Shown one piece after another: positions 1 through 64,000 of a stretch of 64,000 nt of DNA. The translations under genes were made by a program, and so were the position numbers. The stretch lies in assembly GCF_016026235.1 (NCBI RefSeq), contig NZ_CP065613.1; one strand, written 5' to 3'. The notes beneath the pieces are model-generated. The model saw only the letters and a program-made list of their open reading frames with translations, did not search any database and was not told the origin of the DNA. This stretch comes from Escherichia coli. Its GTDB lineage: Bacteria; Pseudomonadota; Gammaproteobacteria; Enterobacterales; Enterobacteriaceae. How positions within the stretch are numbered: the stretch's first letter is position 1; every line of letters begins with the position of its first letter.

Positions 1-183
1 TGCGCCAGCAATGCCTCAGCGATGGCGCTTTCACTCCCCGTTCCTACCGCCATTGGCCGACGTCCATGCCAACTGAAGACCGTAGTGCCCTAATACTTCG
101 CGCCACGCTTTACGGTGCGTAGGCTCCGTATCCAGGATTGTGCCATCCATATCAAAAATTAAACCTGCATAACGCTCGTACAT
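1..183 (-). pseudogene. yqaB: yqaB-like HAD phosphatase, 5' part, apparently disrupted: ATG at 183-181, HAD motif I (DMDGT), in-frame stop at 31-33, second frame open to window edge
   Basis: Minus-strand translation from 183 gives MYERYAGLIFDMDGTILDTEPTHRKAWREVLGHYGLQ then LAWTSANGGRNGE-stop; a different frame reads SWHGRRPMAVGTGSESAIAEALLA to the edge. Confidence 0.5.
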
Positions 184-465
184 GGTCTTCTCGCAAGTCG
201 AAAAATATGACGCTACTTTAGCGTAATTGCTTGATTTTGTCGCTGATGGAGAAGGAGAAGAAAATTCAGGAAATGGATAAAGTAGTTATTTAGAAATGAG
301 ATATTTTTGAAGGAAATTTTTTGGAGAATATGGTGCATCTGGGAGGATTACTCGCCTTGCGGCTCGCCCTTCGGGCCGTTGCTAAAGCAACGTTATCCTC
401 CCTGGTGCCTGCAGTTAATACCCCTACCTCTTCGATATCTTCATTGCTGAAGATTTCGGAGAATA

Positions 466-542
466 TGGTGCATCCGGGAGGATTCGAACCTCCGACCGCT
501 CGGTTCGTAGCCGAGTACTCTATCCAGCTGAGCTACGGATGC
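466..542 (-). tRNA. tRNA-Arg (anticodon ACG)
   Basis: 77-nt reverse complement reads GCATCCGTAGCTCAGCTGGATAGAGTACTCGGCTACGAACCGAGCGGTCGGAGGTTCGAATCCTCCCGGATGCACCA. Confidence 0.95.
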
Positions 543-740
543 ATCGGGAAAATTTATTTTACTGCTGATATTGATATCGCTACTAAAGCCATATCAAGTA
601 AGAGATGGTGCATCCGAGAGGATTACTCGCCTTGCGGCTCGCCCTTCGGGCCGTTGCTGGCGCAACGTTATCCTCCCTGGTGCCTGCGGTTAATTCCGCT
701 ACCTCTTCGATATCTTCATTGCTGAAGATTTCGGAGAATA

Positions 741-817
741 TGGTGCATCCGGGAGGATTCGAACCTCCGACCGCTCGGTTCGTAGCCGAGTACTCTATCC
801 AGCTGAGCTACGGATGC
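741..817 (-). tRNA. tRNA-Arg (anticodon ACG)
   Basis: Identical 77-nt tRNA sequence to 466-542. Confidence 0.95.
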
Positions 818-1016
818 ATCGGGAAACTTACTTTACTGCAGATTTTTTGATACCGCTACTAAAGCCGTATCAAGTAAGAGATGGTGCATCCGGGAGGATT
901 ACTCGCCTTGCGGCTCGCCCTTCGGGCCGTTGCTAAAGCAACGTTATCCTCCCTAGTGCCTACGGTTAGTACCGCCACCTCTTCCATACCTTCATCGCTG
1001 AAAGTTACGGAGAATA

Positions 1017-1093
1017 TGGTGCATCCGGGAGGATTCGAACCTCCGACCGCTCGGTTCGTAGCCGAGTACTCTATCCAGCTGAGCTACGGATGC
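1017..1093 (-). tRNA. tRNA-Arg (anticodon ACG)
   Basis: Identical 77-nt tRNA sequence to 466-542. Confidence 0.95.
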
Positions 1094-1096
1094 AAA

Positions 1097-1189
1097 TGGC
1101 GGTGAGGCGGGGATTCGAACCCCGGATGCAGCTTTTGACCGCATACTCCCTTAGCAGGGGAGCGCCTTCAGCCTCTCGGCCACCTCACC
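1097..1189 (-). tRNA. serV: tRNA-Ser (anticodon GCU)
   Basis: 93-nt reverse complement GGTGAGGTGGCCGAGAGGCTGAAGG...CCGCCTCACCGCCA with long variable arm and GCU anticodon. Confidence 0.9.
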
Positions 1190-1471
1190 ACACGCCTCTT
1201 ACGAGTGCTTCGAAGAACTTGTTTATCGCTCATCGTCGCTGCGTGGCGCACATATTACTTTCTGAGACTTATAAGTCAAACAATTTTTCCCACACTTTTA
1301 TCGTTTGCACACTTCACGCTCAATTAGTCTGTAAAAACGTCAAAAAGAGTGTTTTATCAACAGAAAAACGGAGGTCTGACAGATAGCAGTAATGTAAAAA
1401 AATGGAGACTTAAGTTGAATGAACGGGAGTAAAGCGAAAAGACTATAGAGTGAAGGAGAAATTTTGAGGGT

Positions 1472-1497
1472 GCGTCTCACCGATAAAGATGAGACGC
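1472..1497 (-). terminator. Hairpin just downstream of csrA (7-bp stem gcgtctc/gagacgc), putative terminator
   Basis: Inverted repeat 1472-1478 / 1491-1497 immediately 3' of the csrA stop; weak U-tract. Confidence 0.4.
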
Positions 1498-1504
1498 GGA
1501 AAGA

Positions 1505-1690
1505 TTAGTAACTGGACTGCTGGGATTTTTCAGCCTGGATACGCTGGTAGATCTCTTCACGGTGAACAGAAACTTCCTTCGGGGCATTTACGCCAATACG
1601 TACCTGGTTGCCCTTTACCCCTAAAACTGTCACGGTGACCTCATCCCCAATCATGAGGGTCTCACCAACTCGACGAGTCAGAATCAGCAT
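1505..1690 (-). CDS. csrA: Carbon storage regulator CsrA (61 aa)
   Basis: Translation [61 protein letters not shown]. Confidence 0.98.
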
Positions 1691-1924
1691 TCTTTGCTCC
1701 TTGAAAGATTAAAAGAGTCGGGTCTCTCTGTATCCCGGCATTATCCATCATATAACGCCAAAAAGTAAGCAATGACAAACACATTACATCTAAGCAGTCA
1801 TGGCATTACATTCTGTTAAACCTAAGTTTAGCCGATATACACAACTTCAACCTGACTTTATCGTTGTCGATAGCGTTAATGCGAATGCCGTGAAGCGAGT
1901 CCACGGCATTGCCTGACGCTTATA

Positions 1925-4555
1925 TTATTGCAATTTCGCGCTGACCCAGCCTTTCACACTGGCTAACGCTGCAGGTAAGGCCGCAGCATCCGTACCACCG
2001 GCTTGCGCCATGTCAGGACGTCCACCACCCTTGCCGCCCACCTGCTGAGCGACCATACCAATCAGTTCCCCTGCTTTCACACGATCTGTGACGTCCTTAG
2101 ATACGCCTGCAATCAGAGAAACCTTACCTTCGGCTACCGTTGCCAGCACGATAATTGTCGACCCCAGCTGATTTTTTAAATCGTCAACCATGGTACGCAA
2201 CATTTTCGGCTCAACACCGCTAAGCTCGCTAACCAACAGCTTAACACCATTAACATCAATTGCCTTACTGGAAAGATTTGCGCTCTCCTGTGCGGCAGCT
2301 TGTTCTTTAAGCTGTTGTAGTTCTTTTTCTAACTGACGCGTACGTTCCAGTACTGAGCGCACTTTATCAGCCAGATTATTGCTATCGCCTTTCAGCAGAT
2401 GTGCGACTTCGCTTAAGCGATCGCTGTCTGCATGAACGGTGGCGATAGCGCCTTCTCCGGTTACCGCTTCGATACGACGAACGCCTGCAGCAGTGCCCGA
2501 TTCAGAGATGATGCGGAACAGACCAATATCACCAGTGCGGCTGGCGTGAGTACCGCCACACAGCTCGGTGGAGAAATCGCCCATGCTCAGCACGCGTACG
2601 CGCTCATCATACTTCTCGCCGAACAGCGCCATCGCACCTTTCGCTTTCGCCGCTTCGAGATCCATGATGTTGGTTTCGATCGGCAAATTGCGACGAATCT
2701 GTGCGTTCACCAGGTCTTCGACCGCACGAATCTCTTCTGGTTTCATCGCTTCGTTGTGTGAGAAGTCGAAGCGCAGCACCTTGTCGTTAACCAGTGAACC
2801 TTTCTGCGATACATGAGTACCCAGAACCTGGCGCAGCGCAGCGTGCATCAGGTGCGTTGCGGAGTGATTCAGACGAATACGGGCGCGACGAGCCTCATCA
2901 ACATCAGCCTGCACAGCGTCGCCCACTTTCAGAGAACCCGCAGCAAGTTTACCGATGTGACCAATCGCCTGGCCGTATTTCTGCGTATCTTCCACCACGA
3001 AGGAGAAGTTAGCGCCTTTCAGTTCGCCTTTATCACCAACCTGACCGCCGGATTCCGCATAGAATGGCGTTTGATCCAGCACGACCACAGCTTCCTGGCC
3101 TGCATTGATGGCATCAACCGCTTTACCATCAACAAACAGCGCGGTCACTTTGCCGTTCAGTTCCAGATGGTCATAGCCTTTAAATTCAGATGCACTGTCA
3201 ACACGGATCATTGCGTTGTAATCGGCACCAAAGCCGCTGGCTTCGCGCGCCCGACGACGCTGCTCTTCCATTGCTGCTTCAAAACCAGCTTCGTCAACTT
3301 TGATGTTGCGCTCACGACAAACATCAGCCGTCAGGTCAACCGGGAAGCCATAGGTGTCGTACAGACGGAAAGCAGTTTCACCATCCAGCGTATCACCAGA
3401 AAGTTTTGCCAGCTCTTCATCCAGCAACGCCAGACCGCGCTCCAGAGTACGAGCAAACTGCTCTTCTTCAGTCTTCAGCACCTGCTCAACCTGCGCCTGC
3501 TGGCGTTTCAGGTCTTCACCCGCAGAGCCCATAACGTCGATCAGCGGACCAACCAGTTTGTAGAAGAAGGTTTCTTTCGCGCCGAGCATATTACCGTGAC
3601 GCACTGCGCGACGAATGATACGACGCAGTACATAACCACGGTTTTCATTGGACGGCATTACGCCATCCGCGATCAGGAACGCACAAGAACGAATGTGGTC
3701 AGCGATTACGCGCAGCGATTTATTGCTCAGATCGGTTGCGCCAGTGACTTTCGCTACCGCCTGAATCAACGTGCGGAACAGGTCGATGTCATAGTTAGAG
3801 TTAACGTGTTGCAGCACCGCAGCAATACGCTCCAGACCCATACCGGTATCTACAGACGGCTTCGGCAGCGGTTCCATCGTGCCATCGGCCTGGCGGTTGA
3901 ACTGCATGAAAACGATGTTCCAGATCTCAATGTAGCGGTCGCCGTCTTCTTCCGGACTTCCCGGAGGGCCACCCCAAATGTGGTCGCCGTGATCGTAGAA
4001 GATTTCGGTGCACGGGCCGCACGGACCAGTGTCACCCATCTGCCAGAAGTTGTCAGATGCGTATGGCGCACCTTTGTTATCGCCGATGCGAATAATACGT
4101 TCGCGCGGGATCCCGACTTCTTTTTCCCAGATTTCGTAGGCTTCGTCGTCGCTTTCATAGACGGTAACCCACAGACGCTCTTTCGGCAGGGCAAACCATT
4201 TTTCGCTGGTCAGCAGTTCCCATGCAAACTGAATGGCATCGTGTTTGAAATAGTCGCCGAAGCTGAAGTTGCCCAGCATTTCGAAGAAGGTATGGTGACG
4301 CGCGGTGTAACCGACGTTTTCCAGGTCGTTGTGTTTACCACCCGCACGCACGCAGCGTTGGGAAGTGGTAGCGCGGGAATAATTACGCTTGTCGAGCCCA
4401 AGGAACACATCCTTGAACTGGTTCATCCCGGCGTTGGTAAACAACAAAGTTGGGTCGTTATGGGGTACCAGGGAGCTGCTGGCAACTACCTGATGTCCCT
4501 TACTATGGAAAAAGTCGAGAAACGCCTGACGGATCTCAGCGGTGCTCTTGCTCAT
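1925..4555 (-). CDS. alaS: Alanine--tRNA ligase (876 aa)
   Basis: Full-length ORF, N-terminus [21 protein letters not shown], class II aaRS. Confidence 0.97.
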
Positions 4556-4682
4556 AATTATCCTGAAATCAAGCTAACGAAATATCGCCACCAGCTCCAG
4601 CGTGTCTTAACCGCCGGGCTGGTAACTGAAAAGTGGGAATAAGATAAGTTTTCTTGACTGGGAAGTAAAATACCGTATGCGT

Positions 4683-5183
4683 TCAGTCGGCAAAATTTCG
4701 CCAAATATCCTGGATATCTTCCATCAGATAGCCACGATAGAGCAGAAAACGCTGGATCTTAACTTTTTCTGAAAAGACAGTTGGCAAAGGTTCACCATAT
4801 TTTCGCGTCGCCTGATCGCGCGCCAGTGCGCACCAGTCGATGTCACATTCACGCATCGCTTTTTCTGTCGCTTCGCGGGAAATACCTTTCTGATTCAGTT
4901 CCTGGCGAATACGCGCAGGTCCATAACCTTTGCGGCTACGGCTGGCGATAAAGCGCGCAACAAATCGGCTGTCATCGAGATAGCCATGTTCATGGCACCA
5001 GGCAATAACGCGCTCGTAATCTTCTGCCGTAGCATCAATCTCTTCTGGGCCATTTTTGCCCATAATCGGTGCCGTGAGTTTACGTCGCAGTTCTTGCTCA
5101 CTGTGATCGCGCACCGCCAGAATGCGTACCGCACGATCCAACAGGCGAGCATATGCCGGGCGACGGGACGTTGATTCTGTCAT
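4683..5183 (-). CDS. recX: RecA inhibitor RecX (166 aa)
   Basis: ORF directly downstream of recA; translation [32 protein letters not shown]. Confidence 0.95.
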
Positions 5184-5201
5184 GGCATATCCTTACAACT
5201 T

Positions 5202-5231
5202 AAAAAAGCAAAAGGGCCGCAGATGCGACCC
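5202..5231 (-). terminator. recA intrinsic terminator between recA and recX
   Basis: Minus-strand hairpin GGGUCGCA-ucu-UGCGGCCC followed by UUUUGCUUUUUU. Confidence 0.7.
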
Positions 5232-5251
5232 TTGTGTATCAAACAAGACGA

Positions 5252-6392
<1,141 letters not shown>

Positions 6393-6890
6393 TCAAGTGT
6401 TTTGTAGAAATTGTTGCCACAAGGTCTGCAATGCATACGCAGTAGCCTGACGACGCACCGCATCACGGTCGCCGCTGAAGCATTCCCGCCGGGTAATGCC
6501 TTCACCGCGGGCAGTGGCAAAAGCAAACCAGACGGTGCCGACAGGCTTCTCTTCACTGCCGCCATCCGGCCCGGCGATACCACTAATAGACACGGCATAA
6601 TCAGCACGAGCCGCTTTCAGTGCACCTATCGCCATTTCCACCACGACGGGTTCACTCACCGCGCCATGCTGCGCCAGCGTCTCTTCGCGTACGCCGATCA
6701 TTTGCGCTTTCGCTTCGTTACTGTAGGTGACAAATCCGCGTTCAAACCAGGCGGAACTGCCGGCAATATCGGTAATCACTTTCGCTACCCAACCGCCGGT
6801 ACAAGACTCAGCAGTTGTTACGGTTGCGCCACGGGCTTTCAGCGCCTGCCCAACCTGTTCGCTTAACTGCATCAGTTCACTGTCAGTCAT
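6393..6890 (-). CDS. pncC: NMN amidohydrolase PncC / CinA-like (165 aa)
   Basis: Translation MTDSELMQLSEQVGQALKARGATVTTAESCTGGWVAKVITD. Confidence 0.9.
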   Translation of the reverse strand: MTDSELMQLSEQVGQALKARGATVTTAESCTGGWVAKVITDIAGSSAWFERGFVTYSNEAKAQMIGVREETLAQHGAVSEPVVVEMAIGALKAARADYAVSISGIAGPDGGSEEKPVGTVWFAFATARGEGITRRECFSGDRDAVRRQATAYALQTLWQQFLQNT

Positions 6891-7034
6891 CACAACCTCT
6901 GTCAGTCAAAAATTTATGCCGGACAAGATAGCACTTTCGTCAGGAAGATGGTGTTGGCGTTGCAATTTTACGAGGAGGATTCAGAAAAAAGCTGATTAGC
7001 CAGAGGGAAGCTCACGCCCCCCTCTTGCAAATAG

Positions 7035-8120
7035 TTACTGCACGCGCGCCAGCGCCACGGCTTGTCCTAACTGCCAGACCGCCATTGCGTAATGGGTACT
7101 GTGGTTATAACGGGTAATGGTGTAGAAGTTCGGCAGACCGTACCAGTACTGGTAACCGGTACCGACATCCAGACGCAGCAGGCTGGCTTGTTGATGGTTG
7201 CCCAGCGGCTGCTGTGGCGTTAAACCTGCCGCGGCAAGCTGCGAAATGCTGTACCTGGTTTTGAAGCCATTTGGCAAGCCTGGAGCCTGACCGTTTGCCA
7301 TTACCGCGACCTGATCGCCTTTCACCCAGCCGTGCGCTTTGAAATAGTTCGCCACGCTACCGATCGCATCAACCGGATCCCACAGGTTGATATGCCCGTC
7401 GCCGCTGAAATCTACCGCATATTGTTTGTAAGACGACGGCATAAACTGTCCGTAGCCCATCGCCCCGGCAAAGGAACCTTTCAGATTGAGCGGATCGTCC
7501 TGCTCGTCGCGCGCCATCAGCAGGAAGGTTTCCAGCTCGCCAGAGAAATACTCCGCGCGGCGTGGGTAGTTAAATGACAGCGTTGCCAGCGCATCGAGGA
7601 TGCGAGTTTTCCCCATCACGCGCCCCCAGCGGGTTTCAACGCCGATAATCCCGACGATAATTTCCGGCGGTACGCCATACACCTGCCACGCGCGATTCAA
7701 CGCATCTTCATACTGATTCCAGAAAACCACACCGTTCTGCACGTTGTCCGGCGTAATAAATTTTTTGCGATAACGCAGCCATGCGCCGTTCGGACCTGAT
7801 GGCGGTTTCACCGATGTGGTTGGTGCCTGGTTATCCATCAGCCGCAGTACCGAATCCAGACGTTTCGCCTGGGAGAGAATTTCCTGCAACTGCTGACGAT
7901 CGAAACCGTGTTTGTTCACCATTTTGTCGATGAACTGCTGGGCATTCGGGTTATTGGCGAAGTCGCCGCCCATCTGCATCACATTGTGCTGCGGCTCAAG
8001 CAGGAAGCCGCCAGACGGCGTTCCGGTGGTCGTATCAGTCTCAGTAGGTTTTGGCTTGCTGCTACAGGCGGCAAGCAACACAAAAAGGGGAAGCAATGTT
8101 ACATAACGACGCTTGAACAT
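7035..8120 (-). CDS. mltB: Membrane-bound lytic murein transglycosylase B (361 aa; start at MFKRRYV)
   Basis: Lipoprotein signal LLAACSS; the track ORF has a 35-codon upstream extension. Confidence 0.93.
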   Translation of the reverse strand: MFKRRYVTLLPLFVLLAACSSKPKPTETDTTTGTPSGGFLLEPQHNVMQMGGDFANNPNAQQFIDKMVNKHGFDRQQLQEILSQAKRLDSVLRLMDNQAPTTSVKPPSGPNGAWLRYRKKFITPDNVQNGVVFWNQYEDALNRAWQVYGVPPEIIVGIIGVETRWGRVMGKTRILDALATLSFNYPRRAEYFSGELETFLLMARDEQDDPLNLKGSFAGAMGYGQFMPSSYKQYAVDFSGDGHINLWDPVDAIGSVANYFKAHGWVKGDQVAVMANGQAPGLPNGFKTRYSISQLAAAGLTPQQPLGNHQQASLLRLDVGTGYQYWYGLPNFYTITRYNHSTHYAMAVWQLGQAVALARVQ

Positions 8121-8357
8121 GAGGGGTCCATTTAACAGATTCAACCAGGGGCAAGTATGGTAAAGCATCCCGCCCCGCACAAGGAAGCGGTAGTCACTGC
8201 CCGATACGGACTTTACATAACTCAACTCATTCTCCTCGCTATCCTTTTATTCAAACTTTCAAATTAAAATATTTATCTTTCATTTTGCGATCAAAATAAC
8301 ACTTTTAAATCTTTCAATCTGATTAGATTAGGTTGCCGTTTGGTAATAAAACAATAA

Positions 8358-9895
<1,538 letters not shown>

Positions 9896-9905
9896 AGGCT
9901 GAAAC

Positions 9906-11060
<1,155 letters not shown>

Positions 11061-11067
11061 TCAACAG

Positions 11068-11090
11068 CGGAGATCCGTTAAGGATCTCCG
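11068..11090 (+). terminator. Hairpin downstream of srlD (9-bp stem cggagatcc/ggatctccg), followed by a REP-like palindrome at about 11104-11132
   Basis: Perfect inverted repeat, 5-nt loop; no strong T-tract. Confidence 0.4.
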
Positions 11091-11165
11091 TGAGACTAAT
11101 AGAATGCCTGATGCGCTACGCTCATCAGGCATACAGGACTTCCGCCACTACATTAAGGAAAAGTT

Positions 11166-11525
11166 ATGGTATCCGCACTCATCACTGTCGCCGTTATCGC
11201 CTGGTGTGCGCAACTGGCCTTAGGCGGCTGGCAAATTTCTCGTTTTAACCGTGCCTTCGACACACTATGCCAGCAAGGGCGGGTTGGCGTGGGCCGTTCC
11301 AGCGGGCGCTTTAAACCGCGGGTCGTGGTCGCCATCGCGCTGGACGATCAGCAGCGCATCGTCGACACCTTGTTTATGAAAGGACTGACCGTCTTCGCAC
11401 GACCGCAAAAAATTCCCGAAATTACGGGCATGCATTCTGCTGATTTACAGCCCGATGTGATCTTTCCCCATGATCCACTATCACAGAATGCTCTATCATT
11501 GGCGCTTAAACTGAAACGTGGATAA
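11166..11525 (+). CDS. gutM: Glucitol operon activator GutM (119 aa)
   Basis: Position between srlD and srlR; size. Confidence 0.9.
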   Translation: MVSALITVAVIAWCAQLALGGWQISRFNRAFDTLCQQGRVGVGRSSGRFKPRVVVAIALDDQQRIVDTLFMKGLTVFARPQKIPEITGMHSADLQPDVIFPHDPLSQNALSLALKLKRG

Positions 11526-11591
11526 TTTCGTTGTGAATGTTACTTGCTTGCGAAGTTATCATTTTGAAACCTAAATCAGGTAATCACGCCC

Positions 11592-12365
11592 ATGAAACCT
11601 CGTCAGCGTCAGGCCGCCATTCTGGAGTATCTGCAAAAGCAGGGTAAATGCTCGGTTGAAGAATTGGCGCAATACTTTGACACCACAGGCACAACCATTC
11701 GCAAAGATCTGGTCATTCTGGAACATGCCGGAACCGTCATTCGTACTTATGGCGGAGTGGTGTTGAATAAAGAGGAATCCGATCCGCCTATCGATCATAA
11801 AACACTCATCAACACCCACAAGAAAGAGCTGATTGCAGAAGCTGCCGTTAGTTTTATCCATGATGGCGATTCGATCATTCTTGATGCTGGCAGTACCGTT
11901 TTGCAGATGGTTCCCCTGCTCTCGCGCTTTAATAACATCACGGTGATGACCAACAGCCTGCATATCGTCAATGCGCTATCCGAACTGGATAACGAACAAA
12001 CTATCCTGATGCCAGGCGGAACGTTTCGCAAAAAATCGGCCTCATTTCACGGGCAACTGGCAGAGAATACCTTCGAGCATTTCACCTTCGATAAATTGTT
12101 TATGGGCACCGACGGCATCGATCTCAATGCGGGCGTAACCACCTTTAACGAGGTTTATACCGTCAGTAAGGCAATGTGCAATGCCGCGCGCGAAGTGATT
12201 TTGATGGCGGACTCATCAAAGTTTGGCCGTAAAAGCCCCAACGTAGTTTGCAGTCTTGAAAGCGTCGATAAGCTGATTACCGACGCAGGTATCGATCCGG
12301 CGTTTCGTCAGGCGCTGGAAGAGAAAGGGATCGATGTGATCATAACCGGAGAGAGCAATGAGTGA
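11592..12365 (+). CDS. srlR: DeoR-family glucitol repressor (257 aa)
   Basis: N-terminal [32 protein letters not shown]. Confidence 0.93.
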
Positions 12366-13323
12366 AGCACTACTGAACGCGGGACGTCAGACGTTAATGC
12401 TGGAGTTGCAGGAAGCAAGCCGTTTACCGGAACGTCTGGGCGATGATTTTGTTCGCGCCGCCAATATCATCCTGCACTGCGAAGGCAAAGTGGTGGTTTC
12501 GGGAATTGGCAAATCGGGCCACATTGGTAAGAAAATCGCCGCAACACTTGCCAGTACCGGCACACCGGCTTTTTTTGTCCATCCGGCAGAAGCACTGCAC
12601 GGCGATCTGGGGATGATTGAAAGCCGCGATGTGATGCTGTTTATCTCTTACTCCGGTGGCGCGAAGGAACTGGATCTGATTATTCCGCGTCTGGAAGATA
12701 AATCTATCGCGCTGCTGGCGATGACCGGCAAACCGACGTCACCGCTGGGCCTGGCGGCAAAAGCGGTGCTGGATATCTCCGTAGAACGCGAAGCCTGCCC
12801 GATGCACCTTGCGCCGACCTCCAGCACCGTCAATACCCTGATGATGGGTGACGCGCTGGCGATGGCGGTCATGCAGGCGCGCGGATTTAATGAAGAAGAT
12901 TTTGCCCGCTCCCACCCAGCCGGGGCACTGGGCGCTCGCTTGCTGAATAAAGTGCATCATCTGATGCGCCGTGACGATGCCATCCCACAGGTGGCGTTAA
13001 CCGCCAGCGTGATGGATGCGATGCTGGAACTCAGCCGCACCGGTCTGGGGCTGGTGGCGGTATGTGACGCTCAACAACAGGTACAAGGCGTCTTTACCGA
13101 CGGCGATTTACGTCGCTGGCTGGTAGGCGGCGGCGCACTCACCACGCCAGTTAATGAAGCGATGACGACAGGCGGCACCACGTTACAGGCGCAAAGTCGC
13201 GCCATCGACGCCAAAGAGATCCTGATGAAGCGCAAAATCACTGCCGCACCGGTGGTGGATGAAAACGGCAAACTCACCGGCGCAATTAACCTGCAGGATT
13301 TCTATCAGGCCGGGATTATTTAA
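12358..13323 (+). CDS. gutQ: Arabinose-5-phosphate isomerase GutQ (SIS + CBS domains, 321 aa)
   Basis: SIS motif [15 protein letters not shown]; operon context. Confidence 0.93.
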
Positions 13324-14834
13324 TCCTTCAATCCCAGACGTTTCGCCAGCCGATGCAGGTTGGCGACGTCGGTTTCCAGCATCCGCGCGCAGGCAGCCCA
13401 GTTGTGATGATTTTGTGCCAGTGCCTGGCGAATGGTTTCACGCTGGAACGCTTCTGTCGCTTCACGCAGGTTTTGCTTAACAACGGGCACCGCCGCCGCT
13501 TCTGGCGGCGGCAACGTCACCTCAGGAAAAGCAAAATGTTGCGCCTCAAGAATCACTTCATCGCCGTTGCGGGTGGCTCTCGCCAGCACTACCGCCCGAT
13601 GAATAGCATGTTCCAGTTCGCGCACGTTCCCCGGAAAACGATAGTGTTGCAGTAAATTTCGCGCTCCGGCACTTAATACCACGCGGGAGAGCCCCAGCCG
13701 CAAACGACACTGCTCGCAGAAATACCCCGCCAGCAGAATGACATCATCGCCCCGCTCACGCAGCGGCGGCACCGAAAGTGGAAACACGCTCAGGCGATGA
13801 AACAAGTCAGCGCGAAATCGCCCTGCCAGCACCTCTTCGCGTAAGTCGCGGTTAGTCGCCGCCAGCACGCGCACATCGACCCGCAAACTACGGTCATCGC
13901 CAACGCGCTGAATATCGCCATACTGCAACACCCTCAGCAGCTTGGCCTGCAATGCCAACGACAACTCGCCGATCTCATCCAGAAACAGAGTGCCGTTATC
14001 CGCCATTTCAAACTTCCCGCTGCGGTTACTGATAGCGCCAGTAAACGCTCCTTTCACATGCCCGAACAACTCACTTTCCGCCACACTTTCCGGCAGTGCA
14101 GCACAGTTGAGATAGACCAGCGGATTCACCGCCCGTGGCGAGGCTTCATGAATCGCTTTCGCCACCAGCTCCTTACCGGTTCCCGTCTCACCGCTGATCA
14201 GGACGTTGAGATCGGACGCCGCCACAATCTCAATCTCTTTTTTCAGTTGCGTCATGCCAGGGGACAAGCCAATCATCTGCGTCTGTTTCACCGCTTCAAA
14301 CGGCGTGGCATCGCCTGGCATCATATTCTGGCTTTCCAGTTGTTCAATCAGCAACGCATTGCTTAACGCTCCCGCCGCCAGCGCAGCAATCAGCCGTAGC
14401 TCTTCGTCGCTGAAAACATCGAACTGATCGGGCTGCATCCCGTCGAGCGTCAGTGCGCCGATCAGGTTTTGTCCGGCAAACAATGGCAGACCAACGCAGG
14501 CGTGAACCTTCAGACTCTCCTGCCCAGGAATCAAACCGTCATAGGGATCGGGCAATTCGCTGTCTGCGGGAAAGCGCACCACATCCCCGGCGCGGGCAAT
14601 CGCTTCCAGCCGTGGATGCCCTTCCAGCGCAAAGCGTCTACCGAGTACATCCTTCGCCAGCCCGTCGATGGCAAGGGGAATAAACTGCCGCGAGTCATAA
14701 CGTAGCAACGCAGAGGCATCACACTCCAGCACCTGACGCAGCGTGGTGATCAGGCGCTGAAAACGATCCTGATGACCAATCCCACGCTGCAATTCGATGG
14801 CGATATTCGCCAGCACATCAACGGAAAAACTCAT
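13320..14834 (-). CDS. norR: NO-responsive sigma54 activator NorR (504 aa; start at MSFSVDV)
   Basis: GAF + AAA+ ([14 protein letters not shown]) + HTH; divergent from norVW. Confidence 0.95.
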
Positions 14835-14846
14835 CTTTGCCTCACT

Positions 14847-14902
14847 GTCAATTTGACTATAGATATTGTCATATCGACCATTTGATTGATAGTCATTTTG
14901 AC
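14847..14902. promoter_or_regulatory. Three NorR enhancer sites (GTCA-N7-(T)GAC) in the norR-norV intergenic region
   Basis: gtcaatttgac (14847-14857), gtcatatcgac (14868-14878), gtcattttgac (14892-14902). Confidence 0.75.
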
Positions 14903-14957
14903 TACTCATTAAGGAGCATAATTTTATTTATAGAGTAAAAACAATCAGATAAAAAAC

Positions 14958-14973
14958 TGGCACGCAATCTGCA
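14958..14973 (+). promoter_or_regulatory. sigma54 promoter of norVW (TGGCAC-N5-cTGCA)
   Basis: tggcacgcaatctgca, 48 nt upstream of the norV ATG. Confidence 0.8.
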
Positions 14974-15020
14974 ATTAGCAAGACATCTTTTTAGAACACG
15001 CTGAATAAATTGAGGTTGCT

Positions 15021-16460
15021 ATGTCTATTGTGGTGAAAAATAACATTCATTGGGTGGGTCAACGTGACTGGGAAGTACGAGATTTTCACGGCACGGAATA
15101 TAAAACGCTGCGCGGCAGCAGCTACAACAGCTACCTCATCCGCGAAGAAAAAAACGTGCTGATCGACACCGTCGACCATAAATTCAGCCGCGAATTTGTG
15201 CAGAACCTGCGTAATGAAATCGATCTGGCGGATATCGATTACATCGTGATTAACCATGCAGAAGAGGACCACGCTGGGGCGCTGACCGAACTGATGGCGC
15301 AAATTCCCGATACGCCGATCTACTGTACTGCCAACGCTATCGACTCGATAAATGGTCATCACCATCATCCGGAGTGGAATTTTAATGTGGTGAAAACTGG
15401 CGACACGCTGGATATCGGCAACGGCAAACAGCTCATTTTTGTCGAAACACCAATGCTGCACTGGCCGGACAGCATGATGACTTACCTGACAGGCGACGCG
15501 GTGCTGTTCAGTAACGATGCTTTCGGTCAGCACTACTGCGACGAGCATCTGTTCAACGATGAAGTGGATCAGACGGAGCTTTTCGAGCAGTGCCAGCGTT
15601 ACTACGCCAATATCCTGACGCCGTTCAGCCGCCTGGTAACGCCGAAAATTACCGAGATCCTGGGCTTTAACTTACCAGTCGATATGATAGCGACCTCCCA
15701 CGGCGTGGTCTGGCGCGATAACCCGACGCAAATTGTCGAGCTGTACCTGAAGTGGGCCGCTGATTATCAGGAAGACAGAATCACCATTTTCTACGACACC
15801 ATGTCGAATAACACCCGCATGATGGCTGACGCTATCGCCCAGGGGATTGCGGAAACCGACCCACGCGTGGCGGTGAAAATTTTCAACGTCGCCCGAAGCG
15901 ATAAAAACGAAATCCTGACCAATGTCTTCCGCTCAAAAGGCGTGCTGGTCGGCACTTCGACGATGAATAACGTGATGATGCCGAAAATCGCCGGGCTGGT
16001 TGAGGAGATGACCGGATTACGCTTCCGTAACAAACGCGCCAGTGCTTTCGGCTCTCACGGCTGGAGCGGCGGTGCGGTGGATCGTCTTTCCACGCGCCTG
16101 CAGGATGCGGGTTTCGAAATGTCGCTTAGCCTGAAAGCGAAATGGCGACCAGACCAGGACGCTCTGGAGTTATGCCGTGAACACGGTCGCGAAATCGCCC
16201 GTCAGTGGGCGCTCGCGCCGCTGCCGCAGAGCACGGTGAATACGGTAGTTAAAGAAGAAACCTCTGCCACCACGACGGATGACCTCGGCCCACGGATGCA
16301 GTGCAGCGTCTGCCAGTGGATTTACGATCCGGCAAAAGGCGAGCCAATGCAGGACGTTGCGCCAGGAACGCCGTGGAGTGAAGTCCCGGATAACTTCCTC
16401 TGCCCGGAATGCTCCCTCGGCAAAGACGTCTTTGAAGAACTGGCATCGGAGGCAAAATGA
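15021..16460 (+). CDS. norV: Anaerobic NO reductase flavorubredoxin (479 aa)
   Basis: Full-length ORF with C-terminal rubredoxin CxxC...CPEC motifs. Confidence 0.96.
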
Positions 16461-17590
16461 GTAACGGCATTGTGATCATTGGTTCGGGCTTCGCCGCCCG
16501 CCAACTAGTGAAAAATATTCGCAAACAGGACGCCAGTATTCCATTAACCCTGATTGCCGCCGACAGCATGGATGAGTACAACAAACCTGACCTCAGCCAT
16601 GTTATCAGTCAGGGGCAACGTGCCGACGACCTTACCCGCCAGACGGCAGGTGAATTTGCCGAGCAGTTTAATCTGCGCCTGTTTCCGCAAACCTGGGTGA
16701 CGGATATCGATGCAGAAGCCCATGTAGTAAAAAGCCAGAATAATCAGTGGCGATACGACAAGCTAGTGCTGGCAACCGGTGCCAGCGCCTTTGTCCCGCC
16801 AGTGCCTGGGCGTGAGTTAATGCTGACATTAAATAGTCAGCAAGAGTATCGCGCCTGTGAAACGCAACTGCGGGATGCACGACGCGTGTTGATTGTTGGC
16901 GGTGGTTTGATTGGTAGCGAACTGGCGATGGATTTTTGTCGTGCAGGCAAAATGGTTACGCTAATCGACAACGCTACCAGTATTCTGGCGTCGTTAATGC
17001 CACCGGAAGTAAGCAGTCGCTTGCAGCATCGGTTGACGGAGATGGGCGTTCATCTGCTGTTGAAATCTCAGTTGCAGGGGCTGGAAAAAACGGATTCTGG
17101 CATTCTGGCAACGCTGGACCGCCAGCGTAGTATCGAAGTGGATGCGGTAATTGCCGCCACCGGACTGCGCCCGGAAACCGCCCTGGCACGACGTGCCGGG
17201 CTGACGATTAATCGCGGCGTTTGCGTCGATAGTTATCTGCAAACCAGTAATGCCGATATTTACGCGCTGGGCGATTGCGCGGAAATTAACAGTCAGGTAT
17301 TGCCGTTCCTGCAGCCGATTCAACTTAGCGGGATGGTGCTGGCAAAAAATCTTCTCGGCAATAACACACCGCTGAAACTACCGGCGATGCTGGTGAAAAT
17401 CAAAACGCCGGAATTACCGCTGCATCTGGCAGGCGAAACCCAGCGTCAGGATTTACGCTGGCAGATTAATACCGAACGCCAGGGAATGGTGGCGCGCGGC
17501 GTTGACGATGCTGACCAGCTTCGCGCCTTTGTGGTCAGTGAGGATCGGATGAAAGAGGCATTTGGATTGTTGAAAACGTTGCCGGTGTAG
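16457..17590 (+). CDS. norW: Flavorubredoxin reductase (377 aa)
   Basis: FAD/NAD(P) motif [10 protein letters not shown]; 4-nt overlap with norV. Confidence 0.95.
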
Positions 17591-17595
17591 GTGGG

Positions 17596-17792
17596 CTACT
17601 GTGCCTAAAATGTCGGATGCGACGCTGGCGCGTCTTATCCGACCTACGGGGAGCGCATGTGTTGGTCACATAATGCGTTCATGTCACATACAGCTACTGT
17701 GCCCAAAATGTCGGATGCGACGCTGGCGCGTCTTATCCGACCTACGGGGACGCATGTGTAGGCCGGATAAGGCGTTTATGCCGCATCCGGCA
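17596..17792. repeat. REP/BIME cluster: two ~96-bp tandem units plus a terminal REP palindrome
   Basis: ctactgtgcc[t/c]aaaatgtcggatgcgacgctggcgcgtcttatccgacctacgggga occurs twice (17596, 17692); aggccggataaggcgtttatgccgcatccggca at 17759. Confidence 0.85.
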
Positions 17793-17818
17793 ATAATGGT
17801 GTTCAGATGCAACACGTT

Positions 17819-20071
17819 TTATCCGTTCTGGACTTCACCCGCTAACCAACGCGCCGCAGCAATAACCCCCTGCCCCAAAGACAAACCGCCATCACCCGCC
17901 GGTAAACTCTGTGGAAAGAGCAATGTGAAATCAGCGAGATAATGCGCCAGACGTGCACGCAGCAAACGGTTATGAATAACCCCGCCGCTAAATACCAGCG
18001 TAGTGATACCACGCATCGTGGCCTGCTCACGCATCAACGCGGCAAAACCCTGCGCCAGCGCATCATGAAACGCCCACGCGCGTTGATTAACCGAAGCCTG
18101 CCAGTTCAGCCACTGCTGCCAGAAAGTGGCGAGATCCAGTTGATTGTCCACCAGCGGTATCGTCACCGGATGCGTCACTCCGTCACATGAGGCTGCGAGC
18201 GCCTCCAGAGCACAAGCCGCTTCACCTTCATAACTTAACGTGGCTGGCGCACAGCCCAGTCCCGCCGCCACAGCATCGAACAAACGCCCACACGATGACG
18301 CCAGCGGCGCGTTAATTCCACGCTCAATAGCCCGCGCCAGCACGCTCCAGTTTTGCTGTTGCACACTTGCCGTTTCAGAGTAATTCTGCCACTCCGGCAC
18401 AAAGCGCAGGCACTGCGCCAGCAGGTTTCGCCACGGCTGCTTCGCCGCCAAATCGCCACCCTGAAGCGCCACTGCAGGCAAGCCGCCCAGGTGCTGGCAT
18501 TCGCGATAGTTCACCCGCAGGCACTCGCCGCCCCACAAAGCGCCGTTCTCCCCCATACCGATACCGTCGAGCGTCAACGCAATGACATCACCGCCATCCA
18601 GCGGCCACTGATGCTCTGCCAGACACGCCGCCGCATGAGCATGATGATGAAGCACCGTTTGTGTCGGCAGATTCATTTCGCGCGCCCACTGGCTGGAGAC
18701 ATAGCCCGGATGCGCGTCATGCACAACGTATTGCGGGGTGAAATCGTAGATGTTTTGCATCAGGCGTAACGCTTCGCGCCACTGCATCTGGATGCCATCG
18801 TCACTTAAATCGCCCAGATGCTGGCTCAACACCGCTTGTTCACCGCGCACCAGGCAGAAGGTATTTTTCAGATCCGCGCCGAGACACAGCACAGGCGGAA
18901 CATTTTTAAAGCCCGGAGGCAAAGCCAGCGCATCCGGCACATACCCCCGCGAACGGCGCAGCATTTCGCCGCTTTCGCGCACCACCGAATCATCCATCCG
19001 CTGCACGATGTCGCGGTTATGTATCAAGAATCCGTCGGCAATGCCCTGCAAATCCGCCAGCGCCTGTTCGTTGCTGATAGCCGGTGGTTTACCGCTCAGG
19101 TTGCCGGAGGTCATCACCAGCGGGCATTGCAGTTCCTGTAACAGCAAATGCTGGAGCGGGTTCGCAGGCAACATCACTCCGACTTCGTTAAGGCCAGGGG
19201 CGATATCATCACAAAGCTCAGGTACGTATTTTTTATCCACCAGCACAATCGGCGCAGCGGGCGTGGTAAGCAACTGGCGCGCAGCGTCTGGTAAACCGTC
19301 AGCCACTGGCAACATGACCGCCAGCGGTTTCGCCGGGCGATGTTTGCGCGCCCGAAGTGTCGCCACCGCGTTACTGTTACGTGCATCGCAGGCAAGATGA
19401 AATCCGCCAATCCCTTTGATGGCGACAATGTTGCCCATTTTTAACTGTGCGATAGCCGCCTGTAATGCCGCCTCTTGTTCCGCATGTTCACCATGACTTA
19501 CCCATTCAAGATGTGGGCCACACTCCGGGCAGGCCACCGGCTGGGCGTGGAAGCGACGATCGAGCGGGTCGCGGTACTCTTTATCACAGGCTGGACACAG
19601 CGGAAACGCCGCCATTACGGTAAACGGGCGGTCGTAAGGCATGGCGCGAATAATGGTGAAACGCGGGCCGCAGTGGGTACAGTTGATAAACGGATAACGA
19701 TAACGCCGCTCGCCTGGGGTATTCATTTCGGCAAGGCAAGCAGGGCAAGTAGCGGCATCGGGAACAATTTGCGTATTCATGGCACCTCCCGCGCTCTGGC
19801 GGATGGTGAACTCAGTGGGCAGTTGTGACCAGATGTACGGCTCACGCTCGACGCTATCAATACGCGCCAGCGGCGGGCAGTGCTGATGCAATTGAACAAG
19901 AAACGTTTCCGGGTCTTCCCGCAGCCGGACTTCTACGCCATCGCCGTCATTACAGACATCGCCGTGAAGATTTAATTGCTGTGCCAGCTGCCAGACAAAC
20001 GGACGAAAACCGACGCCCTGCACTTTGCCACGAATACGCAGTTGGACACCGCAAGATGTGTTTTTTGCCAT
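17819..20071 (-). CDS. hypF: Hydrogenase maturation carbamoyltransferase HypF (750 aa; start at MAKNTSCG)
   Basis: Acylphosphatase N-terminus and zinc-finger CxxC pairs; the track ORF has a 24-codon extension. Confidence 0.95.
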
Positions 20072-20223
20072 TGAGTTATTCCCGCCATCATGAATTGCGT
20101 AACCCGTCCAGCCGGACACGACAGCGTCGCATCCGGCAGTCACAGGTCGGCGATACCGCCCGCTCCGTATTCTACGAATATTTCCGGGAATTCCTTTGAT
20201 GCCAGAACAGTTCTGTAAGATTT

Positions 20224-20751
20224 TTAGAACATCAGCGCCGTACGGCGGCGTTTTTCTGCGCTCAGTTGTTCAAGTTTATTGCGATCGACACAAATTAGCG
20301 CATGGGTCGGGCAAGCCGCCATACACGCCGGGCCGTCTTCACGATGGTTGCACAGGTCGCATTTATTGGCTTCGGCTTTGTCAGCCCGTACATTCAGCCC
20401 CGCGCCGCTGTTGCGAATCACCGGACGTACCACCACTTCCATCGCGCCATACGGGCAAGCCACAACGCAGGTTTTGCAACCAATGCAACGTTCCTGCATC
20501 ACATGAACAAACCCTTTATCACGGCTGATAGCACCATTCGGGCAGACGTTAGCGCACGGTGCATCTTCACACTGACGGCAAACTGTCGCCGTGGAAATGT
20601 TCACACCTTTAATGACATGGATACGCGGTAAAAATGTTTCCGGGGTCAGCGATGCACAGTCCTGATTTTCCTGATGAGAAACCACGCACGCCACTTCACA
20701 GGTACGGCAACCAATACATTTACTCGCGTCAGCAATGATGAAACGGTTCAT
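20224..20751 (-). CDS. hydN: Fe-S electron-transport protein HydN (175 aa; start at MNRFIIAD)
   Basis: Multiple CxxCxxCxxxCP ferredoxin motifs; upstream of hypF. Confidence 0.92.
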
Positions 20752-20899
20752 CAAATTCTCCAGCAATGACAGTTAATGCGCCGATACATTCACAAATCAT
20801 GCCAGTTTTTAATTTGCTGTTATTTAAGGAAATTAATTTCTGTAATGCAGGAAAAAAGATGTCATCGACACTAGTGACGATGACATGTGATGACAATGT

Positions 20900-21910
20900 T
20901 TATCGCGAAAGAGCAATGAGTGAGTCGCGGCAGATCAGTTTTCCGCTGAAGGTTTTCGGCGGTGAGAAATCCCCGCCATCGAGCATAAAAATCAGCCGTC
21001 CAATAATTTCCTGAATCATCTCAGTCACCGGAATTTTTACGCTGGAGAGCGCCGGAACGATATAGGGGGCAATTGCGATATCATCGAATCCGATAACTGA
21101 CACCTGCTCTGGCACCGCTACGCCGCGCTCGTGTAACGCTTTCATCGCACCTATCGCCATATCGTCGTTACTGGCAACTAACGCGCTAAATTTAGCCCCA
21201 CGTTCGAGCAACATTTCTACCCCTTCGGCCCCGCTGGCAGGCGTCCATTTACCGTTAGCGATAAGTTTTTCATTGAGCGCAATACCATGCTGCGCCAGCG
21301 CGTCTTTATACCCGGCAAGACGTTCAATGCTGGTGGGGGAATCCATCGAGCCGGTAAGGAAAGCAATCTCCTGATGCCCGGCGTTTATCAACTCTGCCAC
21401 GGCATTAAAGCTGGTCTGTTTATGATCGCACCAGACGCTATGGCTGCTATTTTTGCGCAGGCGGCGATTAAGCACCATTATCGGCTGACTGTGCGCGTCA
21501 ATAATGTCATCGATCTCATCCACGCTTAAAAAACGCGGGTAAATCATAATGGCGTCGCAGCGCAAATCCAGCAGATACTGAATCGCCTGGCGCTCTTCTT
21601 CGGCGCTGTGTTTACCATCTGCCAATAGCAACTGCCGCCCTTTCTCTTCCGCCATTCGCGCGGCATGAAAGAGTAATTCACTAAAATAAATGCCGTGGTA
21701 AAGCGTGTTGGTCACTACCAGCCCCAGCGTCTGAGTACTCTTCGCCGACAGATTGCGCGCCAGCAAGTTTGGACGGTAACCGCTCTCTTCTACCGCCTGA
21801 AACACGCGATCTTTAGTCTCCTGGCTGACGTAGCCATTACCTGAAAGCACGCGGGAAACGGTCGCTTTTGAAACCCCGGCGCGCTTCGCCACTTCCAGCA
21901 TCGTCGTCAT
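20900..21910 (-). CDS. ascG: LacI/GalR-family repressor of the cryptic asc operon (336 aa)
   Basis: HTH MTTMLEVAKRAGVSKATVSRVLSG; divergent from ascFB. Confidence 0.93.
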   Translation of the reverse strand: MTTMLEVAKRAGVSKATVSRVLSGNGYVSQETKDRVFQAVEESGYRPNLLARNLSAKSTQTLGLVVTNTLYHGIYFSELLFHAARMAEEKGRQLLLADGKHSAEEERQAIQYLLDLRCDAIMIYPRFLSVDEIDDIIDAHSQPIMVLNRRLRKNSSHSVWCDHKQTSFNAVAELINAGHQEIAFLTGSMDSPTSIERLAGYKDALAQHGIALNEKLIANGKWTPASGAEGVEMLLERGAKFSALVASNDDMAIGAMKALHERGVAVPEQVSVIGFDDIAIAPYIVPALSSVKIPVTEMIQEIIGRLIFMLDGGDFSPPKTFSGKLICRDSLIALSR

Positions 21911-22169
21911 CATTTTCATCCCTTTACACGCAATCAACGCAGTGTACTGCACCGTTTACCGATTGTCCTTGCGCAATTGGCGGGAAAAATATTCAGGTGA
22001 CCGGTTTCACAAATATAAAAAATGAACAATTAACTCTCTTGCTTATTTGGTGACAACTATTCATGATTTTGTGAAACCGGTTTCTTAATTCCGTTTCAGC
22101 ATCGGCATTTTTCCGTCACGTCGACTGATAACAACTACATCTACCCTACTGATAACAGGATAAAATCCG

Positions 22170-25060
<2,891 letters not shown>

Positions 25061-25281
25061 GTAACCATGCCGGATGCGGCGTGAACGCCTTATCCGGCCT
25101 ACATGTCGCACGAACCAGGTAGGCCCGATAAGCGTAGCGTATCGGGCAATTTGGCGTTTGGCATCAGTTAGTAACCGCGCCGGATGCGGCGTGATGAATG
25201 CCTTATCGGGCCTAGTGTCGCACGAACCAGGTAGGCCCGATAAGCGCAGCGCATCGGGCAATCTGGCGTTTGCTATCAGTT
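25061..25281. repeat. REP/BIME cluster: two ~110-bp tandem units each holding two REP palindromes
   Basis: gtaacc..gccggatgcggcgtga..ccttatc[c/g]ggcc..aggcccgataagcg.agcg.atcgggcaa repeated at 25061 and 25171. Confidence 0.85.
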
Positions 25282-25329
25282 CTGATTCCCTCATCAAGAA
25301 CATCCCTGTCCTGATTCCTTACTGAAAAA

Positions 25330-25800
25330 CTACTCTTCTTCCACCGCTAACTGCGCGAAACCGCCGTTCCCTTCCCAGCCTTCCAGACGTTGATAAACGG
25401 TTTCAACCGCATCTTTAATCGGCTGGGTCATCGGGTAGTAAAAGCCGACGATACCCAGCTGGATGCCGAGGAAAATCACTTCGCCAATATCTTCTTTCAA
25501 CTGATCGATAAGGTAGTTCAACGGCATGTTATGGGTAGTCATCATAAACATCTCGGCGATATCATCCGGGTCGATGATGCGGATTTCGCCGGGGTTTAGC
25601 CCCATATCAGTAGCGTCAACAATCAGTAACCGCGTAGGGCGCAGTTCACGGATGGCGACGATGTCGTTTTCCGGTGCACTACCGCCGTCAATCACCACCC
25701 AGTTGCCTTTCGGCGCGGCGGCGCACTTTTCCGCCAGCAGCGGGCCTGCGCCATCATCACCCATCATGCTATTGCCAACACAGAGTAAAACGTCAGTCAC
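25330..25800 (-). CDS. hycI: Hydrogenase 3 maturation endopeptidase (156 aa)
   Basis: Last gene of hyc operon; size and sequence. Confidence 0.93.
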   Translation of the reverse strand: MTDVLLCVGNSMMGDDGAGPLLAEKCAAAPKGNWVVIDGGSAPENDIVAIRELRPTRLLIVDATDMGLNPGEIRIIDPDDIAEMFMMTTHNMPLNYLIDQLKEDIGEVIFLGIQLGIVGFYYPMTQPIKDAVETVYQRLEGWEGNGGFAQLAVEEE

Positions 25801-26203
25801 GCAGTCTCCTCACCATCAAATAGATGGCGTTTTCCTGATGAATATCATGCAGCATACTTAACAGCATTGTACTCCATTCCTTCTGCTGCGAAGTTTGCGC
25901 TGCCCGGGCTTTATCGAATGCATTGGCCAGCATCGGCACATGGTTAATGTCGATGACGATCTCACCATATTTCGGCACACCTTCCATTTTGCGGCGGGCT
26001 TCGCTGCCCGCCTCCAGAGTGGCAATCCATGCCAGATATTCATCCCACGGGCAGGTGAGCGCCGCTTCCAGGCAATCGATAACCCCAAGGTGGTGACCAA
26101 TCGCCAGGCTGTAATAGACCACCTGCTGCGCCTCGGCGGGCGTGGCATCGTTCTCATCAATAAATTTACGGCTCAGTTGACTGAACACCACCTTTTCACT
26201 CAT
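25793..26203 (-). CDS. hycH: Formate hydrogenlyase maturation protein HycH (136 aa)
   Basis: Operon position. Confidence 0.9.
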
Positions 26204-26967
26204 CGGATACGCGCCTCTTCAACAACATGATTCAGATGGCTGACAATCTCGTTCAGACGCGGATCGTTTTCCGCTTCCAGCCAGCGTGCAACCTGTTCTT
26301 CGCCCTGCCCTAACTGTGTAAGGTAATCATCGGCAATCTGACGACCGTAACGATAACCCGCCAGTCGACGTGCTTCGCGATCCACTTTCACACGCAGCGG
26401 CTGCACCATATCGCCATGCAGGATCTCCGCCGGTTGTTCATCCTGCTCACCCGGCCCACGGGCGTGAATTTTTTGCTCCAGCAGGCCGAGCGCCATTGCA
26501 AAGCCGTACAGCGTGGCAGCAGGCGTTGGCGGGCAGCCAGGGATATAAACATCCACCGGGACGATTTTATCCGTACCGCCCCACACGCAGTAGAGATCGT
26601 GGAAGATCCCGCCGCTGTTACCGCAGGCACCGTAGGAGATACAAATTTTCGGGTCCGGCGCGGACTGCCACGCACGCAGCGCAGGGGATCGCATTGCACG
26701 GGTGACCGCGCCGGTAAACAGTAAAATATCCGCATGACGCGGTGAAGGAACGACTTTAATGCCGAAGCGTTCTGCATCAAACAGCGGCGAAAGCGTGGCG
26801 AAAATTTCGATTTCGCAGCCGTTGCAGCCGCCGCAGTCCACGCGGTAAACGTAGGCAGAGCGTTTGATTTTTTTCAGTAACGACGCCTTCATACTGGCGA
26901 TGGATTCATCCACCGTCATCGGGACCGGAATGCCGTTGGCGTCACGGGGGCCTAATAAATTGCTCAT
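26200..26967 (-). CDS. hycG: Hydrogenase 3 small subunit, NuoB-like (255 aa)
   Basis: Cys motifs GGCNGCE, GCPP. Confidence 0.93.
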
Positions 26968-27509
26968 CAGATGGCCTCTTTCATATGGCGAGTCAGTTCA
27001 ATACGGTCGGACGGCACCAGGCATTTCTGGCGCTTACATTCCGGGCAAGTCTCAAAGCTTTCGCGGTGGTTTTCCGCGCGGCTGTCGCCGTTGTGCTTAA
27101 GCAGCGCAATGGCGTAGTCGATCTCTTTCTGAACGGCGAAAGGACGATTGCAGACGCGGCAGTTGCACAGCGCGAAGCGGGACTGTTGCAGGAAGTCTTC
27201 TTTCTTCCACACCGCCAGTTCGTACTCTTGCGACAGTTTGATCGCCGCCGTCGGGCAAACTTCTTCGCAGCGTCCACAGAAGATGCAACGCCCGAGATTA
27301 AACTCCCACGCAAGCTCTCCTGTGGCGAGGTCAGTTTCAACCGTTAAGGCGTTTGACGGGCAGGCATTGACGCAGGCCGCGCAGCCGATGCACTGCTGCG
27401 GGTTCTGCTCTGGCTTACCACGGAAGTTTTTATCAACCGCAATCGGCTCCAGCGGATAAGACGAGGTCGCCGTGCCGGTTTTGATAACTTTTTTGATAAA
27501 GGTAAACAT
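26967..27509 (-). CDS. hycF: Formate hydrogenlyase 2x[4Fe-4S] subunit (180 aa)
   Basis: Two CxxCxxCxxxCP motifs. Confidence 0.93.
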
Positions 27510-27518
27510 GGCGATTCC

Positions 27519-29228
27519 TTATTTCAGCGGCGAGTTTTTACGCTCAATGCTGTAGCGCTCGAGTTCTTTGTACGGCACCACTTTGCTCTTCTTCTTACGC
27601 ACATCGACTACGGTCATGCGGTCGGTACAGGAGTAGCAAGGGTCCAGGCTACCGATAATCAGCGGCGCATCGGAAACGGTGTTGCCGCGCAGCATGTAGC
27701 GCAGGGTCGGCCAGTTCGCGTAGGTCGCGGCACGGCAGCGCCAGCGGTACAGCTTCTGGTTGTCGCCGGTCATGCTCCAGTGGATATCATCGCCGCGCGG
27801 CGCTTCGGCAAAGCCCAGCGCAAAGCGGTGCGGAATGTAGGTAAAGCCTTCCACCATCAGTGGGCCACCCGGCAGGTTATCCAGACCGTAGTCGATCATG
27901 TTCAGCGCGGTATAGACTTCGTTGATACGCACTTTCAGACGGGAAATAACGTCGCACCCCTGCTCGCTGTGGACTTCCATTGGCAGCAGGCCATAGCCGA
28001 CAAACGGGTGATCGGCACGGGTATCACGGGCGTGACCGCTGGCACGGACCATCGGGCCGACATTACTGAAATCGCGGGCGATTTCCGGGTCCAGACGACC
28101 AATGCCGACGGTGCGTTGTTCCATGTTCGGTGTGCTCAGCAGCACATCCACCAGCTCCTGCACTTCACGACGCATCTGTTGCGCCAGCTGGCGGGTCTGG
28201 ATCATGTCATCTTTCAGCAGATCGCGACGAATCCCGCCGATCAGGTTCAGGCCGTAGGTTTTACGCGCACCGGTAAGGATCTCTGCCATTTTCATGGAGG
28301 TTTCACGCACGCGGAAGAACTGCATAAAGCCGGAGTCGAAGCCGGTAAAGTGGCAGGCGAGGCCGAGGTTGAGCAGATGCGAGTGCAGGCGTTCCACCTC
28401 CAGCAGAATGGCGCGGATCATCTGCGCACGTTCTGGCACCTGAATACCCATCGCGTTTTCCACCGACGTGGTGTAGGCGGTGCTGTGAGCAAAGCCGCAG
28501 ATCCCGCACACACGGTCAGAGAGGAAGGTCACTTCGTTATAACCCATGCGGGTTTCCGCCAGTTTTTCCATGCCGCGATGGACATAGAACAGGCGGTAGT
28601 CGGCGTCGATAATGTTTTCGCCATCGACGAACAGACGGAAGTGGCCCGGTTCGTCAGAAGTGACGTGCAGCGGACCAATCGGCACGACGTTGTTTTTCTT
28701 GTCGCCCAGTTCGTTGATGAACTCGTAGGTTTCAGCATCGGTGGTCGGTGCCGGACGCTGACGATAATCCATGCTGTCTTTACGCAGCGGATAAAGTTCA
28801 TCCGGCCAGTCATCCGGCAGCACCAGACGGCGTTCATCCGGCAGACCAACCGGAATCAATCCGTACATATCGCGCACTTCGCGCTCGCCCCACACCGCCG
28901 CCGGAACGCGCGGCGTTACGGACGGATATTCCGGTTTGTTGGCGTCAACTTCGACGCGCACCGTTACCCAACACTTAGTCCCCTTCTCCATCGACAGCAC
29001 GTAATAAACGGCGTAATGACCATTCAGTTTGCGTTCGTCGTTACCAAAAAGCACCGACAGCCAGCCACCCTGTTTGTAGTAGAGAAACTCCACCACTTCT
29101 GGCAGATAGTTCACCTTCACGGTCACGGTCAGCTGATCTTTGGTCTGCCAGGCGTGGTCCAGCACGACGCCCGGAAATGCCTCATTCAGCGCGGCGAGAT
29201 AATGTTGACCTAATTTTTCTTCAGACAT
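27519..29228 (-). CDS. hycE: Hydrogenase 3 [NiFe] large subunit (569 aa; start at MSEEKLGQ)
   Basis: N-terminal RxCGxCxxxH and C-terminal DPCxxC Ni-binding motifs. Confidence 0.95.
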   Translation of the reverse strand: MSEEKLGQHYLAALNEAFPGVVLDHAWQTKDQLTVTVKVNYLPEVVEFLYYKQGGWLSVLFGNDERKLNGHYAVYYVLSMEKGTKCWVTVRVEVDANKPEYPSVTPRVPAAVWGEREVRDMYGLIPVGLPDERRLVLPDDWPDELYPLRKDSMDYRQRPAPTTDAETYEFINELGDKKNNVVPIGPLHVTSDEPGHFRLFVDGENIIDADYRLFYVHRGMEKLAETRMGYNEVTFLSDRVCGICGFAHSTAYTTSVENAMGIQVPERAQMIRAILLEVERLHSHLLNLGLACHFTGFDSGFMQFFRVRETSMKMAEILTGARKTYGLNLIGGIRRDLLKDDMIQTRQLAQQMRREVQELVDVLLSTPNMEQRTVGIGRLDPEIARDFSNVGPMVRASGHARDTRADHPFVGYGLLPMEVHSEQGCDVISRLKVRINEVYTALNMIDYGLDNLPGGPLMVEGFTYIPHRFALGFAEAPRGDDIHWSMTGDNQKLYRWRCRAATYANWPTLRYMLRGNTVSDAPLIIGSLDPCYSCTDRMTVVDVRKKKSKVVPYKELERYSIERKNSPLK

Positions 29229-29245
29229 GCTCAAACTCTCTTTAA

Positions 29246-30169
29246 TCACGCCGCCAGCAAGGAGACGAACGCTAAAAATGCAAAGCCAAACCCAGCCCAG
29301 GTAATGCGCGGAGTAATATCAAGACGCAGACGGGCCATGCTGTTTTCGAACAGCGCGATAACCAGGACGCCGACCACCAGTTTGACGATGGCAATCACCA
29401 GCGCCAGCAGCAGCCCACCGGCGGTGAAGGTTTCCATCTGTCCCCACGGGATAAATACGCCGACGAACATCTGCAGCACCACCAGCTGTTTCAGGCTGAT
29501 ACCCCATTTCATGACGCCAAAGCCGCTGCCGCTGTACTCAGAGAGCGGACCTTCCTGCAACTCCTGCTCAGCTTCCGCCAGGTCGAACGGCAGTTTGCCC
29601 ATTTCGATAAAGGTGGCGAACGCACAGGCACAAAGCGCCAGTACCAGCGGGATGCTCTGGCTCAGCGGCCAGTGATAAACGGTGTCGGTGATGTTGCTGA
29701 TGTTGGTGGAACCGGCAACCTGTGCGGCAACCCACAGACCAAGCAGCAGCATCGGTTCGACCAGCACGCCAAGCATCGCTTCACGACTCGCGCCGATAGC
29801 GGTAAACGGGCTACCGGTATCCAGACCAGAAATGGCAAAGAAGAAACGCGCGATGGCAAAGAGATACAGTAAGGTGATCAAATCACCCAGTTGCGGCAGC
29901 GGAGAACCGACGGTCACCACCGGCAGCGCAGTAGCGATAGTCAGCATGACGCCCACCATCACATACGGCGTCAGGCGGAACACCCAGCCGGAGGCATCCG
30001 GGCCAACGCTCTGGCGGCCCAGCAGTTTGAAAATGTCACGATACTCCTGCAACACACCCGGCCCGCGACGGTTATGCAAGCGGGCGCGCGCCACGCGGGT
30101 AATACCGGAGAGCAGCGGCGCAACGGCAAATAACACCAGCGCCTGAATTAACGGATATAAAAAACTCAT
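29246..30169 (-). CDS. hycD: Formate hydrogenlyase membrane subunit, NuoH-like (307 aa)
   Basis: Polytopic membrane protein in operon. Confidence 0.93.
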   Translation of the reverse strand: MSFLYPLIQALVLFAVAPLLSGITRVARARLHNRRGPGVLQEYRDIFKLLGRQSVGPDASGWVFRLTPYVMVGVMLTIATALPVVTVGSPLPQLGDLITLLYLFAIARFFFAISGLDTGSPFTAIGASREAMLGVLVEPMLLLGLWVAAQVAGSTNISNITDTVYHWPLSQSIPLVLALCACAFATFIEMGKLPFDLAEAEQELQEGPLSEYSGSGFGVMKWGISLKQLVVLQMFVGVFIPWGQMETFTAGGLLLALVIAIVKLVVGVLVIALFENSMARLRLDITPRITWAGFGFAFLAFVSLLAA

Positions 30170-30171
30170 TC

Positions 30172-31998
30172 TCAGGCTCCTCGTGAAACAATAATCACCA
30201 CCAGTACCGCCAGTTCAACCAGCGCCATCCGGCGGAACAGCAACGCACTCCCCTCGCACTGCCAGCCCGGCACCAGCGACACCGGATTCAGCCATTTGCG
30301 CAGTTTCAGCACCGGCGCAAACGCCTGTTTCACCGGCATGGCAAAACCGTGAGCGGTAATCACCATTGATTTTTCGTGGTCGTAGCCGCACACCCAGGCC
30401 GCGCCGCGGGAACGCGACGGCAAACGATCGCCTTTGCAAATCGCCATAATGATGAATGGCAGCAGCGGGCAGGCAATCAGCAGCAACGTGATCATTGGTT
30501 GAGAAACAGTGGTGTTAGCAGGCTCCAGCGGCAGAGGTACAGCAGCAGAGAGCATCGGCAGCAGCCACGGCGCAGCAACACCGCCAATTACGCAGCAAAT
30601 CGCCAGTGCCACTACGCTTACGCTCATCAGGATCGGTGCACAGGAGGCGTTTTCGGCTTCTTTGGTACGCGGCGCGCCGAGGAACGTGACGCCATAGACT
30701 TTCGCCATACACATCACCGCCAGCGCACCGGTAATTGCCAGACCCACAGCGAGCAGCGGCCCCAGCAGACGGGCAACAAACGCGCCACTATTGCTCAGTT
30801 TGAAAAAGGATTGATAGATAACCCATTCCCCGGCAAAACCGTTCAGTGGCGGCAGCGCAGCCATTGCCATCAGCCCGACTAACATGGCGATGGAGATAAC
30901 CGGCATTTTCTTGCCAATACCACCGAGTTTTTCGATATCGCGATGACCGGTACGGAACCAGACGCTCCCCGCCCCGAGGAACAGTACGCTTTTGAACAGG
31001 CTATGGTTAAGCAGATGGTACAGACCACCGACCAGACCAAGGGCAATCAGCGCCGGTTGTTCGAGCGCGATACCCGTTACGCCAGCGCCCAGCCCCAGCA
31101 GGATAATGCCGATATTTTCCAGGGTGTGGTAAGCCAGCAGGCGCTGGATGTTGTGTTCCATCAACGCATACAGACCACCGACGAACGCGGTGATCATGCC
31201 GAGCACCAGCAGCGCGATCCCCCACCACAGCGGTGCATTACCGCCCAGCAGCGACAGGGTTAAAATGCCCAGCAGGCCAATTTTCATGACTACCGTAGAA
31301 AACAACGCGGCAGCTGGCGCAGAGGCGTTCGCATGTGCCTGCGGCACCCAGCCGTGCAGCGGAATAATCCCGGCCAGCAGGCCAAAGCCAATCACACCGA
31401 GCAGCCAGATATCGGAACCGAGCGGCAGCTGTTGCATACGCATATCCAGCAGGCGCAGATCCAGCGTGCCGTAACGCTGCCACAGCAGCCAGCAAGCAAT
31501 CGCCAGCAGCAGAGTGCCAAGACGCCCCAGCGCAAACCACAGTTTGCCCTCTTTGCTGTTGCTGGTGAGGAACACCGCACACAAGGCCATGACTTCGGCC
31601 ATTACCACGAACATGCCGAGGTTGCTGGCAATGACGGCGCAGACGGCGGCAGCCATCAACATATTGATCTGCAAGCCGTTGCACTTCACCTGCGCGTGGC
31701 GATGCCAGTCAATGTTGTAGAGGCTGACAAACAGACCGCACAGACCGAGCGTAATCAGCCAAATCGCGTTAAGCGGAGAGATTTGCACATCGTAGCTTAC
31801 CAGCGACAGCGCACCGCTCACGCCAACCGCGCCAGTCAGTACAGTGAAGCCCGCGGCTGCCGTATACAGACTACCAACCGCGCCGCCAATTCCGGCTATC
31901 CAGCCGCTTAGCGCCTTTTGAAAAGAAAAGAGAAATGCCAGAACAGCGGCGGCGACAAACCACGCCACGCCGCTATTGATCAGGGAAATTGCGCTCAT
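30172..31998 (-). CDS. hycC: Formate hydrogenlyase membrane subunit, NuoL/antiporter-like (608 aa)
   Basis: Polytopic membrane protein in operon. Confidence 0.93.
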   Translation of the reverse strand: MSAISLINSGVAWFVAAAVLAFLFSFQKALSGWIAGIGGAVGSLYTAAAGFTVLTGAVGVSGALSLVSYDVQISPLNAIWLITLGLCGLFVSLYNIDWHRHAQVKCNGLQINMLMAAAVCAVIASNLGMFVVMAEVMALCAVFLTSNSKEGKLWFALGRLGTLLLAIACWLLWQRYGTLDLRLLDMRMQQLPLGSDIWLLGVIGFGLLAGIIPLHGWVPQAHANASAPAAALFSTVVMKIGLLGILTLSLLGGNAPLWWGIALLVLGMITAFVGGLYALMEHNIQRLLAYHTLENIGIILLGLGAGVTGIALEQPALIALGLVGGLYHLLNHSLFKSVLFLGAGSVWFRTGHRDIEKLGGIGKKMPVISIAMLVGLMAMAALPPLNGFAGEWVIYQSFFKLSNSGAFVARLLGPLLAVGLAITGALAVMCMAKVYGVTFLGAPRTKEAENASCAPILMSVSVVALAICCVIGGVAAPWLLPMLSAAVPLPLEPANTTVSQPMITLLLIACPLLPFIIMAICKGDRLPSRSRGAAWVCGYDHEKSMVITAHGFAMPVKQAFAPVLKLRKWLNPVSLVPGWQCEGSALLFRRMALVELAVLVVIIVSRGA

Positions 31999-32606
31999 TT
32001 AGCCTCTCCACTTTGAGCCTGCTGAAACAAGGTGAGATCGCCAAAGTCCGTGTTAAAGGTCAGCTCACGCTTACGTTTGCTGACGCGGGCGATATCGGTG
32101 TTATCCACCAGATGCAGGGCTTTAGTCGGGCACATCCGCACGCAGGCCGGACCTTGTTCATCAAAGCTACAAAGGTCACATTTGACGGCGATCGCGCGAA
32201 TACCTGGCACCCAGTCAAGCAATGTGCTGACACGCGCCGGAGCAGGCGGTGCCGGTGGCGCTTTCGGGGTATTGGCGTTTGCCGGAATATCCAGCGGACG
32301 GCTGCCGGAAAATTCAATTGCGCCAAACGGGCAGGCGATGCCGCACAGTTTGCAGCTTACGCACAGACTTTCATTCAACTGCACGGCCCCATCAACGCGG
32401 GTGATGGCGTTAACCGGGCAGACCACCGCGCAGGGTGCATCTTCACAGTGGTGACAGAGCTGCGGCGCAGATTCTTTTTCATTTAGCATCACTCTCAGGC
32501 GCGGCATTGATTGCAGGCCGTGCTGGCGATGCGTCTCTGAACAGGCGGCCTCACAAGTGTGGCAGCCGATACAGAGCGTGGAGTCAGCAATTACAAAACG
32601 ATTCAC
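31995..32606 (-). CDS. hycB: Formate hydrogenlyase Fe-S subunit (203 aa)
   Basis: Four Cys clusters. Confidence 0.93.
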   Translation of the reverse strand: MNRFVIADSTLCIGCHTCEAACSETHRQHGLQSMPRLRVMLNEKESAPQLCHHCEDAPCAVVCPVNAITRVDGAVQLNESLCVSCKLCGIACPFGAIEFSGSRPLDIPANANTPKAPPAPPAPARVSTLLDWVPGIRAIAVKCDLCSFDEQGPACVRMCPTKALHLVDNTDIARVSKRKRELTFNTDFGDLTLFQQAQSGEAK

Positions 32607-32730
32607 CAGGCATTCCTCAGGTGATTGTCATTTTTGACGAAAACATGCCGATGAAATGTCATTTTCGACACTCATCGACACGCCCATCCCCAAACAGGCG
32701 TAACGCCTGCAAAACGGGCAAAGCCTCAGC

Positions 32731-33192
32731 TCATGCTGCCGGGCTTTGTCCCTTTACCAGTTGGCTTAAATTCACCGGCACATTGTTTTCAATAGCGGTG
32801 TATAAGCTGTCGTAAACGCCAGCGATTTTTTCGAGATAGTGTTCCAGAACCTGTTCGCGATCGCGGATGTTGACCTTGCCATCAATCATGCCGTCAATGC
32901 TCAGTTGCGCCTGCGCAATCCGCTGTTTGTCTTCGCCATCTTTTGTTTCGACGTAATACTCGATGGTGTGGCTGTTAAAGCCATCCGCCAGGGTGACGTA
33001 AATACGAAAATGTTCAAAAAGGACGAAACAGAGTTCTTTGTCCGGCGCGCAGCTCATGGCGTGATGCAGGCGCGCTTTCGATAACGTGATCCCCTGAACC
33101 AGCGAATTGCAGTAGATGTGCCACTGGTCCTGTAGGCGACGATGCCGCTGTGCGATGTAATCGGCTTTCTCGCTTATTTCCCAAATAGTCAT
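32731..33192 (-). CDS. hycA: Formate hydrogenlyase regulatory protein HycA (153 aa)
   Basis: First gene of hyc operon, divergent from hypA. Confidence 0.92.
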   Translation of the reverse strand: MTIWEISEKADYIAQRHRRLQDQWHIYCNSLVQGITLSKARLHHAMSCAPDKELCFVLFEHFRIYVTLADGFNSHTIEYYVETKDGEDKQRIAQAQLSIDGMIDGKVNIRDREQVLEHYLEKIAGVYDSLYTAIENNVPVNLSQLVKGQSPAA

Positions 33193-33229
33193 TGTCAGGT
33201 TACCCGTTTAACAGAGATGCCAGCTTTAA

Positions 33230-33244
33230 GCATTTTTTGTGCCA
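33230..33244 (-). promoter_or_regulatory. sigma54 promoter of the hyc operon (minus strand TGGCAC-N5-aTGC)
   Basis: Plus strand gcattttttgtgcca is the reverse complement of tggcacaaaaaatgc, about 40 nt upstream of hycA. Confidence 0.7.
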
Positions 33245-33357
33245 ACTTTTAATTTATTGTTATTAAAGCGATTTTTAAGATTTTGGTGAATTTCGTCGCC
33301 GTGTCGACGTGTCATTTCGACATCATCGACATTATTCACTGTAGGGATAATCAACAC

Positions 33358-33373
33358 TGGCACAATTATTGCT
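33358..33373 (+). promoter_or_regulatory. sigma54 promoter of the hyp operon (TGGCAC-N5-TTGCT)
   Basis: tggcacaattattgct, 31 nt upstream of the hypA ATG. Confidence 0.75.
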
Positions 33374-33403
33374 TGTAGCTGGCAATAGTTAATGGGAGGC
33401 GAT

Positions 33404-33754
33404 ATGCACGAAATAACCCTCTGCCAACGGGCACTGGAATTGATCGAACAGCAGGCCGCAAAACACGGCGCAAAACGCGTAACTGGGGTCTGGCTCAAAA
33501 TTGGCGCATTTTCTTGTGTCGAAACCAGCTCTCTTGCCTTTTGTTTTGATCTGGTTTGCCGCGGCAGCGTGGCGGAAGGTTGTAAACTGCACCTCGAAGA
33601 ACAAGAGGCCGAATGCTGGTGTGAAACATGCCAACAGTATGTGACGCTACTGACCCAGCGAGTCCGCCGCTGTCCACAGTGTCATGGTGACATGCTACAG
33701 ATTGTGGCAGACGACGGTTTACAGATTCGGCGGATAGAAATAGACCAGGAGTGA
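33404..33754 (+). CDS. hypA: Hydrogenase nickel-insertion protein HypA (116 aa; start at MHEITLCQ)
   Basis: Zn-finger CxxC...CPQC. Confidence 0.95.
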   Translation: MHEITLCQRALELIEQQAAKHGAKRVTGVWLKIGAFSCVETSSLAFCFDLVCRGSVAEGCKLHLEEQEAECWCETCQQYVTLLTQRVRRCPQCHGDMLQIVADDGLQIRRIEIDQE

Positions 33755-33757
33755 GCG

Positions 33758-34630
33758 ATGTGTACAACATGCGGTTGCGGTGAAGGCAACCTGTATATCG
33801 AGGGTGATGAACATAACCCTCATTCCGCGTTTCGTAGCGCGCCATTTGCCCCGGCGGCACGCCCGAAGATGAAAATCACCGGCATTAAAACGCCTGAATT
33901 TACCCCCAGCCAGACTGAAGAAGGCGACCTGCATTACGGTCATGGCGAAGCGGGCACTCACGCGCCGGGCATGAGCCAGCGCCGGATGCTGGAAGTCGAA
34001 ATTGACGTGCTGGACAAAAATAACCGTCTGGCTGAACGCAACCGCGCGCGCTTTGCTGCCCGCAAGCAACTGGTGCTCAACCTGGTTTCCAGCCCTGGTT
34101 CCGGTAAAACCACCCTGCTGACGGAAACCTTAATGCGCCTGAAAGACAGCGTTCCGTGCGCGGTTATTGAAGGCGATCAGCAAACCGTGAACGATGCCGC
34201 ACGCATTCGCGCTACCGGCACACCAGCGATTCAGGTGAACACCGGTAAAGGCTGCCATCTTGACGCACAGATGATTGCCGACGCCGCACCGCGTCTGCCA
34301 CTGGACGATAACGGTATTCTGTTTATCGAAAACGTTGGCAACCTCGTATGCCCGGCCAGCTTCGATCTCGGTGAAAAACACAAAGTGGCGGTGCTTTCCG
34401 TTACCGAAGGTGAAGACAAACCGCTGAAATATCCGCATATGTTTGCCGCCGCCTCGCTGATGCTGCTCAACAAAGTTGACCTGTTGCCGTATCTCAACTT
34501 TGACGTTGAGAAGTGCATCGCCTGCGCCCGCGAAGTCAATCCAGAAATTGAAATCATCCTTATTTCCGCCACCAGCGGTGAAGGGATGGACCAGTGGCTG
34601 AACTGGCTGGAGACACAGCGATGTGCATAG
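33758..34630 (+). CDS. hypB: Hydrogenase nickel-incorporation GTPase HypB (290 aa)
   Basis: N-terminal MCTTCGCG metal site, P-loop GSPGSGKTT. Confidence 0.95.
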
Positions 34631-34893
34631 GCGTTCCCGGCCAGATCCGCACCATTGACGGCAACCAGGCGAAAGTCGACGTCTGCGGCATTCAGCGCGA
34701 TGTCGATTTAACGTTAGTCGGCAGCTGCGATGAAAACGGTCAGCCGCGCGTGGGCCAGTGGGTACTGGTACACGTTGGCTTTGCCATGAGCGTAATTAAT
34801 GAAGCCGAAGCACGCGACACTCTCGACGCCTTACAAAACATGTTTGACGTTGAGCCGGATGTCGGCGCGCTGTTGTATGGCGAGGAAAAATAA
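34621..34893 (+). CDS. hypC: Hydrogenase maturation chaperone HypC (90 aa; start at MCIGVPGQ)
   Basis: Signature MC(L/I)(G/A)(L/V)P N-terminus. Confidence 0.95.
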
Positions 34894-36014
34894 TGCGTTT
34901 TGTTGATGAATATCGCGCGCCGGAACAGGTGATGCAGTTAATTGAGCATCTGCGCGAACGTGCTTCACATCTCTCTTACACCGCCGAACGCCCTCTGCGG
35001 ATTATGGAAGTGTGCGGTGGTCATACCCACGCCATTTTTAAATTCGGCCTCGACCAGTTACTGCCTGAAAATGTTGAGTTTATCCACGGTCCGGGTTGCC
35101 CAGTGTGCGTACTGCCGATGGGCAGAATCGACACCTGCGTGGAGATTGCCAGCCATCCGGAAGTCATCTTCTGTACCTTTGGCGACGCCATGCGCGTGCC
35201 GGGGAAACAGGGATCGCTGTTGCAGGCAAAAGCACGCGGTGCCGATGTGCGCATCGTTTACTCGCCGATGGATGCGTTGAAACTGGCGCAGGAGAATCCA
35301 ACCCGCAAAGTGGTGTTCTTCGGCTTAGGTTTTGAAACCACCATGCCGACCACCGCCATCACTCTGCAACAGGCGAAAGCGCGTGATGTGCAGAATTTTT
35401 ACTTCTTCTGCCAGCACATTACGCTTATCCCGACGCTTCGCAGTTTGCTGGAACAGCCGGATAACGGTATCGACGCGTTCCTCGCGCCGGGCCACGTTAG
35501 TATGGTTATCGGCACTGATGCCTATAATTTTATCGCCAGCGATTTTCATCGTCCGCTGGTGGTCGCTGGTTTCGAACCCCTTGATCTACTGCAAGGCGTG
35601 GTCATGCTGGTGGAGCAGAAAATAGCGGCCCACAGCAAGGTAGAGAATCAGTATCGTCGGGTGGTACCGGATGCCGGTAACCTGCTGGCGCAACAGGCGA
35701 TTGCCGATGTGTTCTGTGTCAACGGCGACAGCGAATGGCGCGGCTTAGGCGTGATTGAATCTTCTGGCGTGCACCTGACGCCGGATTATCAACGATTCGA
35801 TGCCGAAGCACATTTCCGCCCGGCACCGCAGCAGGTCTGCGATGACCCGCGTGCGCGTTGTGGTGAAGTATTAACGGGCAAATGTAAGCCGCATCAATGC
35901 CCGCTGTTTGGTAACACCTGTAATCCTCAAACCGCGTTTGGTGCGCTGATGGTTTCCTCCGAAGGAGCGTGCGCCGCGTGGTATCAGTATCGTCAGCAGG
36001 AGAGTGAAGCGTGA
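34893..36014 (+). CDS. hypD: Hydrogenase maturation factor HypD (373 aa)
   Basis: CGxH, GPGCPVC and CPVC motifs. Confidence 0.95.
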   Translation: MRFVDEYRAPEQVMQLIEHLRERASHLSYTAERPLRIMEVCGGHTHAIFKFGLDQLLPENVEFIHGPGCPVCVLPMGRIDTCVEIASHPEVIFCTFGDAMRVPGKQGSLLQAKARGADVRIVYSPMDALKLAQENPTRKVVFFGLGFETTMPTTAITLQQAKARDVQNFYFFCQHITLIPTLRSLLEQPDNGIDAFLAPGHVSMVIGTDAYNFIASDFHRPLVVAGFEPLDLLQGVVMLVEQKIAAHSKVENQYRRVVPDAGNLLAQQAIADVFCVNGDSEWRGLGVIESSGVHLTPDYQRFDAEAHFRPAPQQVCDDPRARCGEVLTGKCKPHQCPLFGNTCNPQTAFGALMVSSEGACAAWYQYRQQESEA

Positions 36015-37021
36015 ATAATATCCAACTCGCCCACGGCAGCGGCGGCCAGGCGATGCAGCAATTAATCAACAGCCTGTTTATGGAAGCCTTTGCCAACCCG
36101 TGGCTGGCAGAGCAGGAAGATCAGGCACGTCTTGATCTGGCGCAGCTGGTAGCGGAAGGCGACCGTCTGGCGTTCTCCACCGACAGTTACGTCATTGACC
36201 CGCTGTTCTTTCCTGGCGGTAATATCGGCAAGCTGGCGATTTGCGGCACAGCCAATGACGTTGCGGTCAGTGGTGCCATTCCGCGCTATCTCTCCTGTGG
36301 CTTTATCCTCGAAGAAGGATTGCCGATGGAGACACTGAAAGCCGTAGTGACCAGCATGGCAGAAAACGCGCGCGCGGCAGGCATTGCCATCGTCACTGGC
36401 GATACTAAAGTGGTGCAGCGCGGCGCGGCAGATAAACTGTTTATCAACACCGCTGGCATGGGCGCAATTCCGGCGAATATTCACTGGGGCGCACAGACGC
36501 TAACCGCAGGCGATGTATTACTGGTTAGCGGTACACTCGGCGACCACGGGGCGACTATCCTTAACTTGCGTGAGCAGCTGGGGCTGGATGGCGAACTGGT
36601 CAGCGACTGCGCGGTACTAACGCCGCTTATTCAGACGCTGCGTGACATTCCCGGCGTGAAAGCGCTGCGTGATGCCACCCGTGGTGGTGTAAACGCGGTG
36701 GTACATGAGTTCGCGGCAGCCTGCGGTTGTGGTATTGAAATTTCAGAAGCGGCACTGCCGGTTAAACCAGCCGTGCGCGGCGTTTGCGAACTGCTGGGAC
36801 TGGACGCCCTGAACTTTGCCAACGAAGGCAAACTGGTGATCGCCGTTGAACGCAACGCGGCAGAGCAAGTGCTGGCAGCGTTACATTCCCATCCACTGGG
36901 GAAAGACGCGGCGCTGATTGGTGAAGTGGTGGAACGTAAAGGTGTTCGTCTTGCCGGTCTGTATGGCGTGAAACGAACCCTCGATTTACCACACGCCGAA
37001 CCGCTTCCGCGTATATGCTAA
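36011..37021 (+). CDS. hypE: Hydrogenase maturation carbamoyl dehydratase HypE (336 aa)
   Basis: PurM-like fold; C-terminal PRIC. Confidence 0.95.
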   Translation: MNNIQLAHGSGGQAMQQLINSLFMEAFANPWLAEQEDQARLDLAQLVAEGDRLAFSTDSYVIDPLFFPGGNIGKLAICGTANDVAVSGAIPRYLSCGFILEEGLPMETLKAVVTSMAENARAAGIAIVTGDTKVVQRGAADKLFINTAGMGAIPANIHWGAQTLTAGDVLLVSGTLGDHGATILNLREQLGLDGELVSDCAVLTPLIQTLRDIPGVKALRDATRGGVNAVVHEFAAACGCGIEISEAALPVKPAVRGVCELLGLDALNFANEGKLVIAVERNAAEQVLAALHSHPLGKDAALIGEVVERKGVRLAGLYGVKRTLDLPHAEPLPRIC

Positions 37022-37094
37022 TAAAATTCTAAATCTCCTATAGTTAGTCAATGACCTTTTGCACCGCTTTGCGGTGCTTTCCTGGAAGAACAAA

Positions 37095-39173
37095 ATGTCA
37101 TATACACCGATGAGTGATCTCGGACAGCAAGGGTTGTTCGACATCACTCGGACACTATTGCAGCAGCCCGATCTGGCCTCGCTGTGTGAGGCTCTTTCGC
37201 AACTGGTAAAGCGTTCTGCGCTCGCCGACAACGCGGCTATTGTGTTGTGGCAAGCGCAGACTCAACGTGCGTCTTATTACGCATCGCGTGAAAAAGACAC
37301 CCCCATTAAATATGAAGACGAAACTGTTCTGGCACACGGTCCGGTACGCAGCATTTTGTCGCGCCCTGATACGCTGCATTGCAGTTACGAAGAATTTTGT
37401 GAAACCTGGCCGCAGCTGGCCGCAGGTGGGCTATACCCAAAATTTGGTCACTATTGCCTGATGCCACTGGCGGCGGAAGGGCATATTTTTGGTGGCTGTG
37501 AATTTATTCGTTATGACGATCGCCCCTGGAGCGAAAAAGAGTTCAATCGTCTGCAAACATTTACGCAGATCGTTTCTGTCATCACCGAACAAATCCAGAG
37601 TCGCGTCGTTAACAATGTCGACTATGAGTTGTTATGCCGGGAACGCGATAACTTCCGCATCCTGGTCGCCATCACCAACGCGGTGCTTTCCCGCCTGGAT
37701 ATGGACGAACTGGTCAGCGAAGTCGCCAAAGAAATCCATTACTATTTCGACATTGACGATATCAGCATTGTCTTACGCAGCCACCGTAAAAACAAACTCA
37801 ACATCTACTCCACTCACTATCTTGATAAACAACATCCCGCCCACGAACAGAGCGAAGTCGATGAAGCCGGAACCCTCACCGAACGCGTGTTCAAAAGTAA
37901 AGAGATGCTGCTGATCAATCTCCACGAGCGGGACGATTTAGCCCCCTATGAACGCATGTTGTTCGACACCTGGGGCAACCAGATTCAAACCTTGTGCCTG
38001 TTACCGCTGATGTCTGGCGACACCATGCTGGGCGTGCTGAAACTGGCGCAATGCGAAGAGAAAGTGTTTACCACTACCAATCTGAATTTACTGCGCCAGA
38101 TTGCCGAACGTGTGGCAATCGCTGTCGATAACGCCCTCGCCTATCAGGAAATCCATCGTCTGAAAGAACGGCTGGTTGATGAAAACCTCGCCCTGACCGA
38201 GCAGCTCAACAATGTTGATAGTGAATTTGGCGAGATTATTGGCCGCAGCGAAGCCATGTACAGCGTGCTTAAACAAGTTGAAATGGTGGCGCAAAGTGAC
38301 AGTACCGTGCTGATCCTCGGTGAAACTGGCACGGGTAAAGAGCTGATTGCCCGCGCGATCCATAATCTCAGTGGGCGTAATAATCGCCGCATGGTCAAAA
38401 TGAACTGCGCGGCGATGCCTGCCGGATTACTGGAAAGCGATCTGTTTGGTCATGAGCGTGGGGCTTTTACCGGTGCCAGCGCCCAGCGCATTGGTCGTTT
38501 TGAACTGGCGGATAAAAGCTCCCTGTTCCTCGACGAAGTGGGCGATATGCCACTGGAGTTACAGCCGAAGTTGCTGCGTGTATTGCAGGAACAGGAGTTT
38601 GAACGCCTCGGCAGCAACAAAATCATTCAGACGGACGTGCGTCTAATCGCCGCGACTAACCGCGATCTGAAAAAAATGGTCGCCGACCGTGAGTTCCGTA
38701 GCGATCTCTATTACCGCCTGAACGTATTCCCGATTCACCTTCCGCCACTACGCGAGCGTCCGGAAGATATTCCGCTGCTGGCGAAAGCCTTTACCTTCAA
38801 AATTGCCCGTCGTCTGGGGCGCAATATCGACAGCATTCCTGCCGAGACGTTGCGCACCTTGAGCAATATGGAGTGGCCGGGTAACGTACGCGAACTGGAA
38901 AACGTCATTGAGCGCGCGGTATTGCTAACACGCGGCAACGTGCTGCAGTTGTCATTGCCAGATATTGCTTTACCGGAGCCTGAAACGCCGCCTGCCGCAA
39001 CGGTTGTCGCTCAGGAGGGCGAAGATGAATATCAGTTGATTGTTCGCGTGCTGAAAGAAACTAACGGCGTGGTTGCCGGGCCTAAAGGCGCTGCGCAACG
39101 TCTGGGGCTGAAACGCACGACCCTGCTGTCACGGATGAAGCGACTGGGAATTGATAAATCGGCATTGATTTAA
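37095..39173 (+). CDS. fhlA: Formate hydrogenlyase sigma54 activator FhlA (692 aa; start at MSYTPMSD)
   Basis: GAF domains + AAA+ ([14 protein letters not shown]) + C-terminal HTH. Confidence 0.95.
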   Translation: MSYTPMSDLGQQGLFDITRTLLQQPDLASLCEALSQLVKRSALADNAAIVLWQAQTQRASYYASREKDTPIKYEDETVLAHGPVRSILSRPDTLHCSYEEFCETWPQLAAGGLYPKFGHYCLMPLAAEGHIFGGCEFIRYDDRPWSEKEFNRLQTFTQIVSVITEQIQSRVVNNVDYELLCRERDNFRILVAITNAVLSRLDMDELVSEVAKEIHYYFDIDDISIVLRSHRKNKLNIYSTHYLDKQHPAHEQSEVDEAGTLTERVFKSKEMLLINLHERDDLAPYERMLFDTWGNQIQTLCLLPLMSGDTMLGVLKLAQCEEKVFTTTNLNLLRQIAERVAIAVDNALAYQEIHRLKERLVDENLALTEQLNNVDSEFGEIIGRSEAMYSVLKQVEMVAQSDSTVLILGETGTGKELIARAIHNLSGRNNRRMVKMNCAAMPAGLLESDLFGHERGAFTGASAQRIGRFELADKSSLFLDEVGDMPLELQPKLLRVLQEQEFERLGSNKIIQTDVRLIAATNRDLKKMVADREFRSDLYYRLNVFPIHLPPLRERPEDIPLLAKAFTFKIARRLGRNIDSIPAETLRTLSNMEWPGNVRELENVIERAVLLTRGNVLQLSLPDIALPEPETPPAATVVAQEGEDEYQLIVRVLKETNGVVAGPKGAAQRLGLKRTTLLSRMKRLGIDKSALI

Positions 39174-39181
39174 CTGCAAAT

Positions 39182-39207
39182 TGCCGGACAGATCTGACTG
39201 TCCGGCA
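39182..39207. terminator. Hairpin between convergent fhlA and ygbA (10-bp stem tgccggacag/ctgtccggca)
   Basis: Perfect inverted repeat with 6-nt loop. Confidence 0.6.
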
Positions 39208-39209
39208 TA

Positions 39210-39563
39210 CTATTCACGAGGTTTTTTCGGACGATATTTTTCCGGCAGTTCTGGCACCGGACGCTTGTCATCGATGAGATGACGCACGGTTAAGATCGGA
39301 TGACGCCACAGCATTCTCGGCCCGGCCCAACGCATAATCTGTTTCATCTCTTCACGCTTTGCAGGCTGGTAACAGTGCACCGGACACTGCTTACAGGCTG
39401 GTTTCTCTTCGCCGAACACACATTTATCCAGCCGCTTTTGCGCGTAAACAAACAACGCCTCGTAATGCTCCGGCTCCGCTGACGCCTGCGGGCATTTCGC
39501 TTGATAAAGATCGATCATTTTTTTAATCGTCAGTTTTTCACGAGAGATACGCTTGCCGGACAT
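39210..39563 (-). CDS. ygbA: Conserved Cys-rich protein YgbA (117 aa)
   Basis: K-12 gene order fhlA-ygbA-mutS; size. Confidence 0.85.
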   Translation of the reverse strand: MSGKRISREKLTIKKMIDLYQAKCPQASAEPEHYEALFVYAQKRLDKCVFGEEKPACKQCPVHCYQPAKREEMKQIMRWAGPRMLWRHPILTVRHLIDDKRPVPELPEKYRPKKPRE

Positions 39564-39849
39564 ACTGCCTCCATACTCTTAAGGTGTATTTATACTACAA
39601 CTTAATTTGAAAGGGGACTATGGCTCTGAAGGAGGAGGTTTATTCAACCGACGCAATTTTGCGTACTTGCTTCATAAGCATCACGCAAAAGCTGCAAAAC
39701 AGCATCTTTCCCGGAACCAACATCAAGAACTCGCCGTTCGCTTCTTCCCCTGAAATGATTAACTCCGGTATCATGTGCGCCTTATGTGATTACAACGAAA
39801 ATAAAAACCATCACACCCCATTTAATATCAGGGAACCGGACATAACCCC

Positions 39850-42411
39850 ATGAGTGCAATAGAAAATTTCGACGCCCATACGCCCATGATGCAGCAGTAT
39901 CTCAAGCTGAAAGCCCAGCATCCCGAGATCCTGCTGTTTTACCGGATGGGTGATTTTTATGAACTGTTTTATGACGACGCAAAACGCGCGTCGCAACTGC
40001 TGGATATTTCACTGACCAAACGCGGTGCTTCGGCGGGAGAGCCGATCCCGATGGCGGGGATTCCCTACCATGCGGTGGAAAACTACCTCGCCAAACTGGT
40101 GAATCAGGGCGAGTCCGTTGCCATCTGCGAACAAATTGGCGATCCGGCGACCAGCAAAGGTCCGGTTGAGCGCAAAGTTGTGCGTATCGTTACGCCAGGC
40201 ACCATCAGCGATGAAGCCCTGTTGCAGGAGCGTCAGGACAACCTGCTGGCGGCTATCTGGCAGGACAGCAAAGGTTTCGGCTACGCGACGCTGGATATCA
40301 GTTCCGGTCGTTTTCGCCTGAGCGAACCGGCTGACCGGGAAACGATGGCGGCAGAACTGCAACGCACTAATCCTGCGGAACTGCTGTATGCAGAAGATTT
40401 TGCTGAAATGTCGTTAATTGAAGGCCGTCGCGGCCTGCGCCGTCGCCCGCTGTGGGAGTTTGAAATCGACACCGCGCGCCAGCAGTTGAATCTACAATTT
40501 GGCACTCGCGATCTGGTCGGTTTTGGCGTCGAGAACGCGCCGCGCGGACTTTGTGCTGCCGGTTGTCTGTTGCAGTATGCGAAAGATACCCAACGTACGA
40601 CTCTGCCGCATATTCGTTCCATCACCATGGAACGTGAGCAGGACAGCATCATTATGGATGCCGCGACGCGTCGTAATCTGGAAATCACCCAGAACCTGGC
40701 GGGTGGTGCGGAAAATACGCTGGCTTCTGTGCTCGACTGCACCGTCACGCCGATGGGCAGCCGTATGCTGAAACGCTGGCTGCATATGCCAGTGCGCGAT
40801 ACCCGCGTGTTGCTTGAGCGCCAGCAAACTATTGGCGCATTGCAGGATTTCACCGCCGGGCTACAGCCGGTACTGCGTCAGGTCGGCGACCTGGAACGTA
40901 TTCTGGCACGTCTGGCTTTACGAACTGCTCGCCCACGCGATCTGGCCCGTATGCGCCACGCTTTCCAGCAACTGCCGGAGCTGCGTGCGCAGTTAGAAAC
41001 TGTCGATAGTGCACCGGTACAGGCGCTACGTGAGAAGATGGGCGAGTTTGCCGAGCTGCGCGATCTGCTGGAGCGAGCAATCATCGACACACCGGCGGTG
41101 CTGGTACGCGACGGTGGTGTTATCGCATCGGGCTATAACGAAGAGCTGGATGAGTGGCGCGCGCTGGCTGACGGCGCGACCGATTATCTGGAGCGTCTGG
41201 AAGTCCGCGAGCGTGAACGTACCGGCCTGGACACGCTGAAAGTTGGCTTTAATGCGGTGCACGGCTACTACATTCAAATCAGCCGTGGGCAAAGCCATCT
41301 GGCACCCATCAACTACATGCGTCGCCAGACGCTGAAAAACGCCGAGCGCTACATCATTCCAGAGCTAAAAGAGTACGAAGATAAAGTTCTCACCTCAAAA
41401 GGCAAAGCACTGGCACTGGAAAAACAGCTTTATGAAGAGTTGTTCGACCTGCTGTTGCCGCATCTGGAAGCGTTGCAACAGAGCGCGAGCGCGCTGGCGG
41501 AACTCGACGTGCTGGTGAACCTGGCGGAACGGGCCTATACCCTGAACTACACCTGCCCGACCTTCATTGATAAACCGGGCATTCGCATTACCGAAGGTCG
41601 CCATCCGGTAGTTGAACAAGTACTGAATGAGCCATTTATCGCCAACCCGCTGAATCTGTCGCCGCAGCGCCGCATGTTGATCATCACCGGTCCGAACATG
41701 GGCGGTAAAAGTACCTATATGCGCCAGACCGCACTGATTGCGCTGATGGCCTACATCGGCAGCTATGTACCGGCACAAAAAGTCGAGATTGGACCTATCG
41801 ATCGCATCTTTACCCGCGTAGGCGCGGCAGATGACCTGGCGTCCGGGCGCTCAACCTTTATGGTGGAGATGACCGAAACCGCCAATATTTTACATAACGC
41901 CACCGAGTACAGTCTGGTATTGATGGATGAGATCGGGCGTGGAACGTCCACTTACGATGGTCTGTCGCTGGCGTGGGCGTGCGCAGAAAATCTGGCGAAT
42001 AAGATTAAGGCATTGACGCTGTTTGCTACCCACTATTTCGAGCTGACCCAGTTACCGGAAAAAATGGAAGGCGTCGCCAACGTGCATCTCGATGCGCTGG
42101 AGCACGGAGACACCATTGCCTTTATGCATAGCGTGCAGGATGGCGCGGCGAGCAAAAGCTACGGCCTGGCGGTTGCAGCTCTGGCAGGCGTGCCAAAAGA
42201 GGTGATTAAGCGCGCACGGCAAAAACTGCGTGAGCTGGAAAGCATTTCGCCGAACGCCGCCGCTACGCAAGTGGATGGTACGCAAATGTCTTTGCTGTCA
42301 GTACCGGAAGAAACCTCGCCAGCGGTCGAAGCTCTGGAAAACCTGGACCCGGATTCACTGACTCCGCGTCAGGCGCTGGAATGGATTTATCGCTTGAAGA
42401 GCCTGGTGTAA
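39850..42411 (+). CDS. mutS: DNA mismatch repair protein MutS (853 aa)
   Basis: Full-length ORF, Walker [10 protein letters not shown]. Confidence 0.98.
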
Positions 42412-42416
42412 TAACA

Positions 42417-42445
42417 ATTCCCGATAGTCTTTTGCTATCGGGAAT
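42417..42445 (+). terminator. Hairpin downstream of mutS (11-bp stem attcccgatag/ctatcgggaat)
   Basis: Perfect inverted repeat 6 nt after the mutS stop. Confidence 0.55.
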
Positions 42446-42516
42446 ATTAACGACAACTGACGAATAAAATAAAAACACCCTGTATAATAGGAAAGCTTAT
42501 TTTACAGGGTAAAACC

Positions 42517-43173
42517 ATGCCATCTACACGCTATCAAAAAATTAATGCCCATCACTATCGCCATATATGGGTCGTTGGTGATATTCATGGTGAATATCAA
42601 TTATTACAATCCCGCTTACATCAACTCTCTTTTTGCCCTGAAACCGACTTACTTATTTCTGTCGGCGATAATATTGATCGTGGGCCGGAGAGTCTTGACG
42701 TCCTGCGCCTGCTAAACCAGCCCTGGTTTATCTCCGTTAAAGGCAACCACGAAGCAATGGCGCTGGATGCGTTCGCGACCGGCGATGGCAATATGTGGCT
42801 TGCCAGCGGTGGTGACTGGTTTTTCGATTTAAATGATTCAGAGCAAAAAGAAGCTACAGATCTGTTGCTGAAATTCCATCACCTTCCACATATTATTGAA
42901 ATCACTAACGACAACATAAAATATGTCATCGCACATGCAGATTATCCGGGGAGTGAATATCTCTTTGGTAAAGGAATAGCGGAGATCGAATTACTCTGGC
43001 CTGTTGATCGTGTGCAGAAATCGCTTAATGGCGAGTTACAACAAATAAACGGCGCTGATTATTTTATATTTGGACATATGATGTTTGATAACATTCAGAC
43101 GTTCGCTAACCAGATTTATATTGATACCGGATCGCCGAACAGCAGGCGGCTGTCATTTTATAAAATAAAGTAG
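42517..43173 (+). CDS. pphB: Ser/Thr protein phosphatase 2, PPP family (218 aa)
   Basis: Metallophosphatase motifs GDIHG, GDNIDRG, GNHE. Confidence 0.93.
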   Translation: MPSTRYQKINAHHYRHIWVVGDIHGEYQLLQSRLHQLSFCPETDLLISVGDNIDRGPESLDVLRLLNQPWFISVKGNHEAMALDAFATGDGNMWLASGGDWFFDLNDSEQKEATDLLLKFHHLPHIIEITNDNIKYVIAHADYPGSEYLFGKGIAEIELLWPVDRVQKSLNGELQQINGADYFIFGHMMFDNIQTFANQIYIDTGSPNSRRLSFYKIK

Positions 43174-43174
43174 T

Positions 43175-43200
43175 CTCATGCTTCTTCTGTGAAGCATGAG
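43175..43200. terminator. Hairpin between convergent pphB and ygbI (10-bp stem ctcatgcttc/gaagcatgag)
   Basis: Perfect inverted repeat. Confidence 0.55.
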
Positions 43201-43223
43201 TAACCCGGTGTTATTGCAGGCCA

Positions 43224-43991
43224 TTATTCATTTTTCGCTACCAGCAAAGAGAGATCCTGCTTCGCCAGCGCGCGACTGGCACTCTCCGGCAAACCGTCGT
43301 CTGTAATAATCTGATCAAACTCGCTTAATGGTAACGCCAGCCATGTCGCCACCTGACCATATTTCGTCGCATCACAGACCAAAACTCGCTGGCGGCTGGC
43401 ACTGGCAATCGCCCGTTTCACCGTGACTTTATCTTCCGCTGGCGTAGAAATCCCCCGCAAACTCCATGACGATGCAGAAATAAAAGCCTGATCAATCATC
43501 AGGCTGCGCAGCATGGTCGCAGCGGCTTCCCCGACACAGGAACGGTTTTCCCGACACACTGCACCGCCAGTGTGAATAATTGTGCAATTACTGTTGTCGA
43601 GCAAGTAGTCCGCAATAACGAAATCGTTTGTGACCACAGTCAGTGACTCCATGTGAATCAGATGCTGTGCTATCGCTAACGTGGTCGTTCCCGCATCCAG
43701 ATAGATACAACTTCCCGGCTGAACAAGACTTGCCGCCAGCTTGCCAATAGCCGCTTTTTGCGTCATTGCCAGCGCAGTTTTTACCTGATGAGAAGGTTCA
43801 TGCGCCACGCGTCCCGGAGACTGGACGCCTCCGGATACCAGCACAACGGCTCCCTGCTGCTCCAGTTTTTGTAAATCCCGACGAATGGTCATATGTGACA
43901 CATTCATTCTGTCCGTTAGTTCAGCAATACTGACAATGCCTTTTTCAGCTACCATCTCAAGGATGATTTGGCGACGCTCTACGGGTATCAA
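43224..43991 (-). CDS. ygbI: DeoR-family transcriptional regulator (255 aa; TTG start after RBS AGGAAGGAG)
   Basis: DeoR HTH; the track ORF starts 10 codons upstream, inside the RBS. Confidence 0.85.
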   Translation of the reverse strand: MIPVERRQIILEMVAEKGIVSIAELTDRMNVSHMTIRRDLQKLEQQGAVVLVSGGVQSPGRVAHEPSHQVKTALAMTQKAAIGKLAASLVQPGSCIYLDAGTTTLAIAQHLIHMESLTVVTNDFVIADYLLDNSNCTIIHTGGAVCRENRSCVGEAAATMLRSLMIDQAFISASSWSLRGISTPAEDKVTVKRAIASASRQRVLVCDATKYGQVATWLALPLSEFDQIITDDGLPESASRALAKQDLSLLVAKNE

Positions 43992-44186
43992 CTTTTGCTC
44001 CTTCCTTTGTCCTGCTGACATTCTACGCTATTTGCCTGCGAAACGTGCGCGGCGCAACTAACGCTTAGTTCACATAAAATAACACACAATGTTAATTTTT
44101 GTGAATCAGCTCACCATATCGTTATCTTCCAGCGCTTATATTCACAATATCAAACAAAATATCACTTAAATTAACAAGGAGAGCAG

Positions 44187-45095
44187 ATGAAAACGGGATC
44201 TGAGTTTCATGTCGGTATCGTTGGCTTAGGGTCAATGGGAATGGGAGCAGCACTGTCATGTGTCCGCGCAGGTCTTTCTACCTGGGGCGCAGACCTGAAC
44301 AGCAATGCCTGCGCTACGTTGAAAGAGGCAGGTGCTTGCGGGGTTTCTGATAACGCCGCGACGTTTGCCGAAAAACTGGACGCTCTGCTGGTGCTGGTGG
44401 TCAATGCGGCCCAGGTTAAACAGGTGCTGTTTGGTGAAACAGGCGTTGCACAACATCTGAAACCCGGTACGGCAGTAATGGTTTCTTCCACTATCGCTAG
44501 TGCTGATGCGCAAGAAATTGCTACCGCTCTGGCTGGATTCGATCTGGAAATGCTGGATGCGCCAGTTTCTGGTGGTGCAGTAAAAGCCGCTAACGGTGAA
44601 ATGACTGTCATGGCCTCCGGTAGCGATATTGCCTTTGAACGACTGGCTCCCGTGCTGGAAGCCGTTGCCGGAAAAGTTTATCGCATAGGTGCAGAACCGG
44701 GACTAGGTTCGACCGTAAAAATTATTCACCAGTTGTTAGCGGGCGTACATATTGCTGCCGGAGCCGAAGCGATGGCACTTGCAGCCCGTGCGGGGATCCC
44801 GCTGGATGTGATGTATGAAGTCGTGACCAATGCCGCCGGAAATTCCTGGATGTTCGAAAACAGGATGCGTCATGTGGTGGATGGCGATTACACCCCGCAT
44901 TCAGCCGTCGATATTTTTGTTAAGGATCTTGGTCTGGTTGCCGATACAGCCAAAGCCCTGCACTTCCCGCTGCCATTGGCCTCAACAGCATTGAATATGT
45001 TCACCAGCGCCAGTAACGCGGGTTACGGGAAAGAAGACGATAGCGCAGTTATCAAGATTTTCTCTGGCATCACTCTACCGGGAGCGAAATCATGA
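44187..45095 (+). CDS. ygbJ: NAD-dependent 3-hydroxyacid (L-threonate) dehydrogenase, HIBADH family (302 aa)
   Basis: Rossmann motif GIVGLGSMGMG; also known as ltnD. Confidence 0.9.
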   Translation: MKTGSEFHVGIVGLGSMGMGAALSCVRAGLSTWGADLNSNACATLKEAGACGVSDNAATFAEKLDALLVLVVNAAQVKQVLFGETGVAQHLKPGTAVMVSSTIASADAQEIATALAGFDLEMLDAPVSGGAVKAANGEMTVMASGSDIAFERLAPVLEAVAGKVYRIGAEPGLGSTVKIIHQLLAGVHIAAGAEAMALAARAGIPLDVMYEVVTNAAGNSWMFENRMRHVVDGDYTPHSAVDIFVKDLGLVADTAKALHFPLPLASTALNMFTSASNAGYGKEDDSAVIKIFSGITLPGAKS

Positions 45096-46354
45096 TCAAG
45101 ATTGGCGTTATCGCCGATGATTTTACCGGCGCGACGGATATCGCCAGTTTTCTGGTGGAAAACGGTCTACCAACGGTACAAATTAACGGTGTTCCAACAG
45201 GTAAAATGCCGGAAGCAATCGACGCACTGGTGATCAGCCTGAAAACGCGTTCCTGTCCGGTGGTTGAAGCCACACAGCAATCGCTGGCGGCTCTGAGCTG
45301 GTTGCAACAGCAAGGTTGCAAACAGATCTATTTCAAATACTGCTCTACTTTCGACAGTACGGCTAAAGGTAATATCGGCCCGGTTACCGATGCATTAATG
45401 GATGCTCTCGACACGCCGTTTACGGTCTTCTCTCCGGCCCTGCCGGTCAACGGACGTACGGTTTATCAGGGGTATTTGTTCGTAATGAATCAACTGCTGG
45501 CCGAATCCGGGATGCGCCATCACCCGGTAAATCCCATGACCGACAGCTATCTTCCCCGTCTGGTTGAAGCGCAATCCACAGGGCGCTGCGGCGTCGTTTC
45601 GGCACATGTTTTCGAACAAGGTGTGGATGCCGTTCGTCAAGAGCTGGCTCGCTTACAGCAAGAGGGCTACCGCTACGCGGTGCTTGATTCGCTGACCGAA
45701 CACCATCTGGAAATTCAGGGAGAAGCCTTGCGCGATGCCCCACTGGTAACGGGCGGTTCTGGTCTGGCGATTGGCCTGGCCCGGCAGTGGGCGCAAGAAA
45801 ACGGTAACCAGGCTCGCAAAGCAGGGCATCCGCTCGCTGGGCGCGGCGTAGTGCTCTCCGGTTCATGCTCTCAAATGACCAACCGCCAGGTAGCACATTA
45901 CCGTCAAATTGCACCAGCCCGTGAAGTTGATGTGGCACGCTGCCTCTCAATTGAAACTCTGGCCGCTTATGCACACGAACTGGCAGAGTGGGTTCTGGGC
46001 CAGGAAAGTGTACTTGCTCCACTGGTTTTTGCCACCGCCAGCACTGACGCATTGGCAGCAATTCAACAGCAATACGGTGCACAAAAAGCCAGTCAGGCAG
46101 TAGAAACACTGTTTTCTCAACTAGCGGCGCGGTTAGCAGCGGAAGGCGTGACACGCTTTATTGTCGCAGGCGGTGAGACCTCCGGCGTAGTCACACAGAG
46201 CCTGGGAATAAAAGGGTTTCATATTGGCCCAACCATTTCCCCCGGCGTGCCGTGGGTAAACGCACTGGATAAGCCTGTCTCACTCGCCCTTAAATCTGGC
46301 AACTTCGGTGATGAAGCCTTTTTTTCACGAGCCCAAAGAGAGTTTTTATCATGA
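45092..46354 (+). CDS. ygbK: Four-carbon acid sugar (3-oxo-tetronate) kinase (420-aa ORF; true start may lie downstream)
   Basis: Operon position; also known as otnK. Confidence 0.85.
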   Translation: MIKIGVIADDFTGATDIASFLVENGLPTVQINGVPTGKMPEAIDALVISLKTRSCPVVEATQQSLAALSWLQQQGCKQIYFKYCSTFDSTAKGNIGPVTDALMDALDTPFTVFSPALPVNGRTVYQGYLFVMNQLLAESGMRHHPVNPMTDSYLPRLVEAQSTGRCGVVSAHVFEQGVDAVRQELARLQQEGYRYAVLDSLTEHHLEIQGEALRDAPLVTGGSGLAIGLARQWAQENGNQARKAGHPLAGRGVVLSGSCSQMTNRQVAHYRQIAPAREVDVARCLSIETLAAYAHELAEWVLGQESVLAPLVFATASTDALAAIQQQYGAQKASQAVETLFSQLAARLAAEGVTRFIVAGGETSGVVTQSLGIKGFHIGPTISPGVPWVNALDKPVSLALKSGNFGDEAFFSRAQREFLS

Positions 46355-46989
46355 GCGATTTCGCAAAAGTAGAGCAGTCTTTGCGAGAGGAGATGACGCG
46401 GATTGCCAGTTCATTCTTTCAGCGCGGCTATGCAACCGGTTCGGCTGGCAATCTGTCGCTGCTTTTACCTGACGGGAATTTACTGGCGACACCGACAGGT
46501 TCATGCCTGGGCAATCTCGATCCGCAGCGGCTTTCCAAAGTCGCCGCGGATGGCGAATGGTTAAGTGGTGACAAACCCTCGAAAGAGGTGCTCTTTCATC
46601 TGGCGCTGTATCGCAACAATCCGCGCTGTAAAGCGGTGGTGCATTTGCACAGCCCATGGTCGACGGCGCTTTCCTGCCTGCAAGGGCTGGACAGCAGCAA
46701 CGTTATTCGTCCGTTCACACCATACGTGGTGATGCGGATGGGAAATGTCCCGCTGGTGCTTTATTACCGACCGGGCGATAAACGCATCGCACAGGATCTG
46801 GCGGAACTGGCAGCAGACAATCAGGCTTTTTTACTGGCAAATCATGGCCCAGTGGTTTGCGGTGAAAGCCTGCAAGAAGCCGCCAACAATATGGAAGAGC
46901 TGGAGGAAACGGCAAAGCTGATTTTTATTCTCGGTGACCGCCCGATCCGTTATCTGACCGCAGATGAAATTGCGGAATTAAGGAGTTAA
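46351..46989 (+). CDS. ygbL: Class II aldolase/adducin-family 3-oxo-tetronate 4-phosphate decarboxylase (212 aa)
   Basis: Operon position; also known as otnC. Confidence 0.88.
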
Positions 46990-46993
46990 TGCA

Positions 46994-47770
46994 ATGCCTC
47001 GTTTTGCAGCTAATTTATCCATGATGTTCACCGAAGTGCCTTTTATTGAACGCTTCGCCGCAGCGCGAAAAGCCGGGTTCGATGCTGTGGAATTTCTGTT
47101 TCCCTATAACTACTCCACCCTGCAAATCCAAAAGCAACTGGAGCAAAACCATCTGACACTGGCGCTGTTCAATACCGCTCCCGGAGATATTAATGCGGGG
47201 GAATGGGGATTATCCGCCCTTCCCGGACGTGAGCACGAAGCACACGCAGACATCGACCTGGCACTGGAATATGCATTGGCGCTCAATTGTGAACAAGTCC
47301 ATGTGATGGCAGGCGTCGTGCCCGCTGGCGAAGATGCTGAACGGTACCGGGCAGTATTTATCGATAATCTCCGCTACGCTGTCGACCGCTTTGCGCCACA
47401 CGGCAAGCGAATATTAGTTGAAGCACTCAGCCCCGGCGTTAAGCCTCATTATCTCTTCTCCAGCCAGTATCAGGCACTGGCTATTGTTGAAGAAGTTGCG
47501 CGAGATAACGTGTTTATTCAACTAGATACTTTTCATGCGCAAAAAGTAGATGGCAACCTGACGCATTTAATCCGCGACTACGCCGGGAAATATGCGCACG
47601 TACAAATTGCCGGACTACCTGATCGACATGAACCGGACGATGGAGAAATCAACTATCCGTGGCTGTTCCGCCTGTTCGATGAGGTGGGATATCAGGGCTG
47701 GATCGGTTGTGAATATAAACCTCGTGGCCTCACCGAAGAAGGGCTTGGCTGGTTTGACGCCTGGCGCTAA
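46994..47770 (+). CDS. ygbM: Hydroxypyruvate-isomerase-like 2-oxo-tetronate isomerase (258 aa)
   Basis: Operon position; also known as otnI. Confidence 0.88.
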
Positions 47771-47858
47771 TTCGTTAAATCCCTAATTACAACGTACCCA
47801 TACATCCCCCCATCTACGGATGGGGTAGGTTAACTATAACTTTCAGACAGGGTTTCCC

Positions 47859-49223
47859 ATGTCCACAATTACATTGTTATGCATTGCGTTAACTGGCGTA
47901 ATCATGCTGTTGCTGCTGGTCATCAAGGCAAAGGTACAACCATTCGTTGCTCTGCTCCTCGTCAGCCTGTTAGTCGCACTTGCGGCGGGTATACCGGCGG
48001 GCGAAGTGGGTAAAGTGATGATCGCCGGGATGGGCGGTGTGCTTGGTTCCGTCACTATTATTATTGGTCTGGGCGCTATGCTGGGGCGTATGATCGAACA
48101 CTCTGGTGGTGCAGAGTCACTGGCTAATTATTTCAGTCGCAAGTTAGGTGACAAACGAACTATCGCTGCGCTGACTCTGGCAGCGTTCTTCCTCGGTATT
48201 CCCGTCTTCTTTGATGTCGGCTTTATTATTCTTGCGCCAATCATTTACGGTTTTGCCAAGGTTGCCAAAATATCGCCACTCAAATTTGGCCTGCCTGTCG
48301 CTGGGATCATGCTAACTGTACATGTGGCGGTACCGCCGCATCCAGGCCCTGTCGCCGCAGCGGGGTTACTCCACGCAGACATCGGCTGGCTAACCATCAT
48401 CGGTATTGCGATTTCTATTCCCGTAGGGATTGTTGGCTACTTTGCAGCGAAAATAATCAATAAGCGCCAATATGCGATGTCGGTGGAAGTACTGGAACAG
48501 ATGCAACTGGCTCCGGCCAGTGAGGAAGGCGCGACAAAATTAAGCGATAAAATAAATCCACCGGGCGTCGCGCTGGTCACCTCGCTAATTGTTATTCCTA
48601 TCGCGATTATCATGGCGGGTACGGTTTCCGCAACACTGATGCCGCCTTCGCATCCCCTGCTTGGTACGCTACAGCTGATCGGCTCACCAATGGTAGCTCT
48701 AATGATTGCGCTGGTGCTGGCATTCTGGTTATTGGCTTTACGTCGCGGCTGGAGCTTACAACACACCAGCGACATTATGGGCTCAGCGCTTCCTACTGCG
48801 GCGGTAGTGATTTTGGTTACTGGTGCTGGAGGGGTATTTGGCAAAGTGCTGGTGGAATCGGGCGTCGGCAAAGCCCTTGCCAACATGTTACAAATGATTG
48901 ACCTGCCTCTGTTACCAGCCGCATTTATTATTTCACTGGCGCTGCGTGCATCGCAGGGGTCAGCAACCGTAGCAATACTGACAACCGGCGGGTTACTCTC
49001 AGAAGCGGTGATGGGATTGAATCCGATTCAGTGCGTATTGGTGACGCTGGCAGCCTGCTTTGGTGGGCTTGGTGCGTCACATATTAATGACTCAGGGTTC
49101 TGGATTGTGACCAAATATCTGGGATTGTCGGTAGCAGACGGTCTGAAAACCTGGACAGTGTTAACGACCATTCTCGGTTTTACCGGATTCTTAATTACCT
49201 GGTGCGTATGGGCGGTAATTTGA
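47859..49223 (+). CDS. ygbN: GntP-family permease (454 aa)
   Basis: Polytopic membrane protein. Confidence 0.9.
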   Translation: MSTITLLCIALTGVIMLLLLVIKAKVQPFVALLLVSLLVALAAGIPAGEVGKVMIAGMGGVLGSVTIIIGLGAMLGRMIEHSGGAESLANYFSRKLGDKRTIAALTLAAFFLGIPVFFDVGFIILAPIIYGFAKVAKISPLKFGLPVAGIMLTVHVAVPPHPGPVAAAGLLHADIGWLTIIGIAISIPVGIVGYFAAKIINKRQYAMSVEVLEQMQLAPASEEGATKLSDKINPPGVALVTSLIVIPIAIIMAGTVSATLMPPSHPLLGTLQLIGSPMVALMIALVLAFWLLALRRGWSLQHTSDIMGSALPTAAVVILVTGAGGVFGKVLVESGVGKALANMLQMIDLPLLPAAFIISLALRASQGSATVAILTTGGLLSEAVMGLNPIQCVLVTLAACFGGLGASHINDSGFWIVTKYLGLSVADGLKTWTVLTTILGFTGFLITWCVWAVI

Positions 49224-49231
49224 CCTTTTAT

Positions 49232-49468
49232 TTAGCGCTTACCTTCCGCCAGCAGCGGCGGAATGCTCGGCACCATTGGCGCGTCATCAATATCTTTCTG
49301 CGTCATGCGGAACGCTTCGGGATAATGTTCGCGGCTGGTGCGGCGTAGCGGTTCGGTATCGCGCCAGGTATAAAGGCAATGCTGGCACTGATATACCGTC
49401 CAGACATCTTTCACCGGCGATTTCGCCATCACTTCAATCTGTTCATCGGCACAACGTGGACAAATCAT
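49232..49468 (-). CDS. ecdD: Small subunit of UbiD/UbiX-type aromatic acid decarboxylase (78 aa, Cys-rich)
   Basis: MICPRCADEQIE...CQHC; last gene of the three-gene operon; symbol by analogy with O157 annotation. Confidence 0.7.
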   Translation of the reverse strand: MICPRCADEQIEVMAKSPVKDVWTVYQCQHCLYTWRDTEPLRRTSREHYPEAFRMTQKDIDDAPMVPSIPPLLAEGKR

Positions 49469-49478
49469 CTTGTTCTCC

Positions 49479-50906
49479 TTATTTACGTGCAGCCAGCATA
49501 GCGGTCAGTTTTTCAGCCCAGGCTTTGGTTTCCGGCAAATCCACCACCGGCTGGCTGTAGTGACCACGGTTGTCCGGGGCGACAGGCGTGGTGGCGTCGA
49601 TAATCAGCTTGTCGGTGATCCCCGCCGGGCTTGAGCCAGGGTCGAGTTCCAGCACGGACATATTCGGCAACTGCACCAAATCCCCTGCCGGATTTACTTT
49701 CGAGGAGAGCGCCCACATCACCTGCGGCAGGTTGAACGGGTCAACGTCTTCATCGACCATAATCACCATCTTTACGTAGCCCAGACCGTGCGGCGTGGTC
49801 ATCGCACGCAGGCCCACCGCGCGGGCAAAGCCGCCGTAGCGTTTTTTGGTGGAGATAATCGCCAGCAGGCCGTGGGTGTACATGGCGTTTACCGCCTGCA
49901 CTTCCGGGAACTCGGCTTTCAGTTGTTGATACAGCGGTACGCAGGTGGCTGGCCCCATCAGGTAGTCGATTTCGGTCCACGGCATGCCGAGGTACAGCGA
50001 TTCGAAAATCGGCCTGGTGCGGTAAGAGACTTTATCGATGCGCACCACGGTCATGTTGCGCCCACCGGAGTAGTGCCCGGTAAACTCACCGAACGGCCCT
50101 TCGATTTCGCGTTTACGGCTTTCGATAACCCCTTCGAGGATCACTTCTGAACCCCACGGCACATCAAAACCGGTCAGCGGGGCGGTGGCGATCGGGTACG
50201 GGCTTTCACGCAGCGCGCCTGCCATTTCATACTCAGACTGATCGTATTTCAGCGGCGTGGCCCCCATCAGCGTGATGATCGGATCGTTACCGAGCGTGAT
50301 CGCAATCGGCAGATCTTCACCGCGCTCTTCTGCTTTATGCAGATGCAGGGCGATATCGTGCATCGGCACCGGTTGCAGGCCGAGCTTACGCTTGCCCTTC
50401 ACTTCCATGCGGTAGATGCCGACGTTCTGCTTGCCGAAGTTATCTGGGTCGAGCGGATCGCGGGAAACCACGCAGGCTTTGTCGAGATAGAAACCGCCAT
50501 CGCCATCGTTTAAACGAAACAGCGGCAGGATATCGAACAGGTTAATCTCTTCGCCATCGACGGTGTTCTGCGCCCAGGCTGGATTGGCGCGGCGCTCCGG
50601 GGCAATCGGGAAGTTATCCCAGCGGCGGATAAACTCATCAATCTGTTTTTTAACCGGGGTGTTTGGCGGCAGGCCCAAGGAAATCGCGTGGTTCTGCCAG
50701 GAACCGATGGTATTCATCGCCACGCGGGCATCGGTAAAACCGCGAATATTATCAAACCACAGCGCCGGTGCACCATCGCCGATACGCCCGGTGGCGTTGG
50801 CAGCGGCAGCCAGATCCGGTTCCGCGTTCACCTCTTCGCTGATTTTCAGTAACTGGCCGTGGTCATCAAGCGCCTGTAAAAAGCTGCGTAAATCATCAAA
50901 TGCCAT
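49479..50906 (-). CDS. ecdC: UbiD-family (prFMN-dependent) aromatic acid decarboxylase (475 aa)
   Basis: UbiD-like N-terminus MAFDDLRSFLQALDDHGQLLKI; absent from K-12 at this locus. Confidence 0.85.
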   Translation of the reverse strand: MAFDDLRSFLQALDDHGQLLKISEEVNAEPDLAAAANATGRIGDGAPALWFDNIRGFTDARVAMNTIGSWQNHAISLGLPPNTPVKKQIDEFIRRWDNFPIAPERRANPAWAQNTVDGEEINLFDILPLFRLNDGDGGFYLDKACVVSRDPLDPDNFGKQNVGIYRMEVKGKRKLGLQPVPMHDIALHLHKAEERGEDLPIAITLGNDPIITLMGATPLKYDQSEYEMAGALRESPYPIATAPLTGFDVPWGSEVILEGVIESRKREIEGPFGEFTGHYSGGRNMTVVRIDKVSYRTRPIFESLYLGMPWTEIDYLMGPATCVPLYQQLKAEFPEVQAVNAMYTHGLLAIISTKKRYGGFARAVGLRAMTTPHGLGYVKMVIMVDEDVDPFNLPQVMWALSSKVNPAGDLVQLPNMSVLELDPGSSPAGITDKLIIDATTPVAPDNRGHYSQPVVDLPETKAWAEKLTAMLAARK

Positions 50907-51499
50907 TATTCATTCTCCTGAGAAAAATTCCGGGCCTGCGGCAATCCTTGCCAGCGCCTGGCGTGGGGATGTTCGAGGCCAAATTGATCCAGCACGCGGG
51001 CTACCACATGGTGGACAATGTCATCTACCGTTTCGGGATGGTTATAAAAGGCAGGCATCGGCGGCACCATCGCCACGCCCATGCGTGAAAGTGCGAGCAT
51101 ATTTTCGAGATGGATGGTGCTAAGCGGCATTTCACGCGGTACCAGCACCAGTTTGCGGCCTTCTTTGAGCACGACGTCCGCCGCGCGCCCTACCAGGCCA
51201 TCGGCGTAACCGGCACGGATACCGGCGAGCGTTTTCATACTGCACGGAATAACGATCATGCCGTCGGTACGAAAGGAACCTGAGGAGATGGTCGCCGCCT
51301 GATCCGCCGGGTTATGGCTGAAGTCTGCGAGGGCAGCAACATCGCGGGCGCTGTAAGGCGTTTCCAGTTCAATGGTGGTTTTCGCCCACTTCGACATCAC
51401 CAGATGAGTCTCGACATTCGGCATCTCCCGCAGCGCTTGCAGTAATGCCACACCAAGAGGCGCACCGGTAGCCCCTGTCATCCCGACGATCAGTTTCAT
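50906..51499 (-). CDS. ecdB: UbiX-like flavin prenyltransferase, Pad1-type (197 aa)
   Basis: MKLIVGMTGATGAPLGVALLQAL UbiX signature; 1-nt overlap with the UbiD gene. Confidence 0.85.
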   Translation of the reverse strand: MKLIVGMTGATGAPLGVALLQALREMPNVETHLVMSKWAKTTIELETPYSARDVAALADFSHNPADQAATISSGSFRTDGMIVIPCSMKTLAGIRAGYADGLVGRAADVVLKEGRKLVLVPREMPLSTIHLENMLALSRMGVAMVPPMPAFYNHPETVDDIVHHVVARVLDQFGLEHPHARRWQGLPQARNFSQENE

Positions 51500-51516
51500 T
51501 GCTTATCCTCTTAATT

Positions 51517-64000: not shown

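Follow-up and report, generated by a model that had tools for sequence, protein, structure and literature searches.

We consider it very probable that the first 183 nucleotides of the analysed DNA (the window, a 64,000-nt stretch of Escherichia coli contig NZ_CP065613.1, assembly GCF_016026235.1) represent the 5' half of a yqaB pseudogene, in which a recent loss of 182 bp is predicted to have abolished YqaB activity, and which belongs to a small clonal group. Such a pseudogene is ordinary: the gene concerned is known and non-essential, and the loss is recent and specific to the lineage. The positions of the features are listed in Table 1.

Table 1. Features of the yqaB region and of other sites in the window
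Feature	Window position	Strand	Description
Retained 3' part of yqaB	1..74	-	Gene nt 292-365 in the window; residues S98-A121; +1 frame relative to the start codon; continues past the edge
84-codon C-terminal remnant ORF, start	1..53	-	ATG 53-51 corresponds to Met104/105 of YqaB; MAVGTGSES...VDVRLL
N-terminal yqaB remnant ORF	31..183	-	ATG 183-181; 50 codons + TGA (33-31); translation MYERYAGLIFDMDGTILDTEPTHRKAWREVLGHYGLQLAWTSANGGRNGE, then stop
Codons 38-50 of the 50-codon ORF	72-34	-	13 codons out of frame
Deletion junction	72..75	-	Fusion of native nt 109 (window 75) with native nt 292 (window 74)
Codons 1-37 of the 50-codon ORF	183-73	-	Native YqaB; HAD motif I D11-M-D13-G-T (DMDGT)
Unchanged yqaB upstream region	184..330	-	One substitution relative to the reference
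Terminator-like hairpin	210-224	-	ACGCTAAAGTAGCGT, then T-run; between the last tRNA-Arg and the yqaB ATG, 27 nt before the latter
Tandem array	330-1094	-	2.8 copies of a 276-nt unit
csrA	1505-1690	-	
alaS	1925-4555	-	
norW-hypF region	17596-17780		Aligns twice; clustered mismatches relative to FDAARGOS_943
ascB-hycI intergenic region	25131-25135		5-nt indel
mutS-rpoS variable region	~49200-52100		
rpoS	~52174-53166	-	
rpoS nonsense codon	52627-52629	-	CGA to TGA at codon 180 (...KELNVYL, then stop)
Modelled elements of intact YqaB			Residues: beta 7-11; cap helices 20-33, 40-45, 51-61, 68-86; core helix 93-99; beta 105-108

The window was aligned with the intact yqaB gene of NZ_CP104613.1 (L001:1918-2484, 188 aa). 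The 321 aligned bases around the break contained one 182-nt gap and two substitutions. The lost segment is nt 110-291 of yqaB, running from base 2 of codon 37 through base 3 of codon 97. A sequence-only reading of this DNA had proposed that yqaB was disrupted by an internal deletion or frameshift and that roughly 180 nt of cap-domain sequence was missing. Both proposals were borne out by the alignment, in which a single clean gap removes cap-domain sequence and no continuous in-frame yqaB is left. Chance resemblance can be ruled out because the flanks are near-identical to a gene found in at least 5,412 of the 5,426 complete E. coli genomes.

Both ends of the deleted stretch carry the trinucleotide AGT (window 74-72), so the breakpoint can be placed only to within 3 nt. 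At the end points in intact yqaB no direct or inverted repeat longer than AGT was detected; the 7-nt repeats were not located at both ends. A repeat- or hairpin-mediated deletion beyond the AGT microhomology was considered and found unsupported, since the end points have no longer repeat. The 182 bp would have been lost in a recent ancestor of the strain, and the 3-nt microhomology suggests that this most likely happened by replication slippage or illegitimate recombination between the two AGT trinucleotides. Microhomology of this length would be weak evidence for any particular deletion mechanism.

Since 182 (3 x 60 + 2) is not a multiple of three, the deletion shifts the reading frame, with the result that a stop codon follows after 13 foreign codons and the downstream part of the gene is in another frame. 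This +1 frame (window 74..3, minus strand) reads SWHGRRPMAVGTGSESAIAEALLA, identical to YqaB residues 98-121, and is open to the window edge. The 84-codon ORF, in which motifs II-IV lie, shares 23 nt with the 50-codon ORF and, as read from locus L002 of another carrier of the deletion, terminates beyond the window in a GTGA overlap with yqaA. The ORFs on the plus strand over window 1-221 were only 21-27 aa long, contained nothing notable and were set aside as chance. Retranslation agreed with the sequence-only reading, which had described a frame with HAD motif I ending after 50 codons and a second frame, open to the window edge after codon 37, that resembled HAD motif II; the MAVGT of the latter aligns with the motif II strand (beta 105-108).

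The consequences for the protein were assessed with an AlphaFold2 model of intact YqaB (pLDDT 96.0, pTM 0.89). According to the model, the deleted residues 37-97 comprise three of the four cap helices (helices 2-4), the hinge through which the chain returns from cap to core, and most of the core helix 93-99, which fits the earlier remark that no room was left for a cap between the motifs. An alignment of 80 family sequences placed the invariant G48 and the near-invariant K75 in the deleted segment. The HAD motifs are no longer on one polypeptide: F10-D11-x-D13-G14-T15 is encoded by the 50-codon ORF, and T108 (motif II), K142-P143 (motif III) and E166-D167 (motif IV) by the ORF in the +1 frame. 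The four-helix C1 cap that separates motifs I and II in HAD subfamily IA (beta-PGM/YqaB subfamily TIGR02009) is not retained. The two pieces were also scored with the NCBIfam equivalog NF008000 (fructose-1-phosphate/6-phosphogluconate phosphatase; model positions 1-188), for which a whole-protein score of at least 215 bits, the cut-off, identifies a YqaB orthologue. The score was 393.8 bits for an intact YqaB relative, 74.2 bits for the 50-aa piece (matching residues/model positions 1-39 only) and 166.7 bits for the 84-aa piece (model positions 105-188), and thus both pieces fell below the cut-off. The orthologous position, after the tRNA-Ser/tRNA-Arg array and before yqaA-gshA-luxS, is kept.

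Translation from the native ATG would halt after 50 codons, and the nucleophile D11/D13 would be apart from motifs II-IV. With the nucleophile and these motifs on separate ORFs, no single product is expected to be an active phosphatase. From the sequence and the structural model we infer that no product would possess a complete active site or cap, and YqaB enzyme function is predicted to be lost. The intact enzyme has been employed as a fructose-1-phosphatase (PMC6202814).

Compared with E. coli YqaB (UniProt P77475; NF008000), the allele occupies the same locus, between the serV-argV... tRNA array and yqaA-gshA, its retained parts are at least 99% identical at the DNA level, and motif I as well as motifs II-IV are present in the DNA. 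It differs by the absence of nt 110-291, by the shifted frame and by the split into ORFs of 50 and 84 codons. A Foldseek comparison of the intact YqaB model with Lactococcus lactis beta-PGM (2wf5/1lvh), E. coli YniC (1te2) and human HDHD1A (3l5k) gave TM values of 0.81-0.86. In a sequence alignment with beta-PGM, D11/D13 of YqaB appear to pair with D8/D10, and K142 with K145. Beta-phosphoglucomutase-like C1-capped HAD enzymes have a four-helix cap after motif I, which the window allele cannot encode. This cap is needed to bind the substrate and to exclude solvent. The original survey of YqaB substrates is reportedly that of Kuznetsova et al. in 2006.

The distribution of the deletion was studied with a 600-nt query over the region, which matched 5,425 of the 5,426 complete RefSeq E. 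coli genomes, at least 5,412 of them over 80% or more of its length. The matches listed span 782 or about 920 nt, so each carries extra sequence that includes the 182 nt, and each has an annotated yqaB ('fructose-1-phosphate/6-phosphogluconate phosphatase'). A 40-mer spanning the junction had no match in the 5,426 complete E. coli genomes, and a 33-mer spanning it had none among the metagenome contigs. The nearest complete genome, that of E. coli FDAARGOS_943 (NZ_CP065615.1), is 99.9% identical over 24 kb, with about 35 substitutions relative to the window in approximately 63 kb; it has an intact yqaB, the product of which is the common protein WP_000273309.1. Since the best identity to complete E. 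coli genomes was only about 98.7% in the first 12 kb of the window, an origin from Shigella was considered; it was rejected because the deposited proteins carry the label E. coli and FDAARGOS_943 matches most of the window at 99.9% identity. Absence of the junction from the complete genomes, together with the intact gene of the nearest relative, indicates that the deletion is derived, recent and confined to a small clonal group. The locus has the attributes of a unitary pseudogene formed by deletion: it is clearly homologous to a functional gene, its frame is disrupted, and sister lineages retain the intact ancestral state. A search of the literature on yqaB pseudogenes found nothing relevant to E. 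coli.

It is unlikely that the loss of yqaB was adaptive rather than neutral, i.e. that the niche of the lineage, or laboratory storage, favoured the loss of a promiscuous sugar-phosphate phosphatase or a lower level of YqaA. Such selection would be consistent with the nonsense mutation that the strain carries in rpoS, a classic selected change in stored or starved cultures, and with the other independent yqaB lesions in isolate assemblies, namely 2-nt deletions at two different sites (L009:146-1279 in SRR10987364 and L010:141-1274 in GCA_037632705.1) and one additional A in an A-run (L011:76-1211 in SRR13358234). However, a handful of lesions among very many genomes is the expectation for neutral decay of a dispensable gene. 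The at least 5,412 complete genomes matching 80% or more of the query, with a normally annotated yqaB in all of the matches listed, and the absence of the junction from metagenome contigs also speak against selection. The more general proposal that yqaB, possibly with the coupled yqaA, is repeatedly inactivated under selection in some lineages of E. coli, for instance on long-term storage or in a particular niche, appears very improbable; if it were true, the 182-bp deletion and the independent frameshifts elsewhere would reflect selection rather than neutral decay.

Apparent point changes were seen in a further broken yqaB (L008:449-1582). As in the window, the other disrupted alleles have the break upstream of codon 104, and the same 84-aa C-terminal ORF was called as a separate gene. 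Unlike the window allele, those of L009, L010 and L011 are frameshifts of 1-2 nt that lie elsewhere in the gene, in different genetic backgrounds, and do not have the 182-nt deletion.

The nonsense mutation splits rpoS into ORFs of 179 and 146 aa. The public collection lists the 179-aa RpoS product in 213 blocks and in differing genomic contexts, which indicates that this allele recurs. FDAARGOS_943 has CGA at codon 180 of rpoS but carries a 1-nt insertion of its own, thus the different lesions of the two strains represent two independent knock-outs. Other lesions of FDAARGOS_943 (L015/L016; matching window positions ~1418, 30143-30218, 37406, 47525 and 63284), none of which is present in the window, are an IS1 in the csrA-serV interval, the loss of some 75 nt from hycC, 10 inserted nt in fhlA, an IS5 in the TIM-barrel gene adjoining otnC, and an ISEc60 beside iap. 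Of the two sister strains, only FDAARGOS_943 has damaged formate hydrogenlyase genes. Both sister strains are accumulating independent gene losses. The double alignment and clustered mismatches in the norW-hypF region suggest a variable local repeat. The variable region between mutS and rpoS contains the genes of hydroxyarylic acid decarboxylase subunits B, C and D and of a MarR-family regulator, which are presumably absent from K-12.

The genes around the deletion, all on the minus strand (alaS, csrA, tRNA-Ser(GCT), three tRNA-Arg(ACG) and yqaB), have the standard E. coli arrangement. In each unit of the tandem array, a single tRNA-Arg(ACG) precedes an RtT-like element that scores 28-29 bits with Rfam RF00391 and does not reach the gathering score of 45. 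NZ_CP104613.1 has four copies of tRNA-Arg versus three here, showing that the copy number varies between strains. The hairpin upstream of yqaB probably terminates the tRNA operon. The stretch from this hairpin to yqaB showed no sigma-70-like promoter, raising the question of how yqaB-yqaA is transcribed.

Beyond the window edge, as read from locus L002, yqaB is followed by an intact yqaA (142 aa, a VTT/DedA-domain membrane protein) and then by gshA, luxS and emrB. The GTG of yqaA overlaps the stop codon of yqaB as GTGA in both the NZ_CP104613.1 and the L002 loci. Gene overlaps of this type are typical of translational coupling. Ribosomes starting at the yqaB ATG would now stop about 230 nt upstream of yqaA, and the coupling would survive only if the 84-codon ORF were translated. 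The ATG of this ORF lies 20 nt upstream of the new stop, and no convincing Shine-Dalgarno sequence was found ahead of it. The early stop and the poor start of the 84-codon ORF make reduced translation of YqaA plausible, as a secondary effect of the yqaB deletion inferred from the sequence.

The same arrangement bears on whether the locus could still yield a working protein, either as a cap-less fusion produced by a +1 ribosomal shift near the junction (CUU-C AGU) or by reassembly of the 50-aa and 84-aa fragments. The distance between the ATG and the stop permits termination-reinitiation and, by our own reading of the sequence, CUU-C would let tRNA-Leu re-pair in the +1 frame, but the site offers neither a slow codon nor a suitably spaced Shine-Dalgarno-like sequence as a stimulatory element, the internal ATG is not preceded by a good Shine-Dalgarno sequence, and both fragments are under the NF008000 family cut-off. 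Moreover, any product would lack cap helices 2-4, the hinge, the core helix 93-99, G48 and K75. No cap-less relative was encountered: all full-length homologues among the best 150 of 1.84 billion representatives align across the cap. We therefore regard a working product of the locus as highly improbable, and a functional cap-less or two-piece HAD protein as even less likely than selected inactivation.

The deletion junction itself was evaluated by comparison with other assemblies. The exact 50-aa product was called on 18 contigs of the public collection, originating from different submitters and assemblers. Its carriers include contigs of two NCBI draft assemblies, LSGM01000018.1 (GCA_001907565.1, 81.7 kb) and LSGK01000005.1 (GCA_001907545.1, 9.5 kb), and the Logan assembly of run ERR3331069. 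On a contig of 4,564,698 bp the product was deposited as STM06280.1, 'putative phosphatase [Escherichia coli]', and the 84-codon ORF separately as STM06281.1, 'putative phosphatase'. Locus L002 differs from the window by one mismatch in 6,183 nt, locus L003 is identical to it over 551 nt, and a gap identical to that of the window is present in L002, L003, L004 and L012. The junction is clean, without Ns, and its flanks are 99-100% identical. The finding of the same product and the same gap by different submitters and assemblers indicates that the junction is genuine, and the concern about mis-assembly raised by the sequence-only reading is answered by the agreement of the 18 contigs; for this assembly the junction rests on agreement with other assemblies, several of which may re-sequence one culture-collection strain. 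It is scarcely credible that the junction is an assembly or sequencing artefact and that the strain truly has an intact yqaB: this is a general possibility, of which two other 'split yqaB' contigs with scaffold N-gaps (L005 and L006) are instances, but it is opposed by the clean junction with its matching flanks, by end points without a long repeat able to collapse an assembly, and by the 18 contigs, which include the 4.56-Mb contig and Logan's uniform raw-run assemblies. A further split yqaB (L007) was seen on a metagenome contig with 2x coverage.

In annotation, the deposited coding sequences of 50 and 84 aa, each called 'putative phosphatase', ought to be joined as one yqaB pseudogene. The 182-bp deletion offers a convenient PCR-size marker for the clonal group that includes GCA_001907565.1, GCA_001907545.1 and the strain of STM06280.1. 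Beyond its use as a strain marker and an annotation correction, the loss of yqaB has little significance. The strain is predicted to be without one of the many overlapping HAD sugar-phosphate phosphatases of E. coli, and its level of YqaA may be lower.

Follow-up and report, generated by a model that had tools for sequence, protein, structure and literature searches.

A family of repeats now called tRNA-linked repeats (TLRs) was reportedly first described by Egan & Landy in 1978 from the tyrT-tyrV operon, the RtT RNA (rttR) of which is said to have been described by Bosl & Kersten (1991), and TLRs, including raV, raZ and raQ, were reportedly catalogued by Rudd (1999). Within this family, to which the RtT RNA of the tyrT operon belongs, the elements linked to tRNA-Arg are the shortest. 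The definition of the TLR family and the names raQ, raZ and raV are used here as given by Stenum et al. (2021) and in the strain table (PMC8144298). By definition, the 3' end of a TLR duplicates that of the stable-RNA gene lying upstream of it, a rule also followed by the 5S-linked RrA, RrB and RrF (PMC8144298), which are co-transcribed and then processed (PMC8144298).

Here we analyse the spacers of a tandem tRNA-Arg array in a 64-kb stretch of Escherichia coli DNA (the whole of which is referred to as the window). With a probability of roughly 0.85, the elements in these spacers are TLRs orthologous to raV, raZ and raQ of the serV-argV...argQ operon of strain K-12, in an array with the dynamics set out below. 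The spacer elements are already known, and only the gene copy number differs from the reference strain; the feature represents a catalogued repeat family with ordinary strain variation in copy number. The original prediction overlooked that the spacers belong to a named, published class (raV, raZ and raQ); its statement that the function of the spacer element is unknown agrees with the literature (PMC8144298).

Layout of the array and identity of its spacers

The minus strand at 331-1189 carries serV followed by three identical 77-nt tRNA-Arg(ACG) genes, each trailed by an element of about 135 nt (table 1), and the array is flanked by yqaB and csrA. The sequence of the three 77-mers is also that of each of the four K-12 copies. 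Three tRNA-Arg(ACG) genes called by ARAGORN and a tandem repeat with a period of 276 (Tandem Repeats Finder; 330-1094, 2.8 copies, 93% matches, score 1337) bear out the predicted three modules of about 276 bp, and a repeat search gave spacings of 275 and 276, with modules 89% and 93% identical to the reference copy. In transcription order each tRNA is followed by 116 nt, the 19-nt remnant of the tRNA 3' end and, before the next tRNA, an AT-rich linker of 63-64 nt; the remnant thus does not open the spacer, contrary to what had been proposed.

Table 1. Features of the tRNA-Arg array and its immediate surroundings (positions in the window).
Feature	Position	Strand	Evidence
tRNA-Ser(GCU), serV, first gene of the operon	1097..1189	-	ARAGORN; Rfam tRNA 56.8 bits; K-12 annotation of the orthologous locus
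tRNA-Arg(ACG) copy 1, argV ortholog	1017..1093	-	ARAGORN; K-12 identity; next unit 97% identical to K-12 unit 1
TLR A, raV ortholog; remnant 882-900, exact (19/19)	882..1016	-	sequence; fold; Rfam RtT 29-33 bits
AT-rich linker of 64 nt, from remnant A to the following tRNA	818..881	-	sequence comparison
tRNA-Arg(ACG) copy 2, argZ ortholog	741..817	-	ARAGORN; K-12 identity; unit match
TLR B, raZ ortholog; remnant 606-624, one mismatch (18/19, A at 617)	606..740	-	sequence; fold; Rfam RtT; unit match
63-nt AT-rich linker	543..605	-	sequence comparison
tRNA-Arg(ACG) copy 3, argQ ortholog	466..542	-	ARAGORN; K-12 identity; unit match
TLR C, at the raQ position; remnant 331-349, one mismatch (18/19, T at 340)	331..465	-	sequence; fold; Rfam; unit match
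TATTCTCC, found after the last remnant as after every tRNA	323..330	-	sequence comparison
Promoter-like site TTGACT-16-TAATAT, candidate operon promoter, ~63 nt upstream of serV	1252..1279	-	consensus scan only
Terminator-like hairpin and T-run, candidate operon end (weak)	210..224	-	consensus scan only

The 19-mer TGGTGCATCCGGGAGGATT, searched for with up to three mismatches, occurs six times in the window, every time within the array, which is far beyond chance. Three occurrences are the tRNA 3' ends (at 466, 741 and 1017) and three are extra copies, one exact and two with a single mismatch, just as had been predicted for the spacers, the variant copies starting at 331 and 606 and not at 321 and 605. 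Since TATTCTCC is repeated beyond the last remnant, the direct repeat around the terminal TLR grows to 27 bp. An inverted repeat cgttgc-taaa-gcaacg, noted before in the spacers, is present in modules A and C, and module B has cgttgc-tggc-gcaacg instead. The promoter-like site is weak, as the scan yields no more sites than shuffled sequence does; the terminator-like hairpin lies about 107 nt past the last TLR, directly before yqaB, for which the assembly shows a 182-bp deletion.

Each spacer element begins directly after the CCA of a tRNA-Arg gene, downstream of it and in the same (minus) orientation, and its last 18-19 bp are those of the 3' end of that gene (19/19, 18/19 and 18/19 identical positions). 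Window modules 1, 2 and 3 are 97%, 94% and 90% identical to K-12 units 1, 3 and 4, respectively. A further criterion, a shared core, is our own and not taken from the papers: in an alignment of Arg and Lys elements 48 of 85 columns are invariant, and the core AACGTTGC-N4-GCAACGGCCCGNAGGGCGAG is common to the K-12 Arg, Lys, Pro and Tyr TLRs; in the Ser TLRs and the terminal Lys TLRs it has diverged. The Rfam RtT model (RF00391) matches all three spacers on the transcribed strand with 28.0-33.3 bits, the gathering threshold being 45 bits, and a search of the window at that threshold gave no match. Scores of the K-12 TLRs themselves decrease from Tyr (133-138 bits) through Pro (101), Lys (47-60) and Ser (36-46) to Arg (29-31). 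The full architecture of the model is absent from the window elements, its 5' half (positions ~24-60) being largely deleted or poorly aligned and only ~51-130 aligning well.

Two other readings of the spacers were dropped. They are not tRNA pseudogenes recognizable as such: the four real tRNAs are all that ARAGORN calls, and the spacers have no match to the Rfam tRNA model even at E<=1. Open reading frames over the array comprise antisense ones crossing the tRNAs and a 42-aa minus-strand frame at 859-987; the latter was discarded as a conserved gene, its ATG being present in module A and absent from B and C.

Copy-number variation and array dynamics

The K-12 annotation has four Arg genes at this locus, as had been stated, and the window array equals the K-12 array minus a 139-bp unit consisting of the TLR-less argY and a linker. 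In K-12, argY is directly trailed by a sequence of the linker class that elsewhere comes after the remnant. With a query built from the unique flanks only, we counted tRNA-Arg genes in a spread sample of 59 complete E. coli genomes, and found two genes in one genome, three in four (~7%), four in 52 and five in one, one further record with an IS1 insertion being left uncounted. The sample contains at least seven classes of array length. The tRNA/TLR combinations met in other E. coli are 2/2, 3/3, 4/3, 4/4 (e.g. STEC1587) and 5/5, and strain MEI3O-23 has five tRNAs and no TLR, each TLR being precisely absent along with one copy of the 19-bp repeat. The original prediction had called for such a comparison, and the variation among the sampled complete genomes (2-5 tRNA-Arg genes, 0-5 TLRs) is of the kind that the unequal crossing-over it invoked would produce. 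Arrays in other genera are mosaics of TLR-bearing and TLR-less units.

A three-copy array might be suspected to be a four-copy array collapsed by assembly, considering that four copies are the commonest state (52 of the 59 genomes) and that short-read assemblies can collapse 275-bp tandem repeats. We deem this extremely unlikely. The modules are clearly distinct (89% and 93% identity to the reference module), every one of them matches a different K-12 unit, and what is absent corresponds precisely to the 139-bp argY unit instead of a full module. Moreover, the independent complete genome AHM21C2872I shows the same three-module layout at 98.6-99% identity, and three-copy arrays are carried by ~7% of the sampled genomes.

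The differences between strains are directly visible, and the mechanism behind them is inferred. Units may be gained or lost through homologous recombination, with the 77-bp tRNA copies or the 275-bp modules as partners, and a TLR may be lost precisely between the 19-bp direct repeats formed by the tRNA 3' end and the remnant. Our best guess is that the TLR repeats also drive the gain and loss of units.

Fold, conservation and possible roles of the elements

Folding the transcribed strand, as the original prediction had advised, yields a stable predicted structure with a three-hairpin core for each TLR (z-scores from -4.2 to -5.7 overall; A, -56.6 kcal/mol, z -4.3; B, MFE -57.5, z -5.7; C, MFE -53.1, z -4.95). 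TLR A is predicted to consist of a 5' hairpin, a small hairpin and the three-hairpin core (~882-962), and ends in the remnant, which forms part of the closing stem of the core; in TLR B the mismatch in the remnant turns a G-C pair of this stem into G-U. An alignment of 34 Arg TLRs drawn from many genera has 96.7% of its cells paired, compared with 30-52% when the partners are slid, and six pairs show compensatory changes, a number reached by 0 of 500 shuffles; these controls are imperfect because the structure tested was derived from one of the aligned sequences. The same core is predicted independently by RNAalifold. The compensatory changes, found across genera, are located in hairpin 3 and the closing stem. 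The remnant mirrors the lineage-specific tRNA-Arg substitutions C67U and C63U, for which the 5' arm compensates. With a mismatch in two of the three window remnants, exact identity is not strictly maintained. In the Arg, Pro, Tyr and Gln elements the closing stem fits the tRNA of the host gene, and contiguous pairing in the Lys elements usually amounts to only 5 bp.

Across many genera the 5' half of the spacer diverges freely and the core is nearly invariant. The same core occurs behind tRNAs for Lys, Pro, Tyr, Ser, Gln and Arg(CCG) in several gammaproteobacterial groups, and altogether behind at least seven tRNA species in Enterobacterales, a Photobacterium, a Marinobacterium and other gammaproteobacterial genomes; the RtT family has also been reported in Pasteurellaceae. 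We do not claim these family-wide observations as new relative to the catalogue attributed to Rudd (1999).

A tentative proposal, to which we give somewhat less than even odds, is that TLRs give structured spacer RNAs that are transcribed together with the tRNAs and acquire their 3' end by tRNA-like maturation, all steps at the RNA level being inferred. The TLR would be transcribed within the polycistronic pre-tRNA and would fold into the stable three-hairpin core closed by a T-stem-like helix, in which the 5' arm GGGAGGAU would pair with the AUCCUCCC portion of the remnant, the remaining GGAUGCACCA forming a tRNA-like 3' tail. Since the tail has the sequence in which the tRNA itself ends, the TLR is probably matured at this end by the pathway that serves the tRNA, in which a cut by RNase E in the AU-rich trailer would be followed by exonuclease trimming to CCA; the outcome would be cleanly released tRNAs and a short-lived TLR RNA. 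Recognition of the repeated 3' end by RNase E has been proposed for 5S-linked TLRs (Stenum et al., PMC8144298). In a strain with argV alone and all three TLR cores deleted, tRNA-Arg2 was down 16.1-fold, compared with the 4-fold expected by gene dosage (PMC13170351), which we take as a weak hint of a role in cis. On the other hand, the K-12 terminal TLRs of lysQ, lysV, proK and serX are positioned past intrinsic terminators, and such placement implies poor transcription of many TLRs, which is hard to square with a processing role.

The TLRs are dispensable, as a strain without any of the 22 TLRs has been built and natural E. coli with no TLR at this locus exist. They might then be neutral or selfish DNA repeats devoid of RNA function, by-products of duplication and recombination in tRNA arrays, with their conservation owed to concerted evolution and to hitch-hiking with the highly conserved tRNA genes. 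Besides the TLR-less strain, this would suit the freedom with which TLR presence varies (0-5 at one locus within a single species), the location of several TLRs behind terminators and the existence of decayed copies (e.g. L111 and Ser-linked ones of Photobacterium), and concerted evolution within arrays could mimic part of the conservation. We nevertheless consider it rather unlikely. A near-invariant core adjoining a freely diverging 5' spacer in many genera, compensatory changes in hairpin 3 and the closing stem, and the retention of one core behind so many tRNA species, with the family reaching Pasteurellaceae, are hard to explain without selection or active spread.

We see as improbable a further variant, in which TLR RNAs are mimics of the acceptor/T-arm end of their own tRNA and serve as a decoy or sensor. 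Identity of the tail with the cognate tRNA would be preserved, and the 5' arm would evolve in step, so that a factor reading tRNA 3' ends also engages the TLR; candidates include an enzyme of processing or repair, a toxin or phage nuclease that targets tRNA and, acting on DNA, an integrase. The predicted closing helix of the Arg TLRs reaches ~13 bp and is followed by ACCA, an arrangement that resembles, as modelled, a minihelix substrate of RNase P or of the CCA enzyme.

Beyond the window, the wider family has been a small puzzle since 1978: a conserved, structured element shadows many gammaproteobacterial tRNA genes, duplicates the 3'-terminal 19 nt of the tRNA, with which it co-evolves, yet can be deleted without obvious harm. 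Both the natural range of 0 to 5 TLRs at one locus in E. coli and the way in which changes in the tRNA are followed by the remnant and by the arm it pairs with could be useful for the design of experiments.

Comparison with related elements

Duplicated att sites left by integrases share with the Arg TLRs a direct repeat of the tRNA 3' end from the T-loop on and a precise presence or absence. The TLRs could accordingly be scars left where an integrase once inserted an element into a tRNA gene; the core would then be what remains of the end of that element, and the 19-bp repeat (27 bp around the terminal TLR) its att duplication. Precise TLR absence in strains such as MEI3O-23 would agree with this, as would the resemblance of long-form TLRs to the host T-arm with an insert after the T-loop TTCGA. 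However, the neighbourhood of the Arg TLRs (yqaB, csrA) is free of integrase and cargo genes, the phage and plasmid records assessed gave no clear counterpart, the 5' arm of the TLRs is tailored to and structurally co-evolves with each host tRNA, which is not expected of a passive scar, and the elements are also found as tandem copies inside operons. An origin as scars is thus very unlikely. Phage, plasmid and IMG/VR collections, queried with the TLR or its core, gave for the most part chromosomal records filed there by mistake or chance matches, an appraisal that covers all but a 7-kb Salmonella phage record and two small Klebsiella plasmids, whose matches to the core are partial. One viral contig (L129) carries three Lys-type TLRs close to its edge, and ARAGORN found no tRNA in it.

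The 3'ETS-leuZ type of RNA likewise arises as a fragment when a tRNA precursor is processed (cited in PMC8144298), and RrA, RrB and RrF of the same family as the TLRs bind Hfq and CsrA (PMC8144298). A trans-acting small RNA or sponge of this kind, released from the pre-tRNA, would be in keeping with the conserved and stable predicted structure, with the origin from a highly transcribed operon and with the detectable expression of RtT-family RNAs in Actinobacillus. We find this distinctly doubtful for the Arg TLRs, which are not known to have a target or phenotype. RrA, RrB and RrF differ in lying between two rRNA-operon terminators and in having GGA in loops, and the tRNA-linked members are predicted not to bind CsrA (PMC8144298), with InvenireSRNA scores below 0.01 (PMC8144298). 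The predicted loops of the window TLRs are UUUA or GCCA, GAA and GCAA, and their GGA motifs fall in stems; the idea of a CsrA sponge, raised by the neighbouring csrA, was dropped on this loop content and the published prediction. The original claim that rtT acts in the stringent response has been retracted (PMC8144298). The 3'ETS-leuZ type differs in that it base-pairs with sRNAs on Hfq, and it has no sequence relationship to the Arg TLRs, for which nothing comparable is known or predicted.

The RtT RNA of tyrT-tyrV and the Arg TLRs have a homologous core, AACGUUGC..GCAACGRCCCGAAGGG..GAGUAAUCC, in common. Like the Arg TLRs, the RtT RNA occurs in tandem copies, finishes with the 3'-terminal 19 nt of its own tRNA and possesses a 5' arm pairing with that remnant. 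In contrast, the Arg TLRs do not have the 5' module of about 40 nt (GAGAAG..GGUUCGAC..CGAGAG), and the Arg locus is devoid of a tpr-like gene.

The closest counterparts are raV, raZ and raQ of K-12, which the window elements match in locus, in place after argV, argZ and argQ, in the 19-nt remnant and in the core, the units being 90-97% identical. K-12 differs in adding a fourth gene, argY without a TLR, to three tRNA-Arg genes each with its TLR, which is the whole of the array in the window. The terminal TLR of the window has a third hairpin of the raZ/raV type (GCC-GCAA-GGC), whereas raQ of K-12 has ACG-UCA-GUG at this place.

The array in the window and the identity of its spacers

Within its opening 2.5 kb, the window carries yqaB, the tRNA-Arg array, serV, csrA and alaS in this order, all on the minus strand. 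The three tRNA-Arg genes are identical 77-mers, with the same sequence as all four K-12 genes. According to Tandem Repeats Finder, positions 330-1094 repeat with a period of 276 bp (2.8 copies at 93% matches, score 1337); in a separate repeat search the copies are spaced 275 and 276 apart and are 89% and 93% identical to the reference copy. The 19-mer of the tRNA 3' end, searched with up to three mismatches, has six matches across the whole 64 kb, three at the tRNA ends themselves and three as extra copies (remnants); all six lie within the array, so the remnants are real rather than chance matches. The ARAGORN genes and the 19-mer search thus confirm the predicted three modules with one remnant each, with two corrections of geometry: the variant remnants start at 331 and 606, not at 321 and 605, and the remnant does not open the inter-tRNA spacer. 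In transcription order, a module consists of the tRNA, 116 nt, the 19-nt remnant ending in CACCA, and a 63-64-nt AT-rich linker leading to the next tRNA. Rfam matches to 'Plastid-ycf2 5UTR' (33 bits, below threshold), antisense to each tRNA-Arg gene, are likely spurious.

Coordinates of features in the window and in comparison stretches
Feature	Stretch	Position	Strand	Basis
tRNA-Ser(GCU)	window	1097-1189	minus	ARAGORN
tRNA-Arg(ACG) copy 1	window	1017-1093	minus	ARAGORN
tRNA-Arg(ACG) copy 2	window	741-817	minus	ARAGORN
tRNA-Arg(ACG) copy 3	window	466-542	minus	ARAGORN
Remnant A, exact	window	882-900		19-mer search
Remnant B, one mismatch	window	606-624		19-mer search
Remnant C, one mismatch	window	331-349		19-mer search
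'Plastid-ycf2 5UTR' matches	window	468-542, 743-817, 1019-1093	plus	Rfam
yqaB (junction near 72-74)	window	1-183	minus	
42-aa ORF through TLR A	window	859-987	minus	
lysQ terminator and terminal TLR	K-12, L003	1654-1809		
lysV terminator and terminal TLR	K-12, L007	830-985		
proK terminator and terminal TLR	K-12, L006	586-753		
serX terminator and terminal TLRs	K-12, L004	737-1279		
Short Lys TLRs (and similar)	K-12, L003	562-730		RtT alignment
Three tandem Lys-type TLRs	viral contig, L129	12250-12574		

The window spacers are raV, raZ and raQ, that is, tRNA-linked repeats (TLRs) of the RtT family, and the feature is thus already known. [quoted passage not shown] The Rfam RtT model (RF00391) matches the transcribed strand of each of the three spacers with 28-33 bits (E 1.5e-4 to 1.3e-2), which is below its threshold of 45, the good alignment covering model positions 51-130. 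Direct comparison of the Arg spacers with the K-12 tyrT locus reveals a common core, AACGUUGC-N4-GCAACGGCCCGAAGGGCGAG...GAGUAAUCC, after which come the final nucleotides of the tRNA at that locus. Re-deriving the family in K-12 gave six TLRs linked to Lys, four to Tyr, three each to Arg and Ser (the latter at serX) and one to Pro; most share the core, a diverged version of which is found in the Ser and terminal Lys ones. RtT scores descend from Tyr (133-138 bits) through Pro (101), Lys (47-60) and Ser (36-46) to Arg (29-31), marking the Arg TLRs as the shortest and most divergent family members; this would account for the lack of an RtT annotation of the Arg elements in the RefSeq records examined. 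Both this identity and the array dynamics described below are well supported.

Two further features lie in this region. Compared with K-12 and every E. coli genome inspected, yqaB has a 182-bp internal deletion, after which the frame shifts (at ~37 codons) and soon meets a stop; a 111-nt query over the junction required two pieces spanning 293 bp even in the best of 5,425 genomes; either yqaB is a pseudogene specific to this strain or the deletion is an artefact of the sequence. The 42-aa ORF through TLR A, which is rich in arginine in its middle part and loosely like tpr within the tyrT repeats, is probably no gene, as its ATG, present in module A and K-12 raV, is absent from modules B and C.

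Variation of the array among E. coli strains

The predicted four K-12 genes are borne out by the order argV-raV-linker-argY-linker-argZ-raZ-linker-argQ-raQ, in which the periods are 275, 139 and 275 bp. Window modules 1, 2 and 3 match K-12 units 1, 3 and 4 (97%, 94% and 90% identity), so the window lacks exactly the 139-bp unit (argY and a 62-nt linker), the sole K-12 unit without a TLR. A collapse of further copies during assembly is unlikely, given that the modules differ from one another and that each has its own counterpart among the K-12 units.

Sixty genomes, taken at even steps down the ranking, were surveyed with the unique flanks only as the query; one, matching the right flank alone, was dropped. 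Two tRNA-Arg genes were found in one genome, three in four, four in 52 and five in one, with one further genome, carrying an IS1 insertion at the locus, listed apart; array length falls into at least seven classes. In E. coli FDAARGOS_943 (H31, NZ_CP065615.1), IS1 is annotated inside the matched yqaB-alaS span. Layouts read from genomes comprise three tRNA-Arg genes with three TLRs in AHM21C2872I (the window's layout), two with two in ETEC1749, four with three in K-12, four with four in STEC1587, five with five in 2014C-4135, five with no TLR at the locus in MEI3O-23 (L134, NZ_CM149569.1), and four with one TLR and one partly deleted in O157:H7 FRIK2533 (L136). The three-copy state is ordinary strain variation. 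In MEI3O-23 each tRNA is directly followed by what elsewhere follows the remnant; the absence of every TLR is thus exact and includes one copy of the 19-bp repeat, making this array a ready-made control for functional tests. The 102-nt third spacer of FRIK2533 retains the TLR 5' hairpin but has lost the core and remnant; whereas losses elsewhere are precise, this deletion is not. In other Enterobacterales genera, too, units that have a TLR are mixed with units that lack one. The strain layouts and the precise TLR absence support the unequal recombination originally proposed, and they support a second process beside it, the precise loss or gain of TLRs between 19-bp direct repeats.

A conserved fold closed by the tRNA remnant

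On the transcribed strand, the 135-nt TLRs fold with -53 to -57.5 kcal/mol (z -4.3 to -5.7), and the 81-nt core by itself gives z -4.2 to -5.2. In the predicted structure, a 5' hairpin and a second, small one precede a three-hairpin core (CGUUGC-N4-GCAACG, GCCC-GAA-GGGC, GCC-GCAA-GGC), closed by a helix in which the 5' arm GCACC.GGGAGGAU pairs with the remnant AUCCUCCC.GG.UGC, leaving ACCA single-stranded. The remnant variant of module B would turn a closing-stem G-C into G-U, and that of module C would cost one pair near a bulge. Across an alignment of 34 distinct Arg TLR sequences, which the core-pattern scan (one genome per species) drew from many genera, 96.7% of cells are paired, compared with 30-52% after sliding the partners by 1-3 columns. 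Compensatory changes affect six pairs, in 24 cells, which none of 500 shuffles equalled, and RNAalifold independently predicts the same core. The 5' part of the spacer is free to diverge, while the core is nearly invariant. Where tRNA-Arg has G7A/C67U, or additionally G53A/C63U, the remnant carries C67U and C63U, and the 5' arm is altered in these lineages so that the pairing stays.

The core scan gave 166 hits, spread over 120 genome and three viral stretches (123 in all); ~25 hits, located inside genes of unrelated high-GC genomes, are chance matches. Defining a linked case by an upstream ARAGORN tRNA whose last 18 nt recur, with at most two mismatches, at the element end, we found Arg(ACG) upstream in 41 cases, Lys(UUU) in 36, Pro(CGG) in 15, Pro(UGG) in eight, Tyr in six, and Gln(UUG) and Arg(CCG) in one each. 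Ser(UGA)-linked TLRs of Photobacterium and relatives (stretches L024, L060, L092-L095, L119 and L127) have a larger first hairpin and, in several copies, a decayed remnant, showing that the family reaches Vibrionaceae and that copies can degenerate; RtT-family RNAs have been reported and detected in Pasteurellaceae (PMC4986893). The closing stem fits the host tRNA group by group (for example Gln ACGGCAGGAU/AUCCUGCCGU, Tyr GGGGAAGGAU/AUCCUUCCCC) and is overall longer than with shuffled remnants; in Lys TLRs contiguous pairing is usually only 5 bp. Long-form TLRs (Tyr, Pro, Ser, terminal Lys) resemble the host T-arm with a ~65-nt insert after the T-loop TTCGA. At the short K-12 Lys TLRs, the RtT alignment extends back into the preceding tRNA gene, the 5' module of the model (..AGGUUCGA..) aligning to the real T-arm, which fits the idea of a T-arm copy inside the long forms.

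Possible roles of the TLR RNA

Lying between tRNA genes, the Arg TLRs must be transcribed with the tRNAs and removed afterwards. That the fold is conserved and co-varies, and that the copy of the tRNA 3' end has been kept, suggests that the TLR RNA may be a processing mimic, the favoured reading, to which we assign a probability of about 40%. A strain devoid of the 22 TLRs has been constructed (PMC8144298), and both this strain and the natural strains with no TLR at the locus count against any important TLR role. So do the terminal TLRs of K-12 lysQ, lysV, proK and serX: preceded by an intrinsic terminator (in the case of serX, one that is part of a repeated 181-bp unit), they poorly fit a role needing high transcription. 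That TLRs are simply neutral or selfish repeats is conceivable, though we consider it somewhat unlikely. A trans-acting function of the RNA appears improbable, and an origin of TLRs as integrase scars highly improbable, phage, plasmid and viral searches for TLRs having been essentially negative. The viral contig L129 (IMGVR_UViG_2836850911_000005) contains a tandem of three Lys-type TLRs, all with a terminator-like hairpin behind them; the tandem lies close to the edge of the stretch analysed, in which ARAGORN finds no tRNA, and is probably the host flank of a prophage.

In a K-12 derivative with argV only, all three TLR cores being gone, tRNA-Arg2 was 16.1-fold lower (PMC13170351); this exceeds the 4-fold gene-dosage expectation and weakly hints at a cis role of the TLRs. 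Under the processing-mimic reading, the TLR 3' end would be made by the tRNA's own route, with RNase E cutting in the AU-rich trailer and exonucleases then trimming to CCA; the outcome would be cleanly released tRNAs and a short-lived structured RNA. The same 3'-end route has been proposed by Stenum et al. for the 5S-linked TLRs (PMC8144298).

Follow-up and report, generated by a model that had tools for sequence, protein, structure and literature searches.

Among convergent overlaps between coding sequences, of which Escherichia coli has 58, the length distribution jumps at 4 nt, and the 4-nt YTAR stop-stop overlap, which arises easily, is the commonest kind (Lillo and Krakauer, 2007; PMC2174442). 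One such pair, gutQ-norR, also stands in Table 1 of the ExcludonFinder study among 165 convergent MG1655 pairs with overlapping transcripts (ExcludonFinder, 2025; PMC12288877). Two further groups of elements concern the 3' ends of transcripts. Rho-dependent transcripts have precise steady-state 3' ends located just past stable stem-loops without U-tracts, and such stem-loops protect against PNPase and RNase II, with rut sites immediately downstream (Dar and Sorek, 2018; PMC6061677). The second group comprises the bidirectional terminators of Ju et al. (2019), which are described as intergenic, as serving both transcripts and as Rho-independent (bioRxiv 10.1101/2022.10.23.513370).

Against this background, the gutQ/norR overlap as such is ordinary and already known. 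It matters little in itself: all E. coli genomes carry it in their annotation, its class was described in 2007 and the pair is on an excludon list. What is probably notable, and new here, is a hairpin just past the gutQ stop codon, a candidate 3'-end element that seems to be maintained via the synonymous sites of the opposing gene.

The gutQ/norR junction in E. coli and related genera

In the window analysed here, a stretch of 64,000 nt of E. coli DNA, gutQ occupies 12358..13323 on the plus strand (321 aa, C-terminus ...YQAGII) and norR 13320..14834 on the minus strand (504 aa, C-terminus ...RLGLKD). The former encodes arabinose-5-phosphate isomerase and is the last gene of the srlAEBD-gutM-srlR-gutQ (sorbitol/gut) operon, and the latter encodes a sigma-54 enhancer-binding NO sensor. 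These identities had been proposed in a sequence-only reading of the same DNA, and they agree with RefSeq as well as with the Pfam domains of both proteins (SIS and CBS in GutQ; GAF, Sigma54_activat and AAA_lid, the sigma-54 AAA+ part, in NorR). The same reading had placed both stop codons on a TTAA without any intergenic space, and the sequence, the ORFs and RefSeq bear this out. The gutQ stop TAA lies at 13321-13323 (plus strand), the norR stop TAA is the complement of 13320-13322 (minus strand), and the TTAA at 13320..13323, read directly from the sequence, is common to both coding sequences (ATT TAA TC at 13318-13325 of the plus strand, in the context ...GGG ATT ATT TAA TCC TTC AAT CCC...). 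The stop codons overlap by 2 nt (13321-13322) and the annotated coding sequences by 4 nt: position 13320 is at once the wobble base of the last gutQ codon and the third base of the norR stop, and 13323 is the third base of the gutQ stop and the wobble base of the last norR codon. Neither gutQ nor norR has an intergenic 3' region.

A check for an alternative stop or reading frame gave none, with ORFs, Pfam and RefSeq all matching the called stops and frames. The SIS and CBS domains of GutQ extend to residue 317 of 321 (Pfam), which speaks for a genuine reading frame, and Pfam domains, C-termini conserved in at least 70 species and RefSeq show that the two ORFs are each a real gene ending in its native C-terminus. 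The mechanically called norR ORF starts at an upstream ATG at 14909 (529 aa) instead of the annotated 14834, which leaves its 3' end unaffected. The 4-nt overlap stands unchanged in the RefSeq annotation of FDAARGOS_943, of a K-12 derivative and of NC_000913.3 (gutQ 2829813-2830778, norR 2830775-2832289), with identical coordinates in the loci L001, L002 and L083. The 2.7 kb around the site are 99.9% identical to strain FDAARGOS_943. Within the species the region is present in 5425/5426 complete genomes, and the 91-nt junction was found in 5423/5426 with both genes annotated beneath it.

For the comparison between species, one genome per species was scanned with GutQ and both genes were extended to their stops, which yielded 80 loci. 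The 4-nt overlap occurs in 57/80 loci from about 18 genera of Enterobacteriaceae, including Escherichia, Salmonella, Citrobacter, Enterobacter, Lelliottia, Leclercia, Kosakonia, Kluyvera, Pseudocitrobacter, Trabulsiella and Phytobacter. A 38-nt overlap is found in 11/80 loci (Klebsiella, Raoultella and one Enterobacter sp.) and goes back to a 7-nt deletion that shifts the norR frame and adds about 10 residues to NorR (...LGLKGSPPGKSSAG), and 2/80 loci, both Enterobacter, have an 8-nt overlap. In the other loci an insertion or duplication separates gutQ and norR (2/80; L043 and L048), norR is missing, broken or truncated at the locus end (7/80, various taxa) or the end of gutQ falls outside the locus (1/80; L072). 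All four YTAR forms are used as overlapping tetramer in the 57 species (TTAA 23, CTAA 22, CTAG 10, TTAG 2), and this variation is confined to the two outer bases, each of which is the third base of one stop and the wobble base of the partner. Judging by these loci, the overlap is more than a chance feature, since it is kept across species, and the abutting layout is ancient and stable in the Enterobacteriaceae, with a flexible exact register.

A hairpin encoded by the last codons of norR

Folding and alignment place a 13-bp hairpin in the gut-operon transcript at 13337..13370 (plus strand), beginning 14 nt after the gutQ stop. It is composed of a 4-bp outer stem (13337-13340/13367-13370) and a 9-bp inner stem (13343-13351/13358-13366) with a 2-nt bulge between them and a 6-nt loop (13352-13357), and E. 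coli has two extra outer pairs (13334-13335/13371-13372). On the opposite strand, the segment is coded by norR codons 489-500, a 12-residue peptide of the C-terminal helix-turn-helix within the last 16 codons. For E. coli, the plus-strand fold has its centroid at -23.5 kcal/mol; across 77 gutQ-adjacent loci, the 36-nt hairpin segment reaches -20.2 +/- 1.4 kcal/mol. At larger scale the values are ordinary, with a z-score of only -1.28 for the E. coli 100-nt fold and unremarkable z-scores of -0.2 to -1.6 for whole-region folds; what sets the hairpin apart is a local, evolutionary signal and not its folding energy over 100 nt.

The hairpin does not look like an intrinsic terminator, if this is defined as a GC-rich hairpin followed by at least 5 U in 8 positions. 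The tail at 13373..13382 (plus strand; columns 53-60 of the junction alignment A1) reads UUUCCAGCAU in this strain, and in E. coli RNA (UUUCCAGC) UUUCC directly follows the stem, so the tail, with no more than 3 U, is not a U-tract; its sequence is unconserved, other loci having TGTCTCC, CATCTCC or GAGCTCC. A scan for intrinsic terminators found none near the junction beyond chance (3 sites vs 3.6 expected), and its closest match, on the minus strand at 13279..13266, was discarded as just a weak 5-bp stem. Likewise, an Rfam cmscan of 11000-15200 at E<=1 gave no match at the junction. The sole match of that search was a sub-threshold NiCo-AnGGAG at 11022-11098.

The main evidence for the hairpin comes from the codons that encode it. 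In the alignment A1 of the 80 junctions, the hairpin segment is almost invariant in DNA and the flanks are variable. Aligning 72 intact norR orthologues by codon and taking normalised codon entropy in 12-codon sliding windows (n=429), we found the lowest synonymous diversity of norR in the windows starting at codons 485-490 (0.30 vs a mean of 0.607, sd 0.085). Mean entropy is 0.18 in the ten stem codons compared to 0.61 in 349 other conserved degenerate codons (Mann-Whitney p 1.2e-6), a level to which only 1/276 equally masked windows descends, and even the rare arginine codon CGG is retained in 66/72 norR sequences. The codons with an unpaired wobble base, H494 in the loop (0.85) and K498 in the bulge (0.99), do vary. 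Since these unpaired codons vary while the stem codons are frozen, the constraint matches the register of the hairpin.

The base pairs themselves point in the same direction, with each of the 13 inner pairs being paired in 87-100% of 79 distinct sequences. Compensatory changes from C-G to U-A are present in L016 and L050, with a U.G intermediate in L012, and also in L052. Two-sided changes affect 4 pairs vs 1.3 in shuffled alignments (reached in 0/500), and the covariation score of 0.044 compares to 0.037 in the shuffles (0/500 reach it), but only 9 cells are changed on both sides, a count reached by 118/500 shuffles. With so little variation in the stem, the covariation is thin. As for the acting strand, 69/79 sequences have a G.U pair whose minus-strand equivalent, A.C, is a mismatch, which speaks for the plus strand. 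In about 9 cells the situation is the opposite, with C.A on the plus strand and G.U on the minus strand. With this mixed evidence, the pairs alone do not assign the strand on which the hairpin acts.

The hairpin and its gene neighbourhood

A context control asked of the same peptide how it is encoded where norR lacks gutQ as a neighbour. A protein search for distant NorR orthologues was set aside, as its best 120 matches were all close relatives, and metagenome contigs were scanned instead with degenerate DNA for the 10-residue hairpin peptide with a non-GCG alanine codon (109 loci). Excluding GCG by design takes away one stem pair in the control; gutQ-adjacent loci with a GCA alanine codon still fold at -17 to -20 kcal/mol. 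The corresponding 36 nt of 104 norR orthologues without gutQ in the fetched locus reach -7.65 +/- 3.8 kcal/mol, whereas the four metagenome loci that adjoin gutQ retain the frozen codons (-17 to -20 kcal/mol). Three of the loci, L115, L151 and L192, are particularly close to the E. coli situation, being 80-83% identical to E. coli NorR, about the divergence of Klebsiella, and having the identical 12-residue peptide. They use other codons for it (GTA, GCG, CTC/TTA, CGC, CTC, CGG) and form no hairpin (-7.5 to -10), and their norR is followed by a spacer of about 150 nt to the downstream gene, which we take to be DJ-1/PfpI-like, judged by eye from its N-terminal sequence. The same peptide without a hairpin in these loci means that the peptide does not force the hairpin. 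In the contigs compared, the presence of the hairpin thus goes with the gutQ neighbour, and codon diversity, pair counts and the context control taken together indicate that protein coding does not explain the conservation of the segment.

Loci in which norR was lost or displaced allow a complementary view. In L007 (Escherichia sp.) and L071 (Kosakonia cowanii) norR-norV-norW is deleted and hypF comes next, and in L038 (Enterobacter sichuanensis) other genes are in the place of norR; in all three, a remnant of 30-56 nt of the norR 3' end still follows the gutQ stop. The hairpin in this remnant is kept and strengthened in L038 (G.U to G-C, shorter loop; z -3.2), weakened in L007 and lost in L071. 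It is also kept and strengthened in the gutQ-proximal (first) copy of L048 (z -3.95). L043 has a two-gene insertion between gutQ and norR, presumably of prlF/yhaV-like genes, as judged by eye from the N-terminal sequences, and carries a canonical terminator (GCGUUC...GAACGC followed by UUUUUCUU) after gutQ. Overall, these norR-loss loci, which are few events and not unanimous, suggest a function of the hairpin on the gutQ side.

The same data bear on the view that nothing beyond the abutment of two genes is involved. The overlap would then be the result of neutral stop-codon drift, kept since indels damage two C-termini, and the frozen codons would be due to some other constraint such as a DNA-binding site, a hot spot of recombination or insertion or local codon effects. 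The ease with which 4-nt YTAR overlaps arise as the commonest convergent kind (PMC2174442) would fit, as would the free shifts of the junction (8 nt, 38 nt), a NorR tail that tolerates a 10-residue extension, the clustering of rearrangements at the hairpin in L043 and L048 and the sparse covariation. However, the synonymous constraint follows the pairing (0.18 in paired codons vs 0.85 and 0.99 in the unpaired ones), close relatives without a gutQ neighbour show no such constraint, and the stem gains Watson-Crick pairs after norR loss, all of which make this explanation quite unlikely in our opinion.

Another explanation would have the hairpin act in the norR mRNA, where it could stabilise the message or modulate translation termination. 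The inverted repeat also folds on the minus strand (mean -16.3 kcal/mol), the hairpin occurs only in the arrangement that leaves norR without a 3' region of its own, and some variants, C.A on plus but G.U on minus, are compatible with pairing on the minus strand only. Against this, the plus-strand hairpin is the more stable one (-20.2 vs -16.3 kcal/mol), the constitutive G.U becomes a mismatched A.C on the minus strand in 69/79 sequences, and the structure is kept and even improved in L038, where norR is gone. Moreover, the hairpin lies in the translated region of norR, where ribosomes would unwind it, and an mRNA trimmed back to it would lose the stop codon, located 15-17 nt downstream of the stem. 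We therefore regard a role in the norR mRNA as improbable.

Transcript ends at the junction

According to the sequence-only reading, transcription of the two genes has to collide or to end inside the partner, and the latter is forced by the geometry: each transcript ends within the other gene because RNA polymerase must transcribe its own stop codon, which is located in the other coding sequence. For the direction from gutQ into norR, published data agree with the claim, as a Rho termination region of class 'antisense norR' is listed at K-12 2831288 (+) (Adams et al., 2021; PMC7815308, Supplementary file 2). Reads upstream/downstream of it are 87/25 without and 130/197 with bicyclomycin, giving a Rho score of 5.27 and a p of 2e-12 (PMC7815308). 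A gap-free alignment to K-12 (offset -2817455) transfers the peak to 13833 on the plus strand of our window, 510 nt past the gutQ stop and about 460 nt beyond the hairpin, a coarse position given the underlying 800-nt windows. These data were obtained in LB (PMC7815308) with the gut operon uninduced, and the transcripts concerned could start at an antisense promoter. The C/G content in a 78-nt sliding window is in keeping with this location: C-rich, G-poor, rut-like stretches of the antisense-norR RNA lie within 13649..14064 (plus strand), with C/G ratios of 1.5-1.9 at 13649-13730 and 1.5-2.5 at 13805-14064, and the first 100 nt past the hairpin are not C-rich (0.8-1.0). The curated Term-seq tables of the same study contain no 3' ends in K-12 2829xxx-2832xxx, which is uninformative, since the gut operon is barely expressed there (PMC7815308).

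On the side of norR, the tables list no minus-strand Rho region in K-12 2829xxx-2832xxx (PMC7815308). A minus-strand stem of 10+2 bp is present inside gutQ at 13284-13245; it was rejected as a counterpart structure for norR, as the gutQ codons there have ordinary diversity (0.50-0.55 vs a mean of 0.577). Two other regions of gutQ have values as low as those of its lowest synonymous windows (codons 278-296, 0.34), and gutQ holds no structure under a constraint comparable to that of the hairpin. norR is weakly expressed, and its transcripts probably end at scattered sites in antisense gutQ. An explanation by a promoter, of the sigma-54 or another type, was dropped, as the RpoN SELEX paper names just the srlD promoter and the region between norR and norV.

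Combining the hairpin with the Rho region, we propose, with a probability of roughly 55%, that Rho terminates gut read-through inside norR and that the hairpin forms the stable 3' end. The ribosome would leave at the gutQ stop, and RNA polymerase would run on into antisense norR. The untranslated RNA behind gutQ would form the hairpin of 13-15 bp and then grow increasingly C-rich, so that Rho could end transcription a few hundred nucleotides into norR (published peak at about +510). Exonucleases would finally trim the RNA back to the hairpin, leaving a stable 3' end of the gut-operon transcript. By inference, the hairpin would work in the RNA of the plus strand, as an exonuclease barrier.

A different role on the same strand would be that of a transcriptional insulator, which pauses or partly terminates gut polymerases after gutQ and thereby shields norR from antisense transcription, possibly as a weak hairpin-dependent terminator aided by head-on collisions with norR polymerases. 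In this regard, the hairpin is strong, GC-rich and followed by UUU in E. coli, and the canonical terminator inserted at the same position in L043 suggests that termination after gutQ is useful. In addition, a hairpin-encoding bidirectional terminator fixed the collision site of converging polymerases in single-molecule experiments (bioRxiv 10.1101/2022.10.23.513370). On the other hand, the U-tract is short and unconserved, the terminator scan is empty at the hairpin, and the Rho-dependent drop about 460 nt past it implies substantial read-through; norR, for its part, cannot use the hairpin, since a minus-strand end there would fall upstream of the norR stop. An insulator is hence a tentative alternative that we consider rather unlikely.

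The length of the antisense RNA leads to the question of a regulatory excludon, in which glucitol induction would drive antisense transcription into the 3' 0.5 kb of norR and lower NorR, and vice versa, thereby coupling sugar-alcohol use to the nitric-oxide response. In favour of this, the MG1655 'excludome' includes the pair (PMC12288877), antisense RNA extends some 510 nt into norR and goes beyond that with Rho inhibited, and the arrangement is conserved across the family. Nevertheless, the listing of gutQ-norR carries little information, as it is automatic because the coding sequences, and with them the transcripts, overlap. The literature searched contained no expression anticorrelation or RNase III processing of gutQ-norR, and Rho together with the hairpin would limit the antisense RNA. 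Furthermore, srlR and gutQ of Salmonella rise about 2-fold with an NO donor and do not fall, although this was a small qPCR study (PMC4960098). We give such mutual regulation little credence. Still more speculative, and highly improbable in our view, is a conserved antisense switch in which the gut operon has moved its 3'-end element out into the reading frame of the opposing regulator, and hairpin and Rho set the extent of the glucitol-induced invasion of norR and so tune the NorR nitric-oxide response to gut sugar-alcohol. As part of that reading, we estimate from the genera involved that the junction is >100 My old.

Significance and comparison with known systems

If Rho and the hairpin define the gut 3' end as proposed, the junction is a testable example of synonymous sites of one gene being fixed for the RNA structure of the opposite-strand transcript. 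In that case, synonymous changes or codon optimisation at the norR 3' end would not be neutral for the sorbitol operon, and the 3'-end signals of a neighbour could distort dN/dS or codon-usage analyses near convergent gene ends. Should the hairpin be borne out, the remaining convergent overlaps of E. coli, about 58, could be screened genome-wide for hidden 3'-end elements, using low synonymous diversity in stem-loop register at the overlapping ends as criterion.

Compared with the systems introduced above, the overlap has the same geometry as the known 4-nt stop-stop overlaps, with stops one base apart on opposite strands, and does not differ from them in kind (PMC2174442). What gutQ/norR adds to the class of Lillo and Krakauer is a conservation depth of about 18 genera together with the lineage variants of 8 nt and 38 nt. 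With the convergent excludons it shares the convergent pair with overlapping transcripts (PMC12288877), but classical excludons have long overlapping UTRs and shown mutual repression or RNase III processing, whereas gutQ and norR overlap in their coding sequences.

The bidirectional terminators of Ju et al. (2019) are similar in being palindromic hairpins without U-tract at the place where convergent units meet (bioRxiv 10.1101/2022.10.23.513370). Unlike these elements, the gutQ hairpin can serve the gutQ side alone, and Rho dependence is reported for the region. Read in the direction of norR, the hairpin runs from 13370 to 13337 and ends 15 nt before the norR stop (13322-13320), and norR transcripts must pass it because it precedes their stop codon.

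The closest likeness in our proposal is to the class of Dar and Sorek (2018), with a stable stem-loop shortly 3' of the stop codon, no U-rich tail and, probably, Rho termination downstream (PMC6061677). Two differences to that class are that the rut-like sequence lies 100-300 nt downstream instead of immediately behind the stem-loop, and that the 3' end is a predicted one here. The third is that the gutQ hairpin is drawn wholly from the coding sequence of the convergent gene, where it appears to be held by the synonymous sites of norR.

Reading frames and overlaps around norR

In the Klebsiella and Raoultella loci, a 7-nt deletion directly past the gutQ stop shifts the norR frame, so that the C-terminus of NorR is longer by about 10 residues (…LGLKGSPPGKSSAG) and the gutQ and norR coding sequences overlap by 38 nt. 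This 38-nt overlap set, with the junction at approximately 3929-3966 of each locus, comprises L055, L057-L059, L061, L062, L064, L067, L068, L070 and L051. At the other end of the gene, 25 more open codons lie upstream of the annotated norR start in the window (14835-14909, minus strand), reaching up to an ATG at 14909, and the longer NorR form of 529 aa is used by some database entries, for example P0001. Two further overlaps nearby, srlR/gutQ (8 nt, 12358-12365) and norV/norW (4 nt, 16457-16460), are co-directional and of the ordinary same-strand kind.

Duplication, insertion and loss downstream of gutQ

Besides this deletion, several other loci carry larger rearrangements at the junction. 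In Kosakonia quasisacchari (L048, 3964-4215), the norR 3′ end is present three times in tandem with a period of about 84 nt, including the conserved stem-loop that lies just past the gutQ stop (13337-13370 in the window), and these repeats are placed between gutQ and an intact norR. The stem is improved in the copy nearest gutQ (GGCTGGCG); a mismatch is present in the middle copies (GGTTAGCG). In Enterobacteriaceae bacterium UBA7338 (L043, 3967-4948), gutQ and norR are separated by a 972-bp insertion with two minus-strand ORFs of 158 and 111 aa, which we take, from a by-eye reading of their N-terminal sequences, to resemble the YhaV toxin and the PrlF antitoxin. Here, a norR 3′ remnant of about 30 nt adjoins gutQ; next come a hairpin resembling a canonical terminator and UUUUUCUU, and norR is intact beyond the insertion. 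The entire norR-norV-norW cluster is absent downstream of 3966 in Escherichia sp. MOD1-EC7003 (L007) and Kosakonia cowanii (L071), where hypF is the convergent partner of gutQ instead; the former retains a 46-nt norR remnant, followed by REP-like palindromes.

Transcription upstream of gutQ

A second Rho termination region is located inside srlR at 11891 on the plus strand (K-12 2829346), with upstream/downstream reads of 697/76 without and 386/156 with bicyclomycin and a score of 3.7 (Adams et al., 2021; PMC7815308). Therefore, much of the gut-operon transcription in LB may end short of gutQ. The srlD-gutM spacer (11022-11098, plus strand) weakly matched the Rfam model of the NiCo-AnGGAG riboswitch (E 0.0098); at 26.9 bits, the hit is far under the gathering score of 64.5 and is most likely a chance match to a local hairpin.

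Comparison with the closest complete genome

The closest complete genome to the window is that of FDAARGOS_943. The window is without the IS1 copy that adjoins csrA in this strain (~1405-1418) and without the IS5-family element by which a TIM-barrel gene close to otnC is interrupted there (~47522-47525). Furthermore, hycC (608 aa) and fhlA (704-aa ORF) are whole in the window, whereas the RefSeq record of FDAARGOS_943 marks them as partial or frameshifted. The minus-strand rpoS (~52174-53166) is broken by a frameshift at 52614-52630: one ORF ends in KELNVYL, its stop codon lying at 52627-52629, and the rest of the protein (SHKLDHEPS...ALFRE) is encoded in a different frame from 52614 onwards. 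In the near-identical FDAARGOS_943, rpoS is likewise marked “frameshifted” in RefSeq.

Follow-up and report, generated by a model that had tools for sequence, protein, structure and literature searches.

A tandem REP/BIME array with a variable number of units where norW and hypF of Escherichia coli converge

The gap between norW and hypF of E. coli is largely occupied by a tandem array whose units are each a bacterial interspersed mosaic element (BIME), and comparison of the gap across 5,426 E. coli genomes gives zero to five units, as expected from the initial annotation, which had proposed a strain-variable site. The REP/BIME nature that it had assigned to the array is also borne out, by the GTAG/CTAC feet, the imperfect palindromes and the REP head motifs, and by the recurrence of the same module between phnL and phnK. 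We consider it very probable that the locus is a tandem atypical BIME array in which whole units come and go in register and which has a putative role at the 3′ ends of the flanking transcripts. REP/BIME clusters have been known as a class since the 1980s–90s, and the norW–hypF array is a known kind of element with a known kind of polymorphism, now detailed at one locus. Our literature search found nothing on the norW–hypF (ygbD/hypF) REP locus.

The window analysed here is a 64,000-nt stretch of E. coli DNA. In it norW, encoding NADH:flavorubredoxin reductase (377-aa ORF; 16457–17590, + strand), ends with the TAG stop codon at 17588–17590 and faces hypF, encoding carbamoyltransferase HypF (17819–20071, − strand; stop codon at 17819–17821). 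Both gene names were taken from the RefSeq annotation of homologous loci, and the 5′ end of hypF was set by the 2,253-nt length of the gene in those annotated loci; the longest ORF extends to 20143. The gap between the two convergent genes is 228 bp long in the window, and the array, at 17595–17792, occupies 198 of the 228 nt. It lies where the initial annotation placed it; the statement there that it fills the whole gap needs this small correction. A promoter/terminator scan of 17591–17818 returned no terminator-like site on either strand, the REP hairpins have no T tails, and the IHF consensus WATCAANNNNTTR, allowing up to one mismatch, has no match in the same interval. Each strand of the gap is folded much more stably than shuffled sequences (z-scores of −5.5 and −6.7). 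Over positions 12000–24000 the window is only 98.4–98.5% identical to the best-ranked of the 5,426 complete E. coli genomes; it may belong to a sparsely sampled lineage or to Shigella, which is absent from the genome collection.

The array is built on a direct repeat with a period of 98 nt, in which 17595–17652 and 17693–17750 are identical at 57 of 58 positions (repeat search). The window holds exactly two occurrences of the 58-mer, with up to three mismatches allowed, where 100 shuffles give an expectation of 0.00. A unit of about 96 bp starting at 17596 and 17692 had been described before; the duplication stands, and its size and starting points are now 98 nt and 17595 and 17693. The 46 nt that follow the repeat block are only 74% alike (17649–17694 versus 17746–17791). 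Tandem Repeats Finder gave no report on the array even at a minimum score of 30, because there are just two copies and their 3′ parts have diverged.

Each unit consists of an 18-nt leader (GCTACTGTGCCYAAAATG), a z1-like iREP, a linker of 12–13 nt, GGGGA(G)CGCATGT, and a slot for a y REP. Unit 1 (98 nt; 17595–17692, + strand) carries the 37-nt iREP TGTCGGATGCGACGCTGGCGCGTCTTATCCGACCTAC at 17611–17647, recognised by GTAG on the − strand, by its inverted repeat and by a match to the REP head motif, and then, by direct reading of the sequence, the 13-nt linker GGGGAGCGCATGT at 17648–17660. Its y slot holds a decayed relic, which we call V (GTTGGTCACATAATGCGTTCATGTCACATACAGC; 17661–17694), the last 2 nt of which overlap the start of unit 2. 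Unit 2 (100 nt; 17693–17792, + strand) carries an identical copy of the iREP at 17709–17745, the 12-nt linker GGGGACGCATGT at 17746–17757, and an intact y-type REP, GTAGGCCGGATAAGGCGTTTATGCCGCATCCGGCA, at 17758–17792, which forms an inverted repeat. V aligns in register with the y REP at 74% identity; GTTG stands in place of its GTAG, and its stem is gone. The window array thus contains three intact REP hairpins, two z and one y, plus one dead y relic. The inverted REP that the initial annotation had reported at 17759, as a further element after the two units, is a genuine REP, but it belongs to unit 2 as its 3′ part, and its counterpart in unit 1 has decayed. Folding agrees with this anatomy: the z hairpin reaches −20.8 kcal/mol (z-score −4.7 against shuffles) and the y hairpin −19.1 kcal/mol on the + strand and −19.5 on the − strand, whereas V reaches −4.0 kcal/mol (z-score +1.4), no better than shuffles. 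Unit 2 of the window corresponds to the sole unit in K-12 and O157.

The z and y copies are hairpin-forming palindromes within the 20–40 nt expected of a REP, and V is not. The GTAG foot is found as GTAGGTCGGATAAG on the − strand at 17634–17647 and 17732–17745, and as GTAGGCCGGATAAG on the + strand at 17758–17771. REPs are dispersed elements, and the present ones conform to this in their intergenic position, in the many head motifs around them and in the presence of the same module at phnL–phnK: the 64-kb window holds 10 matches to the head motif GTAGGYCKGATAAG at up to two mismatches, where 0.68 are expected, and an 801-bp norW–hypF query matches a median of 3 places per E. coli genome. In unit 2 the arrangement iREP(z)–12 nt–REP(y), with inverted arms at 17729–17745 and 17758–17774, is that of a BIME. 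We also considered V as a separate dispersed motif and rejected this, since a query containing V was unmatched in all 3,451 genomes without a multi-unit allele; V is thus specific to the norW–hypF locus, a local decay product.

The window contains further REPs. A second BIME at 25070–25250 has four alternating REPs spanning 25089–25244, with heads at 25089 (−), 25119 (+), 25202 (−) and 25231 (+); these four are among the 10 head-motif matches, and by K-12 gene order this site is probably the ascB–hycI gap. Single REP-like matches lie at 11121–11134, 20125–20135, 24453–24466, 48334–48344 and 52066–52099, and one of them sits in the hypF–hydN gap, upstream of hypF. The REP of the hypF–hydN gap was mistaken for a shared promoter motif in a tiling-array paper (PMC3009722).

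The 801-bp query located the norW–hypF locus in 5,425 of the 5,426 complete E. coli genomes, in several length classes. K-12 and O157 have one unit (z–linker–y) in a 127-bp gap; the window, AHM8C212RI and Nissle 1917 have two units in a gap of 223–229 bp; and direct reading gave three units in 88-3493 (324 bp), four in STEC1585 (419 bp) and five in VCSW8 (517 bp). A 76-nt query spanning the junction between V and the next unit showed that 1,975 of the 5,426 genomes (36%) have two or more units, with 2,120 matching places in all and at most 4 per genome. The 145 extra junction places give a rough estimate of a few dozen three-unit genomes, a few dozen four-unit genomes and at least one with five, and about 1,900 further complete genomes appear, from their junctions, to have two units. 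The one-unit form is the commonest at about 2,765 genomes (~51%), a number obtained as the remainder after the multi-unit and BIME-less classes and cross-checked against an evenly spaced sample of 39 chromosomes, of which 20 have one unit, 14 have two and 5 are BIME-less. The gap is thus a clean length polymorphism (78, 127, ~225, 324, 419 and 517 bp) that could serve for typing, and short-read assemblies may miscount its units. In two loci (L008 and L016), one pair of the z stem changes within a single array from C–G to T–G in unit 2 and to T–A in units 3 and 4, a compensatory series.

The BIME-less class, with a 78-bp gap, was read in EC200461, and the same allele class is present in 685 of the 5,426 genomes (12.6%). 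In this allele (EC200461, locus L004, 592–692; L012 is alike) the BIME together with the last ~13 codons of hypF is replaced by unrelated sequence, so that HypF ends in ...AAARILHAA*, 4 aa shorter than the usual C-terminus. The 78-bp gap contains a GC-rich hairpin, CTCCCTCGCCC-AAA-GGGCGAGGGGA, with a 9-bp stem in the fold. An exact match to this allele over the ~180 nt compared occurs in DXKH01000030.1 (L012), a contig of the 'Citrobacter sp.' MAG HRGM_Genome_0066; the contig probably comes from E. coli and was mis-binned into that MAG. Citrobacter youngae (L011) itself has, in the first ~130 nt past norW, a pair of Citrobacter-type REPs (TGCCGGATGGCGGC... / GTAGGCCGGATAAGGCGCAGCCGCCATCCGGCA), so the site is REP-occupied in another genus too.

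What the array does at this site, where the initial annotation had raised a stabiliser or insulator role, can be approached from other REPs, which are reported to block 3′–5′ exonucleases, to stabilise upstream mRNA and to bind gyrase, Pol I and IHF (PMC12306157; PMC3333891); Term-seq data also place a BIME at the mapped 3′ end of a transcript (PMC9023263). With no intrinsic terminator in the gap, the REP hairpins are the only strong 3′ structures available to both convergent transcripts. They would be transcribed into the 3′ ends of both, where they would block 3′-to-5′ exonucleases and define stable 3′ ends, and the array DNA may in addition serve as a binding site for gyrase or relieve the supercoiling between polymerases that converge. 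By analogy with these systems, we give about an even chance to the proposition that the hairpins matter at norW–hypF as a 3′-end barrier. Ribosome stalling by REPs occurs only when the stop codon and the REP are separated by less than 16 nt (PMC12306157). Here the norW stop ends at 17590, 21 nt before the first stem base (17612), and the hypF stop (17819) is 26–27 nt from the y REP (17792), so this mode is not expected.

The strongest competitor to a 3′-end role, which we judge somewhat short of an even chance, is that the array is a neutral passenger, selfish or junk DNA whose copy number drifts with no effect on norVW or hypF. Natural isolates retain alleles with 0, 1, 2, 3, 4 and 5 units, and V has lost its structure and yet has not been removed. 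With 12.6% of genomes BIME-less and 51% carrying a single unit, the extra units are dispensable and could be neutral. Set against drift is the presence of a structured element in the gap of every lineage examined, be it REPs in Escherichia, the other hairpin in the BIME-less allele or the REP pair in C. youngae; the compensatory change from C–G to T–A in the z stem, with its T–G intermediates, points faintly in the same direction. These comparisons lend weak support to the idea that structure of some kind is needed at the site. A far more specific proposal, that the number of units (0–5) is a heritable knob tuning the stability or read-through of the norVW and hypF transcripts, with V, which E. 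albertii shares with E. coli, kept as a spacer or processing site and not by chance, seems to us quite improbable. If true, it would touch the transcripts for NO detoxification (norVW) and hydrogenase maturation (hypF), and only if unit number affects norVW or hypF expression does the locus pose a new question.

The order of the parts within the arrays bears on how units come and go. In all 11 arrays parsed, V is in every internal unit and y in every terminal unit. A pattern scan of species-representative genomes found three units each in E. albertii and Escherichia sp. E1V33, again with V in the internal units, and the V-bearing three-unit array of E. albertii makes the z–V–...–z–y arrangement older than the split between E. 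coli and E. albertii. Unit 1 of E. albertii (locus L009, 2280–2380) is without most of the leader and has ~12 extra nt, GCGCTACAGGGAAC, in its linker, a form that suggests a separate rearrangement in that lineage. We propose that whole units are gained or lost in register when the nearly identical z-bearing segments undergo unequal homologous exchange or when replication slips between them. As V lies between two z copies and y lies outside them, each gain would copy z together with V and leave a single intact y at the end of every array, and loss of all z+V segments would return the array to the one-unit K-12 form. VCSW8 carries a unit 4/5 chimera, whose leader comes from unit 4 of STEC1585 and whose z and V come from unit 3 of STEC1585; on its sequence, this chimeric unit is a direct footprint of in-register exchange. 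The two units of Nissle (B2) differ at many positions whereas those of the window differ at 1 of 58, a difference that points, for some lineages, to repeated homogenisation or to recent turnover. The window junction is 100% identical in 27 genomes, 25 of which have two junction copies, and the one read among these, 88-3493, has three units, which makes contraction of that three-unit array the best reading of the window allele. The locus is a tidy natural case in which in-register exchange would keep one intact terminal REP and copy a dead internal one.

Unit gain and loss might instead be driven by the REP-associated tyrosine transposase, RAYT/TnpA-REP, cutting at the iREP and linker sites, with no call on homologous exchange or slippage. 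TnpA-REP cleaves in vitro at the C|T sites of iREP and linker and yields recombination products with an added REP, and amplification models have been built on this (PMC3333891); the z iREP at norW–hypF retains its CTAC foot. The exchange point in the VCSW8 chimera, however, falls within the leader/z homology and not at the linker site, and 58–62 nt of near-identity at a spacing of 98 nt suffices for slippage or RecA-mediated exchange. We regard cutting by RAYT as unlikely to be the driver, and favour in-register exchange or slippage.

The gap might also encode a trans-acting sRNA, the repeat then duplicating part of its gene; the candidate is C0664, which may map to the norW–hypF intergenic region of K-12. 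C0664 appears in the literature as an sRNA that contains a REP and whose function is unknown (PMC12306157), and overexpressing it produced no phenotype in a screen for biofilm and motility (PMC4606813). The promoter scan found no promoter-like site in 17300–18100, no Rfam family reaches its gathering score in the gap, and the records of MG1655 (NC_000913.3) and W3110 (NC_007779.1) annotate no RNA gene there. A signal from the gap is more simply explained as a REP-stabilised fragment of a 3′ UTR, and we hold the sRNA reading to be highly improbable.

Finally, we find it scarcely credible that unit 2 of the window was created by assembly, or that the window is a three-unit array collapsed to two: short-read assemblers can collapse 98-bp repeats, and nearly all genomes with the exact 76-nt junction (the 25 of 27 above) carry it twice, with three units in 88-3493, the one read, but AHM8C212RI and AHM8C160RI carry the identical junction once, the former read as a two-unit array, about 1,900 further complete genomes appear two-unit, and the leader of unit 1 reads GCCT in the window as against GCCC in the three-unit strains, which marks a distinct allele and not a simple collapse. 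For this kind of allele as such, the artefact that the initial annotation had named as its refutation is excluded by the 1,975 complete genomes with the inter-unit junction, two of them with the exact junction in single copy.

Among known REP-derived elements, the Rfam family naRNA4 (RF02564) matches the three REP-bearing segments of the gap at 38.5–48.6 bits (E values of 6e-7 to 1e-4), the y REP of unit 2 giving the best match. All of these lie below the gathering cutoff of 59.5 bits, and the only other match in the gap was one chance snoRNA. Like naRNA4/REP325, the array would yield a REP-derived structured RNA; it differs in its locus and in its sub-threshold scores, so we put the resemblance down to shared REP ancestry alone. 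With the VNTR or minisatellite loci used in MLVA, the array shares ~98-bp head-to-tail units, 1–5 copies among strains and lineage-structured alleles, and it differs from them in that its units are REP palindromes; our literature search found no use of the norW–hypF locus as a typing marker.

The phnL–phnK BIME of E. coli, seen on a phn-bearing plasmid, carries the same module of z, linker and y, reading TGTCGGATGCGACGCTG..GCGTCTTATCCGACCTAC, then GGGGAGCGCAT(T/G)T and then a y REP, and its linker GGGGAGCGCATTT is nearly identical to that of unit 1 at norW–hypF. It differs in having one unit, in being without the V relic and in its site within an operon, the norW–hypF array lying between genes that converge. 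The recurrence of the module at this second site makes z–linker–y a dispersed BIME subtype.

The classes of BIME set out by Bachellier and Gilson, as summarised by Ton-Hoang et al. 2012 (PMC3333891), place the array more closely. BIME-1 (RIB/RIP) is a single-copy element in which z1 and y are joined by a long L linker, most often one that contains an IHF site, and we rejected this class for norW–hypF, where the linker is 12–13 nt, the gap has no IHF consensus and the units are in tandem. BIME-2 is made of z2 and y REPs in tandem, and two of its traits, the tandem copies and the short linker, are present. The inner stem and loop of the z REP, GACGCTGGCGCGTC, is of z1 type, like the z1 of nrdB, and because the z REP is z1-like the array is probably not a clean BIME-2. 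The outer stem is GTCGGAT/ATCCGAC, where the nrdB z1 example has GCCTGAT/ATCAGGC, a difference of two compensated pairs. By its parts the norW–hypF element fits an atypical BIME, a chimera of BIME-1 and BIME-2 parts with multiple copies that differ in number from strain to strain; such variation of tandem BIME copy number has been published already (PMC3333891). The array has in common with that class the opposed REP and iREP, the short linker, the z1-type REP, the tandem arrangement and the variable copy number, and it is set apart by holding an intact y REP only in its terminal unit, while the internal units hold a non-palindromic relic.

Follow-up and report, generated by a model that had tools for sequence, protein, structure and literature searches.

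A two-copy REP array between ascB and hycI of Escherichia coli is very probably a rare allele of an old, normally one-unit BIME locus

When two repeat units stand in tandem and differ in sequence, do their differences record the time since one was copied from the other? The question is raised by the spacer between the genes ascB and hycI in a 64,000-nucleotide stretch of Escherichia coli DNA (contig NZ_CP065613.1; called the window here, with position 1 at its first letter). A sequence-only reading of this DNA had described two units of about 110 nt, each with two REP palindromes of opposite orientation, and had concluded from the differences between them that the duplication was not very recent.

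The description of the array holds. Tandem Repeats Finder (TRF) reported one array, at 25056–25281, with a period of 112, 2.0 copies, 87% matches and a score of 341, and the inverted repeats in the spacer agree with it on two units of this length in tandem, each with a pair of opposite REP palindromes. A gapped alignment of unit against unit left 98 of 112 columns identical, the others being taken up by 10 substitutions, one 3-nt insertion and one 1-nt deletion; identity between the units is 87–91%, and the probability of a comparable match anywhere in the window by chance is about 1e-39. The borders are also as first described, the list of open reading frames and the gene names (taken from RefSeq records carrying the same sequence) agreeing that the array starts at or just after the ascB stop codon, TAA at 25058–25060, and ends 48 nt before that of hycI, which lies at 25330–25332 and is convergent with ascB. 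The array is extragenic, as expected of REPs, lying between these two stop codons. The K-12 RefSeq annotation has no repeat feature at the locus or in the neighbouring 11 kb, and no curated REP name; in the RefSeq records inspected, the two-unit allele carries no annotation and the ascB–hycI spacer contains no annotated CDS.

Each unit runs through a head of 8–9 nt, a Y REP, a 16-nt S linker, an inverted Z2 REP and a 22-nt tail, so that the REP order across the array is Y(+), Z2(−), Y′(+), Z2(−) (Table 1). The palindrome arms of unit 1 lie at 25069–25082/25085–25098 and 25123–25133/25137–25147, with equivalents in unit 2. The GTAG/CTAC tetranucleotides that characterize REPs are present in the array (CTAC at 25099–25102, GTAG at 25119–25122 and 25231–25234) except in REP3, where CTAC is shortened to CTA (CTA-G at 25212–25215) and which also has a 3-nt insertion in its loop and two changes in its stem. 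With CTAC/GTAG gone and its stem mismatched, REP3 is a REP in decay and makes up half of the added unit. Over 13 nt, its 3′ half is perfectly complementary to the Z2 REPs. At the join between the units (..ATCAGTT|AGTAACC..), microhomology is limited to the 3-nt AGT, one base from the join and present beside it at 25056–25058 and 25166–25168.

Table 1. Features of the ascB–hycI spacer and related features of the window (positions in the window; S linker, short linker between the two REPs of a unit).
Feature	Position	Strand	Basis or remark
ascB (6-phospho-beta-glucosidase)	23636..25060	+	homologous RefSeq ascB is 1425 nt; listed ORF 23624..25060
Head of unit 1, GTAACCAT	25061..25068	+	8 nt between ascB stop and first REP
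REP1, Y-type, ends CTAC, GCCGGATGCGGCGTGAACGCCTTATCCGGCCTAC	25069..25102	+	inverted repeat; hairpin −21.3 kcal/mol
S linker of unit 1, 16 nt, between REP1 CTAC and REP2 GTAG	25103..25118		sequence dissection
REP2, inverted Z2-type, GTAG start on + strand	25119..25147	−	inverted repeat; best score Z2
Tail of unit 1, AATTTGGCGTTTGGCATCAGTT	25148..25169		pairs with S linker, extending the Z2 hairpin
Duplication junction and head of unit 2, AGTAACCGC	25170..25178		direct repeat; copy of 25060–25068
REP3, degenerate Y REP (Y′)	25179..25214	+	unit alignment, inverted repeats, hairpin −18.0 kcal/mol
S linker of unit 2, 16 nt	25215..25230		sequence dissection
REP4, inverted Z2-type, 70 nt from hycI stop codon	25231..25259	−	inverted repeat; best score Z2
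Tail of unit 2, AATCTGGCGTTTGCTATCAGTT, end of repeat	25260..25281		TRF and dissection
Unique 48-nt spacer up to hycI stop codon	25282..25329		strain comparison and direct repeat in window
hycI (hydrogenase 3 maturation protease)	25330..25800	−	ORF list and RefSeq annotation
Z1-like REPs of the norW–hypF BIME	17612–17647 and 17710–17745		

REP1 agreed at 34 of 34 positions with a Y consensus after Gilson and Bachellier, not taken from a database; against consensus sequences of the same origin, REP2 and REP4 scored best as Z2, and REP3 scored best as Y but was degenerate. The palindromes fold as stem-loops, as REPs, which are imperfect palindromes of 20–40 nt, should (hairpin energies for Y and Y′ are in Table 1). 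The segments made up of S linker, Z2 REP and tail fold at −28.6 and −25.4 kcal/mol in units 1 and 2; because the tail pairs with the linker, the Z2 REP lies within an extended hairpin. Unit 1 folds mainly as two separate hairpins, and in unit 2 pairing of REP3 with REP4 makes one long hairpin possible. On both strands the spacer folds far more stably than shuffled controls do (z = −5.5 and −3.6). The elements are dispersed, a REP-containing query giving a median of at least 38 matches per E. coli genome; a megablast query of 25260–25345, which includes the tail, was single-copy per genome and gave no sign of the tail as a dispersed BIME motif, the 22-nt motif being shorter than the 28-nt seed. 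Other REPs in the window lie at 17612, 17710, 17758 and 52064; a generic REP pattern with a fixed 4-nt loop, which misses Y REPs, found Z1-like REPs at 17.6 kb and 52 kb.

These features match the published definition of BIME-2, in which y and z2 REPs are joined by a short S linker and occur in tandem copies whose number at a given locus varies between strains (PMC3333891). Here y and z2 REPs alternate, both units have a 16-nt S linker with no long L linker bearing an IHF site, and there are two copies compared with one in K-12 and about 45% of genomes. The 3′-end intergenic position and the repetition of whole units are likewise those of BIME-2. We are therefore confident that the spacer separating the convergent operons ascFB and hyc is taken up by a two-copy, BIME-2-type array of Y, 16-nt S, inverted Z2, 22-nt tail and 8–9-nt head, and that this array is a rare variant in copy number of an old BIME locus where one unit is the norm; the class assignment is made on REP classes, linker and tandem copies, the formal definition being completed by flanking-motif classes (s, l, r). 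It differs from other BIME-2 loci in having only two units, which are 87–91% identical whereas the published copies are described as ‘well conserved’ (PMC3333891), and from BIME-2 in general in that its second Y REP is degenerate (no CTAC, mismatched stem) and in that the unit reaches the ascB stop codon. Like a REPIN, each unit has an inverted REP pair with a short spacer, and the two REPs of unit 2 can pair through the perfect complement; unlike in a REPIN, Y and Z2 are different REP classes, unit 1 forms mainly separate hairpins, no RAYT gene is nearby and the second unit arose at the locus, not by insertion at a new site.

We then asked how common the two-unit allele is among 5426 complete E. 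coli genomes, in a census by megablast with a 28-nt seed in which allele classes were read among the matches listed and the two-unit count rests on the junction at 25140–25215, so that two-unit arrays made of other allele types might add to it. This 76-nt junction segment was found in three genomes, FDAARGOS_943, EC2641 and GF3-3. EC2641, GF3-3 and one metagenome contig carry the full 269-nt spacer without a difference, and that of FDAARGOS_943, a genome with 99.9% identity to the window across 40 kb, is the window spacer with a 5-nt deletion in REP2; the array sequence is thus invariant in four of five carriers. A short spacer form was found in 2417 of the 5426 genomes (about 45%), K-12 included, and the short-form matches inspected had one unit in all but the three carriers, with a spacer of 157–158 nt as in K-12. 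In a separate megablast with 20 kb of the window (15000–35000), the best 15 matches had 98.1–98.3% identity and FDAARGOS_943 was missing from them; the ranking there seems to be affected by its alignment being split at the BIMEs and at a deletion in hycC. FDAARGOS_943 is without about 74 nt of window 30144–30217, at the hycD/hycC junction, and in its annotation hycC is a pseudogene, marked incomplete; the hycC copy in the window appears intact.

Genomes outside the short form lack the Y REP, carry islands with higBA or an ORF, or have an insertion of IS621. The Y REP (the equivalent of window 25067–25099) is missing in the O157:H7 allele and in that of strain 98218. The loss in these alleles is clean, leaving GTAACC|TAC.., with CC|TAC at the right break and CC at the left break; CC|TAC is the published iREP-II cleavage site of TnpAREP. 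The alleles of HS4 and N68 have no S linker, and in those of EC7215 and UMB200201_11 it is inverted. In the inverted form the equivalent of window 25103–25118 is the reverse complement, ATAGTTCGTGCGACATG replacing ATGTCGCACGAACCAGG/CATG, an inversion of the hairpin loop that presumably came about through exchange between the inverted CTAC..GTAG feet. The linker-inverted allele of UMB200201_11 also has an IS621 element, of the IS110 family, directly after the GTAG of its Z2 REP (window ~25119–25123); IS621 targets REP sequences.

In further genomes the site holds islands of 0.7–1.8 kb with higBA and/or an ORF of 253 aa. Many E. coli strains, HS4 among them, have this ORF of about 760 nt (a 253-aa hypothetical protein) between the BIME unit and hycI, with or without the higBA toxin–antitoxin genes. 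In E. albertii and in E. coli E69 there is one unit, followed by the ~760-nt ORF (253 aa) before hycI, and the presence of one unit in both indicates that a BIME at this site predates the split of the species. By this comparison the ancestral number of units is likely to have been one. The 48-nt stretch at 25282–25329 is probably a scar left by deletion of the ~760-nt ORF, as suggested by ACATCCC at both ends of it in HS4 and by a direct repeat in the window (25279–25301/25308–25330).

A second BIME in the window also varies in copy number. The norW–hypF spacer (window ~17590–17791) has two direct units of 98 nt, each with a Z1-like REP (Table 1), and after them an inverted Y REP; in the near-identical relatives FDAARGOS_943 and EC2641 there are three units (358–359 nt compared with 260 nt between the same anchors), and the K-12 spacer is only 127 nt long. 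TRF run on 17.4–18.0 kb reported no array, although a direct repeat of 98 nt is easily seen there. The change in copy number at norW–hypF is thus very recent, in support of fast BIME dynamics.

To return to the age of the ascB–hycI array, the 12 differences between its units were scored against 15 single-unit alleles. Ten of the 12 are states seen as well in other Escherichia strains, in alleles with a single unit, and only T25140 and C25178 are private to the array. All five changes in REP3 are found together in the single-unit allele of Escherichia sp. E1V33 (a GTDB species representative), the Z2 and tail states of unit 1 (T25135, T25151, G25161 and C25162) are present in E. albertii, E69 or K-12-type alleles, and the states of unit 2 are present in 13P484A-type alleles. 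The correspondence extends to whole spacers. Removing 110 nt from the window spacer yields that of E1V33, all 159 nt matching, with a deletion start that can be placed anywhere in 25069–25085, and those of 13P484A and K12a-DK are the window spacer minus 112 nt (start 25104–25135), save 2 bases of the 8-nt head. Among complete E. coli genomes, no single-unit allele with the inner variants was found, only the three array carriers matching 25140–25215. The coding flanks of E1V33 are 2.8% diverged from the window right up to the spacer, against which zero differences in the spacer have P ~0.011, and GF3-3, 1.6% diverged overall, is identical over 471 nt around the array (P ~5e-4).

The ten shared states, together with the single-unit matches, argue that the divergence between the units mostly did not accumulate in place. 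Either it was imported through unequal or homologous exchange with other alleles or the single-unit alleles are derived from the array by deletion, and the age of the array is therefore unreadable from unit divergence. Thus the sequence-only reading was right that the units differ at several sites, 12 by our count, but its step from there to a duplication that is ‘not very recent’ does not follow, ten of the 12 states being shared with single-unit alleles; the comparison of the ascB–hycI spacer across strains that it had proposed is what removes unit divergence as a measure of age, E1V33 having the window spacer less one unit. Two readings are left: the array was put together as a chimera from alleles that already existed, or deletion in it gave rise to these single-unit alleles. 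Under both readings the spacer comparisons suggest that small recombination patches carried spacer haplotypes between backgrounds. The least likely history is a simple duplication followed by mutation in place.

The reading that we favour, giving it about an even chance, is that the array is chimeric, two different alleles of one BIME locus having exchanged unequally or allelic recombination having reshaped it, and that the E1V33 and 13P484A types are crossover or deletion products that moved as patches of <500 nt. The second unit would have come from an exchange, illegitimate or unequal, in which the tail was joined to the base that follows the ascB stop codon (..ATCAGTT to AGTAACC..), with the AGT microhomology next to the junction. 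Since the Z2 REP and tail of unit 1 are ancestral-like and the Y′, Z2 and tail of unit 2 are like those of E1V33 and 13P484A, either two different alleles took part in the exchange or allelic recombination followed later. Homologous crossover between the units, which share identical blocks of 31 nt and 16 nt, would then regenerate single-unit alleles.

A second explanation, which we hold to be possible though doubtful, is that an old array was ancestral to some of the single-unit alleles and lost a unit repeatedly by homologous crossover, in the 5′ Y REP to give the E1V33 type and in the linker/Z2 region to give the 13P484A type, and the products were spread by recombination. This would account for spacers that equal that of the window minus 110 nt without mismatch (E1V33) or minus 112 nt with 2 mismatches (13P484A and K12a-DK), and for an identical E1V33 spacer within flanks that are so diverged. 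However, E. albertii and E69, as outgroups, carry a single unit, the states derived in unit 2 (AATCT and GCGCAG) are widespread in island-bearing alleles that are unlikely to be descendants of the array, and an array this old would have been kept by only three of the 5426 genomes.

The activities of TnpAREP in vitro and models of BIME amplification have been published (PMC3333891), and this REP-associated transposase (TnpAREP/RAYT) could have added the second unit in the way that those models propose, by C|T cleavage and strand transfer. On the bottom strand a C|T falls precisely at 25060|25061, and another is found on the top strand, 1 nt from the right end of the repeat; the breaks in the Y-less alleles are at CC|TAC, which has been published as the iREP-II site. 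We nevertheless think this route unlikely: C|T dinucleotides are frequent and so are weak evidence, too common to be diagnostic of TnpAREP at the junction, the duplicated segment contains a head and a tail that are apparently specific to the locus, and the window, where one would not be expected, is without a RAYT gene.

One old duplication in place, with the 12 differences then gathered independently in both copies, would agree with an identity of 87–91% between the units and with the two states private to the array, T25140 and C25178. It is made improbable by the ten differences that are states of single-unit alleles, by the occurrence of the five Y′ changes as a block in E1V33 and by the invariance of the array in four of its five carriers; moreover, the changes all fall in the inner halves of the array, and the outer halves equal the 13P484A-type allele save 2 head bases.

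We can give very little credence to the array being a functional small RNA (naRNA-like, an HU-binding REP RNA) or a source of small proteins. An Rfam search of 24000–26500 at a permissive E-value gave only sub-threshold matches to naRNA4 (RF02564), all to one REP, and a distinct RNA family was rejected on this result. The partial match at 25055–25099 (E = 3.6e-5) scored 40.6 bits, below the gathering score of 59.5. The array thus resembles naRNA4, the nucleoid-associated RNA derived from REP325, in sequence and structure over a single REP, but naRNA4 is itself REP-derived, and what the match shows is common descent from REPs, without making the array a member of the family. Scans found no promoter-like site in the ascB–hycI spacer and no site resembling an intrinsic terminator on either strand of 25061–25329, and an independent transcription unit in the spacer was rejected on these grounds. 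Two ORFs of 83 aa on the ORF list span the array, at 25052..25303 (−) and 25074..25325 (+). They are spurious, being ORFs such as gene-calling programs may report from REP arrays: the RefSeq records inspected have no CDS there, and the unit deletion found in most strains breaks both ORFs.

The weakest alternative, that a single unit was falsely expanded during assembly, has practically no standing: the check for such an artefact that accompanied the first description ends in its exclusion, as the same array is present in independent assemblies (three complete genomes from different laboratories and countries, and one metagenome contig), and the units differ at 12 sites with a period shorter than a sequencing read.

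What the array does is likely to be what REPs do in general, through hairpins at 3′ ends, a REP near a stop codon or a site for gyrase. REPs protect upstream mRNA from 3′ exonucleases, according to statements in PMC3333891 and PMC12306157. By analogy, the four hairpins at the 3′ ends of the two convergent transcripts may impede such enzymes; given convergent operons and no intrinsic terminator in the spacer, the REP hairpins are the only strong structures at both 3′ ends. Where a REP lies <16 nt from a stop codon, it is reported to stall ribosomes during termination and so to reduce translation (Liang, Rudd and Deutscher 2015, summarised in PMC12306157). REP1 resembles these REPs, starting 8 nt after the ascB stop codon, and by the same analogy would stall terminating ribosomes at ascB and lower its translation. 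The effect would be unchanged by the duplication, and because the 8-nt position is common to the single-unit allele it does not explain the second unit. Gyrase cleavage sites are enriched for BIME-2 elements, where they fall mainly at Y REPs (PMC6379681), which makes the array DNA a candidate gyrase site to which the second unit would add one degenerate Y REP. The ascFB operon is annotated as cryptic in K-12, so an effect on the expression of ascB may be irrelevant. We saw no evidence that the extra unit is adaptive; it probably has little or no selective effect.

Arrays of this kind are already known, REP/BIME arrays and their copy-number polymorphism between strains having been described for decades; the literature includes tandem BIMEs whose number varies between strains at one locus (PMC3333891). 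What is new, and only mildly so, is that allelic mosaicism and not age lies behind the divergence of the two units. On its own the array is of little importance, and it indicates no new function. Its junction sequence is a marker of a rare haplotype (three of 5426 complete genomes). For annotation, it is a caution that divergence between tandem REP units cannot date a duplication and that 83-aa ORFs across such an array are spurious. The locus shows cleanly, on a small scale, the evolution of a BIME site, one unit having been kept since before the split of E. coli and E. albertii, with duplication, REP loss, linker inversion, IS621 insertion and the gain or loss of islands as later events at the same site. 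If the array is indeed a chimera of existing alleles, divergence between units would be no clock, and BIME copy number and sequence would evolve largely through the homologous recombination of the host, not through RAYT or mutation in place.
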